Part shown: one piece after another, positions 1 to 64,000 of the stretch
How the letters are laid out: each line of letters begins with the position of its first letter
Numbering within the stretch: the first letter of the stretch is position 1
NCBI GenBank assembly: GCA_965601925.1
Contig: OZ271854.1
Span: forward strand, 4,320,001 to 4,384,000
Length of the DNA stretch: 64,000 nt
Source of the DNA: Alkalispirochaeta sp.
Lineage (GTDB): Bacteria > Spirochaetota > Spirochaetia > DSM-27196 > Alkalispirochaetaceae
Direction of reading: 5' to 3'
The notes under the pieces: model-generated
What the model was told of the DNA's origin: nothing
The model's input: the letters and a program-made list of their open reading frames with translations, nothing else
Database searches by the model: none
Translations under genes and position numbers: made by a program

Positions 1-3000
1 GTCGTCACCGCCGTACGATCCGGCGTAGTGGATCTCGTAATAGAGCGCCAAGCCCATGTCGTACAACGCGTTGCCGCCCAGTTGATTCATGGCGACCATC
101 CACGAAGCCATATCGGTCGACAGATTCTCATCCCACTCTCCGGTGAAGTAGGTGTCGGCATCGAAACGGTCTGAATCGGAACTGATGCGCGCGGTGGAGA
201 CGGAGTCGTAGTCCGGTGAGAAGGAGTACGCGCCGGTGACGAGTTGCGAGGCGGTACGTGCAATCGATGCACGGCTGGCCTGAAGCGCGCCTTCGGCCTC
301 GGCGGTTTGCCGACCCAACGTCTCGCTCGCCACCGCTCCCTCTTGGTAGGCGTTCATGGTCTCCGCTTCGGTGCTCACCAGATCGACGTACTCGTCGTCG
401 CGAGTGGCGTCGGTCACCTCATCGGCGTTCGCCACCACCAGCGCCAGCGCGGTGCGGGTGCGTTCCAGCTCGGCTGTGCGTTCGGCCACCACCGCTGCAG
501 GGTCGATTTCGGCGGTCATGTACCCGGTACGCGCGTAGTCCATGATCTCCTCGGCTTCCTGCATCGCGCGACGCGTATCGGTGTAGGCCAGCTGCGCGGC
601 GTCGACGTCCGCCGCTCTCTCCTCGTAGGTAGTCACGGCGGCTTCGAACGCTGCGATCGCACCATCGTACTCTCGGCGCGCACCATTCACCGCCTGTCGT
701 TGGCGTTCCACGTCGTCGCGCAACGGCTCGACCACGTCGATCACGTATTGCTCGATATTGCTCTGGAATGCGTTCTTCACCTCGTAGGTGTCAGCCAAAT
801 CGACCAACGCCCCCAAATACGTCGCTTCGGCACCGAGAAACATACGGCGTTCCTCCGCCCGCCGCTCGTATGCCGACTCCTCGGCGACCACCGTGGTGAC
901 ATCATCGGCGTCTTCGGCATCGAGCGTCGCGACTGCGTCGTCGATGACATCGATTACCGACGAGCTGTCTATGCCGCCGATGACTTCCGATGCGGTCGTT
1001 AAGTGGTGATAGGTACTCTGCGCCGAGTCGTCCAACAATCCCCGAAGCCATACCGCGCCGGCGTTCCGCACCGCCAGCACGTCGTACTCCGCGCGAAGCG
1101 TCGCGACGCTCGCCGGGTCGTGACTCCCGCCGACAGCGGCGGCGGCCGCCTCGCGTTCCATCTCGGTCGCCTCGGGACTCTCAAGCGTATACAGCGCCCC
1201 CTCCAACGCCTCGAGACGCACGCCGTTCTCGGCCGCGCCGACGAATGCAACGTTCGCACTCCCACCGGCCTCGGCGATACGCGCCTGAGTGTAGACGCCT
1301 AATAGGTCAACTACCGCCGTCGGTACGTGGTCCAGTGCGATCAGTTCCTCGTACATCGCGCGTAGCTCGCCGATCGTGGGTTCGGGTGTATCGGGTGTGT
1401 CGATGTTCACCAGAGGCGCGACGATCAGCTCAACCTGGAGCTGGTAGGCCACGGTATACGAACGCAGCGTGCTGATAGATACATCTTCAAAGGCGTTCCA
1501 CGCCTCCTGAGCCTCCTGCATATACGTTAGACGAACACGCTCTGGTCTTATGAGATCGTCAATCAAGACCGAGTAGTCCGTTGCAAAGTCGACGTCGCGC
1601 TCTCCGGTTCGAAACACCAGAATCGCGGTCCGCGCCTCTTCGGAATCACCGACGATTGTCGCCTCATCGATCGCCACCGCACCGGGGTCGAACACGATGT
1701 ACGCCACGCCGGGGGGCGGCTCGCCGAGCCCCGTCCCGTCTCCGACGATATAGACCGTGCCGATCGTCGGGTCCGCCGGGATCCCGCCGGCGTCCGCGAC
1801 CTCCACCACCACCGGATCGTCCGGCGCCGGCGGAAGCCCCGCATCGATCGCCGCCGCGCGTGCCTCGTCGTACGCCGTAGCGATCGCATCCTGCCTCGCC
1901 GTCGCGATAGCTTCGCTCTCAGCGGTCACCAGTGCCTCATAGTGCTCCTGAATCGCCAGCCGTGCGGCGTCCTCCGCGCTGTGCAACGCCGTCTGCGCGT
2001 CGGCAATATCCTCGCCGTGGAACGTTTCTAAGGCGTCGATCTCTTCCTGGTACAACCACGTTTGCTCTTCGGTGTATACGCGCCCTTCCAGCACATCGAT
2101 CGCGTACTCCGTGCGCGCCACATCCAGTCGCGCCCGATCGGCGAGATCGGCCAGCATGCGCTCGGCCGACAACTCGCGCAGACGACGCTCCGCGCTGCCT
2201 TCGCCTACCGCCAAGGCAGAATCGATCGCCGCCACAAGGTCGAGATACGCCGGCGCACCGGCATCCAGCCCCGCGTCGGTGACGGACTGGGTGAATCCAT
2301 CCGCCGTTACCGTCGTCCAATCGATCGACAAGCTCTCCAACGCTTCCACCGCGGTCGTCAACTCGGTCAAATCGGTGTATTCGTCGGTCTCCGCCTCTTC
2401 GTGCCCCGCCAGGTCGGCGGCGATCTCCATCGCCGTCTGCCACCGATCGGCGGCCAACGCGTCTGCGTCCGCTTGGGCGTACGTCTCGGCCCCGGCATCG
2501 CGCCCTTCACCGGCATGCCCTACTGCAGCGTCTTCCAGCGCCTCGATCAGGTTGTCGTAGACCCCGGCGTCCTGGAGCCGCCGCGCCTCCTCGGCCGCCG
2601 CCAACTCGGCGGTCAACCGGTCCAACTCCGCCTCCGCGATGTTCAACGCATTTTGCTTCTCCGCCAAGGCGGTTTGGACGCTCGGCAGCACCGTGTTGGT
2701 TATCGCCTCAAGTTCCCCGATCGCCGCCAAAAACGCCGCTTCGGCATCCTCGAACGCCGCCACCTCCGCGGCGTAGCGCGCCTCGGTCTCGGCCAATGTG
2801 GCGCGGTCCGAGGAGGTATCCGCCGCGTATGCGGCCACCGCCTCGGCGATCGCGAGCTGGCTCTCTAATGACTCGACCATACCGTTCAGACGAGCGATCT
2901 CCACCTCGCCGGAGCTCAACGCCGCCCCGTAGGTGTCCAGCGCGCCGAACATCCCGTGTAGATCGGCCTGCGCCTCGTCGCGCATCAGCTCGAAATCCGC

Positions 3001-4689
3001 GAGCACTCCGCCTGCTCCATCGGGTCCACGCCAGTACGCCAACTCCCGATTCACCGACGCCAGATTCTCGTCGATCATCCCGAGCTGCACGTCGATCAGA
3101 TTGATATCCATCACGATGCCGGCGATCGGCGCTTGGCGATCGTGCCGGGTCACTCCCAATCGCCCCTGCAGCCATGCGACCCACGCTCCCTGATGTGCGG
3201 CGCCCTGCACATAGTTTTTCAGCCGCCTATTCCGCTCGAAGGCGGTTTCGTTGCGAGTACGCTCGTCGGTGTCGCCGTTACTCTGTTTGTAGGTGTATTC
3301 GATTACGCGCGCCGGAAGCACCGACGGGTTGTATCCTTGGAGAAAGTCCTCTACGAGACCGTCGTTCTCCTCGTGCCCTCCGTCGGCAAAGGCGTGGTAC
3401 CGCGCGTTCGCAATCGCGCGCTCTCTATTTGTGCGTTGATCACGGTAGGTCGTCCGGTCCCCTTCCAGGACCTCCTTCATTCCTTCCAGCGCGGCGATGT
3501 TCTCTTCCGCCATCGCCACCACGTCGGCCGCTTGGCGATACACCGCCAGATAGGCGTCCGACTCGGCGCGTACTTTGGCCAGCTCCTCTTCCGACGCACG
3601 CGCAAGTTCAATCATCGTCTCACTGAACGCGGCGTCAAACGATGCCGTCGTCCGTGCCCACGCGTCCTCACCCTCGCGCCAGACCGACTCCATCTCCGCG
3701 ATCCAGCCCGAACGTGCCACGGTGAACTCGTCCAACGCCTCGTCCCACGCCGCCTCCGCCTCGCGATACTGCTCCTGCGCCTCCGACTCCCACGCCATCC
3801 GTTCGGCGATAAATCGCTCCTCGGCACCGTTCCACGCACTCAATCCCCGCGCAAACTCCGCCTCAAAGCTCTCCTGCCACGCCTCCGCCTCTATCCGCGC
3901 CTCGCCCACATCCGCGTCACCCTCCGGTACCAACGCCGCCAGATGCGCGCTCACCTCGTCCAACCTCACCTGCGTGTCGCGAATCAACCGCCCCGCCGTC
4001 GACCGCGCCGTCTCCTCCTCCGCCTGCCGCCGCATGCTGTAGCTGTCCTGCAACCGCCCCTGCGCCAGCCGCCGGCTCGATCGTATCACCTGCGACCGAA
4101 ACTCCCGCTCGATATGCGCCTTGTACTCGCCCACCGATACCGCCAGCTCGCTCGCCACCCTCTCCCGCACCGCGCCCTCAAACGTTCCCAACACCTCCGT
4201 CGCCGTCGCCTCCGCGCTCGCTTCCCACGCCGTGTACAACGCCGCAAACGCATCCTCGACCTCCGCCTCCCACGCCGCCGCGGCCGCCTCGTATCCCTCC
4301 GCACCCTGCAGGATCACATCCCCCGCCTCGTCGAAGGTGTACTCACCCCCGCCGTCGGTCTCGTACAGATATCGCCGATTCGCCGCATCGATCGCGCGCC
4401 GCAGCCCCGCCGCGTCGAACCGCGCCACCGACCGCTCCCATTCCGCCTCGACCACCCGGCCCAGACTCGCCGCCCACCGGTCGCCCAAGGCCGCCGTCTC
4501 CCACTCGTCCAGTCCCCCCAGGCCGATCCCCGTCACCGCCTGCCACTCCGCGATGCTCCCGCTGCGACTCGCCCGCTCGTACACCCCTTCGCCGACGACG
4601 TGATCGCCCGTCTCAACGTCGTCCGGCATCTGTCCGACGACCGTTCCCGTGCATGCCGCGATCAGTACTGCGATTCCTATTCGTCTCAT
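1..4689 (-). CDS. Giant secreted acidic Ala/Glu-rich coiled-coil protein, 3'-partial (>=1563 aa, runs off the left edge)
   Basis: ATG at 4689 follows GAGAGGA (SD-like). N-terminus MRRIGIAVLIAACTGTVVGQ looks like a signal peptide or lipobox. Hand translation stays open to base 1 (...DMGLALYYEIHYAGSYGGDD). The ORF track lists no minus-strand ORF terminating in this frame, consistent with no stop codon. Confidence 0.9.
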   Translation of the reverse strand, partial: MRRIGIAVLIAACTGTVVGQMPDDVETGDHVVGEGVYERASRSGSIAEWQAVTGIGLGGLDEWETAALGDRWAASLGRVVEAEWERSVARFDAAGLRRAIDAANRRYLYETDGGGEYTFDEAGDVILQGAEGYEAAAAAWEAEVEDAFAALYTAWEASAEATATEVLGTFEGAVRERVASELAVSVGEYKAHIEREFRSQVIRSSRRLAQGRLQDSYSMRRQAEEETARSTAGRLIRDTQVRLDEVSAHLAALVPEGDADVGEARIEAEAWQESFEAEFARGLSAWNGAEERFIAERMAWESEAQEQYREAEAAWDEALDEFTVARSGWIAEMESVWREGEDAWARTTASFDAAFSETMIELARASEEELAKVRAESDAYLAVYRQAADVVAMAEENIAALEGMKEVLEGDRTTYRDQRTNRERAIANARYHAFADGGHEENDGLVEDFLQGYNPSVLPARVIEYTYKQSNGDTDERTRNETAFERNRRLKNYVQGAAHQGAWVAWLQGRLGVTRHDRQAPIAGIVMDINLIDVQLGMIDENLASVNRELAYWRGPDGAGGVLADFELMRDEAQADLHGMFGALDTYGAALSSGEVEIARLNGMVESLESQLAIAEAVAAYAADTSSDRATLAETEARYAAEVAAFEDAEAAFLAAIGELEAITNTVLPSVQTALAEKQNALNIAEAELDRLTAELAAAEEARRLQDAGVYDNLIEALEDAAVGHAGEGRDAGAETYAQADADALAADRWQTAMEIAADLAGHEEAETDEYTDLTELTTAVEALESLSIDWTTVTADGFTQSVTDAGLDAGAPAYLDLVAAIDSALAVGEGSAERRLRELSAERMLADLADRARLDVARTEYAIDVLEGRVYTEEQTWLYQEEIDALETFHGEDIADAQTALHSAEDAARLAIQEHYEALVTAESEAIATARQDAIATAYDEARAAAIDAGLPPAPDDPVVVEVADAGGIPADPTIGTVYIVGDGTGLGEPPPGVAYIVFDPGAVAIDEATIVGDSEEARTAILVFRTGERDVDFATDYSVLIDDLIRPERVRLTYMQEAQEAWNAFEDVSISTLRSYTVAYQLQVELIVAPLVNIDTPDTPEPTIGELRAMYEELIALDHVPTAVVDLLGVYTQARIAEAGGSANVAFVGAAENGVRLEALEGALYTLESPEATEMEREAAAAAVGGSHDPASVATLRAEYDVLAVRNAGAVWLRGLLDDSAQSTYHHLTTASEVIGGIDSSSVIDVIDDAVATLDAEDADDVTTVVAEESAYERRAEERRMFLGAEATYLGALVDLADTYEVKNAFQSNIEQYVIDVVEPLRDDVERQRQAVNGARREYDGAIAAFEAAVTTYEERAADVDAAQLAYTDTRRAMQEAEEIMDYARTGYMTAEIDPAAVVAERTAELERTRTALALVVANADEVTDATRDDEYVDLVSTEAETMNAYQEGAVASETLGRQTAEAEGALQASRASIARTASQLVTGAYSFSPDYDSVSTARISSDSDRFDADTYFTGEWDENLSTDMASWMVAMNQLGGNALYDMGLALYYEIHYAGSYGGDD

Positions 4690-5374
4690 CTTCGTCCTCT
4701 CTCTATCGCTCGTCGTCGTCTCGGCCGACCGGCCTTCCCGCGTGCGTCCGTCGCACTACGATCGAACGCACCCTCCGCCCACGCCGCACCGGCGTCGCGC
4801 GGAGCATGCGCCCGTCGAAATCCTGGGATCACTCGAGATGGTCCTATCGCCTCCACGCGCACCACACGCTCACCGAGCCCGTGCCGCACCGTATACGGAG
4901 ATTTCACTGTGTTTGACTTGCTTTCACTATATCACATCGCGCGTCTGAATAAAAGGAATACCAACACAATAACTGCTGATCACTCGTTATGTATCCAATA
5001 ATGTAATTCATGGCGCCAAACAATCATTCTCTATTGGATGCGGCGAACCTACTCTTTCGCTTCTCGATAATGCAGGTTGATGAGGGGGTGCCCGGTCGTC
5101 GGTGAGCGCTGCCGTTCGATCGCGGGGGAGTGTCGCAGAGGATGCCTTGTCCTATCACGGATGGGTGGCGATCGGGGCGTCAATGAATCGTGCCCGTTCC
5201 GTTCGCGATGCAACCGCCGCCGTCGGAGAGATGAAAAGAGAGCGTGAGTCGGACCGCTCCCGACGAAAATATTCTTGACGCGTAGGTGAATAAATATCGA
5301 AACCATCGCCTCGCGGGTTGATTTTCGCACGCCTTTTGCGCACTTTAAGAGCAAGAACATACAAGGAGGAAGGT

Positions 5375-6382
5375 ATGCGCAAGATTTTGCTGGCAGGAGT
5401 CATATTCTGTCTCGTTACCGGTTTCGTCATGGCCGGGGGCCAAGGGGAGGCCGACGACGGACCGCGTTTCGTGACGATTGGAACCGGCGGTGTAACCGGC
5501 GTCTACTACCCGACCGGCGGCGCGATTAGCCGCATGGTAAACGCCAGAAGCGACGAGTACGGTATTCGCGCGTCGGTAGAGTCCACCGGAGGAAGCGTAT
5601 TCAATATCAATGCGGTGCTCGCCGGAGATCTCGAGTTCGGCATCGCACAATCCGACAGGCAGTACCAGGCACTCAACGGCATGGCCGAATGGGACGGCAA
5701 TCCCCAGGACAGACTGCGATCGGTCTTCACCATTCATCCTGAGGCGATCACGTTGATTGCATCGGTCGACAGCGGTATCGAGACGGTCGCGGACCTCGAA
5801 GGTATGCGTGTGAACATCGGCAACCCCGGTTCGGGACAGCTGCAGAACTCCCTCGATGTGCTCGGCGCCTTCGGGCTCTCCCAGGATGATGTTCAGGCGG
5901 AGCAGGTCGGCGCGGTTGAGGCTCCGAGTCTCCTGCAGGACGGCCGAATCGACGCGTTTTTCTACACCGTCGGTCACCCGAACGGAAACATCACCGAAGC
6001 GACCAGCGGCCGTATCGGCGTACGAATCGTAGACATCACCGGCGGCGACATCGACGCTCTTTTGGCGCGTCTGCCGTACTACGCCGTCGCCCAGATTCCG
6101 GCGCGGTTCTATCCCCAGGCGGCCAACACGGGGGATGCAACGACCGTCGGTGTTAAGGCGACCTTCGTTACCTCCGCCGACGTTCCCGACGATGTGGTGT
6201 ATGCGATCACCAAGGAGGTCTTCGACAACCTGGAAGACTTCAAGTCGCTGCATCCGGCCTACGCGGTACTCACTGCGGAGAATATGCTGGAAGGTATGTC
6301 GGCACCGCTTCATCCCGGAGCCGTCCGGTACTACGAAGAGGCGGGCATGATCGATATGATAAATCCCGACCTTCTCAACTAG
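5375..6382 (+). CDS. TAXI-family TRAP transporter solute-binding protein
   Basis: TIGTGGVTGVYYPTG, ESTGGSVFN, IGNPGSG and PLHPGA motifs; AAGGAGG SD before ATG 5375; signal peptide. Confidence 0.93.
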   Translation: MRKILLAGVIFCLVTGFVMAGGQGEADDGPRFVTIGTGGVTGVYYPTGGAISRMVNARSDEYGIRASVESTGGSVFNINAVLAGDLEFGIAQSDRQYQALNGMAEWDGNPQDRLRSVFTIHPEAITLIASVDSGIETVADLEGMRVNIGNPGSGQLQNSLDVLGAFGLSQDDVQAEQVGAVEAPSLLQDGRIDAFFYTVGHPNGNITEATSGRIGVRIVDITGGDIDALLARLPYYAVAQIPARFYPQAANTGDATTVGVKATFVTSADVPDDVVYAITKEVFDNLEDFKSLHPAYAVLTAENMLEGMSAPLHPGAVRYYEEAGMIDMINPDLLN

Positions 6383-6412
6383 AAATTCGGACACCGTTCG
6401 CTTTTCCAAGAG

Positions 6413-6448
6413 CGGGCGCGCGACGCCACGTCCGGTGTCACGCGCCCG
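6413..6448 (+). terminator. GC-rich stem-loop after the TAXI binding-protein gene (stabiliser or weak terminator)
   Basis: CGGGCGCG-c-GACGCC ... GGTGTC-a-CGCGCCCG followed by TTTG. Confidence 0.55.
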
Positions 6449-6577
6449 TTTGTCACATTAAACGGGGGGAGGCACCTCGCGACGCTCCTCCGGAGTCATC
6501 GAACATGCACCGTAACGCTTTACCAAGAGAAAGACTCAGCGTGACCTCGAGGGTTTTGAGAGGTGCCGGAGGGATTC

Positions 6578-8623
6578 ATGGCGGAGAATAGGGATCTCGA
6601 ACGTATTTTGCAGCAAGAGACGGGAATCACTCGCGTATATCGCCGCTTCGATCGCATACTCATTACCGCGGTCAGCCTCGCGTGGGCGCTCTTTCAGCTC
6701 GCCCTACCGCGATTATTGATTCTCGACAGCATCACGGTGCGTTCGATGCACCTGGCGTTTGCTATGATGCTCGTATTTCTCGGCGTCCCGATAACACGAA
6801 AGCGCGCCCGGGACATTCCGGGATTACACTCCCTCAAACACACGCCGCTCATCGACTTTTTCGTAGCTGCGATTGCGGTCGTCGCGGCGTTGTACATCGT
6901 ACTCGACTGGGACGGCATTACCACCCGTATGGGTATTCCGACGACGCGCGACCTGGTCATGAGCGTGGCGCTCATTCTCCTACTCTTCGAGGCATCCCGG
7001 CGCGGTATCGGTATGCCCATGGTCATCATCGCCATCGTGTTCACCCTCTACGCCTTTTTCGGTCGCCGCATGCCGGGTATCCTCGCATGGCGCGGCGTGA
7101 GTCTCACTCGCTACACGAGTCAGATCGTCCTCTCCACGGAGGGTATTTTCGGCATCCCCCTCGACGTATCGGCACGCACGGTGTACCTCTTCGTCCTCTT
7201 CGGTGCCCTTCTGGAACAGTTCGGCGCGGGACACTTTTTCAACGACCTCTCCATCTCGCTCTTGGGGAAATACAAGGGCGGACCGGCAAAGGCGGCGGTC
7301 GTCTCAAGCGGCTTCACCGGTCTCGTATCGGGTTCGAGCATCGCTAACGTCGTGACAACCGGTACCTTTACCATTCCGCTCATGCGTAAGGTCGGCTATC
7401 CGGCTAAAACGGCCGCGGCCACCGAGGTGGCGGCGAGCACCAACGGACAACTCATGCCGCCGATTATGGGTGCCGCAGCGTTCATCATCGCCGAATACCT
7501 CGCGATGTCATACTTCGAGGTGATACGTGCGGCGTTCATACCGGCATTCGTGAGCTACATTGCGCTGTTTTACATCACCCATCTCGAGGCGTCCAAACTG
7601 GGTTTGCGCGGTCTTGCCGAGGAGGATGTTCCGCGCTTTTTTTCGGTGCTGAAACGGGGATATCACCATCTCATTCCCCTTTTTGTCTTGATCTACGAGC
7701 TCGCGGTACTGCGCCGCAGTCCCAACCTTGCGGTCTTTAACGCGATCGCGATTCTAGTGGCGATATATATCGTGCGCGAGGTGTTTTCCGCCGTGCGAGC
7801 CAAGACGGGCGCATGGTCGACGGCACGCACAATTGTAGCGTCTATCGGAAACGGCCTGGTAACGGGCAGTAAGAACATGCTTCCTGTAGCACTCGCCACC
7901 GCCACGGCGGGTATCATCGTCGGCATCGTCAATATGGGCATCGGCAGCCGCATCGTGCAAATGGTCGAGGTGCTGTCGATGGGGAACATCTTCCTGTTGT
8001 TATTCATCACCGCGGTAGTGAGCCTCATCATCGGCATGGGTCTGCCGACCACGGCGACCTATATCGTTATGGCGTCCATCACGGTCCCGGTCATCACGAC
8101 CCTCGGCGCCGATATCGGGCTCATTATCCCGGCAATCGCGGCGCATCTGTTCTGCTTCTATTTCGGGATTCTCGCCGACGACACGCCGCCGGTAGGTCTC
8201 GCGGCGTACGCCGCCGCGGCGATCGCAAAGTCTGACCCCATTCCCACCGGTATCAAAGGGTTTATCTACGACTTACGCACGGCGGTTATTCCCTTTATGT
8301 TCGTATTCAACCCGATGCTCCTGCTTATCGGATCGGAGGGATGGCTCCAGGGCATCATGGTCTTCATCTCCGCCGCCGGGGGAATGCTCGCCTTCACCAA
8401 TGCGGTGCAGGGATGGGCCCTCACGTCCAATAAGTGGTTCGAAGTGCCGGTGTTTCTCCTCGCCGCGGGATTGTTCTTTCTACCCAACGTCTTTGTCTCC
8501 GTAACGGGCATCGACCCATCGCGCTATTATCTGGCCTATCCCCTCGCGATCGTCGCCTACGCCCTCGCCTTCGGAAGCCAAAAGCTGCGGCTGCGTCTAC
8601 AGGCCCGTGAGGTACCGGCGTAG
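6578..8623 (+). CDS. TRAP transporter 4TM/12TM fused permease
   Basis: Very hydrophobic; GGPAKAAVVSS, SGSSIANVVTTGTFTIP, GQLMPPIMGAAAF and DDTPPVGLAAY motifs. Confidence 0.93.
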   Translation: MAENRDLERILQQETGITRVYRRFDRILITAVSLAWALFQLALPRLLILDSITVRSMHLAFAMMLVFLGVPITRKRARDIPGLHSLKHTPLIDFFVAAIAVVAALYIVLDWDGITTRMGIPTTRDLVMSVALILLLFEASRRGIGMPMVIIAIVFTLYAFFGRRMPGILAWRGVSLTRYTSQIVLSTEGIFGIPLDVSARTVYLFVLFGALLEQFGAGHFFNDLSISLLGKYKGGPAKAAVVSSGFTGLVSGSSIANVVTTGTFTIPLMRKVGYPAKTAAATEVAASTNGQLMPPIMGAAAFIIAEYLAMSYFEVIRAAFIPAFVSYIALFYITHLEASKLGLRGLAEEDVPRFFSVLKRGYHHLIPLFVLIYELAVLRRSPNLAVFNAIAILVAIYIVREVFSAVRAKTGAWSTARTIVASIGNGLVTGSKNMLPVALATATAGIIVGIVNMGIGSRIVQMVEVLSMGNIFLLLFITAVVSLIIGMGLPTTATYIVMASITVPVITTLGADIGLIIPAIAAHLFCFYFGILADDTPPVGLAAYAAAAIAKSDPIPTGIKGFIYDLRTAVIPFMFVFNPMLLLIGSEGWLQGIMVFISAAGGMLAFTNAVQGWALTSNKWFEVPVFLLAAGLFFLPNVFVSVTGIDPSRYYLAYPLAIVAYALAFGSQKLRLRLQAREVPA

Positions 8624-11187
8624 TGGCGGAACATCGCGTCTACCGCGAAGAGGTGGACCTTAAATACCAAATCTTCAACGGCCTCTTTCTAAGCTTGCCC
8701 TTTCAGCACGTCCGACGGGCCGGCATTCTTCTGCCCGTCTTCGTCGAGCGTGCCAAGCGCCTCCTCGCCGACGGGGTCGATCCGGTGCGGATCGTCGACA
8801 GCTTTTTCGACGATCAACTCGTCGAGTACTCGCCTGCAGACCGCATGGCGATTCTCTTTCGATTCGTCCAACTCGTGGAGCGCCAAGTCGTGTTGTTCGA
8901 CGCGTTGGAGGACGCCGCCTTTTCTCACGTGCACGATATGGAGGGCGTCGGCACCTTAAACGAGACGCTCGCCCGCATCATCCAGGCGGAACGCCGTCCC
9001 GAGCTCGCGCAAATCGTCTCTGACTTTCGCGTGCGTATCGTTCTGACGGCTCATCCCACGCAGTTTTATCCCAGTCGCGTGTTGGGCATCATTACCGACC
9101 TCATCGACGCGTTGGCGAAAAACGACATATCGCGGATCTACAACTATCTGTTACAACTCGGCAAAACGCGCTTCGGCAATCGACGCAAGCCGAGCCCCAT
9201 GGACGAGGCACGAAGCCTCCTGTGGTATCTGGAGAATGTGTTCTACCACACCTTTCCCGGCGTCCACGCCCGCATTGCGACCGAGTCCCGCCCCACTATG
9301 GGCGAGGCGCTCGATCTGAAACCGATCGTAGAAGTCGGATTCTGGCCCGGAGGAGACCGCGACGGCAACCCCTTCGTCGACGCCAAAACGACGTGGGAAG
9401 TCGCCACCACCCTGCGAAGAAGCATTCTCTCCCTGTACCTCGCCGACGTGGAGATCTTGGCGCGTCGCCTCACTTTCGACGGTGCGATCGACCGCATACG
9501 ATCCATTCGCGCGCGGCTGCGCGCGACCCTCCGCGGTCACTGCGAGGACTCGGACGCGCCCCCCTTCGAGAGGCCCTCGGAACTCAAAGAGGCGCTCGTG
9601 GAGCTGTGGCAACACCTTCACGAAAAACACGACGGACTGTTCGTGGAACCCCTCGAGTCGCTCATTTGGCGCGTACAGGTATTCGGATTTCACTTCGCGA
9701 CCCTCGATATCCGCCAGGATAGCCGCATCCACGGACGTATCGTCGCAGCGGCGATCGGAGACGGGGAGACACTCACACTAGCCGGTGTGACGCGAGCTCT
9801 CGCCGACGGAGTGATCCCCGCGTATGCTGCGGTGGAGAAGATGGTCGCCGACGATGCGGTTCTTTTGGACACCATTCAATCGATACGCGTCGCCCGGGAG
9901 ATCCAGGGCGAGGGAGGCGAACGTGCGCTCCATCGCTACATCATCTCCAACACCCGCGGCGCCGCCGATGTTATAGCCGTGTACCTCCTTGCGCGCATTG
10001 CCGGCTACCCCGAGGGCGGGGTGGACCTCGATATCGTGCCGCTCTTCGAGACGGTAGACGACCTTCGTTCCGCTCCCGAGATCATGCGGACGCTCTATGA
10101 GATGCCGTTGTATCGCGGCCACTTGAAACGGCGCGGCGAGACGCAACAGATCATGCTCGGCTTCTCCGACGGTACGAAGGACGGCGGCTACGTCACGGCC
10201 AACTGGCTCATCTATCGCGCCCGCGAGGATCTTACGGCGTGTGCGGCGCGCTACGGCATCAACGTGGTCTTCTTCGAAGGGCGCGGCGGTCCTCCGGCCC
10301 GGGGAGGCGGTAAGACGCACCAATTCTATCGTGCCATGAGCCGTCTGATGGCGCGTAATCAGATTCACCTCACGATCCAGGGGCAAACGATCAGTTCCAA
10401 CTTCGGAACCGTCGACGCGGCGCGTTTCAACCTCGAGCAGCTGGTAACCGCGGGGCTGGAGAATCTTATCCTGTCGGATGACTACCAGGATCTCACCGAC
10501 GAGCAGCGCACACTCATCGACACCATGAGCGCGCACAGTCTCGAAGCGTATCGTACGCTGAAGCGTCATCCCCAGTTCATGCCGTATCTCGAGCGGATGA
10601 CGCCGTTGATCTACTACGGTCAGGCGAACAACGCGTCACGCCCCACCAGCCGCGGAAGGCGGGATTCGCTGCGCTTGGAGGATCTCAGAGCGATCCCCTT
10701 TGTCGGGGCGTGGAGTCAGATGAAACAGAACGTACCGGGCTATTTCGGATTCGGAAGCGCTCTACAGCACCTCATCGCAGAGGGTCATCTCGAGGATCTG
10801 CGTCGGTTGTACCGCTCTCACCTCTTCTTTCGGACGCTGGTAGAAAACAGCATGCAGAGCCTCAGTAAGGTAAGTTTCGATCTTACGCGCTTCATCTCGA
10901 ACGATCGGCAGTTCTCGCAAATATGGGGCATTCTCGAAGAGGAGACGACGAGAACGCGGGATATGTTGCTCCGGATCGCCGACGCCGAGCGGCTGCTCCC
11001 GAACGACCCGTCGCTCCAGGCGTCAATCGCCCTGCGGGAGTCCATTATTCTGCCCGTTCTGGTGATTCAGCAATACGCTCTTGCGAGAATCCGCGGCGAT
11101 ACGGCGGAGGACGAGGCCGCAAGCCTCAAAAAACTCGTGGTCAAATCGATGGCCGCGATCGTAAACGCCGGGCGCAACTCGGTGTGA
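8623..11187 (+). CDS. ppc: Phosphoenolpyruvate carboxylase
   Basis: VLTAHPTQ, GGDRDGNP, VPLFET, MLGFSDGTKDGG, GRGG..RGG, LRAIPF and terminal GRNSV motifs; GTG overlaps the permease stop. Confidence 0.95.
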   Translation: MAEHRVYREEVDLKYQIFNGLFLSLPFQHVRRAGILLPVFVERAKRLLADGVDPVRIVDSFFDDQLVEYSPADRMAILFRFVQLVERQVVLFDALEDAAFSHVHDMEGVGTLNETLARIIQAERRPELAQIVSDFRVRIVLTAHPTQFYPSRVLGIITDLIDALAKNDISRIYNYLLQLGKTRFGNRRKPSPMDEARSLLWYLENVFYHTFPGVHARIATESRPTMGEALDLKPIVEVGFWPGGDRDGNPFVDAKTTWEVATTLRRSILSLYLADVEILARRLTFDGAIDRIRSIRARLRATLRGHCEDSDAPPFERPSELKEALVELWQHLHEKHDGLFVEPLESLIWRVQVFGFHFATLDIRQDSRIHGRIVAAAIGDGETLTLAGVTRALADGVIPAYAAVEKMVADDAVLLDTIQSIRVAREIQGEGGERALHRYIISNTRGAADVIAVYLLARIAGYPEGGVDLDIVPLFETVDDLRSAPEIMRTLYEMPLYRGHLKRRGETQQIMLGFSDGTKDGGYVTANWLIYRAREDLTACAARYGINVVFFEGRGGPPARGGGKTHQFYRAMSRLMARNQIHLTIQGQTISSNFGTVDAARFNLEQLVTAGLENLILSDDYQDLTDEQRTLIDTMSAHSLEAYRTLKRHPQFMPYLERMTPLIYYGQANNASRPTSRGRRDSLRLEDLRAIPFVGAWSQMKQNVPGYFGFGSALQHLIAEGHLEDLRRLYRSHLFFRTLVENSMQSLSKVSFDLTRFISNDRQFSQIWGILEEETTRTRDMLLRIADAERLLPNDPSLQASIALRESIILPVLVIQQYALARIRGDTAEDEAASLKKLVVKSMAAIVNAGRNSV

Positions 11188-11223
11188 GTAGAGCCCGGCT
11201 CGCCAGCATCTATATCGTGGAGC

Positions 11224-11865
11224 TTACGATGCGCGCTTTCCCGCAGTCTGAGCGACGTCCGGTTCAAGCTTTCCTGCGATCTGAGCGACGTGACGCCCCT
11301 GAAAGCGCGCGCCGTCGAGTTCCACTTCACTCGGCAGCCGGCTGCCGTCCCCACCGGTGATCGTGGAGGCGCCGTAGGGCGATCCGCCGTTTACCGCGTC
11401 GATGGACATCTGTCCCTGGAACGCGTAGGGAAGCCCGACAATCACCATTCCGTGGTGGAGCAGCGTAATCTGCGTCGAAAGAATCGTCGACTCCTGTCCG
11501 CCGTGTTGCGTCGCCGAAGAGGACATGACGCTGCCGACCTTGCCGACTAACGCCCCGCTCATCCACAGGGGGCCGGTCGAGTCGAGGAACATCCGCATCT
11601 GCCCCACCATATTGCCGAAACGCGTCGGTACACCGAAGATGACCGCGTCGGCCGCGGCAAGATCATCGGCGGTCGCAACCGGAACGTCGGCAAACGCCTT
11701 CTGCGCCTCAAGCGCGCCCATCGCCTTCAGAATATCGTCCGACAAGAGCTCGGGAACGCGCTTGATCTCAACCTCGGCACCGGCCTCGCGCGCGCCCTCG
11801 GCCGCTGCCTGCGCCATTTGATACATATGTCCGTACGTTGAATGAAAGACAACGAGTACCTTCAC
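11224..11865 (-). CDS. wrbA: NAD(P)H:quinone oxidoreductase type IV (WrbA)
   Basis: [24 protein letters not shown] and GGSPYGA motifs. Confidence 0.95.
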
Positions 11866-12338
11866 TGTTCTTCTCCTAATACTGTGTTCTGAACGCCCAG
11901 TCCGAGCTTTTTACACAACCCGGTCAGCGTTTTCTGTTCCTCGTCCGTCAGAACTGCGGCACTACGCGCGAACGCCTCCGCGATCTCGGGAAAATAGCGC
12001 CCTATCAGCGCCTTCCCGTCGTCGGTGAGCTCGAGAATCACCTGTCGTCGATCTTCGGGGAGACTCCCGCGTCGCACCAGTTTCTGACCTTCCAGATGGC
12101 CGACTACCACGCTGATATTGCCCTTCGTTTTGAGTATTTTCTTTGCCACGGTCGTCTGACAGAGCGGTCCCAGATGGAACAGCGCCTCCAAAACACCGAA
12201 CTGTGTCGGCGTCAGCCCGTCGGGGAGCGGTGCGTGCCGAAACGCGCCCCTCTGATAGGTGTCGGTCGCCCGCGACAGGGCTATAAACAGATCGAGAGCG
12301 GTCCGCTCAGCGTCGCTCCCTCGATGATGTGTCGCCAT
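11862..12338 (-). CDS. MarR-family transcriptional regulator (MhqR-like)
   Basis: [18 protein letters not shown]...[11 protein letters not shown] winged helix; overlaps wrbA by 4 nt. Confidence 0.88.
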
Positions 12339-12377
12339 ATCCCTTCCCTCGAAACGTGTTGTGATTGCGCAATCTCA

Positions 12378-12403
12378 TTCAACATTGAACATTCAATGTT
12401 GAA
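12378..12403. promoter_or_regulatory. Perfect inverted repeat, probable MarR operator
   Basis: TTCAACATTGAA-CA-TTCAATGTTGAA, 40 nt upstream of the marR start. Confidence 0.7.
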
Positions 12404-12482
12404 CTGAATAGAGAGTATCGCTCGCCCGTACGGATCGTCAACTTCTTTTTAAAGAAAATCGCGGCGCGGAAATGGGTGTTCT

Positions 12483-13151
12483 CTATCGCTGGACCGATTC
12501 GACGGCTCCCAGACCGTCTATGTCGATATCCTCTCGCGAGACCGTCCCGCCGTATACGACGCGGCCCACGCCGTCGATGGACCCCATCAACACGCCGCCG
12601 GCCATGGTGAGGTCGACGCTTCCGGCGCCGTCGATATCGATGGTCGCGTGTACCACTTGTGACGCCGACAGGTCCACGCGTGCCGCGCCGTCGGTCTCGA
12701 TCGTGAGCGCGTCGACATGCAGCTCCACCCCATAGACGTTTGCGGCGCCGTCGATGTCAATTTCCAAGGTGTCAAGGTCGAAATCGTCGACGGTGATATG
12801 GGAGGCGCCGTCGATCGCGATTGTCCGCAGCGTCGGGAGGGTGACCAGCGCCTCGGCGTTCCGCACACCCGACAGACCGCGCAGCGTCAACTCGTCTCCG
12901 TCTACCTCTATATAGCGGTCGATAGAACCCGGGGCGGACGAATCCAAGGATACCGAAGGGCTCTCGCCGTAGCGTACCGAGACGGTCCATCGACCCTCGA
13001 TGTGCAACTCGTCGACAGTGGAGGGTAACGGAGAATCGGCGGTTGGGCTCGCCTCTCGGCGCGGGAAAAGCCGATTCCCGAATAGACCGATGCCGACCAA
13101 CACACCGATAAACAGCAGTATCAGAACCGTAGTGCGTCGCGTACGTTGCAT
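12483..13151 (-). CDS. Membrane-anchored DUF2807/GIN-like beta-helix protein
   Basis: N-terminal TM segment, then repeated I-D-G-A-x-x-V motifs. Confidence 0.7.
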   Translation of the reverse strand: MQRTRRTTVLILLFIGVLVGIGLFGNRLFPRREASPTADSPLPSTVDELHIEGRWTVSVRYGESPSVSLDSSAPGSIDRYIEVDGDELTLRGLSGVRNAEALVTLPTLRTIAIDGASHITVDDFDLDTLEIDIDGAANVYGVELHVDALTIETDGAARVDLSASQVVHATIDIDGAGSVDLTMAGGVLMGSIDGVGRVVYGGTVSREDIDIDGLGAVESVQR

Positions 13152-13187
13152 ATCGTCATCGTATCACGATCGATCCGCCTGCGTCCC

Positions 13188-14288
13188 TCACGCGAGGAGA
13201 CGAATTCGGCTGAAGATGTACTCAAGCGTATCTTCCTTTATCACGATTCGGTGGTAGGTCGAGTCGGGCAACGTCTCGACATTCTTGGCCCGGTATTGCA
13301 AGTATTTTTGCTTGCGACGACCGTCGTACCAATAGACGAGGCGTATCGTGTCTCCCAGTATCTCCAAGCACGTCATGCCCCGCTTCCCCAGCACGCACCC
13401 GGAATTAAACATACTCGGTACGAGCAGGTGCTCGCGATAGAGGCTCGCCTGATCCGACTCGCTTCGCGCCTCCTCCCGTACCTCCAACAACTCCCGTTTA
13501 AGAACTGCGATGCGATTCTCGATCTTACCGGGCTTATGACTCTTGGGATACTTTCTGCAGAGCTGCTCGATCTCGAATTGGATCGAGTCGGTCTTGGACA
13601 TCGACTCGAAGAGCGGGCGATGCGTGTGCCCGATAACGGCGAGTATCTTACGTTCCGTGGCAAAATCATAGACTCGCCGTTCGATCCGAAATCGCTTGCG
13701 ACTCCCGGCGGCAATCGTGTAGTTCCCGATGAAGAGCGGGTTGGCCAGATAACGCAGGGCGATGCGAACGAGGTTGTTATGTTTCTCGTACCATCGCGAG
13801 GTCTGGTGACCGTGGAAGAGAAACAACTCGCCGCTCGTATGACGCAGTCGCAGCCCTTCGAGCACGGGGTCGGTGTATGTCTCGGGCCACTGCTCGTTGG
13901 CGTCCGTCTCCGGCGCTTGCGTCCACGGCCTGCCGTCGAGCAAATCGAGGTCGTGATTACCGACGATACGCGTGAGGCCGCCTCGCTCTACGATCTCGTT
14001 GAATGCGCGGTACACCTGCGGCCAACGTCGTACCACCGACCGCATGGAGAACCGCTGGAGGTCCTCCACGTCGCCGTTGAGAATGAGATGATACCGATGG
14101 TCGGCGTAATAACGCGATAGCACGGTAGCGAACAGATCGCCGTTGTGAATGAAGTCGTCGGTACGCGACCCGTTTCCCATGTGCAGATCGCTGAACACGA
14201 CGAGACGATGGTCACGTTCCAAGGGCCTGACCGGCACCCGATCATATAACTGCGTAAGACTTTGAATGCTGAACCGATCTCCGCTCAC
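13188..14288 (-). CDS. Calcineurin-like metallophosphoesterase
   Basis: SDLH, NGD, GNHD, FHGH and GHTH motifs; start codon uncertain (GTG 14288 chosen). Confidence 0.85.
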   Translation of the reverse strand: MSGDRFSIQSLTQLYDRVPVRPLERDHRLVVFSDLHMGNGSRTDDFIHNGDLFATVLSRYYADHRYHLILNGDVEDLQRFSMRSVVRRWPQVYRAFNEIVERGGLTRIVGNHDLDLLDGRPWTQAPETDANEQWPETYTDPVLEGLRLRHTSGELFLFHGHQTSRWYEKHNNLVRIALRYLANPLFIGNYTIAAGSRKRFRIERRVYDFATERKILAVIGHTHRPLFESMSKTDSIQFEIEQLCRKYPKSHKPGKIENRIAVLKRELLEVREEARSESDQASLYREHLLVPSMFNSGCVLGKRGMTCLEILGDTIRLVYWYDGRRKQKYLQYRAKNVETLPDSTYHRIVIKEDTLEYIFSRIRLLA

Positions 14289-14311
14289 AGCGAGACCGTA
14301 TGAGGATGGTG

Positions 14312-15184
14312 TTAGTTTTTGGTTACCGCGGAGTCGCCGAGGGTCCAAATCTGCACCTCGCCGGACCGAAATCCCAACGCCATCCGTCGCCTGGACGGAT
14401 CCAACGCCGCCGCGGAGACCCTCGGAATGGAGAGATCGCGGAGGTGCATCATACTCTTAAGATCGACGGCGACGAGGTGTCGACTATCTCGAAGCCAAAG
14501 CACATGATCCCGCTGACCGACGATACGCCCCTGCCCCTCCAATCGAACCTCCATGGACGAGAGCTTCACCCAACCGTCGGCGAGCCACATGGTGAGGCGA
14601 GAATCGTAGTCGAGGGTGAAAACCAGGCCGCCGTGAGCCGGCAGGAGGTCGTGAACGAGTAGTGACGGAATCGTCGTAGTGTGAACCACCTCGAGATTGG
14701 CCGGAGAGCGTATCTCGATGCGGTTTCCCGAGCCCCACGTCAAGAGCGCCGCTTCGTCCCGAGAAAGGCGCGCAAAGACGGGCCCCGCGACGTCACGCTT
14801 GTCGCGCAGAAAGAACGGGCCCTCGTCGGCAATGGCGATCGTTCCGTCGAACCCGGTGGCGATCGTTCGCGTTCGTTCGGCATCGTAACACAACGACGCG
14901 ACGCCGCGCCGAAAGCGGTCGAGACGGCGGGAGTTTGCCGGATTTCCCGTGAGCGCTACGATGCTACCGTCGAAACAGCCTGCACGAACCTCGCCGTTGC
15001 GCCCCGTGGACAGGGCGGTAATACTGCGTTTTCCCGCCTGTAGACGCCATGAACAGCCGAACTCGTCCCAACACGCCAGCCATCCCCGCGTATCGCCGGT
15101 GTATAGCACCCCTCGGTCGTCGAAGCATAGCGACGTTACGGCGCGGCGGTGCGCTTTTACGGAGAATTCGAGCAACCCGAGCAT
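14312..15184 (-). CDS. WD40-like beta-propeller protein
   Basis: AH...VTSLCF...LYTGD..G.LACWD, GCFDGSI, TGFDGTI and GEVQIW repeats; ATG 15184 just below a TTGCCG-17-TACCCT promoter. Confidence 0.7.
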   Translation of the reverse strand: MLGLLEFSVKAHRRAVTSLCFDDRGVLYTGDTRGWLACWDEFGCSWRLQAGKRSITALSTGRNGEVRAGCFDGSIVALTGNPANSRRLDRFRRGVASLCYDAERTRTIATGFDGTIAIADEGPFFLRDKRDVAGPVFARLSRDEAALLTWGSGNRIEIRSPANLEVVHTTTIPSLLVHDLLPAHGGLVFTLDYDSRLTMWLADGWVKLSSMEVRLEGQGRIVGQRDHVLWLRDSRHLVAVDLKSMMHLRDLSIPRVSAAALDPSRRRMALGFRSGEVQIWTLGDSAVTKN

Positions 15185-15288
15185 CTGTGATAAGGGTATC
15201 GACCCGGTTCGTCGTCGGCAAGTAGAGGCGAGCGTCGATTTGGTTTGGCTCAGAACAGTATTGTAGTATATTATCCGATAAGTAGTGT

Positions 15289-17079
15289 ATGCAGCCCGAT
15301 TACGTAGGTTTCGAAACCAAACAGCGCGAAGAGCTGCTCTCCCAGTTTGGAACGTTCTCACCCGGTGAGAGGGATCTGTTTCATGCGCTGTGTCAAAACT
15401 GGCAGGAGCGGATTCCGTACGGCCGTTTCTCGGCCTTCTTGAATAGAGAAAACGGCGGCACCACATCGGATTTGCTCTCTCTCATGGATAAGCTGCGCCG
15501 TAATCGCATGGGTTTGCTGCGTACCGCGATGCAGGACGGTCGGCGTTCCCGCGAAGCGATCATCCTCACCGGTCAGGGCAGTTCGCGCTTTTACGCGGAG
15601 CTCTTTGACGAGTACTTTACCGACATGCTCGAGTCGATCGTCAATCCCCTTCCGCTGGCAAGCTACATCGAGAAGGATTTCGGCGAGATACCGCGCGACG
15701 CACTACAGACGGTGTCGGCCGCCAAGGCCGCAACCTATTTCGGCGGTAAAGCGACCGCGGAGCTCCCCCTGGCGATAGAGAGCTTCGGGGACGATGCACT
15801 GCTCATTACCCAGAAGAACCTGCGCGCCTTTATCAACGTGTCGATTCTCAAGATGCGCTACTTTCTCAACAACACGACCCTCCTCGGCGTACTCGCCAAG
15901 CTGCAGGATACCAGTCTCCTCAACATCAAGCAGCGCTGCGGCGGAAAGGAGCCGATGTTCTGGCTCGGCCTTACCAAGACGATCGTGGAACGCGCGAGGG
16001 ATATCGAGGCGATGCGAGCCGTAAACGTCGATTCGAACTTTTTCCACGTCGCCTGCCTCCTCAGGGGACTGATTGAATCGCAAATCGCCGAGGCGGAGCA
16101 GAAAAAGCAAGAGGCGGAAAACCGCCGCCTCGACTTGGAGGCGATCGCCTTGTCGGTCAAAGAGGCGCCCGACGGACTGATCGATCAATCGCAACTGTCG
16201 CGCATGCTGGAGGCGCAGAAGGAGAAGTATGCGGATCGGTTCGACCAATTTCGCGACGAGTTCTACGAGCGGTACGTCCACGCCCGATCCCGTACCGCGC
16301 TTCCCAAAATCGTGTTATTGAACCGGCGCTACATTCATCGCGACAACGTGTTCCCTCTGTTCATGCAGAACTTTCGCGTCCTCGAGGAGGAGTTGACCGC
16401 ATATTTCACCCATCTAATGGAGACACAACTCAAGACGGGTAACCGTGAAAAAGATGCCAGTTTCTATAGTCTCGACAACTTCAACGAATCGATTCGCCAG
16501 GAAATACGAGAGCGCAACGACTACATAGCGGCAATAGTGGACAAGCCCTCGGTGCTGGGCGAGGCGATGATACTCCACGCCAAGCAGAACAAACTGGCGC
16601 GCAACGTAGACGAAATCAAACAACGGCTAAGTCTCTACTTCGATCCTTCGACAATGAAATTTCTCCCGTTCAACGAGTGGTTTAACCTTCGGCCCCTGGA
16701 ACTGTTCGGTCGAGCGTTCGAGAAACTCCCGATACTGAAGCGCATATGGATACGTCTAACCGGTAAATACGAAAGTTTCCGCGGCCACTTTCTCGGTCAA
16801 ACCACGAGCCGCGATACCACCCGTATCGAGACGCCCGGGGAGAGCCGCGCCGACGGATTCTCCACGACGGGGCCCCGGGCGGCGGGCGTAGACGAGGGGC
16901 GCCGAGCCGAACGGGTTCGCGGCGCCCGTCATCGCGCGGCCGCTCCCCAGAAATCGAGCTCCGGTTCCTCCGACAAGCAGCCGGCAAAGGGTACTGCCAA
17001 GGTTCCCAAGTCGTATACCAAAAAACAGGTCGACAGCGCTTGGGCCGAGTTCGGCAGCACGATCCGCAAAAAGGATTGA
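15289..17079 (+). CDS. Hypothetical 596-aa protein (helical, charged low-complexity C-terminus)
   Basis: Long ORF with protein-like composition; no family recognised. Confidence 0.8.
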   Translation: MQPDYVGFETKQREELLSQFGTFSPGERDLFHALCQNWQERIPYGRFSAFLNRENGGTTSDLLSLMDKLRRNRMGLLRTAMQDGRRSREAIILTGQGSSRFYAELFDEYFTDMLESIVNPLPLASYIEKDFGEIPRDALQTVSAAKAATYFGGKATAELPLAIESFGDDALLITQKNLRAFINVSILKMRYFLNNTTLLGVLAKLQDTSLLNIKQRCGGKEPMFWLGLTKTIVERARDIEAMRAVNVDSNFFHVACLLRGLIESQIAEAEQKKQEAENRRLDLEAIALSVKEAPDGLIDQSQLSRMLEAQKEKYADRFDQFRDEFYERYVHARSRTALPKIVLLNRRYIHRDNVFPLFMQNFRVLEEELTAYFTHLMETQLKTGNREKDASFYSLDNFNESIRQEIRERNDYIAAIVDKPSVLGEAMILHAKQNKLARNVDEIKQRLSLYFDPSTMKFLPFNEWFNLRPLELFGRAFEKLPILKRIWIRLTGKYESFRGHFLGQTTSRDTTRIETPGESRADGFSTTGPRAAGVDEGRRAERVRGARHRAAAPQKSSSGSSDKQPAKGTAKVPKSYTKKQVDSAWAEFGSTIRKKD

Positions 17080-17083
17080 CCCC

Positions 17084-17596
17084 CTACACGGTACGCGGAC
17101 CGTCGCCGGGACCGGCGCTGACGGTGACGACCGCCTCGACCATCCAACAGTTGCGGTACGGCTCGGCGCTCTGCCTGCGAAGATAGAAGTCGTACACGAC
17201 GACATGCCCTTGGGTGTATACCGAGACGCGCTGTACCGCGACCTCGCCGCGCGTGACGGTGGGCGCCAACTCAAAGCGATCGTACTCCAACATGGCGCCG
17301 TACTCACCACCTTTTATCATAGCGGCAAACCGTTCGAGCGGGCCGGTGGAAAGACGGTTCGCGGGACTCGCAAAGCGGAAGGCTATCGCAATGCCCTCAT
17401 CGAGTTCGTTATTGTTTCCGAGGGCTCGAAGTTGTATATCGACCACATCGAGCGGCGAAAACGCAGGATCCGGAGTCAGCTCTCTCACCGGCGAAAGCCC
17501 GTCGGCGTTCGTGGTGCACGAGAGAAGCGCCGCCATAGCGGCCAAGACGAGAAGAAATCGTAAAAAAATGCCATACTGGCGGCGTGACGATACCAT
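17084..17596 (-). CDS. DUF4864-like probable lipoprotein
   Basis: LLSC lipobox; VVDIQLRAL...AFRFASP...F..MI...Y...W.VEAV pattern. Confidence 0.65.
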   Translation of the reverse strand: MVSSRRQYGIFLRFLLVLAAMAALLSCTTNADGLSPVRELTPDPAFSPLDVVDIQLRALGNNNELDEGIAIAFRFASPANRLSTGPLERFAAMIKGGEYGAMLEYDRFELAPTVTRGEVAVQRVSVYTQGHVVVYDFYLRRQSAEPYRNCWMVEAVVTVSAGPGDGPRTV

Positions 17597-18933
17597 ATGT
17601 ACACGGTACGGCCGGCGAGAGGGCCTCGACAAGTCCACAGAAGCGTATCATCGATCTTGCGATAGTCGGGGCCGGTCCGCACGGCGTTCACCTGATGAGC
17701 CGGATCGTGGGTGAAGGAGTACTCGAGTCGGGGAGGTGCCTCCTCATCGATCCGGCCGACGCGCCTTTTGCACAATGGAATCGTCGCGCCGCGAATTGCA
17801 CGATGCCGTTTCTGCGCTCACCGGCGAGCCACGGTATCGACCCGGACTTTCGAGCCGTGAGACGGTCGGCTCCCGCAGACGGGGACGATCACTTTACCGC
17901 GCCCTACCATCGTCCTTCGGCAGCGCTGTTTGAGCGCCATCTCGCCGATCGCGCTCACCGCACCCTCGGTGGGGTATCGTTTCTCCGGGGTCGCGTCACC
18001 GACATTCGACCGAGCGCGGCAGCACGCTTTCGCCTACTCGTAGAACCCGCCATCGATACGGATCGCGCGGGAGAGGCGCTCGACTATCGTCCGGTACGTA
18101 TTGACGCGCGAGTGGTGATTCTCGCTCCTGGGCAACCGGAACCGCTACGTCCCACGCCGTTCGACACCCTCCCGTCCACCGCTCCGGTGTACCATGTTCA
18201 CGATCGAGATTTTGACCCCGCCGCGCTTCGGAGCGGTATGCGTGTCGCGCTGGTCGGCGGCGGCATTGCGGCCGCTCATCTCGCCGTAAGCCTCACGGCG
18301 CGCGGAGTGGGTTGCGAAATATGGAATAGAGATCGCATGACTTCATGGCAGTTCGATAGTGATCCGTGCTTCATCGGTCCCCGATGCGCGGCACTCTTCG
18401 CCGCGATCGAGGATTACGGACATCGGCGGGAGCTCATCAGAAGGAGCCGTCGCCCCGGAAGCCTGCCCCCGGACCTTTTTGAACAGCTCGCGCATCTGGT
18501 CGCCCACCGCCGCGTACTCGTCCGACGCGCGGAGGTAGAGTCCGCACGAGCCTCGGGGCGCACCGTCTCACTCGCCGGGCGGGCACCGGCATCGATACCG
18601 CGCCAAGCGATACCGCGTCAAGCGATACCGCGCCAAGCGATACTACGAAAGACGCCCCCGCACCGTGCCGAGTACGACGCAACCGTCCTATGTACCGGAT
18701 TCTCGTCAAGGCCGCCGATGGAGGAAACGATACGCGCTATCGCGGGGCGGTGGGACGTGCCGGTCACCGACGACACCTATCCCATATTGAGACGAGACCT
18801 CTCCTGGACGCCCGGCCTCTACGTCACCGGCGCATTGGCGGAGCTGGAGTTGGGACCGCCGGCTCGCAATCTCATCGGCGCCCATCTGGCCGGTAGACGC
18901 ATCGTTCCGTCCGTGCGACGCGACGTCTCATAG
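17584..18933 (+). CDS. FAD/NAD(P)-binding oxidoreductase (monooxygenase-like)
   Basis: IVGAGPHG and LVGGGIAA Rossmann motifs, LCTGF, GLYVTG; start uncertain. Confidence 0.75.
   Translation: MTIPYVHGTAGERASTSPQKRIIDLAIVGAGPHGVHLMSRIVGEGVLESGRCLLIDPADAPFAQWNRRAANCTMPFLRSPASHGIDPDFRAVRRSAPADGDDHFTAPYHRPSAALFERHLADRAHRTLGGVSFLRGRVTDIRPSAAARFRLLVEPAIDTDRAGEALDYRPVRIDARVVILAPGQPEPLRPTPFDTLPSTAPVYHVHDRDFDPAALRSGMRVALVGGGIAAAHLAVSLTARGVGCEIWNRDRMTSWQFDSDPCFIGPRCAALFAAIEDYGHRRELIRRSRRPGSLPPDLFEQLAHLVAHRRVLVRRAEVESARASGRTVSLAGRAPASIPRQAIPRQAIPRQAILRKTPPHRAEYDATVLCTGFSSRPPMEETIRAIAGRWDVPVTDDTYPILRRDLSWTPGLYVTGALAELELGPPARNLIGAHLAGRRIVPSVRRDVS
18593..18643 (+). repeat. 15-bp in-frame tandem repeat, about 3.4 copies (IPRQA)n
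   Basis: CGATACCGCGCCAAG CGATACCGCGTCAAG CGATACCGCGCCAAG CGATAC. Confidence 0.95.
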
Positions 18934-19647
18934 TCCGGAGATGCTGCCGAGGCCGCCGTCCACTCCGAGCACTTGCCCGGTGATCCAGTCGTTCCGTCCG
19001 TCGAGGAGAAAGACGGCCGCCCGCGCACTATCTTCCGGCGTACCGACGCGACCCAGGGGATGGCGCTCGGCGGACGCGTGCCGTTTTTTGTCGTTCGACA
19101 AGAGGCGTGCCGCGAGAGGCGTATCGGTGAGCGACGGAGCGACCACGTTAAACCGCACCCTCTTCGAGGCGTACTCGGCGGCCAAGCTGATCGCCAGTCC
19201 ACCCAACGCCGCCTTTGCACTCGCTATTGAGGCGTGAAACTGCATACCGATCCGCGCAGCCACCGTGCCGAACAACACCACCGACGCCCCGGAATGGATA
19301 AGCGCGTCGTGCGCGGCGGCGATGACGCGGACCGCGCCCACGACATTAACGGTGTAGTCCTCCACGTACGTCTCGGGTTTGAGACGTTGAAACGCCCCGA
19401 GACTGATCGTCCCCGGCGCATAGACGAGTCCGTCGAGGCGCTCGGGAAGCGCATAGGACTGTTCGGCAAGATCGCGCGTTACATCGATCCGTGCGTGTAT
19501 CGCGTCCGGTATCTCCGCCGTGTCCATCTCACGCCTGCTCCACAGGTATAGGCGCGCGCCCTCTTCTGCGAGGAGCCGGGCGGTGCTCAATCCGATACCG
19601 GAGGAGCCGCCTACTATCAGTATGTTCCGATTTTCAAACTGTCTCAT
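18928..19647 (-). CDS. SDR-family oxidoreductase
   Basis: GGSSGIG, RFNVVAP, WITGQVLGVDGG; IASAK occupies the usual YxxxK position. Confidence 0.88.
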   Translation of the reverse strand: MRQFENRNILIVGGSSGIGLSTARLLAEEGARLYLWSRREMDTAEIPDAIHARIDVTRDLAEQSYALPERLDGLVYAPGTISLGAFQRLKPETYVEDYTVNVVGAVRVIAAAHDALIHSGASVVLFGTVAARIGMQFHASIASAKAALGGLAISLAAEYASKRVRFNVVAPSLTDTPLAARLLSNDKKRHASAERHPLGRVGTPEDSARAAVFLLDGRNDWITGQVLGVDGGLGSISGL

Positions 19648-19736
19648 GGAGAGTGAATATACGAACGAGAGGGGGCCAACGTCCGATCTCACGTCTCGCC
19701 GATATGCACGAACGAGATGCCCTCAGATGCCTCGTA

Positions 19737-20770
19737 TCACCGGCGTATGACGACTCCCGCCTCGCGCAACACCGTCTCTATGGCCCCGATAACGTACCGA
19801 TTCCCGCGGTAGTACCGAATTAGGCTCACGATCCGGTCGGCCCCATAGCGACCCCGATCGGGTAACGACTCGACCTGGTGCGCAATGTGCTCCGGTAAAC
19901 CGGGATTTACCTGAATGCTGCACGTGTCGTAGACCGCATTGGCCTTCTCCCGTACGACCACGGGGTGTATCGCAAACAACTCCTCCCGTGTGATCGCGGC
20001 GTAGCGACTCCCGAGGAGCTCCGCCTCCCGCATGAAGCGTGTAAAATACTCGTCGACGATCCCCTTCTCCGCCAGGATTTCGTAGTAACTCCGCGAGATA
20101 CGCAAGCCTCCCACCGGCGCGGTGGACTCCATCCTCTTGGCGTCGATGACGGGCATACCGATTACATCCCATTGCCGAGCGCCCTCGGGACCGAAGTTTC
20201 CGATGGTGACCTCACCGAGATTGGCCCCGATCCGAATGCGGATCCGGAACATCGCCGAGAGAGAGCTCGAAATCTCGGTGTCGTTGCGCAATCGCGTGAT
20301 GATCGCAAACGCGCTCTAAGACGATGCGCTCCTCTTCACCGGTCGTATCGCTCAAAACGCGCGTGTCGGCGCTGTTGAACAAGACGCATACGCGATGAAT
20401 CTCCACGCAGGTAAAAAAGAGCTCTCCGGCGATGTAGACTCGCAACTCGACCCGATCGTTGATTTTCCGCGCCCGCGAGTCGATGAGTCCGCCGTGGTGA
20501 AACATCAACGAGTCGCCCTCAATTTTGTTGAGCTACCCCCATGACGACGGAGCACGCTGTTGAACGCGGTATAGGGGCCGTTGAGAACTTCCTGATTCTC
20601 CTTCGGCGTCAAAAATTTAGAGAGGAACGTATCGTTCGCTATGTCGATAAATCCAATACCGACCTTCGCCTCCTCGCTCTCTCGCGGAATGCCTCCGACT
20701 TTGAGAATTGCGTCGACACGTTGTCGTAGGGGTAGAAGTCTTCGATTTGTTCGCGAAGTTGGGCCGACAT
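19737..20770 (-). pseudogene. Class III adenylate/guanylate cyclase pseudogene (at least 3 frame breaks)
   Basis: Motifs GFIDIA, NKIEGDSLMF and RIRIGANLGEVTIGNFG...WDVIG.PVIDAKRMES are split across reading frames. Confidence 0.85.
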
Positions 20771-20814
20771 ATCTCTATGCCAATAGTCAGTGTAGGGCCG
20801 GGACGATGGCCGAG

Positions 20815-22701
20815 CTATACCGGAATGCGAGAAAAAAAGTCTTCCTCGCTAATGATCGGAATCTCCAACTCCCGCGCCTTCTTTGCCTTGGCCGAACGCG
20901 ATTCGGGGTCATTGGTGACGAGATAACTTAACTCCGCCGATACGCTGCTGCGCGCCTGCCCTCCGTATCGCCGCACAAGCTTCTCCGCTTCCGATCGCGT
21001 GGTGCGCGTGAGGGTACCGGTAAAGCAGAACGTGAGGCCCGCCAGCGGTTGTTCTTCGACCGTCGTCGGCGAAGCGGGAGCCTCGATAGAGACGGCTCCT
21101 CCCGCCAGAAGACGATCCATCGCCTCGCGCACCGACTGAAGTCCCTCGGCTACCTGTACCGCCGTCGCTTCGGCGATCCCCTCTGCAGTAGCCAGTTCCG
21201 CCGGCGAAGCGGCCCGCAAAGACTCGAGCGTGTCGAATCCGCCGTCCGCCAGTTTTTGAATTTTCAGCTCCGCGATCCCCGCGATATCGAAGCCGGCGAC
21301 AAAACGGGCAAGGGGAATGACGGCGACCGCTCGGAGATTACCCAGAGCCTTGCGAGCGCTTAGCTCTCCCATACCCTCGAACTCGGCGATCGTCTCCCAC
21401 GACACGGTGTAGAGATCGGCGATCTCCCGTACGATGCCGTCGTCGAAAAGACGTTTGAGGAGCACGTCGCCGAAATCCCGTACATCCAAAACGCGAATCC
21501 ATTTCTGGAGCCGATGAAAATCGCGGCGGGGACACGCCACGTTGGGGCAGTAGAGTCGCTTGCCCTCATTTACCAACTCGGTCCCACAGGTGGAACAACG
21601 CTCCGGTATTTCGATACTTCGCGAATCGTCGCCGTGGCGAATCAGCCGTTCGATTTTAGGAATGATGTCACCGCGCTTGGTGACCATGACTTCGCTGTTG
21701 ATGCGCAAATCCATCTCCGCGATGAGTTCGGGATGCACCAAACTGGCGCGCCGCACCGTCGTGCCGGCGAGTTGGACCGGATCGATGATGCCCACCGGCG
21801 TGTAGAGATGCCCCGATTCGCTCCACTCGACCGCTCTCAACACGCTCGCAGCCTCCTCGGTGGAGAACTTGAACGCGACCTGCTTTTGGGGGCGCGAGCG
21901 TTGCATGTCGGCGATATCGATCTCCGGCCCCTTCACGACCAGCCCGTCGATATCGTATCCCAACTCGCTCCGCGCTTCACTCACGACGTCGCGATGGTGG
22001 ATGACCTCATCGGGTGTGTCGAGAACGACGTACGGGACGATTGCGAAGCCCTGCGCCTCTATCCAGGAGATCTTTTCAATCTCGTCGGCGAACGGACGCT
22101 CGCCTTCGGTGAAGGCGTCGTAGGCGAGGATTCGAAGATGCTCGCTCCCCTTGCCGTCCTTACGTTTCATGAGTCCGTTGGCGGCGTTGCGACAGTTTGC
22201 TTTGTCGGAGTAATGCAGACGGTGAACTTCGTGCGTCATGATCACCTCGCCGCGGACCGCTCCGCTGAACGGCGACGGTAGTTGTTTCGGTACGCCCGCC
22301 ATGCGGCTGACGTTGTCGGTGATATCGTCTCCGACGCGCCCGTCGCCTCTGGTCACGCCGTGAACGAAGCGTCCCTCGTGATACTGAAGCTCAATGCTCG
22401 CACCGTCCAGTTTGTGTTGGACGATATACCGCTCATGCCCGGCCCGTTCCGTCCACTTGCGAAACTGTTCGGGAGTACTCGCCTTATCTTGACTGTTCAT
22501 CGGCATGAGATGTTCGCGCTTTGTCGCTCCACCCGCGCCGTCGGCGCCGACGCGCGAGAAGATCGGATGGTCCGGTGCGCGATCGACCAGCTCGTCCCAT
22601 AACGCATCGAATTGTGCGTCGGTGATCTCCGGTTGGTCGTTGTAATACTTGTCTTGGTGGTACTCAATCAAACGAGCCAGGTTTTCTATCGATAGCGCCA
22701 T
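20815..22701 (-). CDS. ligA: NAD-dependent DNA ligase
   Basis: KLDG, TRGDG, DGLVVK, zinc-finger Cys residues, HhH and C-terminal BRCT (FCFTG). Confidence 0.96.
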   Translation of the reverse strand: MALSIENLARLIEYHQDKYYNDQPEITDAQFDALWDELVDRAPDHPIFSRVGADGAGGATKREHLMPMNSQDKASTPEQFRKWTERAGHERYIVQHKLDGASIELQYHEGRFVHGVTRGDGRVGDDITDNVSRMAGVPKQLPSPFSGAVRGEVIMTHEVHRLHYSDKANCRNAANGLMKRKDGKGSEHLRILAYDAFTEGERPFADEIEKISWIEAQGFAIVPYVVLDTPDEVIHHRDVVSEARSELGYDIDGLVVKGPEIDIADMQRSRPQKQVAFKFSTEEAASVLRAVEWSESGHLYTPVGIIDPVQLAGTTVRRASLVHPELIAEMDLRINSEVMVTKRGDIIPKIERLIRHGDDSRSIEIPERCSTCGTELVNEGKRLYCPNVACPRRDFHRLQKWIRVLDVRDFGDVLLKRLFDDGIVREIADLYTVSWETIAEFEGMGELSARKALGNLRAVAVIPLARFVAGFDIAGIAELKIQKLADGGFDTLESLRAASPAELATAEGIAEATAVQVAEGLQSVREAMDRLLAGGAVSIEAPASPTTVEEQPLAGLTFCFTGTLTRTTRSEAEKLVRRYGGQARSSVSAELSYLVTNDPESRSAKAKKARELEIPIISEEDFFSRIPV

Positions 22702-22721
22702 TTTATCTACCAATATACGAC

Positions 22722-22762
22722 AAAAAAAGGCCTGCGAGGAAAGGAGGTGAACCCCGCAGGCC
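22722..22762 (-). terminator. Intrinsic terminator downstream of lipA with anti-SD loop (possible sRNA 3' end)
   Basis: Minus strand GGCCTGCGGGG-TTCACCTCCTTT-CCTCGCAGGCC-TTTTTTT. Confidence 0.85.
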
Positions 22763-22868
22763 AAACACTGCTGACTCACCCTCACAAACAACGTATGCCG
22801 AAAAAGGTAACAGCAAGAACACAAAAAAAGATGTTCTGCGATGGGACGCGTATCGCCACGCGCCGTCG

Positions 22869-23768
22869 CTACGCCTCTTTGTAGAGCGGGTGGACTCGCC
22901 TTCGGTACGCCTCGTATCCCTCGCCGGCGTGGTACGATGAGCGTACGAGGGGGCCGGCGTCGCAATGGACAAATCCCTTCTCCAGGGCCCGGTGGCGCAA
23001 CTCGTCGAACTCCTCCGGCATCCAGTACCGCTGGACCGGCAGATGCGTGCGCGAAGGCTGGAGATACTGCCCCACGTTGAGGATCTGAATGTCGTGGCTC
23101 CGTAGATCGTCCATCGCCTCCAACACCTCGTCGCGGCTCTCTCCCAAACCGAGCATCAAACTGGACTTGGTTACCGCCTCCGGAGCGATCTCCCGCGCCG
23201 TCTTCAAGACCCGCAATGATCGGTCGTAGTCGCTGCGGGAGCGCACTTGGGGCGTCAATCGACGTACCGTCTCCAGGTTGTGACTCATAATCTCGGGCTC
23301 GGCGGCCATAACGGTCTCGACCGCCGTACGATTACCCATGAAGTCACTGGTCAGGACCTCCACCGTACACTCGTCCGTCGCGCCGTGAATCGCGCGCACC
23401 GTGTTGGCCATTACCTCCGCGCCGCCGTCTTTGAGGTCGTCGCGATTGACCATGGTAATCACCACGTGACGCAGATCCATGGCCGCCACCGAATCGGCAA
23501 CCCGCTTGGGCTCGCCGAGGTCGAGCATACTGGGGAGGCCGGTTTTCACGGCGCAGAAGCGACAGCGTCTCGTACACGTGTCGCCCAGGATCATGAATGT
23601 TGCGGTGCGATGCTGTCCCCAACACTCGTGAATATTGGGGCACCGAGCCTCTTCGCACACCGTATTGAGACGCTCCTCCCGCATGAGCTTCTTGAGGTAG
23701 CGAAAGTTATCGTTCGTGTTCAACTGTATCTTGAGCCAGTCCGGCTTCCTCGTTATCTGCGTTGCCAT
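22869..23768 (-). CDS. lipA: Lipoyl synthase
   Basis: [20 protein letters not shown] and RSSY motifs. Confidence 0.97.
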
Positions 23769-23986
23769 TGCATTAACCTATCCACATTATGAGCGGTTGG
23801 TAAAGTCGCCGCAACGATACCGCCGTCTCCGTGGCTCCGGGCGGATACGGTTCGACCGTGGGAACGGCGACTTCAGGCTCCGCCTGCCGAGTCGTTCGCC
23901 CCGTCGGCCCGGCTCGATGCGGGTAGCAACATACGACCGAGAACGCGCCGCTTGACAGCCGCCGATCGCATCCATACTGTGACGCA

Positions 23987-24544
23987 ATGAGAGTCAGATA
24001 CAACGCCCCGGTGACGCTTACCTTCGCGCTCGTATCGTCGCTGGTGCTCATGCTCGATCAGACGATCATGCCGACCCTCTTGGAACGTCTGTTCGTCGTC
24101 GGACCGAGGATGAATCCCGTTAACCCTATTGATTACGTGCGCCTGTTCACCCACGTCGTCGGACACTCGAGCTGGGCGCACCTCATGGGAAACTTCGCTT
24201 TCATTTTACTTCTGGGTCCCATTTTAGAAGAGAAGTACGATTCAGGCGGCCTGTTGGTGATGATCGCCGTAACCGCGTTGGTAACCGGACTATTGAACGT
24301 ACTCTTCTTACCCAGCGGCCTTCTCGGCGCCAGTGGTGTAGTGTTCATGATGATCCTGCTGGTGTCGTTTACCAACATTAGGCAAGGCGAAATTCCTCTG
24401 ACATTTATCCTGATCGTCATCCTCTATCTCATACAGGAGATCGTCGACTCCCTTCGAGCCGACTCGGTGGCGCAGTTCGCGCATATTGCCGGCGGGGTGA
24501 TCGGCAGCCTCTTCGGCTTTCTACGCCCCCACAAACGAGATTAA
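23987..24544 (+). CDS. Rhomboid-family intramembrane serine protease
   Basis: H..GH..WAHLMGN, GASG and AHIAGG motifs. Confidence 0.9.
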   Translation: MRVRYNAPVTLTFALVSSLVLMLDQTIMPTLLERLFVVGPRMNPVNPIDYVRLFTHVVGHSSWAHLMGNFAFILLLGPILEEKYDSGGLLVMIAVTALVTGLLNVLFLPSGLLGASGVVFMMILLVSFTNIRQGEIPLTFILIVILYLIQEIVDSLRADSVAQFAHIAGGVIGSLFGFLRPHKRD

Positions 24545-24559
24545 AAGAGAGATATATCG

Positions 24560-25617
<1,058 letters not shown>

Positions 25618-25621
<4 letters not shown>

Positions 25622-26559
25622 CGCGCCCTCGCTCCGTCCCCGACCTCGGGACGTTCGTAACCGAGGCGGTGCAGCGTCTCTCGGACAGCGCCACGCCGCG
25701 CCTCGACGTACTCATGCTGATAGAGAATATCAGCGGACTCGGTCGCGCCGATGTGTTGGCCGAGCTACGACAACCGGTCGACGCCGTTCTCTCTCCCGAT
25801 GGACGCGCACGCTTCGTCTCGGACCTTGCGCGGCGCGCTCGCGGGATACCCATGGCCTACATCGTCGGGCGCAAAGAGTTCTACGGCCGTGACTTCGCCG
25901 TCGGTCCCGGCGCGCTCGTTCCCCGCCCCGAGACGGAGCATCTCGTGGACCGCGCCTTGGAGCTCATCGACGGCCAATCGGCTCCTTCGATCCACGATTG
26001 TTGCACGGGAACGGGGTGCATCGGCATAACGATCGCGAGAGAGTGTTTTGAGCGGGGACAGAGCGTGCGGGTCGTTTTGAGCGACCTTCACGAGGATGCT
26101 CTCGCATGGGCGCGCCGCAACGCTCGCTCGATACTGGGGCCGATGGACCGAGGGTGTTATCGCATCGAGATCCGCGATCTTCTGGAGTGGCCCGCAGCGG
26201 ACGGCGCGCAACACGACGTATGGCCCGCCCCGACGATAATCACCGCCAATCCACCCTATTTGACCACCGCCGAACGCACGGCCGCCTTGGCGCAGGGCTG
26301 GGGCGAACCTGTGGACGCGTTGGACGGCGGGGAAGACGGGCTTGCCCTCTATCCACGCCTGGCTCGCGAAGCGTTTGAAAGGTTGGCGTGGGATGGGTAC
26401 TTTTTGGTCGAACACGGTGCCGGTCAATCGGAACGCGTCGTCGAGATGGTGGCTCGAGCGGGCTTCACCTCCCCGACCGTCGGCCACGATTTAGCAGGAA
26501 TCGAGCGATTTGTCGTGGGTAGAAAGATCGGAACCGGGACGACCGACAAGAGCGTATGA
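25618..26559 (+). CDS. prmC: Release factor glutamine methyltransferase
   Basis: [17 protein letters not shown] and NPPY motifs; follows prfA. Confidence 0.93.
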
Positions 26560-28583
26560 TCAAAACGATCGCCGAGTTACAGCATATCACCTCTTCGTAC
26601 GGCGCCGCGGACCAAGAAAAGATGTCCGCCGCCGCGCGCCTCTCCGAGAAGCTTCACGAGGGGCAGCTGCGCGACTCGGGCGAGCCGTACTTCATCCACC
26701 CGTTGCAGGTCGCCGAGATCCTGATTGAAATGAAGCTCGACGCGGCGACGATCGCGGCGGCGCTCCTGCACGATGTGTTGGAGGACACGATCGTGACGAG
26801 AGCCGAGCTGAAGCGTCAATTCGGTCGCGAGGTAGACAACCTGGTCAACGGTGTGACCAAAATCAACGCCGTCAAAGCGCAAAACAAGAGCGTCCAAGAG
26901 TCCGAGACGATCCGCAAGATGCTCATTGCAATGGTCAAGGACGTGCGCGTCATACTCATCAAGCTCGCCGACAAGCTGCATAATATGCGCACCCTCAAGT
27001 ACAAAGCGGGTCCGCGGCGCCGCGAGATAGCGCAAGAGACGCTTGATATCTACGCTCCCCTTGCCGGACGACTGGGGATCAGCTGGCTCAAGGACGAACT
27101 CGAGGATCTGTCGCTCAAACATCTGCACCCGGATGTCTATCGCACGATCAAGGAGCAGGTATCCGACAAGCGGCAGGGACGTTCGAACTACCTCACTCGC
27201 GTCCAGGCGGCTATCCGCAAGGCTGCGCGCGAGGAGGGTGTCGCGGTCGTCGTGGAGAGCCGCGCCAAGCACTTCTACAGCATCTATCTGAAAATGAAGC
27301 GCTACGGCAAGGAACTCAACGAGATCTACGATCTCCTCGGTATTCGTATTCTGTGCGACACGACCAACGAGTGCTATCAGATTCTGGGGTTGGTACACCG
27401 ATTGTGGCCGCCGATCGAAGGGCGCTTCAAAGACTACATCGCCATGCCCAAGGCCAACCAATATCAGAGCCTTCACACCTCGGTTCTGGGGTTCGGGGGC
27501 AAGATCATCGAGATTCAGATCCGGACGCACGGTATGCACCGGACCGCAGAGTTCGGCGTCGCGGCCCACTGGCTGTACAAGCGGGGACTCACGCAGAATC
27601 AGGTGAAGCCGGGCGATCTGACGATTATGCATCGCGTCCGCGATCTCAAGGATGCGCGTATCACCTCCGACGAGTTTTTGGAGGAGATCAAGCGTGAGAT
27701 ATTGCGCGACTCGATCTACGTTTTTACGCCGAAGGGCGACGCCATCCAGCTCCCGAAGGGCGCGACGGCGATCGACTTTTCCTATCACATTCACACCGAG
27801 GTCGGTCACCACACCGTGGGCGCCAAAGCGGACGGAGCGATCATCCCTCTTAAGGAACCGCTTAAGAATACGCAGGTCATCGAGATCCTGACCAATCCCA
27901 ATTCGCATCCGCATCTCAACTGGCTACGATACGCCCATACGTCGCGGGCGCGCTCGAAGATCCGCGCGTGGCTCAACAAACACGACGAGACGCTCATCAT
28001 CAATCAGAACATCGTCGCGCGGAAGACCGAACGCCCGCCCCACGGCGGTACCCACGGCCGTTCATCGACGGGACGCCCCGATACGAAGCGCCGACCTTCC
28101 AAAGAAACATCGGCCATCCTGGATCAGCACAAGGTCGAAATTCGCGTCGGCAAAGAGCGCAATCTCATGATCCGTTTCGCTCAGTGCTGCAAACCGCGCA
28201 CGGGCGACGATATCGTCGGATATGTGTCTCGCGGCCGGGGAATCATCATTCACAAGCGCGACTGCCGCAGCTTGCAGAGTATCTCCGACGTGGATGAGCG
28301 GCTCATCGACGTCGAATGGGAGACGGTCTCTCCCAAGGCGACGCATCGGTTCCGTGTCGTGGCGCGGCGCACGAATGATCTGTTCAGCGAAATTGAGGGG
28401 GCTGTGCGTAAGATTCACGGACACTTGATAGAGGGGCGTATCGACGAGACGGGGCCGGACACCCTGGACGCCAGTTTCACACTCGAGGTGGAACGTCGCC
28501 AGGATCTTCGCAAAATCACCAAGTGCATACGCGCGATTCCGGCGGTGATGAGCCTCCACAACGTACCGCGCGACAGACATTGA
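26556..28583 (+). CDS. relA: Bifunctional (p)ppGpp synthetase/hydrolase (long RSH)
   Basis: LLHDVLED HD domain, RFKDYIAMPK.N.YQSLH, EIQIRT, TGS and C-terminal CC/ACT regions. Confidence 0.95.
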   Translation: MIKTIAELQHITSSYGAADQEKMSAAARLSEKLHEGQLRDSGEPYFIHPLQVAEILIEMKLDAATIAAALLHDVLEDTIVTRAELKRQFGREVDNLVNGVTKINAVKAQNKSVQESETIRKMLIAMVKDVRVILIKLADKLHNMRTLKYKAGPRRREIAQETLDIYAPLAGRLGISWLKDELEDLSLKHLHPDVYRTIKEQVSDKRQGRSNYLTRVQAAIRKAAREEGVAVVVESRAKHFYSIYLKMKRYGKELNEIYDLLGIRILCDTTNECYQILGLVHRLWPPIEGRFKDYIAMPKANQYQSLHTSVLGFGGKIIEIQIRTHGMHRTAEFGVAAHWLYKRGLTQNQVKPGDLTIMHRVRDLKDARITSDEFLEEIKREILRDSIYVFTPKGDAIQLPKGATAIDFSYHIHTEVGHHTVGAKADGAIIPLKEPLKNTQVIEILTNPNSHPHLNWLRYAHTSRARSKIRAWLNKHDETLIINQNIVARKTERPPHGGTHGRSSTGRPDTKRRPSKETSAILDQHKVEIRVGKERNLMIRFAQCCKPRTGDDIVGYVSRGRGIIIHKRDCRSLQSISDVDERLIDVEWETVSPKATHRFRVVARRTNDLFSEIEGAVRKIHGHLIEGRIDETGPDTLDASFTLEVERRQDLRKITKCIRAIPAVMSLHNVPRDRH

Positions 28584-28672
28584 CCGTCGCCTCGACGCAT
28601 CACCGTCCGGTGAATCGTACCGAGGTTCCGTTTCAAGGCGTTGCCGTCCGCGACGATTATTACACTTTTTTG

Positions 28673-28723
28673 TTGACAACCAATCATATCCGCCTCATGA
28701 TAACGATTGTGCAAAGGTTTGCA
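28673..28723 (+). promoter_or_regulatory. Sigma70-like promoter with adjacent LacI-type operator
   Basis: TTGACA(28673)-17-CATGAT, then AACGATTGTGCAAAGGTTTGCA. Confidence 0.65.
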
Positions 28724-28737
28724 AGGATAAGCAGTCT

Positions 28738-29736
28738 ATGGCGTCGATGAAAGATGTGGCGCGACTTGCCGGCGTATCGGTGTCTACCGTCTCCAGGGCT
28801 ATCAGCGGCAACATCACCGTTGATCCCTCTACAAAGCGTCGCGTGTTACAAGCTATTGAGAAGACGGACTATCGCCCCAACCTCCTCGCACAGGGGTTGC
28901 GGCTGCGAAACAGCAACACCATCGGACTTGTTCTACCCGCTCTGGTGCACGAAGCCTTCGCGACGTTTCTGAAGTATGTCGAAGCGGAATGCGCACACCA
29001 TGGATACTTGCTTGCCGTCGGTAACACGCACAGCGATGCGGGGCGCGAAGAAGAGTTCATTCAACAGCTCCTACAACGCAATGTAGACGGCATCGTGTTG
29101 TCCCGCGTTTCCGACTATAGCCGCGTGTTCAAAATGATTGAGCGGCAGAGCGTGAAGGCCGTTCTCCTAGACCGGCGGTGTGAAAACGATCAACTTCCGT
29201 CGGTCGAGGTAGATAACGTCGACGCGGGCCGCGTCGCGGCGGAACACCTCATCGAGAGGGGACACCGCGCAATCGCGATGATTACGGGGCCTCAATCGGT
29301 ATGGTTATCGCGCGAGAGAACGACGGGATTTACCGATCGACTTCTCGACGAGGGAATCGCCATAGACCCAAGAAACATCGTCGAAGGCGACTTCGATTTT
29401 CCCTCCGGTGTCGAGGCTGCACGATTGCTTCTGGAAAAAGGGGCCCCGTTCACGGCGGTGTGGGCGCAGTCGGACCTCATGGCGATCGGCTTTCTTCACG
29501 AGATGCAGCGCCGCAAGATCTCCGTTCCGGCGGACATCTCCGTTATAGGAATGGACGACATTGCCCCGGCGCATATGTCGTGGCCACCCCTTACAACGAT
29601 CGCGCAGCCCTTCGAAGAAATGGGCCGTAGGGCGGTCGACCTTATCACCAGCATGATAGAAGCGGACGAAGTGATCTATAAACGCTCGATTCTCGATACG
29701 CGCCTCGTCGAGCGCGAGAGTGTGCGGAGCGTCTGA
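28738..29736 (+). CDS. LacI-family transcriptional regulator
   Basis: SMKDVARLAGVSVSTVSR HTH, YRPNLLAQGL hinge, VIGMDD. Confidence 0.95.
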   Translation: MASMKDVARLAGVSVSTVSRAISGNITVDPSTKRRVLQAIEKTDYRPNLLAQGLRLRNSNTIGLVLPALVHEAFATFLKYVEAECAHHGYLLAVGNTHSDAGREEEFIQQLLQRNVDGIVLSRVSDYSRVFKMIERQSVKAVLLDRRCENDQLPSVEVDNVDAGRVAAEHLIERGHRAIAMITGPQSVWLSRERTTGFTDRLLDEGIAIDPRNIVEGDFDFPSGVEAARLLLEKGAPFTAVWAQSDLMAIGFLHEMQRRKISVPADISVIGMDDIAPAHMSWPPLTTIAQPFEEMGRRAVDLITSMIEADEVIYKRSILDTRLVERESVRSV

Positions 29737-29757
29737 TGATGTATTGTAGGTCACATA

Positions 29758-29784
29758 TGCAAACGATTGTGCAAACGATTGCGA
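29758..29784. promoter_or_regulatory. Tandem LacI-type operator
   Basis: TGCAAACGATTG repeated twice; shares AACGATTGTGCAAA with the site at 28702. Confidence 0.7.
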
Positions 29785-29800
29785 ACGAAGGACGGCGGCG

Positions 29801-31354
29801 TTGACCACACAATACGCTTTGAGGATGAACGGTATAACCAAACGCTTCCCCGGCGTGCTGGCTTTGGACAAAGTCAGCATTGCCGTCCGCGTCGGTACGG
29901 TTCACGCCCTCATGGGAGAGAACGGCGCGGGAAAGTCAACGTTGATGAAGGTACTTTCCGGGTTGTACCAGCCCGACGAGGGCGAGATTCGTCTTCACGG
30001 TCGCCCCGTACGCGTGGGCGAGGCGAGAGCCGCTCTGGGGCTCGGTATCGCGATGGTCCATCAAGAGCTCAGCCCGATACCGGATATGACCGTTGGGGAG
30101 AACATCTTCTTGCAACGAGAGCCGCTCCATACCTTCCTTCGGATCGTGGATCGGAAGACCATGAATCGAAAGACCGATGAACTATTCCACCGTCTCGATG
30201 TGCGTATTGATCCCCGCAGGAAGATGCGACAACTGAGCGTCGCCGAGGCTCAAATGGTCGAGATCGCCAAGGCGCTCTCCTATGACGCAACGCTCATCAT
30301 TATGGATGAGCCCACCTCCGCAATTACCGATCAAGAAGTCGACAACCTTTTTCGCGTTATCCGTAGCTTCCGGAAAGACGGTATCAGCTTCGTCTACATC
30401 TCGCACAAGATGGATGAGGTATTTGAGATCGCCGACGAAATAACCGTCCTGCGGGACGGTCGCCTCATCGGCACAAATCCCGTGTCCGAGGTCGACCACG
30501 ACGCCTTGGTTCGCATGATGGTAGGTCGCGAGGTGTCCGACTACTTTCCGAAGGAGCCGACTGCGCTTGGCGACGAAGCGCTATCCGTTCGAGAGCTGAC
30601 GCGCGACGGCGAGTTTACCGACATATCGTTCTCCGTTTGCCGTGGCGAAATCTTCGGTATTGCGGGTCTCATGGGGGCGGGCAGAACCGAGCTTGCGGAG
30701 TGTATCTTCGGCGCTACAAGCGCCGATAGCGGTGAAATTAGGATGCACGGTCAAGAGCTCGCCATCACCTCCCCGTCCGACGCGATACAGCGGGGGATTG
30801 CCCTCGTAACGGAAGACCGCAAACTCAAAGGTCTCAATCTCAAGGCGTCCGTTCGAGATAATCTCACGCTCGTAAATCTCGACGAATATCTCCTGTTTGG
30901 CGGTGTCGTCAACAAAAGGCGGGAGGCTGCGGATGTAGGCCGTATGGTCGCATCGCTATCGATTAGAACTCCGTCGGCCCAACAGCTCGTGGATTTCTTG
31001 AGTGGAGGAAATCAACAGAAGGTCGTCATCGGTAAGTGGCTACTCAAGAACCCGGAGATACTCATTATGGACGAACCGACGCGGGGCATCGACGTCGGCG
31101 CAAAGACGGAAATCTACAAACTCATGAACAGCATCGTCGCGTCGGGCAAGGCAATCATCATGATTTCCTCCGAACTACCGGAGCTTTTGGGCATGTGTGA
31201 CCGGATTATGGTGATGTCCCAGGGTCGCGCGACCGCGATATACGAACGCAGGGAGTTCGATCAGGAGAAGATCTTGGCCAGTGCGATGAAACAACACCTT
31301 CGCGCTCCCGCCGAGGCCGATGATGTCGTACGCACAATAGAGGAATCACCATGA
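29801..31354 (+). CDS. Monosaccharide (CUT2) ABC transporter ATPase, RbsA-like
   Basis: GENGAGKST, two ATPase halves, LSGGNQQKV, DEPTRGIDVGAK. Confidence 0.95.
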   Translation: MTTQYALRMNGITKRFPGVLALDKVSIAVRVGTVHALMGENGAGKSTLMKVLSGLYQPDEGEIRLHGRPVRVGEARAALGLGIAMVHQELSPIPDMTVGENIFLQREPLHTFLRIVDRKTMNRKTDELFHRLDVRIDPRRKMRQLSVAEAQMVEIAKALSYDATLIIMDEPTSAITDQEVDNLFRVIRSFRKDGISFVYISHKMDEVFEIADEITVLRDGRLIGTNPVSEVDHDALVRMMVGREVSDYFPKEPTALGDEALSVRELTRDGEFTDISFSVCRGEIFGIAGLMGAGRTELAECIFGATSADSGEIRMHGQELAITSPSDAIQRGIALVTEDRKLKGLNLKASVRDNLTLVNLDEYLLFGGVVNKRREAADVGRMVASLSIRTPSAQQLVDFLSGGNQQKVVIGKWLLKNPEILIMDEPTRGIDVGAKTEIYKLMNSIVASGKAIIMISSELPELLGMCDRIMVMSQGRATAIYERREFDQEKILASAMKQHLRAPAEADDVVRTIEESP

Positions 31355-32298
31355 CACCACGAGAGATGGCAAACACTGCCAAAAAATACGGAATCTATAT
31401 CGGTTTTTTTCTTTTATGTATCGTATTGGCGATTCTCTCACCGACCTTTCTCAATCCACGGAACATCGTCAATATCCTTCGTCAGACATCGATAAACGGC
31501 GTGCTTGCGATCGGGATGACCTTCGTCATTATTACCGGCGGCATCGATTTGTCGGTGGGCTCCGTCGTCGCCCTTTCGGCCGTTATCTCGGCGACATTTG
31601 CGCAAGAGGCCAACGGTCTTCCGTTGGTCGTCCCCGTGTTTATGGCTTTACTTGTTGGCTCGACCTGCGGCCTCACGAACGGCTTGTTGATCGCGAAGAC
31701 GCGAATAGCCCCGTTCGTCGCGACCCTTGGAATGATGACGATCGCCAGAGGGCTGGCTCTTGTTACCTCCGCCGGTAGGCCCGTCATCAGTCTTTCGGAG
31801 AGCTACCGAATCTTAGGACGAGGCACCTTCCTCGGCATGCCGGTCCCGGTACTGCTCTTTCTTCTCGCCCTCGGCACCGGTTACTTCGTATTAACCCAGA
31901 CCCGATTCGGCCGCCACGTCTACGCGCTCGGCGGTAATGAGCTGTCGGCCAAGTATTCCGGCGTCCGCATAACTCGCGTGCAAATACTCGTCTACGTTAT
32001 CTCGGGATTCACCGCCGCCATATCCGGATTGATCCTGTCGTCTCGTGTCATGTCCGGTAGTCCGGTGGCCGGCGTAGCGTATGAGCTCGACGCAATCGCG
32101 GCGGTGGTTATCGGCGGGACGAGTCTTTCGGGAGGCGTCGGTTCCCTCATCGGCTCGTTCGTGGGGGCGCTCATGATCGGCGTTATCAATAACGGGCTCG
32201 ATCTCCTAAACGTCTCCTCGTATTTCCAGCAGATAGTAAAAGGAGTAATCATCATCCTCGCCGTCGTCCTGGACCAAAGAAGCCATCAAAAGCAGTAG
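31351..32298 (+). CDS. Monosaccharide ABC transporter permease, RbsC-like
   Basis: GGIDLSVGS and YELDAIAAVVIGGTSLSGG motifs. Confidence 0.95.
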   Translation: MTPREMANTAKKYGIYIGFFLLCIVLAILSPTFLNPRNIVNILRQTSINGVLAIGMTFVIITGGIDLSVGSVVALSAVISATFAQEANGLPLVVPVFMALLVGSTCGLTNGLLIAKTRIAPFVATLGMMTIARGLALVTSAGRPVISLSESYRILGRGTFLGMPVPVLLFLLALGTGYFVLTQTRFGRHVYALGGNELSAKYSGVRITRVQILVYVISGFTAAISGLILSSRVMSGSPVAGVAYELDAIAAVVIGGTSLSGGVGSLIGSFVGALMIGVINNGLDLLNVSSYFQQIVKGVIIILAVVLDQRSHQKQ

Positions 32299-32366
32299 CC
32301 GCACGGAGTGGGAGAAAAGAACGTATCGTTGATACGTGAAAAACGACCTTGAACAAGGAGACGGGT

Positions 32367-33299
32367 ATGAGAAGGACAATGTTGTTGCTGCCGATCCTCG
32401 TGTACGCATCGATGGCGGTGCTCGCGGGGGGGCAAGGAGAAGGCACCGATGACGACACCGTCAGGATTGGTGTCGCGTATCAGAACCTTCAGAACGAGTT
32501 TATCATCAATATCCAAGATGGTATGCGTGCGAAGGCCGAAGAACTCGGCGTGGAACTACTCGAAGCCGACGGGCGCGGACAGGCGGAAAGCCAGATCTCT
32601 CAGGTCGAACTGTTTCTCACGCAAGCCGTCGACGCGATCGTCCTTAATCCGTTTGATCGCGACGGGAGCGCTCCGGCGGTCGATCTTGCCGTTGAGGCGG
32701 GTATACCGATCGTAGTGGTGAACGCTCTCGTATCCAACATCGATCGAGCGACCGCCTACGTGGGCTCAAACGACGTCGTAGCCGGCAGAATCGAGGCGCA
32801 GTACATCGCGGACCTTCTCGAAGGCCAAGGAAATGTCGTTATTATCCACGGTCCATTCGGTCACTCCGCGGAAATTCAGCGTACCGAAGGAAACAGAGAG
32901 GTGCTCGACCAATACCCCGGCATCGAGATCGTCGCGGAGCAAACCGCAAACTGGGACAGAGCGGAAGCGTTGGAGCTCACCGAGAACTGGTTGACCTCGG
33001 GTATGGAAATAGACGCCATTATCGCCCAAAACGACGAAATGGCTCTGGGAGCCTTTGTCGCCGTTGAAGCCGCCGGCCTCGCCGACGAGGTGTTCGTGAT
33101 CGGCATCGACGCGATTCCCGACGCCTTGCAGTCGGTAGGCCGCGGTGAGCTTGCCGCAACCGTATTCCAGGACGCGAGGGGGCAAGCGGCAGGCGCACTT
33201 GAGTTGGCGTACCGGGCTGCGATGGGCGAGGAGGTGCCGACATTGCTGGATATTCCGTTCATCCTCGTGACTCAAGAGAACCTCGCCGATTTCATGTAG
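32367..33299 (+). CDS. Monosaccharide/polyol ABC substrate-binding protein
   Basis: RbsB-like fold motifs (ANWDR, AQNDEMALG, VIGIDA); signal peptide; AAGGAG SD. Confidence 0.92.
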   Translation: MRRTMLLLPILVYASMAVLAGGQGEGTDDDTVRIGVAYQNLQNEFIINIQDGMRAKAEELGVELLEADGRGQAESQISQVELFLTQAVDAIVLNPFDRDGSAPAVDLAVEAGIPIVVVNALVSNIDRATAYVGSNDVVAGRIEAQYIADLLEGQGNVVIIHGPFGHSAEIQRTEGNREVLDQYPGIEIVAEQTANWDRAEALELTENWLTSGMEIDAIIAQNDEMALGAFVAVEAAGLADEVFVIGIDAIPDALQSVGRGELAATVFQDARGQAAGALELAYRAAMGEEVPTLLDIPFILVTQENLADFM

Positions 33300-33312
33300 A
33301 CGGGACGAACGA

Positions 33313-33344
33313 GCATAACAGTCAGCTGCCACTGACTGTTATGC
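33313..33344 (+). other. Perfect 13-bp stem-loop after the binding-protein gene (probable mRNA stabiliser)
   Basis: GCATAACAGTCAG-CTGCCA-CTGACTGTTATGC; no U-tract. Confidence 0.7.
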
Positions 33345-33381
33345 CGCTCTTGAGAAACGACATTCGATACGGGGTATGTGT

Positions 33382-34590
33382 ATGAAACGTCAATCTCTCT
33401 CCGGAAAAGTAACCGGGGTGTTTAATCAGTTCAAGGGGATCTTCAGACTTATACCGAACTTCGTCCCCAGACGATTTGCCCGCTCGGGGCATCGACTAAG
33501 GCTCCATCCCCACGACTACTATGCGCTGGGAACGAAGCGGGGTTCCATCAAAGAGCGTTGGTTCTCGTCGGTGATTCCGGCGATGAACGGCCCTCTCGCA
33601 CCCGAAGACGAGGGGCTCAGCTATGTGTCCGCCTCGGACGATCCAACTGACCGGTTTCAGCTCCGCGAAGCGGTCGATATTTTGGGGGCCGAGCTGATCG
33701 GCGCCGAACTGTACGAGAAGTATGGAACGTGGCCGATGTACTCGAAGTTTTTCGACTACGGTACGCCGCTCTTTCATCACCTCCACTTGGACGACGCGAA
33801 AGCCGCGCTCGTCGGTCGGCTCGGCAAACCGGAGGCGTACTTTTTTCCACACCAGCTCAACAACCATCTCGGTGAGTTCCCCGTCACCTATTTCGGGTAT
33901 GATCCGTCGGTAAGCATCGATGAGGTGCGCAGACGCCTCTTGGCCTTCGAGGAGGGCGACAACCGCATTACGGAACTGTCCCGAGGCTATCGGATTCAAC
34001 TCGATACGGGGTGGTATACGCCGCCGGGAGTGGTACACGCGCCGGGCTCCGTTCTCACCTATGAGCCGCAATGGAACTCAGACGTCAACTCGGTACACGA
34101 AAACGTGGTTTCCGGCGAAGTGTATCCGTACGATTTTCTCGTCGAGAATGTACCGGAAGGTAAAAAGGAGAGTATCGAGTTCGTCATGGATCTCATGGAC
34201 TGGGATAAAAACATCGATCCGCACTATCGCGAGCACTACTTCCGGCCTCCGGTACGAATACCGAACGACTCCCCCGACATTCACGAAGAGTGGATCGTGT
34301 ACGGGAACGACTACTTCGGAGGCAAAAAGCTCGAAGTAATGCCGGGCAAGTCGGTGGTGGTCAAAGACGCAGTCGCCTTTGGTTGCATCGTCATTCAGAG
34401 CTACGGAGGCTTCGGTCCGTATCTCGCGGCTGCGGCGGGGACTTTACGCTTCGGAGGTCTCAGTAACGACGAGTATTTCGTCAGCGAAGCGACGGCGCGC
34501 GATGGTTTCACGATACGAAACGATAGTCCGTTCGAGCCTATGGTGATACTCAAACACTTTGGCCCGAACCACCCAGACATGCCGCGATAG
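33382..34590 (+). CDS. Uncharacterised cupin, phosphomannose-isomerase type I-like; candidate sugar isomerase
   Basis: SKFFD...LFHHLH...GKPEAY...VHAPG resembles the PMI-I metal ligand set (Q/H-x-H, KPE, HA); sits inside the sugar operon. Confidence 0.6.
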   Translation: MKRQSLSGKVTGVFNQFKGIFRLIPNFVPRRFARSGHRLRLHPHDYYALGTKRGSIKERWFSSVIPAMNGPLAPEDEGLSYVSASDDPTDRFQLREAVDILGAELIGAELYEKYGTWPMYSKFFDYGTPLFHHLHLDDAKAALVGRLGKPEAYFFPHQLNNHLGEFPVTYFGYDPSVSIDEVRRRLLAFEEGDNRITELSRGYRIQLDTGWYTPPGVVHAPGSVLTYEPQWNSDVNSVHENVVSGEVYPYDFLVENVPEGKKESIEFVMDLMDWDKNIDPHYREHYFRPPVRIPNDSPDIHEEWIVYGNDYFGGKKLEVMPGKSVVVKDAVAFGCIVIQSYGGFGPYLAAAAGTLRFGGLSNDEYFVSEATARDGFTIRNDSPFEPMVILKHFGPNHPDMPR

Positions 34591-34621
34591 GGCACGGAGC
34601 GACACACATGGGGAAGCATCC

Positions 34622-36130
34622 ATGAATCATTGTATCGGCATCGACATCGGAGGAACGACCGTCAAGGCGTCGGTTTTCGACCTTGCGGGGACCGAGCTCG
34701 GAACCGCAAGCGCCCACACGCCCGTTGCGACCGACGAGGTGGGCAAGGTCGAGCGTGATCTCACCCTCACTTGGAAGGCTATTGTCGACGTCGTGATTCG
34801 GGCACGTGAACGCGCTCGCGTAGCGGCCTCCTCAATCGCATTTGTCTCAACGACGGGACACGGAAAAGGGGCATACCTCCGGTTCGCGGGCGACGAATGG
34901 CCCTCGGTTGGGATCGTTTCGAGCGACAATCGCGCCCGAGCGGTAGCGGAGCGTCTCGGCTCGACCGAGGAGTACAAGAAAACGATCCTCCCGAAGGTCA
35001 CGCAGCCGTTGTGGCCGGCCCACAGTTCCGCACTACTGGCGTGGCTCAGAACCGAACAGCCCGAACGCTATAAGCGCATAGATCGGGTCCTCTTTGCCAA
35101 GGATTTCGTCACGGCGATGCTTACCGGCCGCACGTGCACGGACTACACCGATGCCACGGGGAGCGGCCTTTACCGGACCCGTGACCATATGATCGATGAC
35201 AACCTACTCGATTACTTCGGCTTATCCGCGCTACGTAGCGCCCTTCCGACCGCCGTGCCCTCTCACGAGACCGTCGGCGGACTTCGAAAAGGGGCGGCGG
35301 ACGCAACGGGGCTTGTAGAAGGCACACCGGTCGTCGCGGGACTGTTCGACGTAAATGCCGCGGCGCTCGCGTCGGCCGTAAAGGCCGACGAAGAGTTGGG
35401 GTTGGTCGTCGGCACCTGGAACATTGCCGAGGCGCTCACGACGGCACCCGAGCGTTTCAGCCGTTCGTGGAATCGCATCGCGGTGCAGTCTCACTGTACT
35501 CCCGGTGAGTGGCTCATTCACGAAGGGAGTCCGACCTCGGCCGGAAACTTGGAGTGGTTTGTCCGCACCATGTTCACCAGGAGCGGAGAGAATATCTACG
35601 AGGAGATCAACCGACACGTTGAAACGACCGCCCGCGCGAGTGCCATGTTCTTTCCCTACATCTACGGAAGTCACGGTAACCTCGACGCATCGGGCACGTT
35701 TATCGGTTTGAAGTCGGGGACGACCACCGGTGAGGTTCTACGAGCAATATATGAAGGAATCACCTTTCAGCTGTACGAACACGCATCGCTCATCCGCGAG
35801 ACGGCTCCGGGCGTACGGCATCTTCGTCTCGCCGGCGGAGCAAAACGATCACGACCGTGGGTGCAGCTCATCGCCGACGTCTTCGGGCTTCCCGTATCCG
35901 TATCTCCGACCGAAGAGATCGGTGCTTTAGGAGCGGCCATGTGCGGCGCAGTCGGCGTCGGCGCGTATCGGAGCTACGCCGACGCTGTCCACGGCATGAC
36001 ACGTTTCAATGACCCGATTCAACCGAACCGAGCCGAATACGCAGCCCTCCAACGGCGCTATGAGCTGTTCCTCGCCGTGCGAGAGCGATTGTCGGATGTT
36101 TGGGAGACGTTCAATGCCTCGGTTGTCTGA
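34622..36130 (+). CDS. FGGY carbohydrate kinase, L-xylulose/3-keto-L-gulonate kinase-like
   Basis: IGIDIGGT, TGHGKG, SSDNRA, AGLFDV, SPTSAGNLEWF and LAGGA motifs (LyxK-like). Confidence 0.85.
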   Translation: MNHCIGIDIGGTTVKASVFDLAGTELGTASAHTPVATDEVGKVERDLTLTWKAIVDVVIRARERARVAASSIAFVSTTGHGKGAYLRFAGDEWPSVGIVSSDNRARAVAERLGSTEEYKKTILPKVTQPLWPAHSSALLAWLRTEQPERYKRIDRVLFAKDFVTAMLTGRTCTDYTDATGSGLYRTRDHMIDDNLLDYFGLSALRSALPTAVPSHETVGGLRKGAADATGLVEGTPVVAGLFDVNAAALASAVKADEELGLVVGTWNIAEALTTAPERFSRSWNRIAVQSHCTPGEWLIHEGSPTSAGNLEWFVRTMFTRSGENIYEEINRHVETTARASAMFFPYIYGSHGNLDASGTFIGLKSGTTTGEVLRAIYEGITFQLYEHASLIRETAPGVRHLRLAGGAKRSRPWVQLIADVFGLPVSVSPTEEIGALGAAMCGAVGVGAYRSYADAVHGMTRFNDPIQPNRAEYAALQRRYELFLAVRERLSDVWETFNASVV

Positions 36131-36983
36131 CTCCCCGCTCGGGGTATACGAAAAAGCGCTCATGGGCGGCTCGTGGCACGAGGTGTTCGAGCAAGTGAAT
36201 GAACTGGGTTTCGCCTTTATGGAAATGTCGATCGACGAGTCGGACGAGCGGCAAGCGCGACTTACATGGGGACCGGACGAATGCGCCGAGTTCGTCCGGC
36301 TCAAGATACAACACGGCGTCCGCGTTCCGTCGATGTGCCTCAGCGCGAACCGGGCCTTTCCCCTGGGAGCCGCCGATCGCACACAACGAGAGCGCGGTAT
36401 CGAAATCGTTGAGCAGGCGATCGCGCTTGCCGATACGATCGGCGTGCGGCTCGTGCAACTAGCCGGTTACGAGCGGTACTACGACGAGGAGAGCCCGGAC
36501 AACTCCCGGAACTACGTCGACTCCCTCACGCACTGTGTCTCATTCGCCGCGCGATACGGTGTTATGCTCGCCGTCGAGACGATGGATACGCAGTTCATGG
36601 GATCGATATCGCGCATCTTGTGGTCCCGAAGCCGCATCGACCCAACGCCGTGGCTCACGATTTATCCGGACTTAGGAAATCTGAGCGCATGGAACGACAA
36701 CCCGATACAGGAGCTCGAGTTGGGACTACGTACGGGCGTGATTCCCGCGATTCACCTCAAAGATACCTTACCGGTAACGTGTGAGAGCGACGGTCAGTTC
36801 CGGGACGTTCCGTTTGGAACGGGATGCGTGCAGTTTCAACCCCTCTTTCGTACACTCAAGCGACATAGTTACGTCGGGCCGTTTGTGATCGAAATGTGGA
36901 ACCGTGAGCGCAAAAACAACGATGCCGTTCGTGAAGCAAAACGTTGGATTGAAGCAATTATTGAAAGAGTCGATCGACACTGA
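36114..36983 (+). CDS. ulaE: L-ribulose-5-phosphate 3-epimerase (UlaE/SgbU family)
   Basis: GVYEKAL, EMSIDESDER, SMCLSA, QLAGY, YPDLGN, HLKD, FRDVPFG and IEMW motifs. Confidence 0.92.
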   Translation: MPRLSDSPLGVYEKALMGGSWHEVFEQVNELGFAFMEMSIDESDERQARLTWGPDECAEFVRLKIQHGVRVPSMCLSANRAFPLGAADRTQRERGIEIVEQAIALADTIGVRLVQLAGYERYYDEESPDNSRNYVDSLTHCVSFAARYGVMLAVETMDTQFMGSISRILWSRSRIDPTPWLTIYPDLGNLSAWNDNPIQELELGLRTGVIPAIHLKDTLPVTCESDGQFRDVPFGTGCVQFQPLFRTLKRHSYVGPFVIEMWNRERKNNDAVREAKRWIEAIIERVDRH

Positions 36984-37259
36984 GATGGGAATGTGTCGGG
37001 AAGGTCGATAGATGGTCCGCCGCACCCACGCACTCCTCGATATTCCCCGGTAAGGGACAACGCACGCTCATCACATTCGCAGCGCGATGTGAAGGCGTAC
37101 CACGGGTAGCGTCAATCTCCCACGGTGCGTGTTGCGGCTATCGACCGTGGCGGGAGTTTGTGACTCCCTCTCCGAGGCGTTTTCGAATAAAGAGTGACAC
37201 TTGTCGATTCCGGGGGACGGCACTACTTTATGCGGAGAATTACCGCGAAGGAGTGCACA

Positions 37260-37766
37260 GTGGCACAGATTACCCTTAAAGGCCAACCGATTAACACCTC
37301 CGGAACGCTTCCGAAAACGGGGAGTAGCGCTCCCGATTTTCGCCTTACCACCTCGGAGCTGAGCGACGTGAGCCTAGACGACTACGCCGGGAAGAAGAAG
37401 ATTCTCAACATCGTCCCGAGTCTCGACACTCGCGTATGCGCGACCAGCGCGCGTAAGTTCGACAAAGAGGTTGCGGCGCTGAACGACACGGTCTGCCTCA
37501 CCATCAGCGCCGATTTGCCGTTCGCGTCGGACCGATTCTGCAAGACCGAAGGGGTCGCAAACGTTATCACCCTCAGTGAAATGCGCGACCGCGCCTTCGG
37601 CCGCGACTACGGGTGCGAAATCGCCGACGGTCCCCTCGCCGGACTCCTTAGCCGCGCGGTCTTGGTTCTCGACGCCGATAACATCGTCGTGTATGGCGAG
37701 CAAGTCCCGGAAATCGTGGAGGAACCCAACTACGATGCGGCGTTGGAGGCGGTGAGGAACGCCTGA
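37260..37766 (+). CDS. tpx: Thiol peroxidase
   Basis: PSLDTRVCA, ISADLPFA..RFC and EEPNYDAAL motifs; AAGGAG before GTG. Confidence 0.95.
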   Translation: MAQITLKGQPINTSGTLPKTGSSAPDFRLTTSELSDVSLDDYAGKKKILNIVPSLDTRVCATSARKFDKEVAALNDTVCLTISADLPFASDRFCKTEGVANVITLSEMRDRAFGRDYGCEIADGPLAGLLSRAVLVLDADNIVVYGEQVPEIVEEPNYDAALEAVRNA

Positions 37767-37812
37767 GGAGTTCGATTGACAGCCGTCGGGGCGAAAGCTA
37801 CCATTGGCGGGC

Positions 37813-38826
37813 GTGACCGCCACTATCAAGGATGTAGCAAGAAAGGCGTGCGTCAGTACCGCCACCGTATCGAGAGTCGTAAACAACGATACTCGTATCT
37901 CGCCCTCGACCCGTCTCCGGGTGCAGAAAGCGATCGTCGACCTCAACTACAAGGTCAATACCGTCGCACGGAGCCTCAAGAGTAAGCGCACCCTCACCGT
38001 CGGGGTCGTAGCGCCGGAGATCGCCAATGTGTTCTTCATGCGCGTCGCCGAGGGTGTCGAGGACCGTCTGGGCGACGACGGCTACGCCATGATCGTCGTG
38101 AGCTCCCGAGAAAACTCGGACCGCGAAGCGCGCGCCGTGGAGTTGCTCCTCGAGAAGCAAGTCGACGGCGTCATCGTTATTCCCGCAAGCAATAAAGGCG
38201 ACCATTTGCAGGCACTTCACCGCGCCGGAGTGCCGACCGTCCTCGTCGATCGCTTGGTCGAGGGGTTCGACGCCGACGCGGTTCTCGTAGACAACGAGGA
38301 GGCGACCTATCGTGCGGTCCGGCGCCTACACGCCGACGGCCGCGACAACTTCGCCTTTATCGGCGGACAGCACACCATCACGACGGCCGCCGAGCGTTAC
38401 CGGGGATTTGTGCGGGCCCACCAAGATATCGGCCGTCCCGTGGAGGAGCGCAACGTCCGGTTCGGCGATTTTCACACTGAGAGCGGTTTTCGGCTCTTCG
38501 GAGAACTGGTCGCCCAGGACGATCCGCCGACGACGATAATGGTCGCCAACTACTTCATGCAGATCGGTGCGCTACGCTACGTGAGTCTACACCGAGACCG
38601 CGTGCCCGCGAATCTCTTCTTAGCAAGTTTCGACACGAGCGAGTTTTCCGCCGTCGCCGGCGTTCCCGGATTGTCGATCGCCCAACCGATCGATCGCATC
38701 GGACGACGCGCTGCGGAAGTCCTTCTCGGGAGAATCGGCGGCGGTCGGCACGGCCCGCCGCGTGTCGAGCGCCTTCCCACACGAATTGTACTAACCGGAG
38801 GACATAATGAGTCGTCACTCGAGTAA
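37813..38826 (+). CDS. LacI-family transcriptional regulator
   Basis: TIKDVARKACVSTATVSRV HTH plus sugar-binding-type domain. Confidence 0.92.
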   Translation: MTATIKDVARKACVSTATVSRVVNNDTRISPSTRLRVQKAIVDLNYKVNTVARSLKSKRTLTVGVVAPEIANVFFMRVAEGVEDRLGDDGYAMIVVSSRENSDREARAVELLLEKQVDGVIVIPASNKGDHLQALHRAGVPTVLVDRLVEGFDADAVLVDNEEATYRAVRRLHADGRDNFAFIGGQHTITTAAERYRGFVRAHQDIGRPVEERNVRFGDFHTESGFRLFGELVAQDDPPTTIMVANYFMQIGALRYVSLHRDRVPANLFLASFDTSEFSAVAGVPGLSIAQPIDRIGRRAAEVLLGRIGGGRHGPPRVERLPTRIVLTGGHNESSLE

Positions 38827-39385
38827 TACCCTGCATTACGCGATCCGCGTGCAAACCGGCGCATTGGCGATCGCGCTGATTACCGCCGGCGCGTTCGTCG
38901 CGATTCCCATTCCCGGTTCGCCGGTCCCGATCGTCCTGCAAAACATGTTCGTCGTTCTCGCCGGCGTGATCCTTCCGCCCGGCTGGGCGGCCCTCTCGGT
39001 AGGGGTCTATCTGCTTTTAGGGGCGGTAGGTCTTCCGGTGCTCGCCGGCGCCTCCGGCGGCCTGGCGCACTTTGCGGGACCCACGGGCGGTTTTCTGCTC
39101 GCCTTTCCACTCGCCGCCGCGCTTACCGCGGGGATCCTGCATCCGCGCGGCGTCGTTGCACCGCGCGCGATACCCGTTCTGCGGCGAATCGTTGCGATAG
39201 GAGCGGGATTCGCGGTCGTCTATCTTCTCGGCGTCCCGTGGCTCGCTCGCGTAACGAATCTCACGCTCAATCAAGCGATCGTGGCGGGGATGCTACCGTT
39301 TTTGCCCGGCGATGCAATAAAGGCGTTCGTTCTCCTCGCATTGATGCGCACGCTTCCCGATGCACTATGGCGCACCTTGTCGTAG
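38807..39385 (+). CDS. bioY: Biotin ECF transporter S component
   Basis: PVPIVLQ, GAVGLPV, GPTGGFL and PFLPGD motifs. Confidence 0.92.
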   Translation: MSRHSSNTLHYAIRVQTGALAIALITAGAFVAIPIPGSPVPIVLQNMFVVLAGVILPPGWAALSVGVYLLLGAVGLPVLAGASGGLAHFAGPTGGFLLAFPLAAALTAGILHPRGVVAPRAIPVLRRIVAIGAGFAVVYLLGVPWLARVTNLTLNQAIVAGMLPFLPGDAIKAFVLLALMRTLPDALWRTLS

Positions 39386-40074
39386 ATCGCCTCTCGGTAC
39401 GCCTGGGAGAGCCGCCGCGAACGATTCTTGAGAACGTCTCTCTCGATCTTCCACCGGGAACGATGGCCCTGGTGCTCGGCGCCAACGGAAGCGGCAAATC
39501 CGTTCTTCTACGATCGATTCTGGGCCTCCTACCTTCGTCGGACGGGGCGATCTATCTCGACCGCAAGCGACTCAAAGGGACCTTCGCCGCGCTTCATCGC
39601 CGCGCCGGCGTCTGTTTTCAGAACCCGGATATTCAACTATTCGGCGAGACGGTGGGCGAGGACCTCGCCGTCGCCCTCGGCGAAGGGGAGCGTCTTGACG
39701 ATGACCTCGTGGGACGCTTCGGCCTATCGTCGGTCTTGGACGCTCCCCCGTGGGAACTGAGCGGAGGAATGCGGAGGAGACTCGCCCTGGCCGGCGCCTT
39801 TGCCGCTCGTCCCGACGTGCTGTTCCTCGACGAGCCTTTCTTGGAGCTCGACTATCCCGCCGTCCGAGTGCTTGCGGCGGAGCTGCAACGACACTGCGGT
39901 CGGGGCGGGTCCGTCCTTCTCGCCTCCCACGACACGCGAGACATTTGGGAGATGTGCCACTGCGTCATTATCCTCAAGGACGGCGTCGTCGAATTTGCAG
40001 GCTCGCCCGGCGACGCAGCACGGTACGTGACGCCGGCGGTCGGGCTCAGACCGTTTGAGGTACACGTCGGATGA
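39367..40074 (+). CDS. ECF transporter ATPase (BioM-like)
   Basis: GANGSGKS, FQNPD, LSGG, LDEP and SHD motifs. Confidence 0.85.
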   Translation: MAHLVVDRLSVRLGEPPRTILENVSLDLPPGTMALVLGANGSGKSVLLRSILGLLPSSDGAIYLDRKRLKGTFAALHRRAGVCFQNPDIQLFGETVGEDLAVALGEGERLDDDLVGRFGLSSVLDAPPWELSGGMRRRLALAGAFAARPDVLFLDEPFLELDYPAVRVLAAELQRHCGRGGSVLLASHDTRDIWEMCHCVIILKDGVVEFAGSPGDAARYVTPAVGLRPFEVHVG

Positions 40075-40718
40075 ACCGCAGACGCCCCCTTTCGTCGAGT
40101 CGAGGTGAGGCAGCGGCGCTTCTCGTCGTGTTGACGCTCCAGGGAATCATCATTGCGGTCGACGAGGCGAGACTCACGGGCGGAGCTCTGGTTCTGTTGA
40201 TCGTCATAGCGCTCTCCGTTCGAGTCCCGTTGCGTAAGGTATACCGCGCCGGTCGCGCGATTCTCGTGATTCTGCTCCCGGTTCTCCTGTTGCGTCTTGT
40301 GGCCGATCCGTCCCTGCGTACCGCTGCGGAGTGGTCTATCTATCTCGCGCGCCTCCTTACGGCGGTGCTCATTGCCCTTCTCTATCTTCACCTCCGAGGC
40401 GGAATGGGGCTCCGCCGCGCGCTCTACACCGTCTTGGCTCCTCTTCCCGATGCGCTGCGTAGCGCAATAACGGATATGATCGCCTCCACGTTCCACCTCA
40501 CACCGATTCTCATACGCCGCCTCGCGGAGGCGCAAGGCGCCTCGCGCGTCAGACTTCGCAGGACGAGTCGCTTGCGTCCGTGGCGTCCGTATGCTGCCAT
40601 GGTTCGATCGTTTCTCATCTCCGTCGGCACCCTCCCCAGGGCGCGCGCCGAGGCGATGGTGGTTCGCGGGCTCATCGGTCGGCACGCACATGCGGAGGGC
40701 TTCGATGAGACCGCATGA
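40071..40718 (+). CDS. ECF transporter T component (BioN/EcfT-like)
   Basis: Hydrophobic, with AQ..R and AEAMVVRG coupling-helix motifs; operon position. Confidence 0.7.
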   Translation: MNRRRPLSSSRGEAAALLVVLTLQGIIIAVDEARLTGGALVLLIVIALSVRVPLRKVYRAGRAILVILLPVLLLRLVADPSLRTAAEWSIYLARLLTAVLIALLYLHLRGGMGLRRALYTVLAPLPDALRSAITDMIASTFHLTPILIRRLAEAQGASRVRLRRTSRLRPWRPYAAMVRSFLISVGTLPRARAEAMVVRGLIGRHAHAEGFDETA

Positions 40719-41193
40719 CCGGACGATCGCGGTCGTGCTTTACCAACCGGAGATTCCACCCAATACGGGAAACATCGCGCGCACGTGCGCCGCCGTGGGT
40801 GTTCCGCTGCATCTCATAGAGCCGCTGGGTTTCTCGATCGAGGACCGTATGGTGCGACGCGCAGGATTGGACTATTGGTCGTCGCTCGATTTGACCGTGC
40901 ACGAGGACTGGGAGTCTTTTGTACGCACCGAGAAGGTCACCGAGCCGGCGCTCATAACAACCAAGGGTACCCGCGCGTACACGACCATCGAGGCACCGGC
41001 GGATTCGTCGCCGCTGCATCTCATATTCGGGCCCGAAACACGCGGTTTGCCGCCGGAGATTCTTGATCGGTGGCCCGGGCGCCGATATCGTATACCGATG
41101 CGGCCGGGGTTACGGTCTCTCAACTTGGCAAACTCCGTCGCGGTCGTCGTCTACGGCCAGCTTGCACGGCACGGTTTTCAGGGATTGACATAA
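40705..41193 (+). CDS. trmL: tRNA (cytidine/uridine-34-2'-O)-methyltransferase
   Basis: PEIPPNTGNIARTC, RRAGLDYW, FGPETRGL and RSLNLAN motifs. Confidence 0.93.
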   Translation: MRPHDRTIAVVLYQPEIPPNTGNIARTCAAVGVPLHLIEPLGFSIEDRMVRRAGLDYWSSLDLTVHEDWESFVRTEKVTEPALITTKGTRAYTTIEAPADSSPLHLIFGPETRGLPPEILDRWPGRRYRIPMRPGLRSLNLANSVAVVVYGQLARHGFQGLT

Positions 41194-41230
41194 CGACCCG
41201 ACGGTTTGTCGGGAGCAGAGGAGATATGAG

Positions 41231-42025
41231 ATGCGACAGATCGGAATAATGGGATTGGGCTTCATGGGTTCGGCAATCGCCAGGGCGATACGGCGGCGCT
41301 ACCCCGATCTGCGTATCGGTGTGGTGGAGAAAGATGCGTCCCGACGAGCAGCGGCCGTTGCCGAGCTCGAGGCGGTCGACTACAACGCTTCTCCGGCCAA
41401 ACTCGTCTCCTCCTCCGAGGCGCTCGTGGTAGCGATCAAACCGCAGGACATCGCCTCGTTCTCAGAGACCGTCGGCGCCGTTCCCGCCGACCGGTTGCTC
41501 ATCTCGGTACTGGCCGGGACGTCAATTGATCGCGTCGGCGAGTTCACCGGCTCACAGCGCGTGGTCCGCATCATGCCCAATCTCGCCGCCGACGTCGGTC
41601 GTTCCGTGGTCGGTGTCACGTTCGCCGACGGTATCGGTGACGAGGAGCGGAAATCGGCCCTCGACCTCCTAGATGGACTCGGGACGCTGCTGGAAATTCC
41701 CGAGCGTCTGATGGCCGCGATCACGGGGCTCGCCGGGAGCGGAATCGCCTTCGCGTTCGACTTCATTCACGCCTTGGCGATGGGCGGCGTAGAACAGGGA
41801 CTCCCCTACTCTCAAGCGCTGACCGCGGCGTTGGAGGTGGTAGAGTCGGCGGCAATCCTCATTCGTCACAGCGGCACTCACCCCCAAGAGCTCGTCTCCC
41901 GTGTGTGCTCACCGGCCGGTACGACCGTGGCGGGTATACGCGCACTGGCCGCCGGCGGTCTTCAGGAAACGGTGATGGATGCCGTCGGAAAGGCCGCCGC
42001 GCGTTCCCGAAAGCTCGAAGGATAA
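41231..42025 (+). CDS. proC: Pyrroline-5-carboxylate reductase
   Basis: GLGFMG, AIKPQ, RIMPN, GSG and VCSPAGTT motifs. Confidence 0.92.
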   Translation: MRQIGIMGLGFMGSAIARAIRRRYPDLRIGVVEKDASRRAAAVAELEAVDYNASPAKLVSSSEALVVAIKPQDIASFSETVGAVPADRLLISVLAGTSIDRVGEFTGSQRVVRIMPNLAADVGRSVVGVTFADGIGDEERKSALDLLDGLGTLLEIPERLMAAITGLAGSGIAFAFDFIHALAMGGVEQGLPYSQALTAALEVVESAAILIRHSGTHPQELVSRVCSPAGTTVAGIRALAAGGLQETVMDAVGKAAARSRKLEG

Positions 42026-42109
42026 TCACCGGAGAGAGTGGCGGCGCGCTCGCCTCCCACCGCACATCCCCGCTTGTTGCGACAATCGAGCTCGGGTAAG
42101 ATTCGCACC

Positions 42110-43399
42110 ATGCTCGACTTGAAATATGTGCGTGAAAACCCCGACGTAATCCGCGAGAACGTCCGCCGCCGTAACGTTGCGGCCGATGTCGATCGCGTCA
42201 TCGATCTCTACGACCGACGTCTCGAGGCGATCAAATCGGTTGAGGCCCTCAGGGCGGCGCGTAACGAGAACGCACGCTCGATGAAACAAAAACTCTCCGA
42301 CGAGGAACGGTCGCGCTACGTGGAGGACGGTAAGCGTATCAAGAGCGACATCGCGGCGAAGGAGGAAGAGCTCCGTGCCGTCGAGACGGCGCTCAAAGAG
42401 GCGGCTGAGGCTCTGCCCAATCTGACCCATCCCGACACGCCGGTTGGGAACGACGAGACGGCCAATCGGGAGCTCGAGATCGTCGGCACCGTGCCGCAAT
42501 TCTCCTTTGCCCCGCGCGACCACCTTGACTTGGGACAGTCGCTCGATGTGGTCGACTTTCAACACGCGGCAACCGTGTCGGGGGCGAAGTTTTACTACCT
42601 GCGCAATCAGGGCGTCTATCTCGAGTTGGCTTTGGTCCGATTTGCGCTCGACATCCTTGCCGAGCGCGGGTTTACACCGATGATCACGCCGGACATCGCC
42701 CGAACGGACGTCGTCTCCAATATCGGATTCAACCCCAGAGGTCCGGAATCGAACATCTATAACATCGAGGGTGAAGAGACCAGTCTCGTCGGTACGGCGG
42801 AGATCACCCTCGGAGGATACTACGCCGGCCACACGTTGGACCGCGCGGAACTTCCGATCCGAATGGCCGGCCTGTCACATTGCTTTCGACGCGAGGCGGG
42901 TTCGGCGGGTCAGTTCTCGCGCGGTTTGTATCGAGTGCACCAGTTCACAAAGGTCGAGATGTTCATCGTCGCCCATCCCGATCAATCGGAGGCGCTCCAC
43001 GACGAGATGCTCACCATCGAAAAGGAAATCTTTTCTCGTCTGGAGATTCCGTTTCGTGTGCTCGATATCTGCACAGGCGACCTCGGCGGCCCGGCCTACA
43101 GAAAGTTCGATCTCGAGGCGTGGATGCCCGGTCGCGGCGAGGGCGGAGAGTGGGGAGAAATCACCAGCACTTCAAATTGCACCGACTTCCAGAGCCGCCG
43201 CTTGAACATACGGTACTCGGGAACTACCGACGAGGGCAAAAAAGAAAAGGGATACGCGCATCTGCTCAACGGGACGGCGGTCGCCGTCTCACGAGCGATC
43301 ATCGCGATCCTCGAAAACTTTCAACGGGAAGACGGCTCGGTCGTCATTCCGAGCGCACTTCAGCCCTATACCGGATTCGAGAGGATCCACCGGGAATGA
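42110..43399 (+). CDS. serS: Seryl-tRNA synthetase
   Basis: MLDLKYVR, GTAE, CFRREAG, RVHQFTKVE, SNCTDFQSRR and LNGT motifs. Confidence 0.97.
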   Translation: MLDLKYVRENPDVIRENVRRRNVAADVDRVIDLYDRRLEAIKSVEALRAARNENARSMKQKLSDEERSRYVEDGKRIKSDIAAKEEELRAVETALKEAAEALPNLTHPDTPVGNDETANRELEIVGTVPQFSFAPRDHLDLGQSLDVVDFQHAATVSGAKFYYLRNQGVYLELALVRFALDILAERGFTPMITPDIARTDVVSNIGFNPRGPESNIYNIEGEETSLVGTAEITLGGYYAGHTLDRAELPIRMAGLSHCFRREAGSAGQFSRGLYRVHQFTKVEMFIVAHPDQSEALHDEMLTIEKEIFSRLEIPFRVLDICTGDLGGPAYRKFDLEAWMPGRGEGGEWGEITSTSNCTDFQSRRLNIRYSGTTDEGKKEKGYAHLLNGTAVAVSRAIIAILENFQREDGSVVIPSALQPYTGFERIHRE

Positions 43400-44523
43400 A
43401 CGTTATGTCGCCGCGCATCGTAGCGGAGATCGGCACCGCCCATGAGGGCGATCGTGAGCGCGCCCGTGCGCTCGTTGAGGCGGCGCGGGAGGCGGGAGCG
43501 GATACGGTGAAGTTTCAGCTCGTCCGTTCGGACGAGATTTTACACCCTCGATCCGGAACGGTTCACCTACCGGGGGGGCACGTCCCGCTCTACGACCGAT
43601 TTCGCGAACTTGAACGCAGCGAAGAGTTCTATACCGACCTTAAACGTATATGCCGCGAGGCCGACATTCGGTTTCTATGCACACCCTTCGGCATCGAGAG
43701 CGCACGGCTTTTGCGCCATATGGAGGTCGAAGAGATCAAGATCGCCTCCCCCGAGCTCAACCATATCCCGCTCCTGCGTGAGGTATCGACCTACCAAAAG
43801 CCGCTCATTTTATCCGTGGGAGTGGCGACCGTAAGCGACATCGACGAGGCGCTGTCGGTGGTACCGTCGAACGCGGTCACCTTGCTACAATGCGTCACCG
43901 CCTATCCGGCGCCCGAGGAGGAGTACAACCTTCGCGTCATCCCGTCGATGCGAGACCTCTTCGGCGTGCCCGTCGGGGTGTCGGACCACTCCCTCGATCC
44001 GGTCATCGTGCCGACGCTGGCCACACTCATGGGCGCCTCGATGATCGAAAAACACATCACATTGAGTCGCACCGACAACGGTCTTGACGATCCTATCGCC
44101 TTGGAGCCCGACGACTTTGCGACGATGGCCAGGGAAGTTCGCGACATTACGGAGCGACTCGCCGACGCCGGCGAAAAGGGCTCGATCGAGTATCATCGCG
44201 CACGGCTGACGATTGAGGAGCGCGCAAAGAGTCGACACGGCTCCGCTCGCGTAGAAAAGGTCTTGGGAACCGGTGTGAAGAGGCTTGCTCCCAGTGAGCA
44301 GCGTAACTACGGGTACACCAACCGCAGCATACACGCCCTCTCGAATCTCTCGGTAGGGCGTACGGTGACGAAGAAAAACACCGCAATCCTGCGCTCCGAG
44401 AAAAATCTTTCACCGGGCCTCCATCCTCGCTACTGGGACTCGATTCTCGGAGCCCGTCTCACGCGCGACATTGCGGCCGGCGACGGCGTTACCTGGGACC
44501 ATCTCCTTTCACGCGACCAATGA
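43396..44523 (+). CDS. NeuB/SpsE-family N-acetylneuraminate synthase-like protein with C-terminal SAF domain
   Basis: AEIG..H.G, VKFQ, KIAS, CVTAYP, GVSDH and IEKH motifs. Confidence 0.85.
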   Translation: MNVMSPRIVAEIGTAHEGDRERARALVEAAREAGADTVKFQLVRSDEILHPRSGTVHLPGGHVPLYDRFRELERSEEFYTDLKRICREADIRFLCTPFGIESARLLRHMEVEEIKIASPELNHIPLLREVSTYQKPLILSVGVATVSDIDEALSVVPSNAVTLLQCVTAYPAPEEEYNLRVIPSMRDLFGVPVGVSDHSLDPVIVPTLATLMGASMIEKHITLSRTDNGLDDPIALEPDDFATMAREVRDITERLADAGEKGSIEYHRARLTIEERAKSRHGSARVEKVLGTGVKRLAPSEQRNYGYTNRSIHALSNLSVGRTVTKKNTAILRSEKNLSPGLHPRYWDSILGARLTRDIAAGDGVTWDHLLSRDQ

Positions 44524-44583
44524 AGGGACCCAATCCGTGGCGACGCAACGCACTCTGCGGATTGCGCAATACCGTTGACGAAA

Positions 44584-44627
44584 TAAAAAACCGGGAGCGC
44601 CAAAATCCCCAAAAAAGCGCTCCCGGT
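44584..44627 (-). terminator. Intrinsic terminator downstream of acnA
   Basis: ACCGGGAGCGC/GCGCTCCCGGT stem followed by a U-tract on the minus strand. Confidence 0.8.
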
Positions 44628-44704
44628 GACGGGAAAAGAGCGGCAACGTATCGTTACCTAACACGATAAAAAATAACTACATCATGGACGAGTCGTCGAC
44701 CACA

Positions 44705-47419
44705 TCAGGCGACAAATTTCCGTAGTACCGTATGGAGAATTCCTCCGTTGCGGTAGTACTGCACCTCTACCGGCGTGTCGATTCGACACAACGTCGTGAA
44801 GCTGAACGTCGAGCCGTCCTCCTTCACGACATCCACGCGTACCTCTTGGCGCGGTTGCACCCCGTCGTCGATATGCACGGTAAAGGACTCGAAACCGGTC
44901 AGCCCTAAGCCGGTCCGCGATTCGCCGTTCGTGAACTCGAGCGGAAGGATACCCATACCGACCAAATTGCTCCGGTGGATTCGCTCGAAGCTCTCTGCAA
45001 TTACGACCTTGATCCCGAGGAGTTGCACACCCTTCGCGGCCCAGTCGCGAGACGAACCCATTCCGTAGTCCTTACCGGCGAGCACGACGGTCGGAATACC
45101 CTCAGCCTTGTAGCGCTCCGCAGCGTCGAAGATGCTTACCACCTCACGCGTCGGGGTATAGGTCGTCACCGATCCCTCGGTGCCCGGGGCGAGGAGATTA
45201 CGAAATCGAATGTTCGCGAAGGTGCCGCGCGTCATGATACGATCGTTTCCGCGACGGCTACCGTAGGAGTTGAAGTCTTTGCGCTCTACGCCCCTGTCGA
45301 CGAGAAACTCGCCGGCGGGACTATCGGGTGCGATCGCTCCCGCGGGGCTTATGTGGTCGGTCGTAATGCTGTCCCCGGCGACGACGAGAACCCGCGCGTC
45401 CTTGATCGGCTGAATCGCACGTACATCGAGCCCCATGTCCGTGAAAAACGGCGGTTCCTGAATGTAATTCGAGTCGGCGTTCCAGTCGTACAACGCCGAG
45501 CCGTCGGAGGGAATAGCGTTCCACTCCGGGTTCGAGTCCTCCAACCCGGCATAACTCTCGATGAATGCGTCGCGGTCGAGGGCCTGCCGCACGAACTCAC
45601 CCAGCTCTTCGGTAGTCGGCCAAATCTCCTTGAGGTAGACCGGCTTGCCCCCTTTATCGACGCCGATGGGATCGTTCGCAAGATCGATATCGACGGTGCC
45701 GGCGATCGCATACGCCACGACCAACGGCGGAGACATGAGAAAATTGGCCTTTGTATGCGGATTGATGCGCCCCTCGAAGTTGCGGTTGCCGGATAATACA
45801 CCGGCGACGACCAAGTCGCCCTCCTCGATCCCCTTCGCTACGTTTTCCGGAACGGGCCCGCTGTTACCGATACAGGTCGTGCAGCCGTACCCGACCAGAT
45901 AGAACCCCATCTGCTCGAGATAGGTCATAAGCCCGGTGCGTTGCAGATACTCGGTAACGACCATCGACCCCGGTGCAAAGCTCGTCTTGATCCACGGCTG
46001 TCGGTGCAGTCCGCGCTCGACGGCGTTTTTTGCGAGCAGTCCTGCGCCCAGGAGCACGCTCGGGTTACTCGTGTTGGTACAACTGGTGATGGCGGCAATA
46101 ACCACGTCGCCGTGGGTGAGCTCCTTGGTACCACCGTCGTCCAGCGTGATGGTCGCGTGTCGTGCCTTCTCTTCATCGCTCAACGCATACCCGCGCTCCT
46201 CTACGGGAGCCGCCAGCCCGCGCTGCCACTCGTCCTTTACATCGTTGATCGTAATACGGTCCTGCGGACGCTTGGGACCGGCGATGCTCGCCTCGACACT
46301 TCCGAGATCCAACTCAAGGACGGCCTCAAACTCCGGGTCGGGCGTATCGTCGGTACGGAATACCTCTTGCTCGCGGGCGTACTGTTCGACCGTCTTGATC
46401 AACTCCTCGCTTCGACCGGTCGACCACATATAATCGAGGGTCTGTTGATCGATGGGAAAGTAGCCGACCGTGGCACCGTACTCGGGCGCCATATTCGAGA
46501 TTGTGGCGCGGTCTGGAACGGTCATATGGCTGAGGCCGGTACCGAAGAACTCCACGAACTTGCCGACCACGCCGTGTTCGCGCAGCATTTGCGTTATTCG
46601 CAAGACGAGGTCGGTGGCGGTGATGCCGGGCCTGAGTGCGCCGGTAAGCTTGACCCCGACGACGTCGGGCGCGAGAACGTAGATCGGTTGTCCAAGCATG
46701 GCGGCCTCGGCTTCGATACCGCCGACGCCCCATCCGACGACGCCCAGGCCGTTTATCATCGGCGTATGGCTGTCGGTACCGACCAAAGAATCGAAGTATG
46801 CGACGGTACGTCCGTCGACCTCGCGCACCTGTACACACTTTCCAAGGTATTCAAGGTTCACCTGGTGGCAGATACCGCTGGCCGGCGGTACCACGGAGAA
46901 GTTCTCGAACGCACCCTGTCCCCAACGTAAAAACTCATATCGCTCTCGATTCCGTTGGAACTCGATCTCGGCGTTACGCTTGAGCGCATCGGAGCTGTTA
47001 AAAAAGTCTACCTGTACCGAGTGATCGATGACGAGATCGACGGGTAACTGCGGATTGATCTTCGCCGGATCGCCTCCGAGGCGCGCCATGGCGCTGCGCA
47101 TCGCGGCGAGGTCGACGACACTGGGTACCCCGGTGAAATCCTGTAGCAGCACCCGCGCCGGCTTAAAAGGTAGTTCGACCTTCTTCGGTGAGGCGGGATT
47201 GTACCGACCGATCGACTCCACGTGGTTTCGGGTGACTTCGTATCCGTCTTCGTTTCTGAGAATCGATTCGAGGAGTACACGAATCGAGAAGGGGAATCGT
47301 CGTATCTGTTCGAACCCCTGTTCGGAAAATGCCCGCAGGCTGAAGTACTCCACCTCGCCGAGAGGCGTCGCCATGTGCTTCTTAACGCCGAAGCTGTTTT
47401 CTCGAGACACGTCGCTCAT
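44705..47419 (-). CDS. acnA: Aconitate hydratase A
   Basis: [36 protein letters not shown] and [10 protein letters not shown] motifs; AAGGAG SD. Confidence 0.97.
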
Positions 47420-47509
47420 CAATTGCACTCCTTTGGGGCTCAATATACCGTTCGCGAAAGGTGGTCGACTACCTTTTTCCTTACTGGTATAGTCGCCAAC
47501 GGAGGTCAT

Positions 47510-50500
47510 ATGGAAACAGGCACGATCAAAAATACCGGCACACTCCGACAACTATACCGAACGATGGTTACCGCTCGACAGATGGACCAGATCGAGCAGA
47601 GTTACACGTCTCGCGGAGAGGCTTTTTTCCACGTTTCGGGCGCCGGTCACGAAGGATCGATAGCACTCTATCCTCACCTGAAGGACGGGGATTGGCTTCA
47701 CTGTCACTATCGCGACAAAGCGCTCATGTTGGCTCGCGGCATCTCGCCGGAGATGTTTTTCATGAGCCTGTTCAATAAAGACGCCTCCCACTCCCGCGGA
47801 CGCCAGATGAACGCCCATATGAGTGCACCTGAGTTGAACATTCTCAGCATCGTGGGACCGGTGGGCAACAGCGCGCTTCAGGCCGCCGGCGTCGCCGAGA
47901 TGGTCAAGGATTACGCCGATAATCCGATCGTGCTGTGCTCGATCGGCGAGGGCACGACGCAGGAGAGCGAGGTCATAGAGGCGATCGGACATGCGGTGCG
48001 CGAACAGCTGCCCGTCCTCTTTTTGGTTCAAGACAACTCGTTTGCCATCTCTACAAAGACGCGAGGACAAACCTTTTACTCACGGCCGTCGGGCGAGGCG
48101 GACTCGTTCTACGGCATTCCCATTACGAGGATCGACGGCCGCCACGTTACGGCGGCCATCGATGCCTTCGGTCCGGTCGTCGAGACGATACGCCGCGATC
48201 GCACCCCGCAGATCATCGTTTTTTCGGTAGAACGCTTGCACAACCATACCAACGCCGACGACCAGCGCGCCTATCGCAGCGCCGACGAGATCGAGGAGGT
48301 TGCCCGCACGAGCGATCCGATAGCCCTCCTTCGAGGCGAGTTGACCGAGGCCGGTATATCGGCCGACGAGTTGGACAAAGAAGCGGAGGAGATTCGCTCC
48401 GATCTTATAGAGAGTGCCCGAGCCGCCCAAATGAGCGCCGAACCCGAGCCCTTTCCCGACGCCAAAGCACCGCTACCCGCCCGGCTGACCTCACCCGAGA
48501 GCGAGTATACCGGCTCCGGCGAGGGTGAGCTTGTAATGCTGGAGGCGATCCGGGAGGTCCTTGACGCACGTTTGGCCGGGGACGAACGGGTGACGCTCTT
48601 CGGCGAGGATCTGGAGGATCCCAAGGGAGACGTCTTCGGCATCACCCGCGGTTTGACCCAGAAGTACGGTCGACGGGTGCGCAACAGCCCTTTGAGCGAG
48701 TCGTTGATTCTCGGCGTCTCCATCGGACGCGCCTTAGCCGGCGGACGTCCGGTCGCCTTTTTGCAATTTGCCGATTTCCTGCCTATCGCCTACAACCAGA
48801 TTTTTGCCGAATTGGGGAGCATGTTCTGGCGAACCGACGGGAAATGGAGCGTCCCGGTAATCGTCATGATCACCGCCGGGGGGTACCGTCCGGGCCTCGG
48901 ACCCTTCCACGCTTCCACGTTGGAGGCGCTGGTTGCCCACACACCGGGAGTCGACGTATTCATGCCCTCCAGCGCCGGTGACGCGGCGGGATTGTTGAAC
49001 GCCGCCTTTGAGTCCGAGCGCCCGACGATTTTCTTTTACCCCAAAAATCAACTCAACGACCGATCACGCGCTACCAGCCGCGATACGGCAAAACAGCTCG
49101 TACCCATCGGCCGCGCGCGCCACGTGACGCGCGGTGAAGACATCACCATCGTCGGCTACGGCAACACGATTCCTCTGGCCGCCCGGGCGGCCGCCGTACT
49201 GGAAACGCACGGCGTCGGCGTCGACCTCATCGATCTACGCAGCCTCGTGCCCTGGGATGTGGATACCGTGGTGGCCAGTGTCGAGCGGACCGGCCGTTTG
49301 ATCGTCGCCCACGAAGACAACCATACGGCAGGATTCGGTGCGGAGGTCGTCTCCACCATCGCCGAGAAGAGTCGTCGTCACATTGCGGCGACGCGCGTGA
49401 CGCGGCCGGATACGTATGTGCCGTGTAACTTCGGTAACCAGCTGGAGATTCTCCCGTCGTACAAACGCATTCTCGAATCGGCGGTCGAACTCCTCGGCGG
49501 TTCGATCACGTGGAAAAAGCAAAACGGCGCCGAAACCGGTGTGTTCGATGTAGAGGCGATCGGATCCAGCCCGTCGGACGAGTCGATCTCGATGGTGGAG
49601 TGGATGGTCAAGCCGGGCGATTCGGTGGACGAGGGAGATCTCTTAGCCGAAGTCGAAGCTGACAAAGCGGCCGCGGAGCTGAAATCGCCGGTAGGCGGTA
49701 CGATAGCGGAGCTCTTGATACAGGTCGGAGACTCGGTCCCGGTCGGCACGCCGATCGCGCGGATCGACACCGGTGATAGACCGGTGCACGTCAAACCGCT
49801 GACGCGCGAGGATCCGGGCGAGCCGATCATTACCGGACTTGCGGACTTCGGTGCGGCGGACGTCCACTCGACGGCGGCGCACCAAGGCGGCACCAGACGG
49901 AGCATCGCGCCGGCGGCCACCGACACGTGTTTGATCGCCGGCGTCGCCTCGCGACGCGGTTCACGGATCGTCGAGAACCGGGAAATCGCCGACATGTCTT
50001 CCGATTGGGATGGAGAGGAAATCAAAAAGCGGATCGGTATCGAACGCCGCCCGTGGGTCGCCGACGGAGAGGATACGTTGAGTCTCGCCGTCGATGCGTC
50101 GCGCTCGGTTCTCTCCCAAACCGGCGTATCGCCGCAGGAGATCGACATGGTCATCTTCTCGACCGGTACGCCGACCAGCATCACCCCCTCGATGGCGACC
50201 CTCCTACAGTTCGAGCTCTCGAAAGACGGACCCGAGGTCCGTGGTACCGCGTACGATGTAAACGCGGCGTGCTCGGGATACATATACGGTCTCCAGCAGG
50301 CGTGGGATTTCTTGAGTAACTCCCCGACCGCAAAGGTACTCCTCGTAACGAGTGAGGTATTGAGCCCGCGTCTCAACATGCAGGATTTCGGTACCGCACC
50401 GATCTTCGGGGATGCCGCGACGGCCACCATTCTGGGCGGTGCCGACTCGTCCGTCGCCTCGCGCTCCCTCGCGTCCGTCGACCGCCCGGTAACGTCGGCG

Positions 50501-50890
50501 AAGGGAGAATCCGGCGATTCCCTGCGAGTACCGCAGGATGAGAGCCTTCCCATCACAATGGACGGGCCGGCGGTATATCTGGAAGCGATCAAGGCGATGA
50601 TGGATACCCTCACGTCGAGCGCCGAGGCGGCCGAAGTGAGGCCCGACGGGTTGGACCTGTACATCCCCCATCAAGCCAACCAGCGCATTATTAACGCTAT
50701 ACGCCAGCGCATGAAGCTCGCGCCCGAAAAGATGTACAGCAACATCGCCGATAACGGCAACACCTCATCGAGTACCATTCCGTTGTGTCTCGACGAGCTC
50801 CTGCCGACGCGAAAGCCGGATCAGCTGTGGGGTCTCACGGCCTTCGGTGGCGGATTCACCTTCGGTGCGGCGATCGTGAGAACGCGCTAA
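47510..50890 (+). CDS. Fusion of 2-oxoacid dehydrogenase E1alpha, E1beta, a lipoyl domain and 3-oxoacyl-ACP synthase III (FabH-like), 1126 aa
   Basis: GGAGG SD. E1a: GHE, HYRD, GEG..24..DN TPP motif, HTNADD. E1b: FGED, PLSE, QFADF, GPFH, DLRSL.P.D. Lipoyl: EVEADKA. KAS III: AACSG, FGD, HQAN, GNTSS, FGGG. Confidence 0.92.
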
Positions 50891-50912
50891 GAGGGGATCG
50901 GCGAATAGGGAC

Positions 50913-50953
50913 AAAAAAAGCCCCGGGGCAAAGGAGGTGAAAATCCCCGGAGC
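50913..50953 (-). terminator. Intrinsic terminator downstream of msrB with anti-SD loop (possible sRNA 3' end)
   Basis: Minus strand GCTCCGGGG-ATTTTCACCTCCTTTG-CCCCGGGGC-TTTTTTT. Confidence 0.85.
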
Positions 50954-51031
50954 ATGTTGTGATATTCCGTCTCGCTGTCACTATTGAGAACAACGACCGG
51001 GACGATCGGTTACACTACTCTCCGTGTTTTG

Positions 51032-51691
51032 TTACACGCCCGCGGTGAGCGTTTCGGTAATCAACGCCGGTGGCGTCTCTCCATCGGGGACGAAGACGAG
51101 CGCCGCGGAGTTGATGCAGTATCGCAGTCGCGTCGGGCCGGGCCCGTCGGGAAAGACGTGACCCAAGTGAGATCCGCTCATACTGTCTATGACCTCGATT
51201 CGTACCATGCCGTAGCTGGTATCCACTCGATACCGGACCGCGTCTGGCCGGATCGGCTCAGTGAAACTCGGCCACCCGGTGCGGCTGTCGTACTTCGTCT
51301 CGGATCGAAAAAGCGGTTCACCGGTAGCCGCCGAGTAATAGGTGCCGGTTCGAGCGTTATCCAGGAGCTCTCCGGTGAACGGACGCTCGGTACCGTGTTG
51401 TCGCAGCACGAAAAACTGAAAATCGGTGAGTCGCGCCCTCCACTCCTCCTCCGACAACTCAACGGGAAACGCATCGGGAGCCGGATACGACGTAACCAAG
51501 TCGCGCTCGTACGATGTAAGACGCGCCAGGAAACGCTCATCGACAGCGGCGGTCGAGTGTGCGCCCGGATCAGCGCTCGTATCGACCATAAGTCCGCTTT
51601 CCTCTTGAGCTCCTCCGGCAAACACGGCGGAAACACCCACGACCACTAGCACGATAAGACTCAGGGGAATCGATCGCGTACTGAATGACAT
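51032..51691 (-). CDS. msrB: Exported peptide-methionine (R)-S-oxide reductase
   Basis: GTERPF, GWPSF, HLGHVF.DGP and RYCINS motifs; N-terminal signal peptide. Confidence 0.93.
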
Positions 51692-51781
51692 TCGCTACCT
51701 CCTACGATATATGTAAATACACGCGTAATATCCGACTTATTATGTAAGAAATAACGCACTTCGCGTAAAAATACAAGTCGC

Positions 51782-54229
51782 TTACGCCGACACGGTAGAG
51801 AAGTCGAACGCCGAGACGAAGCGCTCAAAGCGGCGCGCCTCGTCCCGCAGGGGCGAGAGAAGGGTATGCGCGGCCTCTCCGTCCTCGGCAACACACGCGT
51901 CCTCGACCGCCTTGGCCGCCTCGCCGAGGTCGGGACTACTGAGGTTCCACGCGCCGCCCTTTATCGCGTGGGCCACAATACGGGCGTCGGTTATGCGTCC
52001 GCTGCGCAGGTGCTCTTCCACTTTATCTATCTGCGTCTCCAGGCTTGCGGCAAACTTGCGTACAATCCTCTCGACGGTCGCTATGTCTCCCATAAATGCA
52101 TCGATCGTTGCGGAAACATCGATCGGTATCGTCGACTCCGAGTCGGCCGATGTCTGCGTACTCACTATCGCGCCGGTGTCGACCGAAGCGTGCGGTTCGT
52201 CCGTCGGCATCGTCTGCCTCAACCCGTGTCCCGCCTCGAACGCACCGGCCTTCCTCAGCCGCGATAGAACCGCCTCGATGTCGGCGTTTTTGAACGGCTT
52301 CGCCATGTAGTCGTTCATTCCGACACGAATACAACGCTCGCGATCGCCGGACAGTGCATTTGCCGTTACCGCAACAATCGGCGTAAGGATACCGAGTCTC
52401 CGTACCTTCGTCGTTGCATCGAAGCCGTTGAGATTCGGCATCTGCACATCCATGAAGATGAGTCCGATTTCGGGATGGTTGCGAATGATCTCCACCGCCT
52501 CGACGCCGTCGGACGCGACAAAGGTACGGAATCCCTTCTTCTCCAGAATGGTGCGAAACAACTCCTGATTGACGAAATGGTCCTCGGCGACGAGAACGGT
52601 GTGTGGTAAATCTGACTCCCCCGACCATACCGACGTGTCGTCCGGCGCCTGATCACCGTCTATCGCCTCGAGCTCTTCGATATCGGATGAAAAGACCTCC
52701 TCGAACGCCGATGCCAACTCCCGTTGCTTCACCGGTTTGTTGATGTACGCATCGAACCAGTGGAGGAGCTTCATTTTCGCATCGCGGGTACTGAGGCCGG
52801 TCAGACTCATCAGAACGAGAGGCGTCTTCTCCAAGAGGGGATCGTTTCGAATTTCCGAGGCCAGTTGCCAGCCGTCCATATCGGGGAGGCGCAGATCGAT
52901 CAGCGTCAGATCGAACGCCGCATCGGAGCTCACCGCTTCGCTCATCGCGGCAAGGCCCGCCGAGGCGGAACCAACCGCGGTCGTGTCGATCTTCCAGCGC
53001 TCGAGGTAGGTGGCGATCGTCGAGGCACTCTGCCGGTTGTCATCGATCAAAAGGACACGGAACCCGTCGGTGATCACCTCGGGTCTAGAGACTATCGCCG
53101 TACTGAGGCTCGGCATCTCGATCGGCACGGTGAACCAGAAGTTCGATCCGACATCGGGTTTACTCTTTACCCCGATCCGGCCGCCCATCATGTTGACGAG
53201 ATCGCGCGAGATGGAGAGTCCTAAGCCGGTACCGCCGAACTTGCGCGTCATTGAGGCGTCGACTTGCGTGAACGGCTTGAATAGGACGGCTTGGCGCTCC
53301 TTGGGAATGCCGATGCCGGTATCTTTCACCTGCACGATCATACGTCGCACGCCGCGTTGATTTCGCAACTCCGCGCCGACCCGAATGGACCCTTTATCGG
53401 TAAACTTCACCGCGTTGTTGACGAGATTGACGAGGACCTGCCGCAACCGGCTGGGATCTCCCTTCATTCTCCGCGGCAGTCGATCATCGGTATAGAGCAC
53501 GACCTCGAGCCCCTTGCGATGAGCCTGCATACTGACCATGTCCACCGCGTCTTCGATCATCTCCACCGGATCGAACTCTATCGACTCCAATTGAAGACGT
53601 CCCGCTTCTATCTTTGAAAAGTCCAAGATATCGTTGATCAGGCCCAAGAGCACTTCGTTGGCAAATTGAATCTGATGGAGATACTCCAGCTGCTCCTCGT
53701 CGAGGTTCGTCTCCCGCAAAAGCTCGGCCATACCGTTGATTGTATGCAACGGGGTACGAATCTCGTGGCTCATATTGGCGAGGAAGGCGCTTTTGGTGCG
53801 CGTCGCCGCCTCTGCGAGATCCTTGGCGCGCCGCAGCCGCTCCTCGTCGTTTTTTTGAGACGTGACGTCGTCTACGACGGCGAGGATGAAGGGGCTTCCG
53901 TCCGATATCCTGACGGCTCGCATATCGACTCGCCACCACGCGATGCGATCTCTATGGACCCTGCACCGGGAAACCAACTGAAACTCGTCACGCTCTCCTT
54001 CGACTAACTCCGAAAAAAGCGTTTGGAAGAACTCGAGATCTTCTTCATATGCGAAAGAGGCTAAGAGCTCACCGGACAACTCGTCTTCGTCGACACCGAG
54101 AAAGGCGCGGACGGCGGTATTGGCGTATTGGATGATACCTGTCGCCTCCATGACGACGATACCGATAGGAGAATGCTCAAAAATGACGTGGAATCGCCTG
54201 CCCGACGAGCTCTCACTCACAATATGCAA
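51782..54229 (-). CDS. Hybrid sensor histidine kinase (PAS-HisKA-HATPase-REC-REC-Hpt)
   Basis: FLANMSHEIRTP, NAVKFT, DTGIG, GGTGLGL, two receiver domains and AHAIKG Hpt; start uncertain. Confidence 0.93.
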   Translation of the reverse strand: MHIVSESSSGRRFHVIFEHSPIGIVVMEATGIIQYANTAVRAFLGVDEDELSGELLASFAYEEDLEFFQTLFSELVEGERDEFQLVSRCRVHRDRIAWWRVDMRAVRISDGSPFILAVVDDVTSQKNDEERLRRAKDLAEAATRTKSAFLANMSHEIRTPLHTINGMAELLRETNLDEEQLEYLHQIQFANEVLLGLINDILDFSKIEAGRLQLESIEFDPVEMIEDAVDMVSMQAHRKGLEVVLYTDDRLPRRMKGDPSRLRQVLVNLVNNAVKFTDKGSIRVGAELRNQRGVRRMIVQVKDTGIGIPKERQAVLFKPFTQVDASMTRKFGGTGLGLSISRDLVNMMGGRIGVKSKPDVGSNFWFTVPIEMPSLSTAIVSRPEVITDGFRVLLIDDNRQSASTIATYLERWKIDTTAVGSASAGLAAMSEAVSSDAAFDLTLIDLRLPDMDGWQLASEIRNDPLLEKTPLVLMSLTGLSTRDAKMKLLHWFDAYINKPVKQRELASAFEEVFSSDIEELEAIDGDQAPDDTSVWSGESDLPHTVLVAEDHFVNQELFRTILEKKGFRTFVASDGVEAVEIIRNHPEIGLIFMDVQMPNLNGFDATTKVRRLGILTPIVAVTANALSGDRERCIRVGMNDYMAKPFKNADIEAVLSRLRKAGAFEAGHGLRQTMPTDEPHASVDTGAIVSTQTSADSESTIPIDVSATIDAFMGDIATVERIVRKFAASLETQIDKVEEHLRSGRITDARIVAHAIKGGAWNLSSPDLGEAAKAVEDACVAEDGEAAHTLLSPLRDEARRFERFVSAFDFSTVSA

Positions 54230-54231
54230 TC

Positions 54232-55488
54232 CTAAAAATTGAGCTGTAGTATCTCAGACGCTTTGATCCTGATATCCTGAGGTCGTAACGGCTTTATTAT
54301 GTAACTCGATACCCCCATTTTCAGCACCTCTACGACGGTATCACGCTTTGAAAGCGCTGACAATACGATGATCGGAATTTTAATTCCTTTTTGATTTATT
54401 TTTTCAAGCACTTTAAATCCATCCATTTCTGGCATCATGAGATCGAGGAACACGAGGTCCGACTTCATAGCCTCCGGATCATCGATAAACACTCTCCCGT
54501 TGCCGTACGTCTTTATGCGTACCTTCGTATCGGAAAAGGATGCCCTGATAAGCTCTTGAATCACTTGATCGTCGTCGACGATTGCTATTTGCACCGAGTC
54601 GCCAAGCTCGCTCAGATTGAATCCCGTCGGACGCTCCATGTGGAACCGCATATCGATCGTCTCGCTTTTTCGCTTCTTCGGCGCGCTGCGGCCGACGACG
54701 TCCTCTCGGACATCGGGTGTCTGTAGAATGGGACCGCCGACCGGTTTTTCCATCAAACCGTCCATCGCCCGTTCCAAACTGTCGGTCACCTCGATTCCTG
54801 AAAAATCGCTGCGCTTCTCGAGAAACGTCTTGATGTAATCGCTACGAGTAAGGACTTTCGTGTAACGCTTCATGGCGCCGGTCGCTTCAATGATCGAGGT
54901 GAAGAGCGCCGACAGTTTTATCGAATCTACGGTAGAGACTTCGATACTCGTCATAAGAATCATGACCTTGGGACTCTTCAGATCGTACAAGTCGAGTAGT
55001 TCTCCGATCTTGTAACGCAACAGATCGATCTTTTCGAGACTGAGGCCCTGGGCGATCTCTATGAAGAGAATGTCCTCGTTTACGTGGGCCTCCACGATAC
55101 ACGGGGTCGTGTCGATGGAAACCGACACATCCAGCGCTTCGCTCACGGCGTTGAGAAGTGCATCGATCCGTATCGGCTTGGTAAGAAACCTCGTGACGTT
55201 GTACGGGGCCACCTCCACCAGCGCCTTGCGATCGACCTTCGGAGAGACGATGATGACCGGAATATCGCGGATGTTCGTGTTGTCGTGTTTTTCCCGGAGG
55301 AGTTCCAAGAGGGGCTTTCGTGTCAGATGGTAGTCGGTGATGAGCAAGTCCGGCGCGACACTGCGCAGTTTACCGGCGCCGTCGAGCCCGCTCATCGCCG
55401 TCGAGACATCGAACCCGTAACTCTTCAGTCTTTTTGTTAAGTAGTCCCTAAACAACGGTGATTCATCGATTAATAGCACTTTTTTCAT
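54232..55488 (-). CDS. Response regulator with two receiver domains and an unrecognised central domain
   Basis: N-terminal LLIDE...LLITD...KP; C-terminal IVDDD...FLDLMMP...KP; no DNA-binding domain seen. Confidence 0.85.
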   Translation of the reverse strand: MKKVLLIDESPLFRDYLTKRLKSYGFDVSTAMSGLDGAGKLRSVAPDLLITDYHLTRKPLLELLREKHDNTNIRDIPVIIVSPKVDRKALVEVAPYNVTRFLTKPIRIDALLNAVSEALDVSVSIDTTPCIVEAHVNEDILFIEIAQGLSLEKIDLLRYKIGELLDLYDLKSPKVMILMTSIEVSTVDSIKLSALFTSIIEATGAMKRYTKVLTRSDYIKTFLEKRSDFSGIEVTDSLERAMDGLMEKPVGGPILQTPDVREDVVGRSAPKKRKSETIDMRFHMERPTGFNLSELGDSVQIAIVDDDQVIQELIRASFSDTKVRIKTYGNGRVFIDDPEAMKSDLVFLDLMMPEMDGFKVLEKINQKGIKIPIIVLSALSKRDTVVEVLKMGVSSYIIKPLRPQDIRIKASEILQLNF

Positions 55489-55559
55489 AGTAGTTTACTC
55501 TCCGCCGATTATCCTCGGCACATCTGCCAAAAATCAAGGTGTGTTGCTATAATCGCCCC

Positions 55560-57476
55560 ATGGATGAAATCGATAGAGAGGTCAGCTCTGCCGATGCGCG
55601 GGAAGAGGCCCTGCGCTCCATGGTTCTCTCCCCTTCGGGGTGGCGGGGTGTCTTCGGTGGAAGCGACGAATCGCTGGACCGATCAATATCTACGACACAC
55701 CGCGATCTTGTCGCTTTGGCGGCGGAGCTGTTTGCGGACACGGTAGTCGACCGCGGAGACGCCGGTGCGATCACGATCGTCGTTGCGATCGATACGCGAC
55801 CCACCGGCGCCGCAATCGCCGATACGGCGATGCGCGTCTTTGTATCGCGATCCCTCCAAGTGCGTTGGCTCGGTGTCGCCGCCGCGCCGGAGATCATGGC
55901 CTACACCGGCGGGGACGGCGCATGCGACGCTTTCTTTTTCATTTCCGCAAGCCACAATCCCCCGGGGCACAACGGACTCAAGATGGGCTTCTTCGACGGG
56001 GCGGTCATGAACGGTACGGTCGCCCGTCCCATGATCGACGAGTTCCGCAAGCGTTCGGCCGACCAGGATCGGATGCGTCGTTTGGTCGCGAAGGTGAGTA
56101 CCGTTTCACCGGCCGCGCTCGCTCGGATCGACGCCGAGCGCGAAGAGTACAAGACCGCCGCCCTCGATGCGTACGCTCGGTTTACGCTGCGCGTTGCGGC
56201 AAGAGAGGTCACGAACTTAGGAGCCGGCGACGACGGCGCAATCGGTCATTTTCGCACGCGGTTGAAGCGCGCCCTGGAGACGCGCCCCGTCGGGATCGTT
56301 GCGGAGCTCAACGGAAGCGCCAGATCGGACTCGATCGACCGGAGCTTTCTTCCCGATTTGGGTATACGAGTCGCTCTGTACAATGATCGCCCCGGAGTGT
56401 TCGCCCACCAGATTCTACCCGAAGGCGCGGGTCTCGCGGATGCGGCGCGCCTCTTGGAGCGCCACCACGCCATGGATCCGGCATTTACGATGGCCTATGT
56501 ACCGGACAACGACGGTGACCGGGGAAATCTCGTCTTTGTGGATCGAGACGGCGGCTCGGCACCCCTCGACGCCCAAACGGTATTTGCATTAGTCGTCATG
56601 GTCGAGCTTACCTGGCTCCGCGAACGGGAGCGTGAGGCCGGCGTCTCATCGTCGCCGAAGGTCGCCGTCGTGGCGAACGGCCCGACGTCGTCGAGGATCG
56701 ACGATCTCTGCGCGGCGTTGGGGGCGCACATCTTCCGCGCTGAGGTCGGCGAGGCCAACATGGTATCGCTTGCCGACCACCTGCGTTCCGAAGGTTGGAC
56801 GATCGCCATCATGGGAGAGGGGTCCAACGGCGGTAACATCACCCCACCCTCAAAGGTGCGCGATCCGATGAGTACGCTCCTCGCAATGGTGAAGCTCCAC
56901 GCATTCTCTCTCATGCGCGTATGGAATGACGTGCGAGACGGAAAACGCGCACTATCGGCGGAGATTCGCGAAGACGGTGTCGAGCGTGCCGTCGAATCCT
57001 CCTCTCGCCCCGGCGAGGCGGATTTTCTTTCGGTGGCACAATCGTTACCGCGTTTTACGACGATCGGGACCGACGACCGGCGCGCCAAGATGTCGATCGG
57101 CGAGACGTCCCACAAGGCGCTCAAGGCGGCCTATGAACGCGCCCTGCCGGAACGCGTCTCGGCCGTTCTTCCCGACTTGGAAGAGACGTACGGGACGCCG
57201 ATCTCGTGGCGCGTGGAGAACTATGAGGGAATCGAGACGCGTCTAGGAGTCGGCAATCGAACGGGAAGAGAGACCGGGGGCTTACGCGTGATATTCTCCG
57301 ACTCCTCGGACCGCGTTGCGGCGTCCGTTTGGATGCGCGGTAGCGGGACCGAGCCGATATTCCGCGTCTTGGCCGATTGCCGCGGAGAGGCGTCGCCCCT
57401 AGTCGACCGCCTAATCGAGTGGCAGCGCGAGATGGTAGAGTCAGCGGCCGTCGCCGGAGCCGCTGCCGAGCGCTAA
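55560..57476 (+). CDS. Alpha-D-phosphohexomutase (PGM/PMM superfamily)
   Basis: DTR, SASHNP phosphoserine loop, PDNDGDR metal loop, GEGSNGG and RGSGTEP motifs. Confidence 0.85.
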   Translation: MDEIDREVSSADAREEALRSMVLSPSGWRGVFGGSDESLDRSISTTHRDLVALAAELFADTVVDRGDAGAITIVVAIDTRPTGAAIADTAMRVFVSRSLQVRWLGVAAAPEIMAYTGGDGACDAFFFISASHNPPGHNGLKMGFFDGAVMNGTVARPMIDEFRKRSADQDRMRRLVAKVSTVSPAALARIDAEREEYKTAALDAYARFTLRVAAREVTNLGAGDDGAIGHFRTRLKRALETRPVGIVAELNGSARSDSIDRSFLPDLGIRVALYNDRPGVFAHQILPEGAGLADAARLLERHHAMDPAFTMAYVPDNDGDRGNLVFVDRDGGSAPLDAQTVFALVVMVELTWLREREREAGVSSSPKVAVVANGPTSSRIDDLCAALGAHIFRAEVGEANMVSLADHLRSEGWTIAIMGEGSNGGNITPPSKVRDPMSTLLAMVKLHAFSLMRVWNDVRDGKRALSAEIREDGVERAVESSSRPGEADFLSVAQSLPRFTTIGTDDRRAKMSIGETSHKALKAAYERALPERVSAVLPDLEETYGTPISWRVENYEGIETRLGVGNRTGRETGGLRVIFSDSSDRVAASVWMRGSGTEPIFRVLADCRGEASPLVDRLIEWQREMVESAAVAGAAAER

Positions 57477-57570
57477 GTCGAAACGTACGCCCGCGTTCGG
57501 AGCGACCGCGGGGCGCGGGTCGGACGACGGCACCCTATCGCGGCGGGTGCGTCTCCCGACGGTAGAGTCC

Positions 57571-58443
57571 TCAATCCTCGATGGACCAACGGCCGTCGGA
57601 TGAGACTCGAACCAATCCCTCGTGCCGCATACGCTCCAAAACGGCGCGCACCCGGTCGGCGGCAAAGCCGGTATATTCCGGCACCTCCTCGGCGGCGATG
57701 GTGCCGCGCTCGGTAAGGGCGCGCAACACGCGGCCGCGCAACTGACGATCGCTGTCCTCGAACGGTTTCTGCCGCGTGTAATGGGCGCTTCGCCGATTGG
57801 AGTTGCCGGTTCGGCGCGCGAGCTCCACACCGAAATCCATGAGCGCCCAGTACCATTCCCGTGGGTTGTCTCGAGGAAGGGTGCGTTCGATGAGCGGGAA
57901 AATGCGCCGATCATGCACCTCCTCCTCGCCGGGGAAAAAGAGGTGGAGAAAGACGCGGCGAATGTTGGTCTCGATGAAGACGACCGGCCTGTTGTACGCA
58001 AAGGCCGCGATCGATCCCGCGGTATTGACCCCGATACCGGGAAGGGTGCGTAGCACCTCCGGGTCGTCGGGAAGAGTGCTTGCGTGCTCATGGACGATGG
58101 AAGTTGCGGAGCGATGCATGAACTTGGCACGACGATTGTATCCCAAGCCCGACCAATGGATGAGAATCTCGGAGAAGGACGCCGAAGCGAGTTGGACAAA
58201 GTCGGGAAAGCGTTCTACGAAGGGCGGAAACTTCTGCATGACCCGCGAAACCTGCGTCTGCTGCAGCATGATTTCCGAGACGAAAACCCAGTACGGGTTA
58301 GGATCGTCCCGCCACGGCATACGCCGCCCCGCCAAGCGGTAAAAGTCCCAGATCAACGCCGAGAACCGCTCCCTGTCGGGTGCGCGATCGGGATCGTATC
58401 CGACCGCGCTTATATCAAGGTCGAGAAAGAGATCACCTTCCAC
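57571..58443 (-). CDS. mutY: HhH-GPD A/G-specific adenine glycosylase (MutY-like, lacks the Fe-S motif)
   Basis: MPWR, VSEIMLQQTQV, WSGLGYNRRA, LPGIG and ETNIRRV motifs; start uncertain. Confidence 0.82.
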   Translation of the reverse strand: MEGDLFLDLDISAVGYDPDRAPDRERFSALIWDFYRLAGRRMPWRDDPNPYWVFVSEIMLQQTQVSRVMQKFPPFVERFPDFVQLASASFSEILIHWSGLGYNRRAKFMHRSATSIVHEHASTLPDDPEVLRTLPGIGVNTAGSIAAFAYNRPVVFIETNIRRVFLHLFFPGEEEVHDRRIFPLIERTLPRDNPREWYWALMDFGVELARRTGNSNRRSAHYTRQKPFEDSDRQLRGRVLRALTERGTIAAEEVPEYTGFAADRVRAVLERMRHEGLVRVSSDGRWSIED

Positions 58444-59509
58444 TACCGGCGGCGCTCTTTTCTCGTTTGCGGGCGACCTGTTCCGCCTTACGGCGGATTC
58501 GATTCCATACGCCGGCGATGCCCATCGCCTTGCGCACCTCACCGAGGGTTGCACGCGCTTCCTCGCGCATCCTCTGCGTCCCCTCAAAGATTACCTCATC
58601 TACAAGCCCCGACTCGCCGGCAAAATAGGCGCGACGCTCGCGCATAGGCGCGAGAAAACGATTCAAGGCGGCCGAAAGCTTCTGTTTGACCTCGACGTCT
58701 CCGACCCGCCCTTCCCGATAGCGCGTCTTGAGGTCCTCAACCTCGTCGCGATCGGTATTGAATACGTCGTGATATACAAAGACGGGGTTCCCTTCGACGG
58801 TCCCGGGAATGTCCGCACGCACGCGCTTGGGGTCGGTGTACATGCCGCGCACCTTCTTCTCTATCGTCGCCGCATCGTCGGAGAGCATGATGGTGTTACC
58901 GAGCGACTTCGACATCTTCTCGCTTCCGTCCACTCCTACAAGGGTCGGCACCTCGCCGACCATGACGTCCGGTACGGGAAAGACCTCGCCGTAGAGATGG
59001 TTGAAACGTCGCGCGATCTCGCGTGTCAGCTCGACGTGCGCCTCGTTGTCCTTGCCTACCGGGACCAAATGCGCTCGGGGTAGGAGAATATCGGCGCTTT
59101 GTAACACCGGGTACCCAAGAAGGCCGAAGGGCATCTCCGCCAGATTGCTGCCCCGTGCCATGTCCTTGAGGCTCGGAAGGCGTTGGAGACGCGGCACGGT
59201 CACGAGCATTTCAAAGATGAGATTGAGCTCGTAGATCTCGGGAACGGCACTCTGCAGATAAATGACCGATTTCTGCGGATCGACACCGGCGGCGAGATAG
59301 TCGAGCACGATTTCACGCGCATTGTCGGCGATACCGTCTATCGATAGCTTATCCGGCCTCGTGGTAAGGGTATGGAGGTCGGCGATAATGAAGAAGCACT
59401 CGTACTCGTCCTGGAGACGCACACGGTTCTTCAAAGAACCGACATAATGCCCGAGATGTAACGCTCCCGTCGGTCTATCGCCGGTCAGTATTCGCTTTTT
59501 ATCACCCAT
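58433..59509 (-). CDS. trpS: Tryptophanyl-tRNA synthetase
   Basis: TGDRPTGALHLGH, YPVLQSADIL, VPVGKDN and KMSKS motifs. Confidence 0.96.
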   Translation of the reverse strand: MGDKKRILTGDRPTGALHLGHYVGSLKNRVRLQDEYECFFIIADLHTLTTRPDKLSIDGIADNAREIVLDYLAAGVDPQKSVIYLQSAVPEIYELNLIFEMLVTVPRLQRLPSLKDMARGSNLAEMPFGLLGYPVLQSADILLPRAHLVPVGKDNEAHVELTREIARRFNHLYGEVFPVPDVMVGEVPTLVGVDGSEKMSKSLGNTIMLSDDAATIEKKVRGMYTDPKRVRADIPGTVEGNPVFVYHDVFNTDRDEVEDLKTRYREGRVGDVEVKQKLSAALNRFLAPMRERRAYFAGESGLVDEVIFEGTQRMREEARATLGEVRKAMGIAGVWNRIRRKAEQVARKREKSAAGSGR

Positions 59510-60620
59510 TGGAGTCGGCCTCCGCCCGTTTGTTCTTTCGTAACGATTTGATATTCCCCGTACCCATCAGGATACTGAAGGCCTCCAGGCCCGGGATGTT
59601 TTCAAAGGCAATCTTCAACACTACCGTGAGCGGGACGGCCAAAAAGAGCCCTGCGGTGCCCCACAGCCACCCCCACAAAAGCAAGGAAAGCAAAATCACC
59701 ACCGGCGAAAGGTTGAGCCTATCACCGAGCATCATCGGATCGATGACGTTCCCGATGAAAAACTGCGCTCCCGCCATACTGGCAAAGGCCGCAATCACCG
59801 GATTCCAGTCGGGCAAAAACTGTACAAGGGCGAAAATGCCGCTGATGAAGGTAATTGCCACCGAACCGATACTGGGTATGAAATTGAAGAGGAACGTCAA
59901 CACGCTCCATATGAAGGGAAAGTCCACACCGATAATCGAAAAGGCGATGTATACGACGACCGCCGTGAGGGTGCTGACGAAGAGCTTCACCGCGACGTAG
60001 CGACCGACCTGCGTCGTGATGTGGAGAAGCACGCGACTCAACATCCGCGTCGTTTCGTCCCGCATCGCCATGGTAAACTTACGTCTTGCGTACGGCTTCT
60101 CCATCAGAAGAAAGAGTAGAAAGATCATCACGACGATAAAGCCGCTGACGAACGACATGAAGTTGCCCGACAGGGATAGCAAGGTGTTACCGATGGTACG
60201 CGTGATCTGAAGCTGGCTCGTGATGTCGGCAGGAAGGTCGAAGCGCGCAATCAGGTCCTGCAACATGATGGAAAAGCGCTCCTGGTAAGCGGGGAACTCC
60301 CTGAGCAGGCTCTGCAAGCTCGAGTAAACAATCAGGGCGATCAAGAAACCGCTTGCGAGAAAGAGAATCAACACAAAGGTGATCGCGACGAAACGCGGAA
60401 TCTTCCGTCTCACCAGGAAGGTGACGACCGGCGAAAAGACGAATGAGAGCAAAATCGCAATTACGAAGGGGACGAAAATGTGTCCGGTTAACCGTAAAAC
60501 GGCCCCAACCGCAACGAGGGCGATAACCATGAGATATACGGTATTCGCTCGTACGACTCCGGCGGGTAGCCGCAGTTGTCGCACGGGGCGTTTACGGTGA
60601 AGTCCCGACTGATCATCCAT
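59502..60620 (-). CDS. AI-2E family transporter
   Basis: Hydrophobic; FNFIPSIGS, GN.IDP..LG..LNLSP and WGWLWG..GLFLAVP motifs. Confidence 0.88.
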   Translation of the reverse strand: MDDQSGLHRKRPVRQLRLPAGVVRANTVYLMVIALVAVGAVLRLTGHIFVPFVIAILLSFVFSPVVTFLVRRKIPRFVAITFVLILFLASGFLIALIVYSSLQSLLREFPAYQERFSIMLQDLIARFDLPADITSQLQITRTIGNTLLSLSGNFMSFVSGFIVVMIFLLFLLMEKPYARRKFTMAMRDETTRMLSRVLLHITTQVGRYVAVKLFVSTLTAVVVYIAFSIIGVDFPFIWSVLTFLFNFIPSIGSVAITFISGIFALVQFLPDWNPVIAAFASMAGAQFFIGNVIDPMMLGDRLNLSPVVILLSLLLWGWLWGTAGLFLAVPLTVVLKIAFENIPGLEAFSILMGTGNIKSLRKNKRAEADSNG

Positions 60621-60714
60621 GGTGGGTAACACTACAGGCTCGGCAACTCTTTGGCAAGCCGGAAATTATCCCAGCGGATCGACTGCCGGTCGACGAGCCG
60701 GCGACCTCGTGCGT

Positions 60715-60751
60715 ACGCGATTCCGGCTTCGACGGAAGTCCGGAATCGCGT
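60715..60751 (-). terminator. Stem-loop downstream of lpdA
   Basis: ACGCGATTCCGG-CTTC-GACG-GAAG-t-CCGGAATCGCGT; no clear U-tract. Confidence 0.6.
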
Positions 60752-60760
60752 GGTGAAAAA

Positions 60761-62152
60761 TCAAATGTGAATCGCCCATCCCTCGGCGGCGCGAGCCCCT
60801 TCCATAACCGCCTCCGAGAGAGTCGGATGCGCGTGGATCATACTCGCGAGATCCTCGGGTAAGAGCTCGGCCTTCTTGGCGAGCAGTAACTCGTGGATGA
60901 GCTCGGTCGCGTTGTATCCGGCGACGTGAGCCCCCAGAATTTCCCGCGTATCCTTGCGAAATACGATCTTCACTACTCCGTCGCTCTTCTCGACCGCTAC
61001 CGATTTACCGGCGCCCCGATACGGGAAGATCGCCGTTTCGAAGTCGAGCCCCGCTTCGCGTGCACGCTTCTCGGTAAAGCCGAAGCTCCCGATCTCCGGC
61101 TCGCAGTAGACCGCCGAGGGAATCGTATCGGGATCAACGTGGGTCTCGGGATGGTGCCCCGCCATGTGTTCGACGGCGATCTCGCCCTCCTTACTCGCGA
61201 CGTGGGCGAGAAGCGGAGACGGTGTGACGTCACCGATAGCGTAGATGCCCTGCGTGCTCGTCTGATAGTAGTCTCCGAGGACGACGAACCCGCGGTCGGT
61301 CTTCACACCGACGTTCTCGAGACCCAACTCCTCGGTGTTGGGCGCGCGTCCGACGGCGACCAGGAGTAGATCGGCCTTGAGGGACTCTTCGGCTCCGTCG
61401 CTCTTCTCGACGACGAGGGTGACGCCGCGCCCCTTCGTGTCGACGCTTTTGGCCTTTGTTCCGGTCATGGTGGTGACGCCGTAGCGCTTAAACGCTTTCG
61501 CGATAACGTCGACCGCATCGGCATCTTCGATCGGAAGCAGTTGGTCGAGCATCTCAATGACGGTGACATCCACACCGAAGGAACTCATTACGTAGGCAAA
61601 CTCCATCCCGATTGCACCGGCGCCTAGAATGAGGAGCTTCTTCGGGAGTTTCGTGAGACTCAGCATGTCGCGGGACGAGAGAATCTTCTTCCCGTCGAAC
61701 TCGAAACCCGGTATCTCGCGGGGACGCGAACCGGTTGCGATCAGAATATTCTTAGCGGTTACCGTCTGCTTTTCGTCGATCGACACCTCGTGGGGGCCGG
61801 CGAAGCGCGCCGTTCCGTCGATATAGGCTATTTTGTTTTTCTTCAGCAGAGCCTGCACGCCCTTCGAGAGCTTGTTTGCCGCGTCACGCGACTTTTGGTG
61901 CACCTTACCGTAATCCAACCCGGCCGTGTCGACCGCTATGCCGATTTTGCGCATGTCGTCGGCGTAATGCGCGATCTCGGCCTGATGGATCAACGCCTTG
62001 GAAGGGATACATCCCCAGTTGAGGCACACCCCACCGGGCGCCTCTTTTTCTACGACCGCGGCGCTCATTCCCAGCTGGGAGGCGCGAATCGCGGCGACAT
62101 AGCCGCCCGGTCCCGCGCCGATCACCAGCAGATCATAATCGTAATTCGCCAC
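60761..62152 (-). CDS. lpdA: Dihydrolipoyl dehydrogenase (E3)
   Basis: GAGPGG, GGVCLNWGCIPSK and HAHPTLSE motifs. Confidence 0.97.
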   Translation of the reverse strand: MANYDYDLLVIGAGPGGYVAAIRASQLGMSAAVVEKEAPGGVCLNWGCIPSKALIHQAEIAHYADDMRKIGIAVDTAGLDYGKVHQKSRDAANKLSKGVQALLKKNKIAYIDGTARFAGPHEVSIDEKQTVTAKNILIATGSRPREIPGFEFDGKKILSSRDMLSLTKLPKKLLILGAGAIGMEFAYVMSSFGVDVTVIEMLDQLLPIEDADAVDVIAKAFKRYGVTTMTGTKAKSVDTKGRGVTLVVEKSDGAEESLKADLLLVAVGRAPNTEELGLENVGVKTDRGFVVLGDYYQTSTQGIYAIGDVTPSPLLAHVASKEGEIAVEHMAGHHPETHVDPDTIPSAVYCEPEIGSFGFTEKRAREAGLDFETAIFPYRGAGKSVAVEKSDGVVKIVFRKDTREILGAHVAGYNATELIHELLLAKKAELLPEDLASMIHAHPTLSEAVMEGARAAEGWAIHI

Positions 62153-62161
62153 ATAAACCTC

Positions 62162-63463
62162 CTAAAAAATCATCCGTACCGGCTGTTCCATCATCTGCTG
62201 TAGATCGTGGATGAACCGTCCGCCGGCTGCGCCGTCGATCACTCTGTGGTCGCACGAGAGCGTCATCTTCATGATGGTACCAACGCCGAGCGCGCCGTCG
62301 GGCTTTACGACCGGTGTCGCCTTACTCGCTCCTAAGGCCAGGATCGCCGAGCCGGGAGGATTGATGATCGCGGTGAACTCCTCCACCCCGAACGACCCGA
62401 GGTTGCTGATGGTGAAGGTCGCGCCGTTATACTCTTCCGGCTTAAGCTTCCCTTCTCCCGTCTTTCGAATGAGCTCCTGCAGATCGCCGTCGATATCGAC
62501 GATACCGCGGTTTCCACAGTCGCGCACTACGGGAATCATAAGCCCGTTCCCCAGATCGACGGCCAACCCGATGTCGATACTCCCGTACTGCACGATCTTG
62601 TCGTCCTGCCACGACGAGTTAACCACGGGATGACGCTTCAGCGCTTCGGCCGCAAACTTGATGAAAAAGGCGTTGAGGGAAACTTTCGTCGGCAGCGCTT
62701 CGTTCAACATCTTGCGAGCCGCAATGATGTTCGTCATTTCTACCGACGTCTTCACGTAGAAGTGGGGGGCGCTGAACTTACTCGCTACCACGCGGCGCGC
62801 AATGGCGACTCGTTTTCCCGCAACGGGAATGACCTCATCCTCACGTGCCGGCGACGAGACGAATGCCCCGGACGCGGGCGAAGCGGCGACCGCTGCGGAG
62901 GAGACGCCGCGGAAGCTTTCGATATCGCGCTTCACGATACGTCCCGCCGGGCCGCTCCCTTTTACCAGCGCGAGATTGATATTACGCTCCGCCGCTAACT
63001 TGACCGCCAAGGGGCTCGCCTTTACGTGAGTGCCGGTCGCTGTTTGGGCGACGCGCGCCGGCTCGCTCGGGGTACGGTCGGCGGCCGGCGCCTCTTCTCG
63101 CGGCGGCGCCTCGACGGCGGGGGGAGGCGTCTCCGGCGGCGCTTCCGGCGCCGGAACGGCAGCTGAGGATGGCCCACCCGAGCCCTCGTCCGCGATCTCT
63201 TTCTCGATCGCCGCAAGGTCTTCGCCCTTCTCGCCGAAAATCGCAATCGTCTGTCCGACTCTGGCGTTACCGCCTTCGCCGACGACGATCTTTACGATCG
63301 TGCCGTCTTGCGGCGATTCATAATCCATAGAGGCTTTATCGGTCTCGACCTCACACAGTACGTCGCCCGCGGAGACCTCGTCACCCTCTTTGACGTTCCA
63401 ACTGGTTATCGTGCCCTCCTCCATCGTGGGGGAGAGGGCGGTCATCGGTATCTTTTCAGCCAT
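62162..63463 (-). CDS. pdhC: Dihydrolipoamide acetyltransferase (PDH E2)
   Basis: Lipoyl EVETDKA, Pro/Ala linker, E3-binding ASPLA...GSGPAGRI, catalytic DHRVIDGA. Confidence 0.94.
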   Translation of the reverse strand: MAEKIPMTALSPTMEEGTITSWNVKEGDEVSAGDVLCEVETDKASMDYESPQDGTIVKIVVGEGGNARVGQTIAIFGEKGEDLAAIEKEIADEGSGGPSSAAVPAPEAPPETPPPAVEAPPREEAPAADRTPSEPARVAQTATGTHVKASPLAVKLAAERNINLALVKGSGPAGRIVKRDIESFRGVSSAAVAASPASGAFVSSPAREDEVIPVAGKRVAIARRVVASKFSAPHFYVKTSVEMTNIIAARKMLNEALPTKVSLNAFFIKFAAEALKRHPVVNSSWQDDKIVQYGSIDIGLAVDLGNGLMIPVVRDCGNRGIVDIDGDLQELIRKTGEGKLKPEEYNGATFTISNLGSFGVEEFTAIINPPGSAILALGASKATPVVKPDGALGVGTIMKMTLSCDHRVIDGAAGGRFIHDLQQMMEQPVRMIF

Positions 63464-63467
63464 CGTC

Positions 63468-64000
63468 CTACTCCTTGTAACTCACTCGCTTCGCGGCATG
63501 TACGATTTTTTCTACCGACGGCTGGATCGCCAACTCGAGGGTATGGTTATACGGCATGGGAACGTCTTCGCTGTGTACCAACTCCACGGGCGCATCGAGA
63601 TCGTCAAAACAGTTTTTGCTGATCAACCACGCCACGTGAGAACCGACACTGGCGATCGGCCACGCCTCGTCGACGACGACGGCACGATTGGTTTTGCGCA
63701 CACTGGCGTAGATCGTCTCCTCGTCGATCGGACGCAAGGACCGCAGATCGACGATTTCGGCGTCCAAGCCGATGTCGGCGAGTCGGTCCGCCGCCTCCTC
63801 GACCATGCGCAAAGGCTTGCCGAAACCGATCAAGGAGACATCTTTTCCGGTTCGTTTCACGTCGGCCTTCCCGATCGGAACGAGATACTCCTCCTCGGGC
63901 ACCTCGCCGGTCCAGGCGTACGCGAGTTCGCTCTCGAGAAAGACGACGGGGTTGTCGTCGCGAATCGCCGACTTCAACAGCCCCTTGGCGTCGTACGGCG
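63468..64000 (-). CDS. pdhB: Pyruvate dehydrogenase E1 beta subunit (5'-partial)
   Basis: PYDAKGLLKSAIRDDNPVVFLE, DLRSLRP, FDDLDAPV and DVPMPY motifs. Confidence 0.93.
   Translation of the reverse strand, partial: PYDAKGLLKSAIRDDNPVVFLESELAYAWTGEVPEEEYLVPIGKADVKRTGKDVSLIGFGKPLRMVEEAADRLADIGLDAEIVDLRSLRPIDEETIYASVRKTNRAVVVDEAWPIASVGSHVAWLISKNCFDDLDAPVELVHSEDVPMPYNHTLELAIQPSVEKIVHAAKRVSYKE

Follow-up and report, generated by a model that had tools for sequence, protein, structure and literature searches.

How an acyl group formed by a 2-oxoacid dehydrogenase-type E1 might reach a ketosynthase, when both reside in one polypeptide that has no E2 core, is the question raised by a gene of Alkalispirochaeta. 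In the textbook account every fatty-acid primer passes through acyl-CoA and FabH. On the + strand of the 64-kb window (the whole stretch of DNA analysed), a stop-free ORF runs from ATG 47510 to TAA 50890, and its 1126 aa are laid out as E1alpha-E1beta-lipoyl-KAS III. The reading favoured here, at a probability of roughly 0.6 and from sequence comparison and a link to lipid phenotype, is that the product makes primers for iso-branched fatty acids independently of CoA and in an accessory role.

Layout and reality of the fusion

47501..47505, + strand, GGAGG ribosome-binding site by sequence, before ATG 47510
47510..50890, + strand, whole fusion ORF, 1126 aa
47540..48448, + strand, E1alpha domain (PF00676)
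48530..49489, + strand, E1beta domain (PF02779 and PF02780)
49544..49768, + strand, lipoyl domain (PF00364)
49772..49927, + strand, linker with no E3-binding domain, beginning with a semi-conserved KPxTRExPGxP
49928..50887, + strand, KAS III domain

The Pfam domains, in residues, are E1_dh 16-313, Transket_pyr 343-516, Transketolase_C 534-645, Biotin_lipoyl 692-752, ACP_syn_III 915-979 and ACP_syn_III_C 1039-1124. The E2 core, PF00198, is absent from the fusion in the Pfam scan, and its motif DHR..[DN]G occurs in 0/150 aligned fusions, the alignment from which the residue counts below are also drawn. No E3-binding, or peripheral subunit-binding, domain (PF02817) turned up in the linker even with E values as high as 1 admitted; across the fusion family the lipoyl-KAS III linker is 27-82 aa long (median ~45). 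ORF, Pfam and motif scan thus bear out the initial annotation, which had described one ORF with E1alpha, E1beta, lipoyl and KAS III domains and no E2 core, and the residues that it named lie exactly where it placed them (Lys719 at 49664, Cys921 at 50270, His1054 at 50669 and Asn1084 at 50759). A lone promoter-like site upstream (47465-47493) is at chance level, and Rfam gave zero matches within the window.

The possibility that the fusion might be an assembly artefact, or a chance joining, is ruled out by homologues of the same architecture, 120/120 among the matches listed (1745 found) sharing the six Pfam domains at 56-94% identity, and by presence in 14/16 relatives within the family. One contig of run X1 also covers the ORF with zero differences, though it possibly derives from the source sample and is hence not independent.

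E1 and lipoyl active sites

E1alpha has its ThDP/Mg motif as GEG (47945) ... DN (48035) and a loop His246 (48245) kept in 150/150 fusions, catalytic Glu397 (48698) and His467 (48908) of E1beta are each present in 150/150, and the putative lipoylation site, Lys719 within EADK, is kept in 149/150. More telling for substrate is the E1alpha pocket, with F40, Y67 and GRQMNAH (47798-47818), conserved among the 150 fusions to the extent of 148 for F40, 149 for Y67, 139 for M100 and 131 for H103. Its GRQMxxH is that of T. thermophilus and human BCKDH; the best solved-structure match of E1alpha is T. thermophilus 2-oxo acid dehydrogenase 1um9, with human BCKDH next, and the PDH and acetoin-type E1 in the Alkalispirochaeta genome have GKGGSMH at the pocket instead. 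Because of this BCKDH-type pocket, and of the iso-fatty-acid link dealt with below, a branched-chain substrate looks likelier than pyruvate; of the two kinds of 2-oxoacid originally offered the first is favoured and the second less so.

A ketosynthase without its CoA clamp

The condensing triad Cys921/His1054/Asn1084 is intact (across fusions C 150/150, H 148/150, N 150/150), and condensation of the primer with malonyl-ACP by this domain is predicted. The CoA clamp, however, is lost, W32 being replaced by Glu837 (50018) and R151 by Phe960 (50387). At the W32 position the fusions have W in 2/150 and D/E in 133/150, R151 is present in 1/150, and both occur together in 0/150; in the controls both are kept, namely in 113/113 of the nearest standalone FabH and in 7/7 FabH belonging to Alkalispirochaeta or to six further loci that were fetched. 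In the PDB the domain matches best to 2aj9, a FabH entry that has Ala at each clamp position, presumably the M. tuberculosis FabH W42A/R161A mutant. Against TIGR00747 the domain scores 227.4, below the cut-off of 292.1, and against NF006829 it scores 251.2, narrowly above the cut-off of 249. BioZ-named entries score 103-108 bits against it and the best FabH 157; a BioZ-like biotin route from 2-oxoadipate is rejected given these low BioZ scores and no bio-type family among 76 neighbours.

Distribution, sister proteins and the two-gene form

The fusion family is found in spirochaetes, PVC bacteria, rhizobia, Devosia and cyanobacteria. Among spirochaetes it is present in 5/5 Oceanispirochaeta and 3/3 Marispirochaeta genomes and in 0/9 Sphaerochaetaceae; neither the one-gene form nor a two-gene form was found in a Salinispira MAG, and one or other form is in 6/8 genomes of Salinispira's family. 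What follows the lipoyl domain varies. Thirteen of 27 scanned relatives terminate in an E2 core, one of them with ACP and one running into ACP-KS-MT-C-A, and among the same 27 a thioesterase closes one protein, while a KAS fusion runs on into KR-ACP. In a quick E1beta tree 35/35 KAS-linked rows fall inside one 99-supported clade of 44 that is sister to E2-tailed proteins.

In the two-gene form (3/3 loci read) an E1beta gene is directly followed by one for lipoyl-(PSBD-like)-KAS III, which by gene order places lipoyl-KAS III in the slot usual for E2; the type represented by P0524/P0525 retains R151. Lipoyl-KAS III clusters also occur in the Atlas, as does one cluster with PF02817 in 94% of its members (score 0.87, a lead only). 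A direct lipoyl-to-KAS III hand-off without acyl-CoA, as initially proposed and still a prediction, is partly supported because of the clamp loss, the swapping of tails among sister proteins and the two-gene form with KAS III at the E2 position.

The literature search found no paper on an E1alpha-E1beta-lipoyl-KAS III fusion. The available parts of PMC8204192, on a tiny verrucomicrobial genome, describe none, and those of PMC5936775 and PMC3557214, two supplements included, do not mention the gene.

Neighbouring genes and host supply

22869..23768, - strand, lipA, lipoyl synthase
44705..47419, - strand, acnA, head-to-head with the fusion across a 90-bp gap
60761..62152, - strand, lpdA, E3 of the PDH operon, above cut-off for TIGR01350

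Aconitase adjoins the fusion gene in 37 fetched spirochaete loci, which is probably synteny only, and the neuB and serS neighbours likewise look like spirochaete synteny. In Rhizobium loci a fatty-acid hydroxylase lies upstream of the fusion in 40/41, and 33/41 have an OlsC-like gene no more than 4 kb away; outside Rhizobium and spirochaetes no conservation of neighbours is seen. A single oxoamine-synthase neighbour occurs, in Schlesneria only. A dedicated PKS/NRPS cluster was found neither at the Alkalispirochaeta locus nor among the 76 neighbours scanned.

Gene positions confirm the separate PDH operon and lipA noted at the outset: PDH E2 occupies 62162-63463, pdhB starts at 63468 and pdhA is just past the window end. 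The E3 encoded by lpdA is a candidate to re-oxidise the lipoyl arm of the fusion in trans. Elsewhere in the genome are an lplA ligase, LeuA, a single ACP far from the fusion, and a VorB-Buk-Ptb locus able to supply branched acyl-CoA. Canonical FabH is present twice. E2 cores number four, all in their own operons (sucAB, PDH, acetoin-like and sugar-type) with no orphan E2. The idea that carriers might lack standalone fabH or E2 did not survive, as 14/14 other carriers checked, like the host, have a FabH that stands alone, one or more E2 cores, and E3. The fusion cannot then be the sole starter enzyme, and is therefore seen as an accessory primer route. R. multihospitium and R. dioscoreae have the fusion plus a classical bkd operon, and none of the 7 matches in R. 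rhizogenes NBRC 13257 is a Bkd-type E1.

The iso-branched fatty-acid link

The 11 named Rhizobium carrier species listed are all of the tropici/rhizogenes clade (R. tropici CIAT 899 is not among the carriers listed). Iso-15:0 3-OH is reported in 6/6 strains of five species of that clade and in none of R. leguminosarum (PMC7656272 Table 3); the latter, a species not found as a fusion carrier, has 1.2% iso-17:0 (PMC7656272). For Martinezella, of the tropici clade, iso-C15:0 3-OH is listed (PMC13077888).

Among spirochaetes, Oceanispirochaeta M1/M2 lipids contain 12-22% iso-13:0 and 16-24% iso-15:0, and S. pacifica has 11.7% iso-15:0 although the Salinispira MAG is without either form of the gene. 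Devosia insulae has branched fatty acids. PMC4838601 Table 6 lists none for it, the acids given there summing to ~70% vs 90-100% for eight others. New here is the link of the fusion gene to an iso-fatty-acid phenotype, a link involving about two independent lineages, in which the strain sequenced is often not the one whose lipids were analysed.

Proposed route and its alternatives

In the favoured route, ThDP decarboxylation of 2-oxoisocaproate (of Ile and Val keto acids less so) would be followed by reductive acylation of lipoyl-Lys719, and thioester exchange would move the acyl group to Cys921. Condensation with malonyl-AcpP, driven by His1054/Asn1084, would give 3-oxo-5-methylhexanoyl-ACP for elaboration by FAS II to iso-13/15/17 chains, the shared E3 would re-oxidise the dihydrolipoamide, and the two ordinary FabH would continue straight-chain synthesis. 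The likely gain would be that the branched acyl group stays out of the CoA pool and beyond the reach of Ptb/Buk or leucine catabolism, which would drain it.

An unlikely variant keeps the CoA-free hand-off and alters what is handed over, with pyruvate or 2-oxobutyrate, some longer 2-oxoacid, or a glycolyl unit derived from a ketose leading to a special lipid or metabolite and not to bulk iso-fatty acids. Thr at the F87 position, in 130/150 fusions vs 6/113 standalone FabH, hints by analogy at a longer acyl group: mycobacterial FabH has a long-chain pocket with Thr there, and both Thr892 and LSP at 951-953 match mycobacterial FabH sequences. In sister proteins E1-lipoyl modules serve to load PKS/NRPS lines (P0185, P0200, P0140), and in Schlesneria a small ACP-like ORF comes after the fusion, as does a gene resembling BioF/serine palmitoyltransferase. 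A known E1-lipoyl-acyltransferase-to-ACP system, QncN/QncL, also exists (PMC6335953). Weighing on the other side are the BCKDH-type pocket, the iso-fatty-acid link in two lineages, the single ACP and lack of PKS/NRPS among the 76 neighbours and, for acetyl priming, a PDH and two FabH that already cover it.

Two further alternatives question the hand-off or the condensation itself. Were the fusion merely to co-localise enzymes, a borrowed E2 core would make acyl-CoA for KAS III to take like any FabH. E2 cores are indeed in all carriers checked, R36 (94/150) and R249 (145/150) are kept, both in the Alkalispirochaeta fusion, and adenine could still stack on a Trp at position 28. This Trp833, four residues before the W32 position and present in 79/150 fusions, could partly stand in for W32, MAFFT aligning it to the W32 column where HMMER and hhalign do not. 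That no fusion retains W32 together with R151, and that W32 has mostly become an acidic residue, that the host E2 cores belong to their own operons, and that KAS III occupies the E2 slot in the two-gene form make such co-localisation distinctly improbable. Slighter still is the chance that KAS III is a transacylase only, from lipoamide to holo-ACP, with FabF performing the first condensation. Transacylating relatives of KAS III exist, and sister tails (E2-ACP, thioesterase) are purely acyl-transfer domains, but known transacylases usually alter the His/Asn decarboxylation pair that is kept here (His 148/150, Asn 150/150).

Relation to known systems and significance

In the textbook iso/anteiso route FabH is supplied by a branched-chain 2-oxoacid dehydrogenase complex, E1alpha2beta2/E2/E3 (PMC9328018). 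The fusion resembles this route in the BCKDH-type pocket of its E1, its lipoyl arm, a KAS III with the C-H-N triad and the predicted branched 3-oxoacyl-ACP, and differs in being one polypeptide with no E2 core, E3-binding domain or clamp and, by prediction, no acyl-CoA. With FabH/KAS III (TIGR00747; NF006829) the KAS domain shares the fold, by sequence, and the Cys-His-Asn triad; unlike FabH it is without W32/R151, fails TIGR00747 and is tethered to a lipoyl arm. The E1alpha-E1beta-lipoyl-E2 fusions (P0151, P0182, P0188 and others), sister in the E1beta tree, share the first three domains but end in an E2 core (DHRxxNG) in place of KAS III. QncN/QncL/QncM and SclQ1-4, of quinocarcin and scleric acid, likewise use ThDP E1 and lipoyl to bring an acyl unit towards ACP; as described in PMC6335953 they are set apart by an E2-type acyltransferase, their own ACP, ketose phosphates and a glycolyl unit for NRPS, and have neither KAS III nor condensation.

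At about even odds stands the wider proposition that many bacteria have another way into branched-chain fatty acids besides the textbook one, in which the E2 core was swapped for a ketosynthase at least twice and acyl-dihydrolipoamide, not acyl-CoA, is the primer, one gene accounting both for the iso-15:0 3-OH that marks the R. tropici clade and for the iso-lipids found in marine spirochaetes, and being able to switch on iso-branched lipids in any host with lipoylation and E3. Culturable rhizobia among the carriers make the idea directly testable. If true, it would provide a one-gene tool for engineering branched-chain lipids and would affect how iso-fatty-acid biomarkers in sediments are interpreted. 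Feeding a ketosynthase from a lipoyl arm would couple reactions in a new way, yielding branched primers without the CoA pool, and a marker on which chemotaxonomy has long relied, the iso-15:0 3-OH of the R. tropici clade, would have its gene.

A conserved four-part fusion

The initial annotation had read one uninterrupted frame through E1alpha, E1beta, a lipoyl domain and KAS III with no E2 core, and this was borne out by a stop-free reading and by Pfam, which gave E1alpha, two E1beta, one lipoyl and two KAS III domains, and no match in the fusion to an E2 core or an E3-binding domain. The residues it had placed (Lys719, Cys921, His1054 and Asn1084) were all found at their coordinates, in a window belonging to a 5.05-Mb genome on a single contig.

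47510-50890, + strand: fusion ORF, 1126 aa, stop-free

In an alignment of 150 of the 365 full-length fusions, the KAS III triad is kept almost throughout (Cys 150/150, His 148/150, Asn 150/150), as are the lipoyl Lys (149/150) and E1 Glu397, His467 and His246 (150/150 each). Because catalytic residues are near-invariant across these fusions, all four domains are under selection; the fusion is a real, conserved protein.

A check of domain architecture, proposed earlier for defining the family, returned the identical six-domain set in the best 120 of 1745 homologues found, the nearest of these 120 being titled Alkalispirochaeta and Spirochaeta; database labels name such homologues after one domain only. 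The fusion is in 15 of the 17 genomes of the host's family, source genome counted, the two without it (G001 and G002) being 94-95% complete. Named carriers include Planctomycetota, Verrucomicrobiota, Nitrospirales, Rhizobium, Devosia insulae, Rosistilla, Ruficoccus, Ca. Accumulibacter and the cyanobacterium Anthocerotibacter, a range that is a lower bound from 80 of 570 relatives (599 stretches), E1-only relatives included. One genome has the fusion twice (G419:C1:813834-817290 and 1146697-1148883) with both frames broken, which may reflect sequencing errors or decay.

Loss of the CoA clamp

FabH holds the adenine of CoA with W32 on one side and R151 on the other (E. coli numbering). The equivalents in the fusion are Glu837 and Phe960. 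Of the 150 aligned fusions, 133 have D/E in the W32 column and 2 have W, a single one retains R151, and none has W32 and R151 together (0/150). Both residues are present in all 113 standalone FabH controls, from which 7 lipoyl-bearing or partial rows were kept apart, and in the FabH of the source genome and six other fetched loci (7/7). The domain's best PDB match, 2aj9, has Ala at both positions. A Trp lies four residues before the W32 position in 79/150 fusions, and one MAFFT run matched that Trp to W32.

KAS III in the acceptor position

Among 27 relatives of other lengths, the E2 core is the terminal part in 13, two of them running on into an ACP or a PKS/NRPS module; single relatives have a thioesterase tail, a KAS fusion extended by KR and ACP, or a GNAT-like tail (Atlas 0.84, a lead only).

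Tails of the E1-lipoyl module (P, protein)
P0155: thioesterase
P0142: GNAT-like
P0185: E2-ACP-KS-MT-C-A
P0200: E2-ACP
P0140: KAS III-KR-ACP

The simplest reading of these architectures is that the final domain would remove the acyl group from the lipoyl arm, and as a lead the E1-lipoyl module may be a portable acyl donor for PKS/NRPS loading. A quick tree built from 80 E1beta rows places all 35 KAS-linked rows inside a 99-supported clade of 44, which is sister to E2-tailed proteins and has 3 E2-tailed rows nested within it. A split pair, E1-lipoyl and KAS, was found at one fetched locus (L164). In a two-gene form, in all three loci read, fused E1alpha-beta is followed by a separate lipoyl-(PSBD-like)-KAS III gene occupying the E2 position.

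Two-gene loci (proteins P0524, P0525)
L340:606-2894
L341:3-1918
L342:1498-4088 (genome G422)

Its linker gives weak PF02817 scores, under the cut-off, and its KAS III keeps R151 with W32 replaced by Tyr; the form is possibly of independent origin. Lipoyl-KAS III clusters in Atlas come from Planctomycetota, Fibrobacterota and Verrucomicrobiota, and in one of these clusters 94% of the members carry PF02817.

Carriage and iso-branched fatty acids

With the R. rhizogenes fusion as query (71 loci of 102 relatives listed, identity down to 45%), every one of the 11 Rhizobium species identified by name belongs to the tropici/rhizogenes clade, and R. leguminosarum, R. etli and Ensifer appear in no title among those 71. 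Exact-peptide patterns, which may overlook diverged copies (R. cauense was found only by another search), matched 46/151 Rhizobium genomes and 1/201 drawn from its family; the two-gene form was not found in 81 genomes. In Table 3 of PMC7656272, six strains from five carrier species contain 1.1-14% iso-15:0 3-OH, while R. leguminosarum has none of it but does have 1.2% iso-17:0; in the portion of PMC13077888 available, iso-C15:0 3-OH is listed under Martinezella but under none of the three other new genera shown.

In the tropici clade the fusion is downstream of a fatty-acid hydroxylase in 40/41 loci, with an OlsC-like gene near in 33/41, a neighbourhood seen in 0/22 Devosia loci. OlsE and OlsC fall into these two hydroxylase families (PMC12971839, in part), and the neighbours are named here by family membership.

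L105:2717-8243 and other Rhizobium loci: fusion between OlsE-like fatty-acid hydroxylase and OlsC-like hydroxylase; crcB and ClC channel nearby

Judged by gene content, this appears to be the acid-tolerance lipid region of the clade. No Bkd-type E1 was seen among the 7 matches in R. rhizogenes NBRC 13257, but a bkd operon is present in both R. multihospitium and R. dioscoreae. In a Schlesneria MAG (L172:4001-9142) the fusion precedes a small ACP-like ORF (no NCBIfam match) and a BioF/serine-palmitoyltransferase-like gene, a context in which its product may go into a branched sphingolipid or aminolipid.

Among 50 spirochaete-16S genomes (50 of 80 loci listed), 15 have the fusion, including Oceanispirochaeta (5/5) and Marispirochaeta (3/3) and none of 9 Sphaerochaetaceae. 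Iso-odd chains dominate in Oceanispirochaeta M1/M2 (parts of PMC11129491, including supplement Table S45), and supplement 2 of PMC4511686 gives iso-15:0 at 11.7% in S. pacifica and 3.0% in S. africana. A Salinispira MAG has neither one-gene nor two-gene form; in its family 6/8 genomes have some form, one with broken frames. Since related carriers are not independent, the link between gene and phenotype counts as about two contrasts and is suggestive, short of proof.

Source genome and proposed mechanism

Other features of the window and source genome (G000)
window 50913-50953, -: hairpin, 9 bp + 7 U, z -2.84, between msrB and the fusion stop; likely the msrB terminator
window 33376-34590, +: 404-aa gene lacking an NCBIfam match at 1e-30, within a cluster of sugar ABC-transporter, kinase and epimerase genes; a possible sugar isomerase of unusual type
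window 1-4000: GC raised, GC skew strongly negative, long ORFs on + only odd ones; probably a large - strand gene extending past the window edge
G000:C1:3594947-3600197: 819-aa fused E1 with E2, E3 and a regulator-like gene adjacent
G000:C1:243780-247219: E1/E2 set resembling acetoin dehydrogenase
G000:C1:4792579-4798065 (L339): buk, vorB-type oxidoreductase, ptb cluster

By analogy with the established chemistry of E1, lipoyl domains and FabH, the fusion would decarboxylate a branched 2-oxoacid, acylate lipoyl-Lys719, pass the acyl group to Cys921 and condense it with malonyl-ACP, E3 re-oxidizing the arm (probability roughly 0.6). On this reading branched-chain fatty acids would be primed with no acyl-CoA intermediate, the 2-oxoacid probably being chiefly that of leucine. 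That it uses an alternative substrate is the least improbable of the rivals, though unlikely. Bearing on this, the best structural-database matches of E1alpha are T. thermophilus 1um9 and human BCKDH, with which it shares a GRQMxxH segment and aligned Phe and Tyr; such BCKDH-type pocket residues are conserved in 131-149 of 150 fusions, and where the fusion has GRQMxxH, the PDH and acetoin-type E1 of the source genome read GKGGSMH. Thr stands at the F87 position in 130/150 fusions vs 6/113 standalone FabH controls and may make for a larger acyl pocket. No separate Bkd-type E1 is among the three other E1 sets of the source genome, whose VorB-Buk-Ptb locus is an alternative source and sink for branched acyl-CoA, reading from its genes as an anaerobic fermentation route for branched-chain keto acids.

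That acyl-CoA is made through a borrowed E2 is doubtful, and that KAS III serves as a transacylase only is the most improbable reading. Whether carriers lack standalone FabH or E2 had been put forward as a check, and they do not: FabH, E2 and E3 are present in 14/14 other carriers, and the source genome has two canonical FabH, one adjoining fabD, fabG and fabF, and four E2 cores, each within its own operon. It also encodes one ACP, LipA, LplA, LeuA and E3.

The fusion is undescribed in the literature searched, most subscription papers lying outside that search, and the available parts of PMC8204192, PMC5936775 (with two supplements), PMC3557214 and PMC4838601 do not mention the gene. The closest precedent is QncN/QncL (PMC6335953, in part), and the textbook BCKDH-FabH route is treated in the accessible part of PMC9328018. 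The fusion is predicted to act like BCKDH and FabH combined; judged by the features that define each, it belongs to neither, and it likely brings a new coupling of reactions.

Follow-up and report, generated by a model that had tools for sequence, protein, structure and literature searches.

Bacterial fatty acid synthesis is, in the textbook account, primed via acyl-CoA. What, then, donates the acyl group when a KAS III is fused behind a 2-oxoacid decarboxylase and a lipoyl domain? The window, a 64,000-nucleotide stretch of an Alkalispirochaeta sp. genome (contig OZ271854.1, positions 4,320,001 to 4,384,000), encodes such a protein in one chain with the order E1α-E1β-lipoyl-KAS III (Table 1). 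Its ATG start was inferred from homologues; the mechanical ORF opens at a GTG at 47222. In the 1126-residue ORF, Pfam finds neither an E2 catalytic core (PF00198) nor an E3-binding domain, and the AF2 model of the full-length protein has a mean pLDDT of 90.2. Source databases label the fusion proteins '2-oxoisovalerate dehydrogenase E1' or 'transketolase', and ESM Atlas holds only clusters of the same domains with automatic names.

Table 1. Features of the fusion gene and its surroundings, in window coordinates. Arrows read from E. coli FabH to the fused protein.
Feature	Position	Strand	Remarks
lipA	22869-23768	-	24 kb from fusion
Fused ORF, E1α-E1β-lipoyl-KAS III	47510..50890	+	1126 aa from ATG
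E1α domain, ThDP-dependent 2-oxoacid decarboxylase	47555..48448	+	PF00676, E 2e-42
E1β domains	48536..49444	+	PF02779, PF02780
Lipoyl domain	49538..49774	+	PF00364, E 5e-19
Predicted lipoyl-lysine K719	49664-49666	+	invariant, 109/109 aligned homologues
Linker from lipoyl to KAS, predicted flexible tether	49853..49915	+	pLDDT <50 at residues 782-802
KAS III (FabH-fold) domain	49922..50887	+	PF08545/PF08541; NF006829, 255 vs 249 bits
T28->W833	50006..50008	+	adenine hydrogen-bond site
W32->E837	50018..50020 (GAA)	+	adenine stacking residue lost
F87->T892	50183..50185	+	predicted acyl pocket larger than acetyl
C112->C921	50270-50272	+	triad Cys
R151->F960	50387..50389 (TTC)	+	adenine stacking residue lost
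H244->H1054	50669-50671	+	triad His
R249->R1059	50684..50686	+	basic helix with R1059, R1065, R1067
N274->N1084	50759-50761	+	triad Asn
PDH-type E1β/E2/E3 operon	60761-63998	-	10 kb from fusion

The E1 portion bears on which acyl group is handled. Among solved structures, E1α matches 1UM9 (137 bits), which we take to be the Thermus branched-chain 2-oxoacid dehydrogenase (BCKD), human BCKD (114), PDH (86 and 78) and P. putida BCKD (70). Because the best matches are 1UM9 and human BCKD, and because Phe87 of FabH is replaced by Thr892, we moderately favor a branched-chain 2-oxoacid as the substrate. Two results make this assignment less certain: P. putida BCKD scores below PDH, and among plasmid matches of the E1, secondary-metabolite enzymes (a Streptomyces cluster) rank best and outscore BCKD. 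The Phe87 to Thr change widens the pocket of another FabH, according to the accessible part of PMC12625853.

The linker that follows the lipoyl domain is poorly conserved (column conservation 0.37, versus 0.66-0.79 in the domains). Residues 756-775 (about 49775-49834), directly after the lipoyl domain, contain conserved K762, T765, E767, P769, G770 and P772 and a predicted strand; this segment could be a docking tether of the lipoyl arm. The KAS domain falls below the TIGR00747 cut-off (231.7 versus 292.1 bits), and its model (pLDDT 96) matches S. aureus and E. coli FabH in Foldseek with a TM-score of 0.90.

In FabH, the adenine of CoA is contacted by Thr28, Trp32 and Arg151 (PMC4606726, accessible part). 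We aligned the KAS domain pairwise with E. coli FabH from MG1655. This clamp of the acyl-CoA-primed enzyme is absent here, its three positions being occupied by W833, E837 and F960. The initial annotation had read Trp32 as replaced by Glu and Arg151 by Phe, and the alignment bears out both substitutions. The register is identical in phmmer alignments to 1ZOW, 1HZP and 2AJ9. In the AF2 model, E837 belongs to the Trp32-bearing helix, and the loop before it carries W833 at the Thr28 position. The top solved-FabH match of the domain, 2AJ9, is titled as a W42A,R161A double mutant. Retention of the HQANxR motif likewise holds, with R1059 lying beyond the range 49990-50415 that the annotation covered. 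The Cys-His-Asn triad is intact; its His and Asn are required for decarboxylative condensation in FabH (PMC5724707, accessible part). Elsewhere in the site, S29 becomes D834, K214 becomes L1024 and N210 becomes P1020, and R36 (R841) and N247 (N1057) are kept.

Loss of the clamp extends through the family. Of 7999 proteins scored in a search, 1194 matched at E≤0.001; the 120 top-ranked relatives nearly all have the same domain set, and many come from spirochaetes. Our wide family set comprised 150 representatives of 50% clusters: 59 fused, 70 standalone-looking and 21 unclassifiable fragments. In the multiple alignment, Trp32 and Arg151 are both kept in none of the 59 fused domains versus 54 of the 70 standalone-looking KAS III, a count in which ten short proteins from inside the fused clade are treated as standalone. 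Neither residue is present in 57 fused domains, one has only the Trp and one only the Arg. The fragments have both residues in four cases and neither in eight, and nine do not cover the positions. The same difference separates enzymes within a genome. In 20 genomes with both enzymes, hand-picked across families, the ordinary FabH always keeps T28, W32 and R151, and W32 and R151 are both missing from every one of the 20 fused domains (the Thr28 column is off by one in the fused rows of this alignment and so was left unused there). The two standalone FabH proteins of the Alkalispirochaeta genome also retain all three. Finally, 65 full-length fusion loci from GTDB, spanning six phyla, have no W32 and no R151, with one row misaligned.

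The residues that replace the clamp are diverse. At position 32, the 121 close rows have Asp in 106, Glu in 7, Gly in 3, Lys in 3 and Ser in 2. Across the 59 fused domains this position is acidic in 42, with a mixture of Asp, Glu and Lys. At position 151, the eight commonest residues of the close relatives (119 rows) exclude Arg, with Pro in 60 of the 121; the wider fused set mixes Phe (30), Pro (14), Tyr, Lys, Ile and Ala, with a single Arg. Position 28 is Trp in 120 of 121 close relatives, in 17 of the 59 fused domains of the wide family, and Arg in another 19. The Phe87 position holds Thr or Ser in 48 of 59. The triad shows no such drift (Cys 59/59, His 59/59, Asn 57/58).

To place these changes among all conserved sites, we compared the 58 positions whose conservation reaches 85% or more across 60 standalone proteins, omitting the ten short fused-clade proteins. 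In the fused set, conservation is under 20% at ten of these positions and down to 2% at each of T28, W32 and R151. The chance that both positions named beforehand would lie among the ten is 45/1653, or about 0.03, calculated by hand. Five of the other seven collapsed positions go mostly to one alternative (G162T, P13G, A278S, G160A and F115Y); replacements are mixed at T28, W32 and R151, and also at G9 and G99. C112, H244, N274, F157, M207, G209 and N247 are retained. As judged from these alignments, the mixed substitutes suggest that constraint on the adenine site was relaxed and not that the site was rebuilt; the tunnel and triad are preserved. The proposal that the acyl donor is not CoA is thereby strengthened: the loss is family-wide, Thr28 is gone as well, and the replacements are mixed.

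These counts carry less independent weight than their size implies. A FastTree tree built with the clamp columns removed gathers 59 of 60 fused KAS domains on a single branch (support 93), which also contains 10 short and 9 unclassified rows. Since the fused domains form nearly one clade, the counts amount to roughly a single evolutionary event: the adenine clamp probably disappeared just once, when the fusion arose or close to that time. The exception, P0243, is a full fusion that keeps W32 and has Pro for R151. Its cluster has nine members of 1141-1147 aa and could be an early branch or a KAS replacement. The ten short 'standalone' proteins that group within the fused clade are probably broken gene calls, since related short forms turn up as pieces of varying length from shared long contigs; P0197 and P0227 may be genuine standalone enzymes. 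Outside the fusions, the standalone KAS III of PDB 3GWA also has neither W32 nor R151, so a lipoyl donor is not needed for these residues to disappear. For these reasons, calling the substitutions separate residue-level support overstates them, and both the 3GWA-type loss and the W32 of P0243 count against direct lipoyl feeding.

Could CoA nevertheless be bound in another way? The nearby aromatics, W833 at the Thr28 position and F960 at the Arg151 position, may restack adenine in this one protein, and they count against lipoyl feeding, as do the retained R36 and N247, contacts to the rest of CoA. Across the family, the initial worry that a nearby Trp or the Phe restores stacking is not borne out: W28 occurs together with F151 in 2 of the 59 fused domains. 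Raw covariation between positions 28 and 151 (Trp with Pro; Arg, Lys or His with Phe or Tyr) gave Fisher p values of about 3e-4 and 5e-4. We do not claim co-evolution because phylogenetic control left only two independent pairs on well-supported branches. Other KAS III enzymes show how far the site can vary. In BioZ, the adenosine is turned by about 90 degrees relative to its pose in FabH (PMC12625853, accessible part), and Phe in place of Trp32 is tolerated in the KAS III of A. baumannii (PMC8036411, accessible part). However, CoA-using BioZ retains both Trp and Arg, and the A. baumannii enzyme retains the Arg. No kinetic study of W32/R151 or R249 mutants turned up in our literature search.

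A remodelled site, by restacking or by another CoA pose, is one form of the broader alternative that CoA is still donor or product. In its other forms, the acyl group is handed to the E2 of another complex, or the KAS replaces E2 and releases acyl-CoA itself. Genome content bears on these. The fusion gene occurs in 64 of 251 genomes of the window's class, five of them as partial matches. An E2 catalytic core is present in all 64 carriers versus 103 of 187 non-carriers (kin are not independent, and the tables were cross-read by hand). We looked for carriers without any E2 core and found none among the 64; handover to a foreign E2 and then CoA may occur in every carrier, which counts against direct lipoyl feeding. 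The four E2 cores of the Alkalispirochaeta genome each lie in another operon, labeled from ORF reading as PDH-like, OGDH-like and two acetoin dehydrogenase-like. Near-universal W833 in close relatives also suits CoA binding, yet Pro at 151 in half of the same close rows and an acidic residue at position 32 in most fused domains do not. Moreover, fusing the arm to a KAS would make little sense if the acyl group left through a foreign E2. Taking both sides together, we regard a continued role for CoA as unlikely.

We instead think it reasonably likely, on residue and domain patterns, that the KAS III is acylated directly by the acyl-dihydrolipoyl arm and then condenses with malonyl-ACP. In the first step, as its domains and conserved residues suggest, E1 would decarboxylate a 2-oxoacid and reductively acylate the lipoyl group on K719; the likeliest substrate is a branched-chain one. 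The arm would then swing to the KAS tunnel and acylate Cys921, which would be the new step. Malonyl-ACP would enter the same tunnel and be decarboxylated with His1054 and Asn1084, as the intact triad implies, and the resulting 3-ketoacyl-ACP primer would pass to FAS II. A shared E3 encoded elsewhere would reoxidize the arm, and ordinary FabH would be kept alongside for acetyl-CoA priming. The clamp would be dispensable because neither lipoyl-lysine nor ACP-pantetheine carries adenine. Besides the loss of the clamp and the invariant K719, this reading is favored by the co-occurrence of lipA, by E2 cores located elsewhere, by retention of FabH, and by the P0156 protein and a desaturase neighbor described below.

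lipA is found in 61 of 64 carriers versus 94 of 187 non-carriers (again, kin are not independent), so the lipoyl arm can be lipoylated. Ordinary FabH accompanies the fusion in 61 of 64. In the other three (G011, G022 and G047; 93-96% complete, fragmented), the fused KAS is the only one at E≤1e-25, and W32 and R151 have not been regained; assemblies this incomplete cannot establish that the fused KAS primes alone. Beyond the spirochaetes, GTDB loci (507 related stretches, of which 80 were kept) extend the family to Planctomycetota, Armatimonadota, Lentisphaerota, Verrucomicrobiota and Sumerlaeota in addition to Spirochaetota. At a strict cut-off, 12 of 401 genomes of a planctomycete's phylum carry the gene; in one genome of such a phylum, a fatty acid desaturase gene (PF00487; L138:338-1438, +) lies directly before it on the same strand. 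Across the 80 loci, no ACP, fab gene or biosynthetic cluster recurs beside the fusion, and the absence of an ACP or fab neighbor counts against lipoyl-fed priming. The neighbors that do recur, aconitase, a NeuB-like gene, serS and an SDR, are spirochaete synteny. The NeuB/SAF-domain gene (window 43399-44523, +) sits just downstream of serS, appears in 30 of 81 loci and has no obvious sugar cluster around it. The ordinary fabH of the Alkalispirochaeta genome adjoins fabD/fabG/fabF-like genes, and its ACP gene lies at C1:3686371-3686601.

What accepts the acyl group is a separate question. The initial annotation took Arg249 as evidence that malonyl-ACP remains the extender, this Arg being implicated in ACP docking in FabH. 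That argument is weak. Arg249 is kept in 54 of 59 fused versus 65 of 70 standalone domains, and in 19 of 20 in each paired set; being equally kept, it cannot identify the acceptor. Moreover, the KAS III of A. baumannii lacks this Arg and still functions with ACP (PMC8036411, accessible part). The lipoyl domain resembles ACP in charge (4 basic and 16 acidic residues, versus 5 and 20), its mean net charge being -8.6 over 177 lipoyl domains, and could use the same basic R249 patch. ACP-linked condensation is better supported by the intact triad and by P0156, a 1942-aa protein in a singleton cluster whose single chain runs E1α-E1β-lipoyl-KAS-KR-ACP. A ketoreductase placed after the KAS implies a 3-keto product. 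No second form extended by KR-ACP turned up among longer proteins, metagenome contigs or the 401 genomes of one planctomycete's phylum, and reliance on a single sequence counts against the lipoyl-fed reading. P0156 looks like a PKS module without an AT, has about 250 unannotated residues and comes from an NCBI contig of 63,619 bases. Another variant, P0171 (491 aa), starts with Met at the lipoyl domain and continues through about 100 residues into a fused-clade KAS III. We read part of that stretch, which has no Pfam match, as short and E3/E1-binding-like, and the protein as a possible E2-like split form.

The same observations speak to a scheme in which the arm loads Cys921 and the acyl group passes to holo-ACP without condensation, FabF then elongating the acyl-ACP. 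Loss of the adenine site fits this equally well, CoA-free lipoyl-to-ACP loading is known from QncN/L/M (PMC6335953, accessible part), a lipoyl-E2-ACP-KS loading module occurs in Streptomyces, and most carriers retain ordinary FabH. Such a transacylase, however, would have little use for the conserved condensation residues His244 and Asn274 or for the ketoreductase of P0156, and we consider it quite unlikely. Less probable again, in our judgment, is a KAS that is lipoyl-fed and takes another partner, a longer acyl- or 3-ketoacyl-ACP, in head-to-head or specialized-lipid condensation of the MxnB/OleA kind. The patchy distribution, the retained FabH, the Thr or Ser at the Phe87 position, the score below TIGR00747 and the silence of R249 on the acceptor would all agree with it. 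Against it, ordinary FabH enzymes are the nearest matches among solved structures, those to MxnB, CorB and PqsC types are far weaker, and the gene lacks a recurring biosynthetic cluster.

Each part of the lipoyl-fed KAS III has a known counterpart. The domain shares with FabH enzymes (E. coli 1HNJ-type, S. aureus 1ZOW, B. subtilis FabHA/B) the fold, triad, F157, M207, G209, N247, R36 and R249, but differs in the lost T28, W32 and R151, the changed K214 and N210, the sub-threshold TIGR00747 score and its place behind E1 and lipoyl domains. E1α, E1β and a lipoyl domain with its acceptor lysine recall the BCKD complex (E1α2β2/E2/E3), which feeds FabH via acyl-CoA; unlike BCKD or PDH, the fusion is one polypeptide with a KAS III in place of the E2 core and no E3-binding domain. 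QncN/QncL/QncM, SclQ1-4 and a Streptomyces module likewise combine a ThDP enzyme with a lipoyl arm and deliver the acyl group to ACP (PMC6335953, accessible part), so lipoyl-to-ACP loading via an E2 core is known. Those systems have an E2-type core and sit in natural-product clusters, whereas here a condensing enzyme is the proposed receiver and no cluster recurs. On the Streptomyces xanthii plasmid (L135:8929-20262), a fused E1α-β adjoins a hybrid PKS/NRPS that opens with lipoyl-E2 core-ACP-KS; pabB, prephenate dehydrogenase and chorismate mutase genes lie nearby, and the starter is likely aminophenylpyruvate-derived and loaded without CoA. The standalone 3GWA/4EFI type resembles the fused domain in having Trp at 28 (in 3GWA) without W32 and R151, but is unfused; its relative P0247 lies among the standalone proteins on a long branch. 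In open-licence PMC and bioRxiv, we found no paper on an E1-lipoyl-KAS III fusion or a lipoyl-fed KAS III.

In its fullest form, the proposal is that a multi-phylum, one-chain family primes fatty acid synthesis, probably branched-chain, from 2-oxoacids, with acyl-lipoamide as a third ketosynthase donor class and with the lipoyl domain and ACP alternating on one basic patch after the adenine clamp was discarded. We see the case for and against this broader account as evenly balanced. If true, the thiolase superfamily would gain a new donor class, with a ketosynthase acylated by a lipoyl arm, and carbon from 2-oxoacids would reach lipids by a route shielded from the CoA pool. A misannotation in six phyla would also be corrected, and a single gene could serve as a part with which to choose the starter units of fatty acids.

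A further difference lies at the Arg36 position. Ordinary spirochaete FabH proteins (L084-L103) have His there in 19 of 20 cases, and the fused domains mostly have Arg (16 of 20). Both FabH copies of the Alkalispirochaeta genome (C1:1951848-1952870 and 4474276-4475265) have His at this position too.
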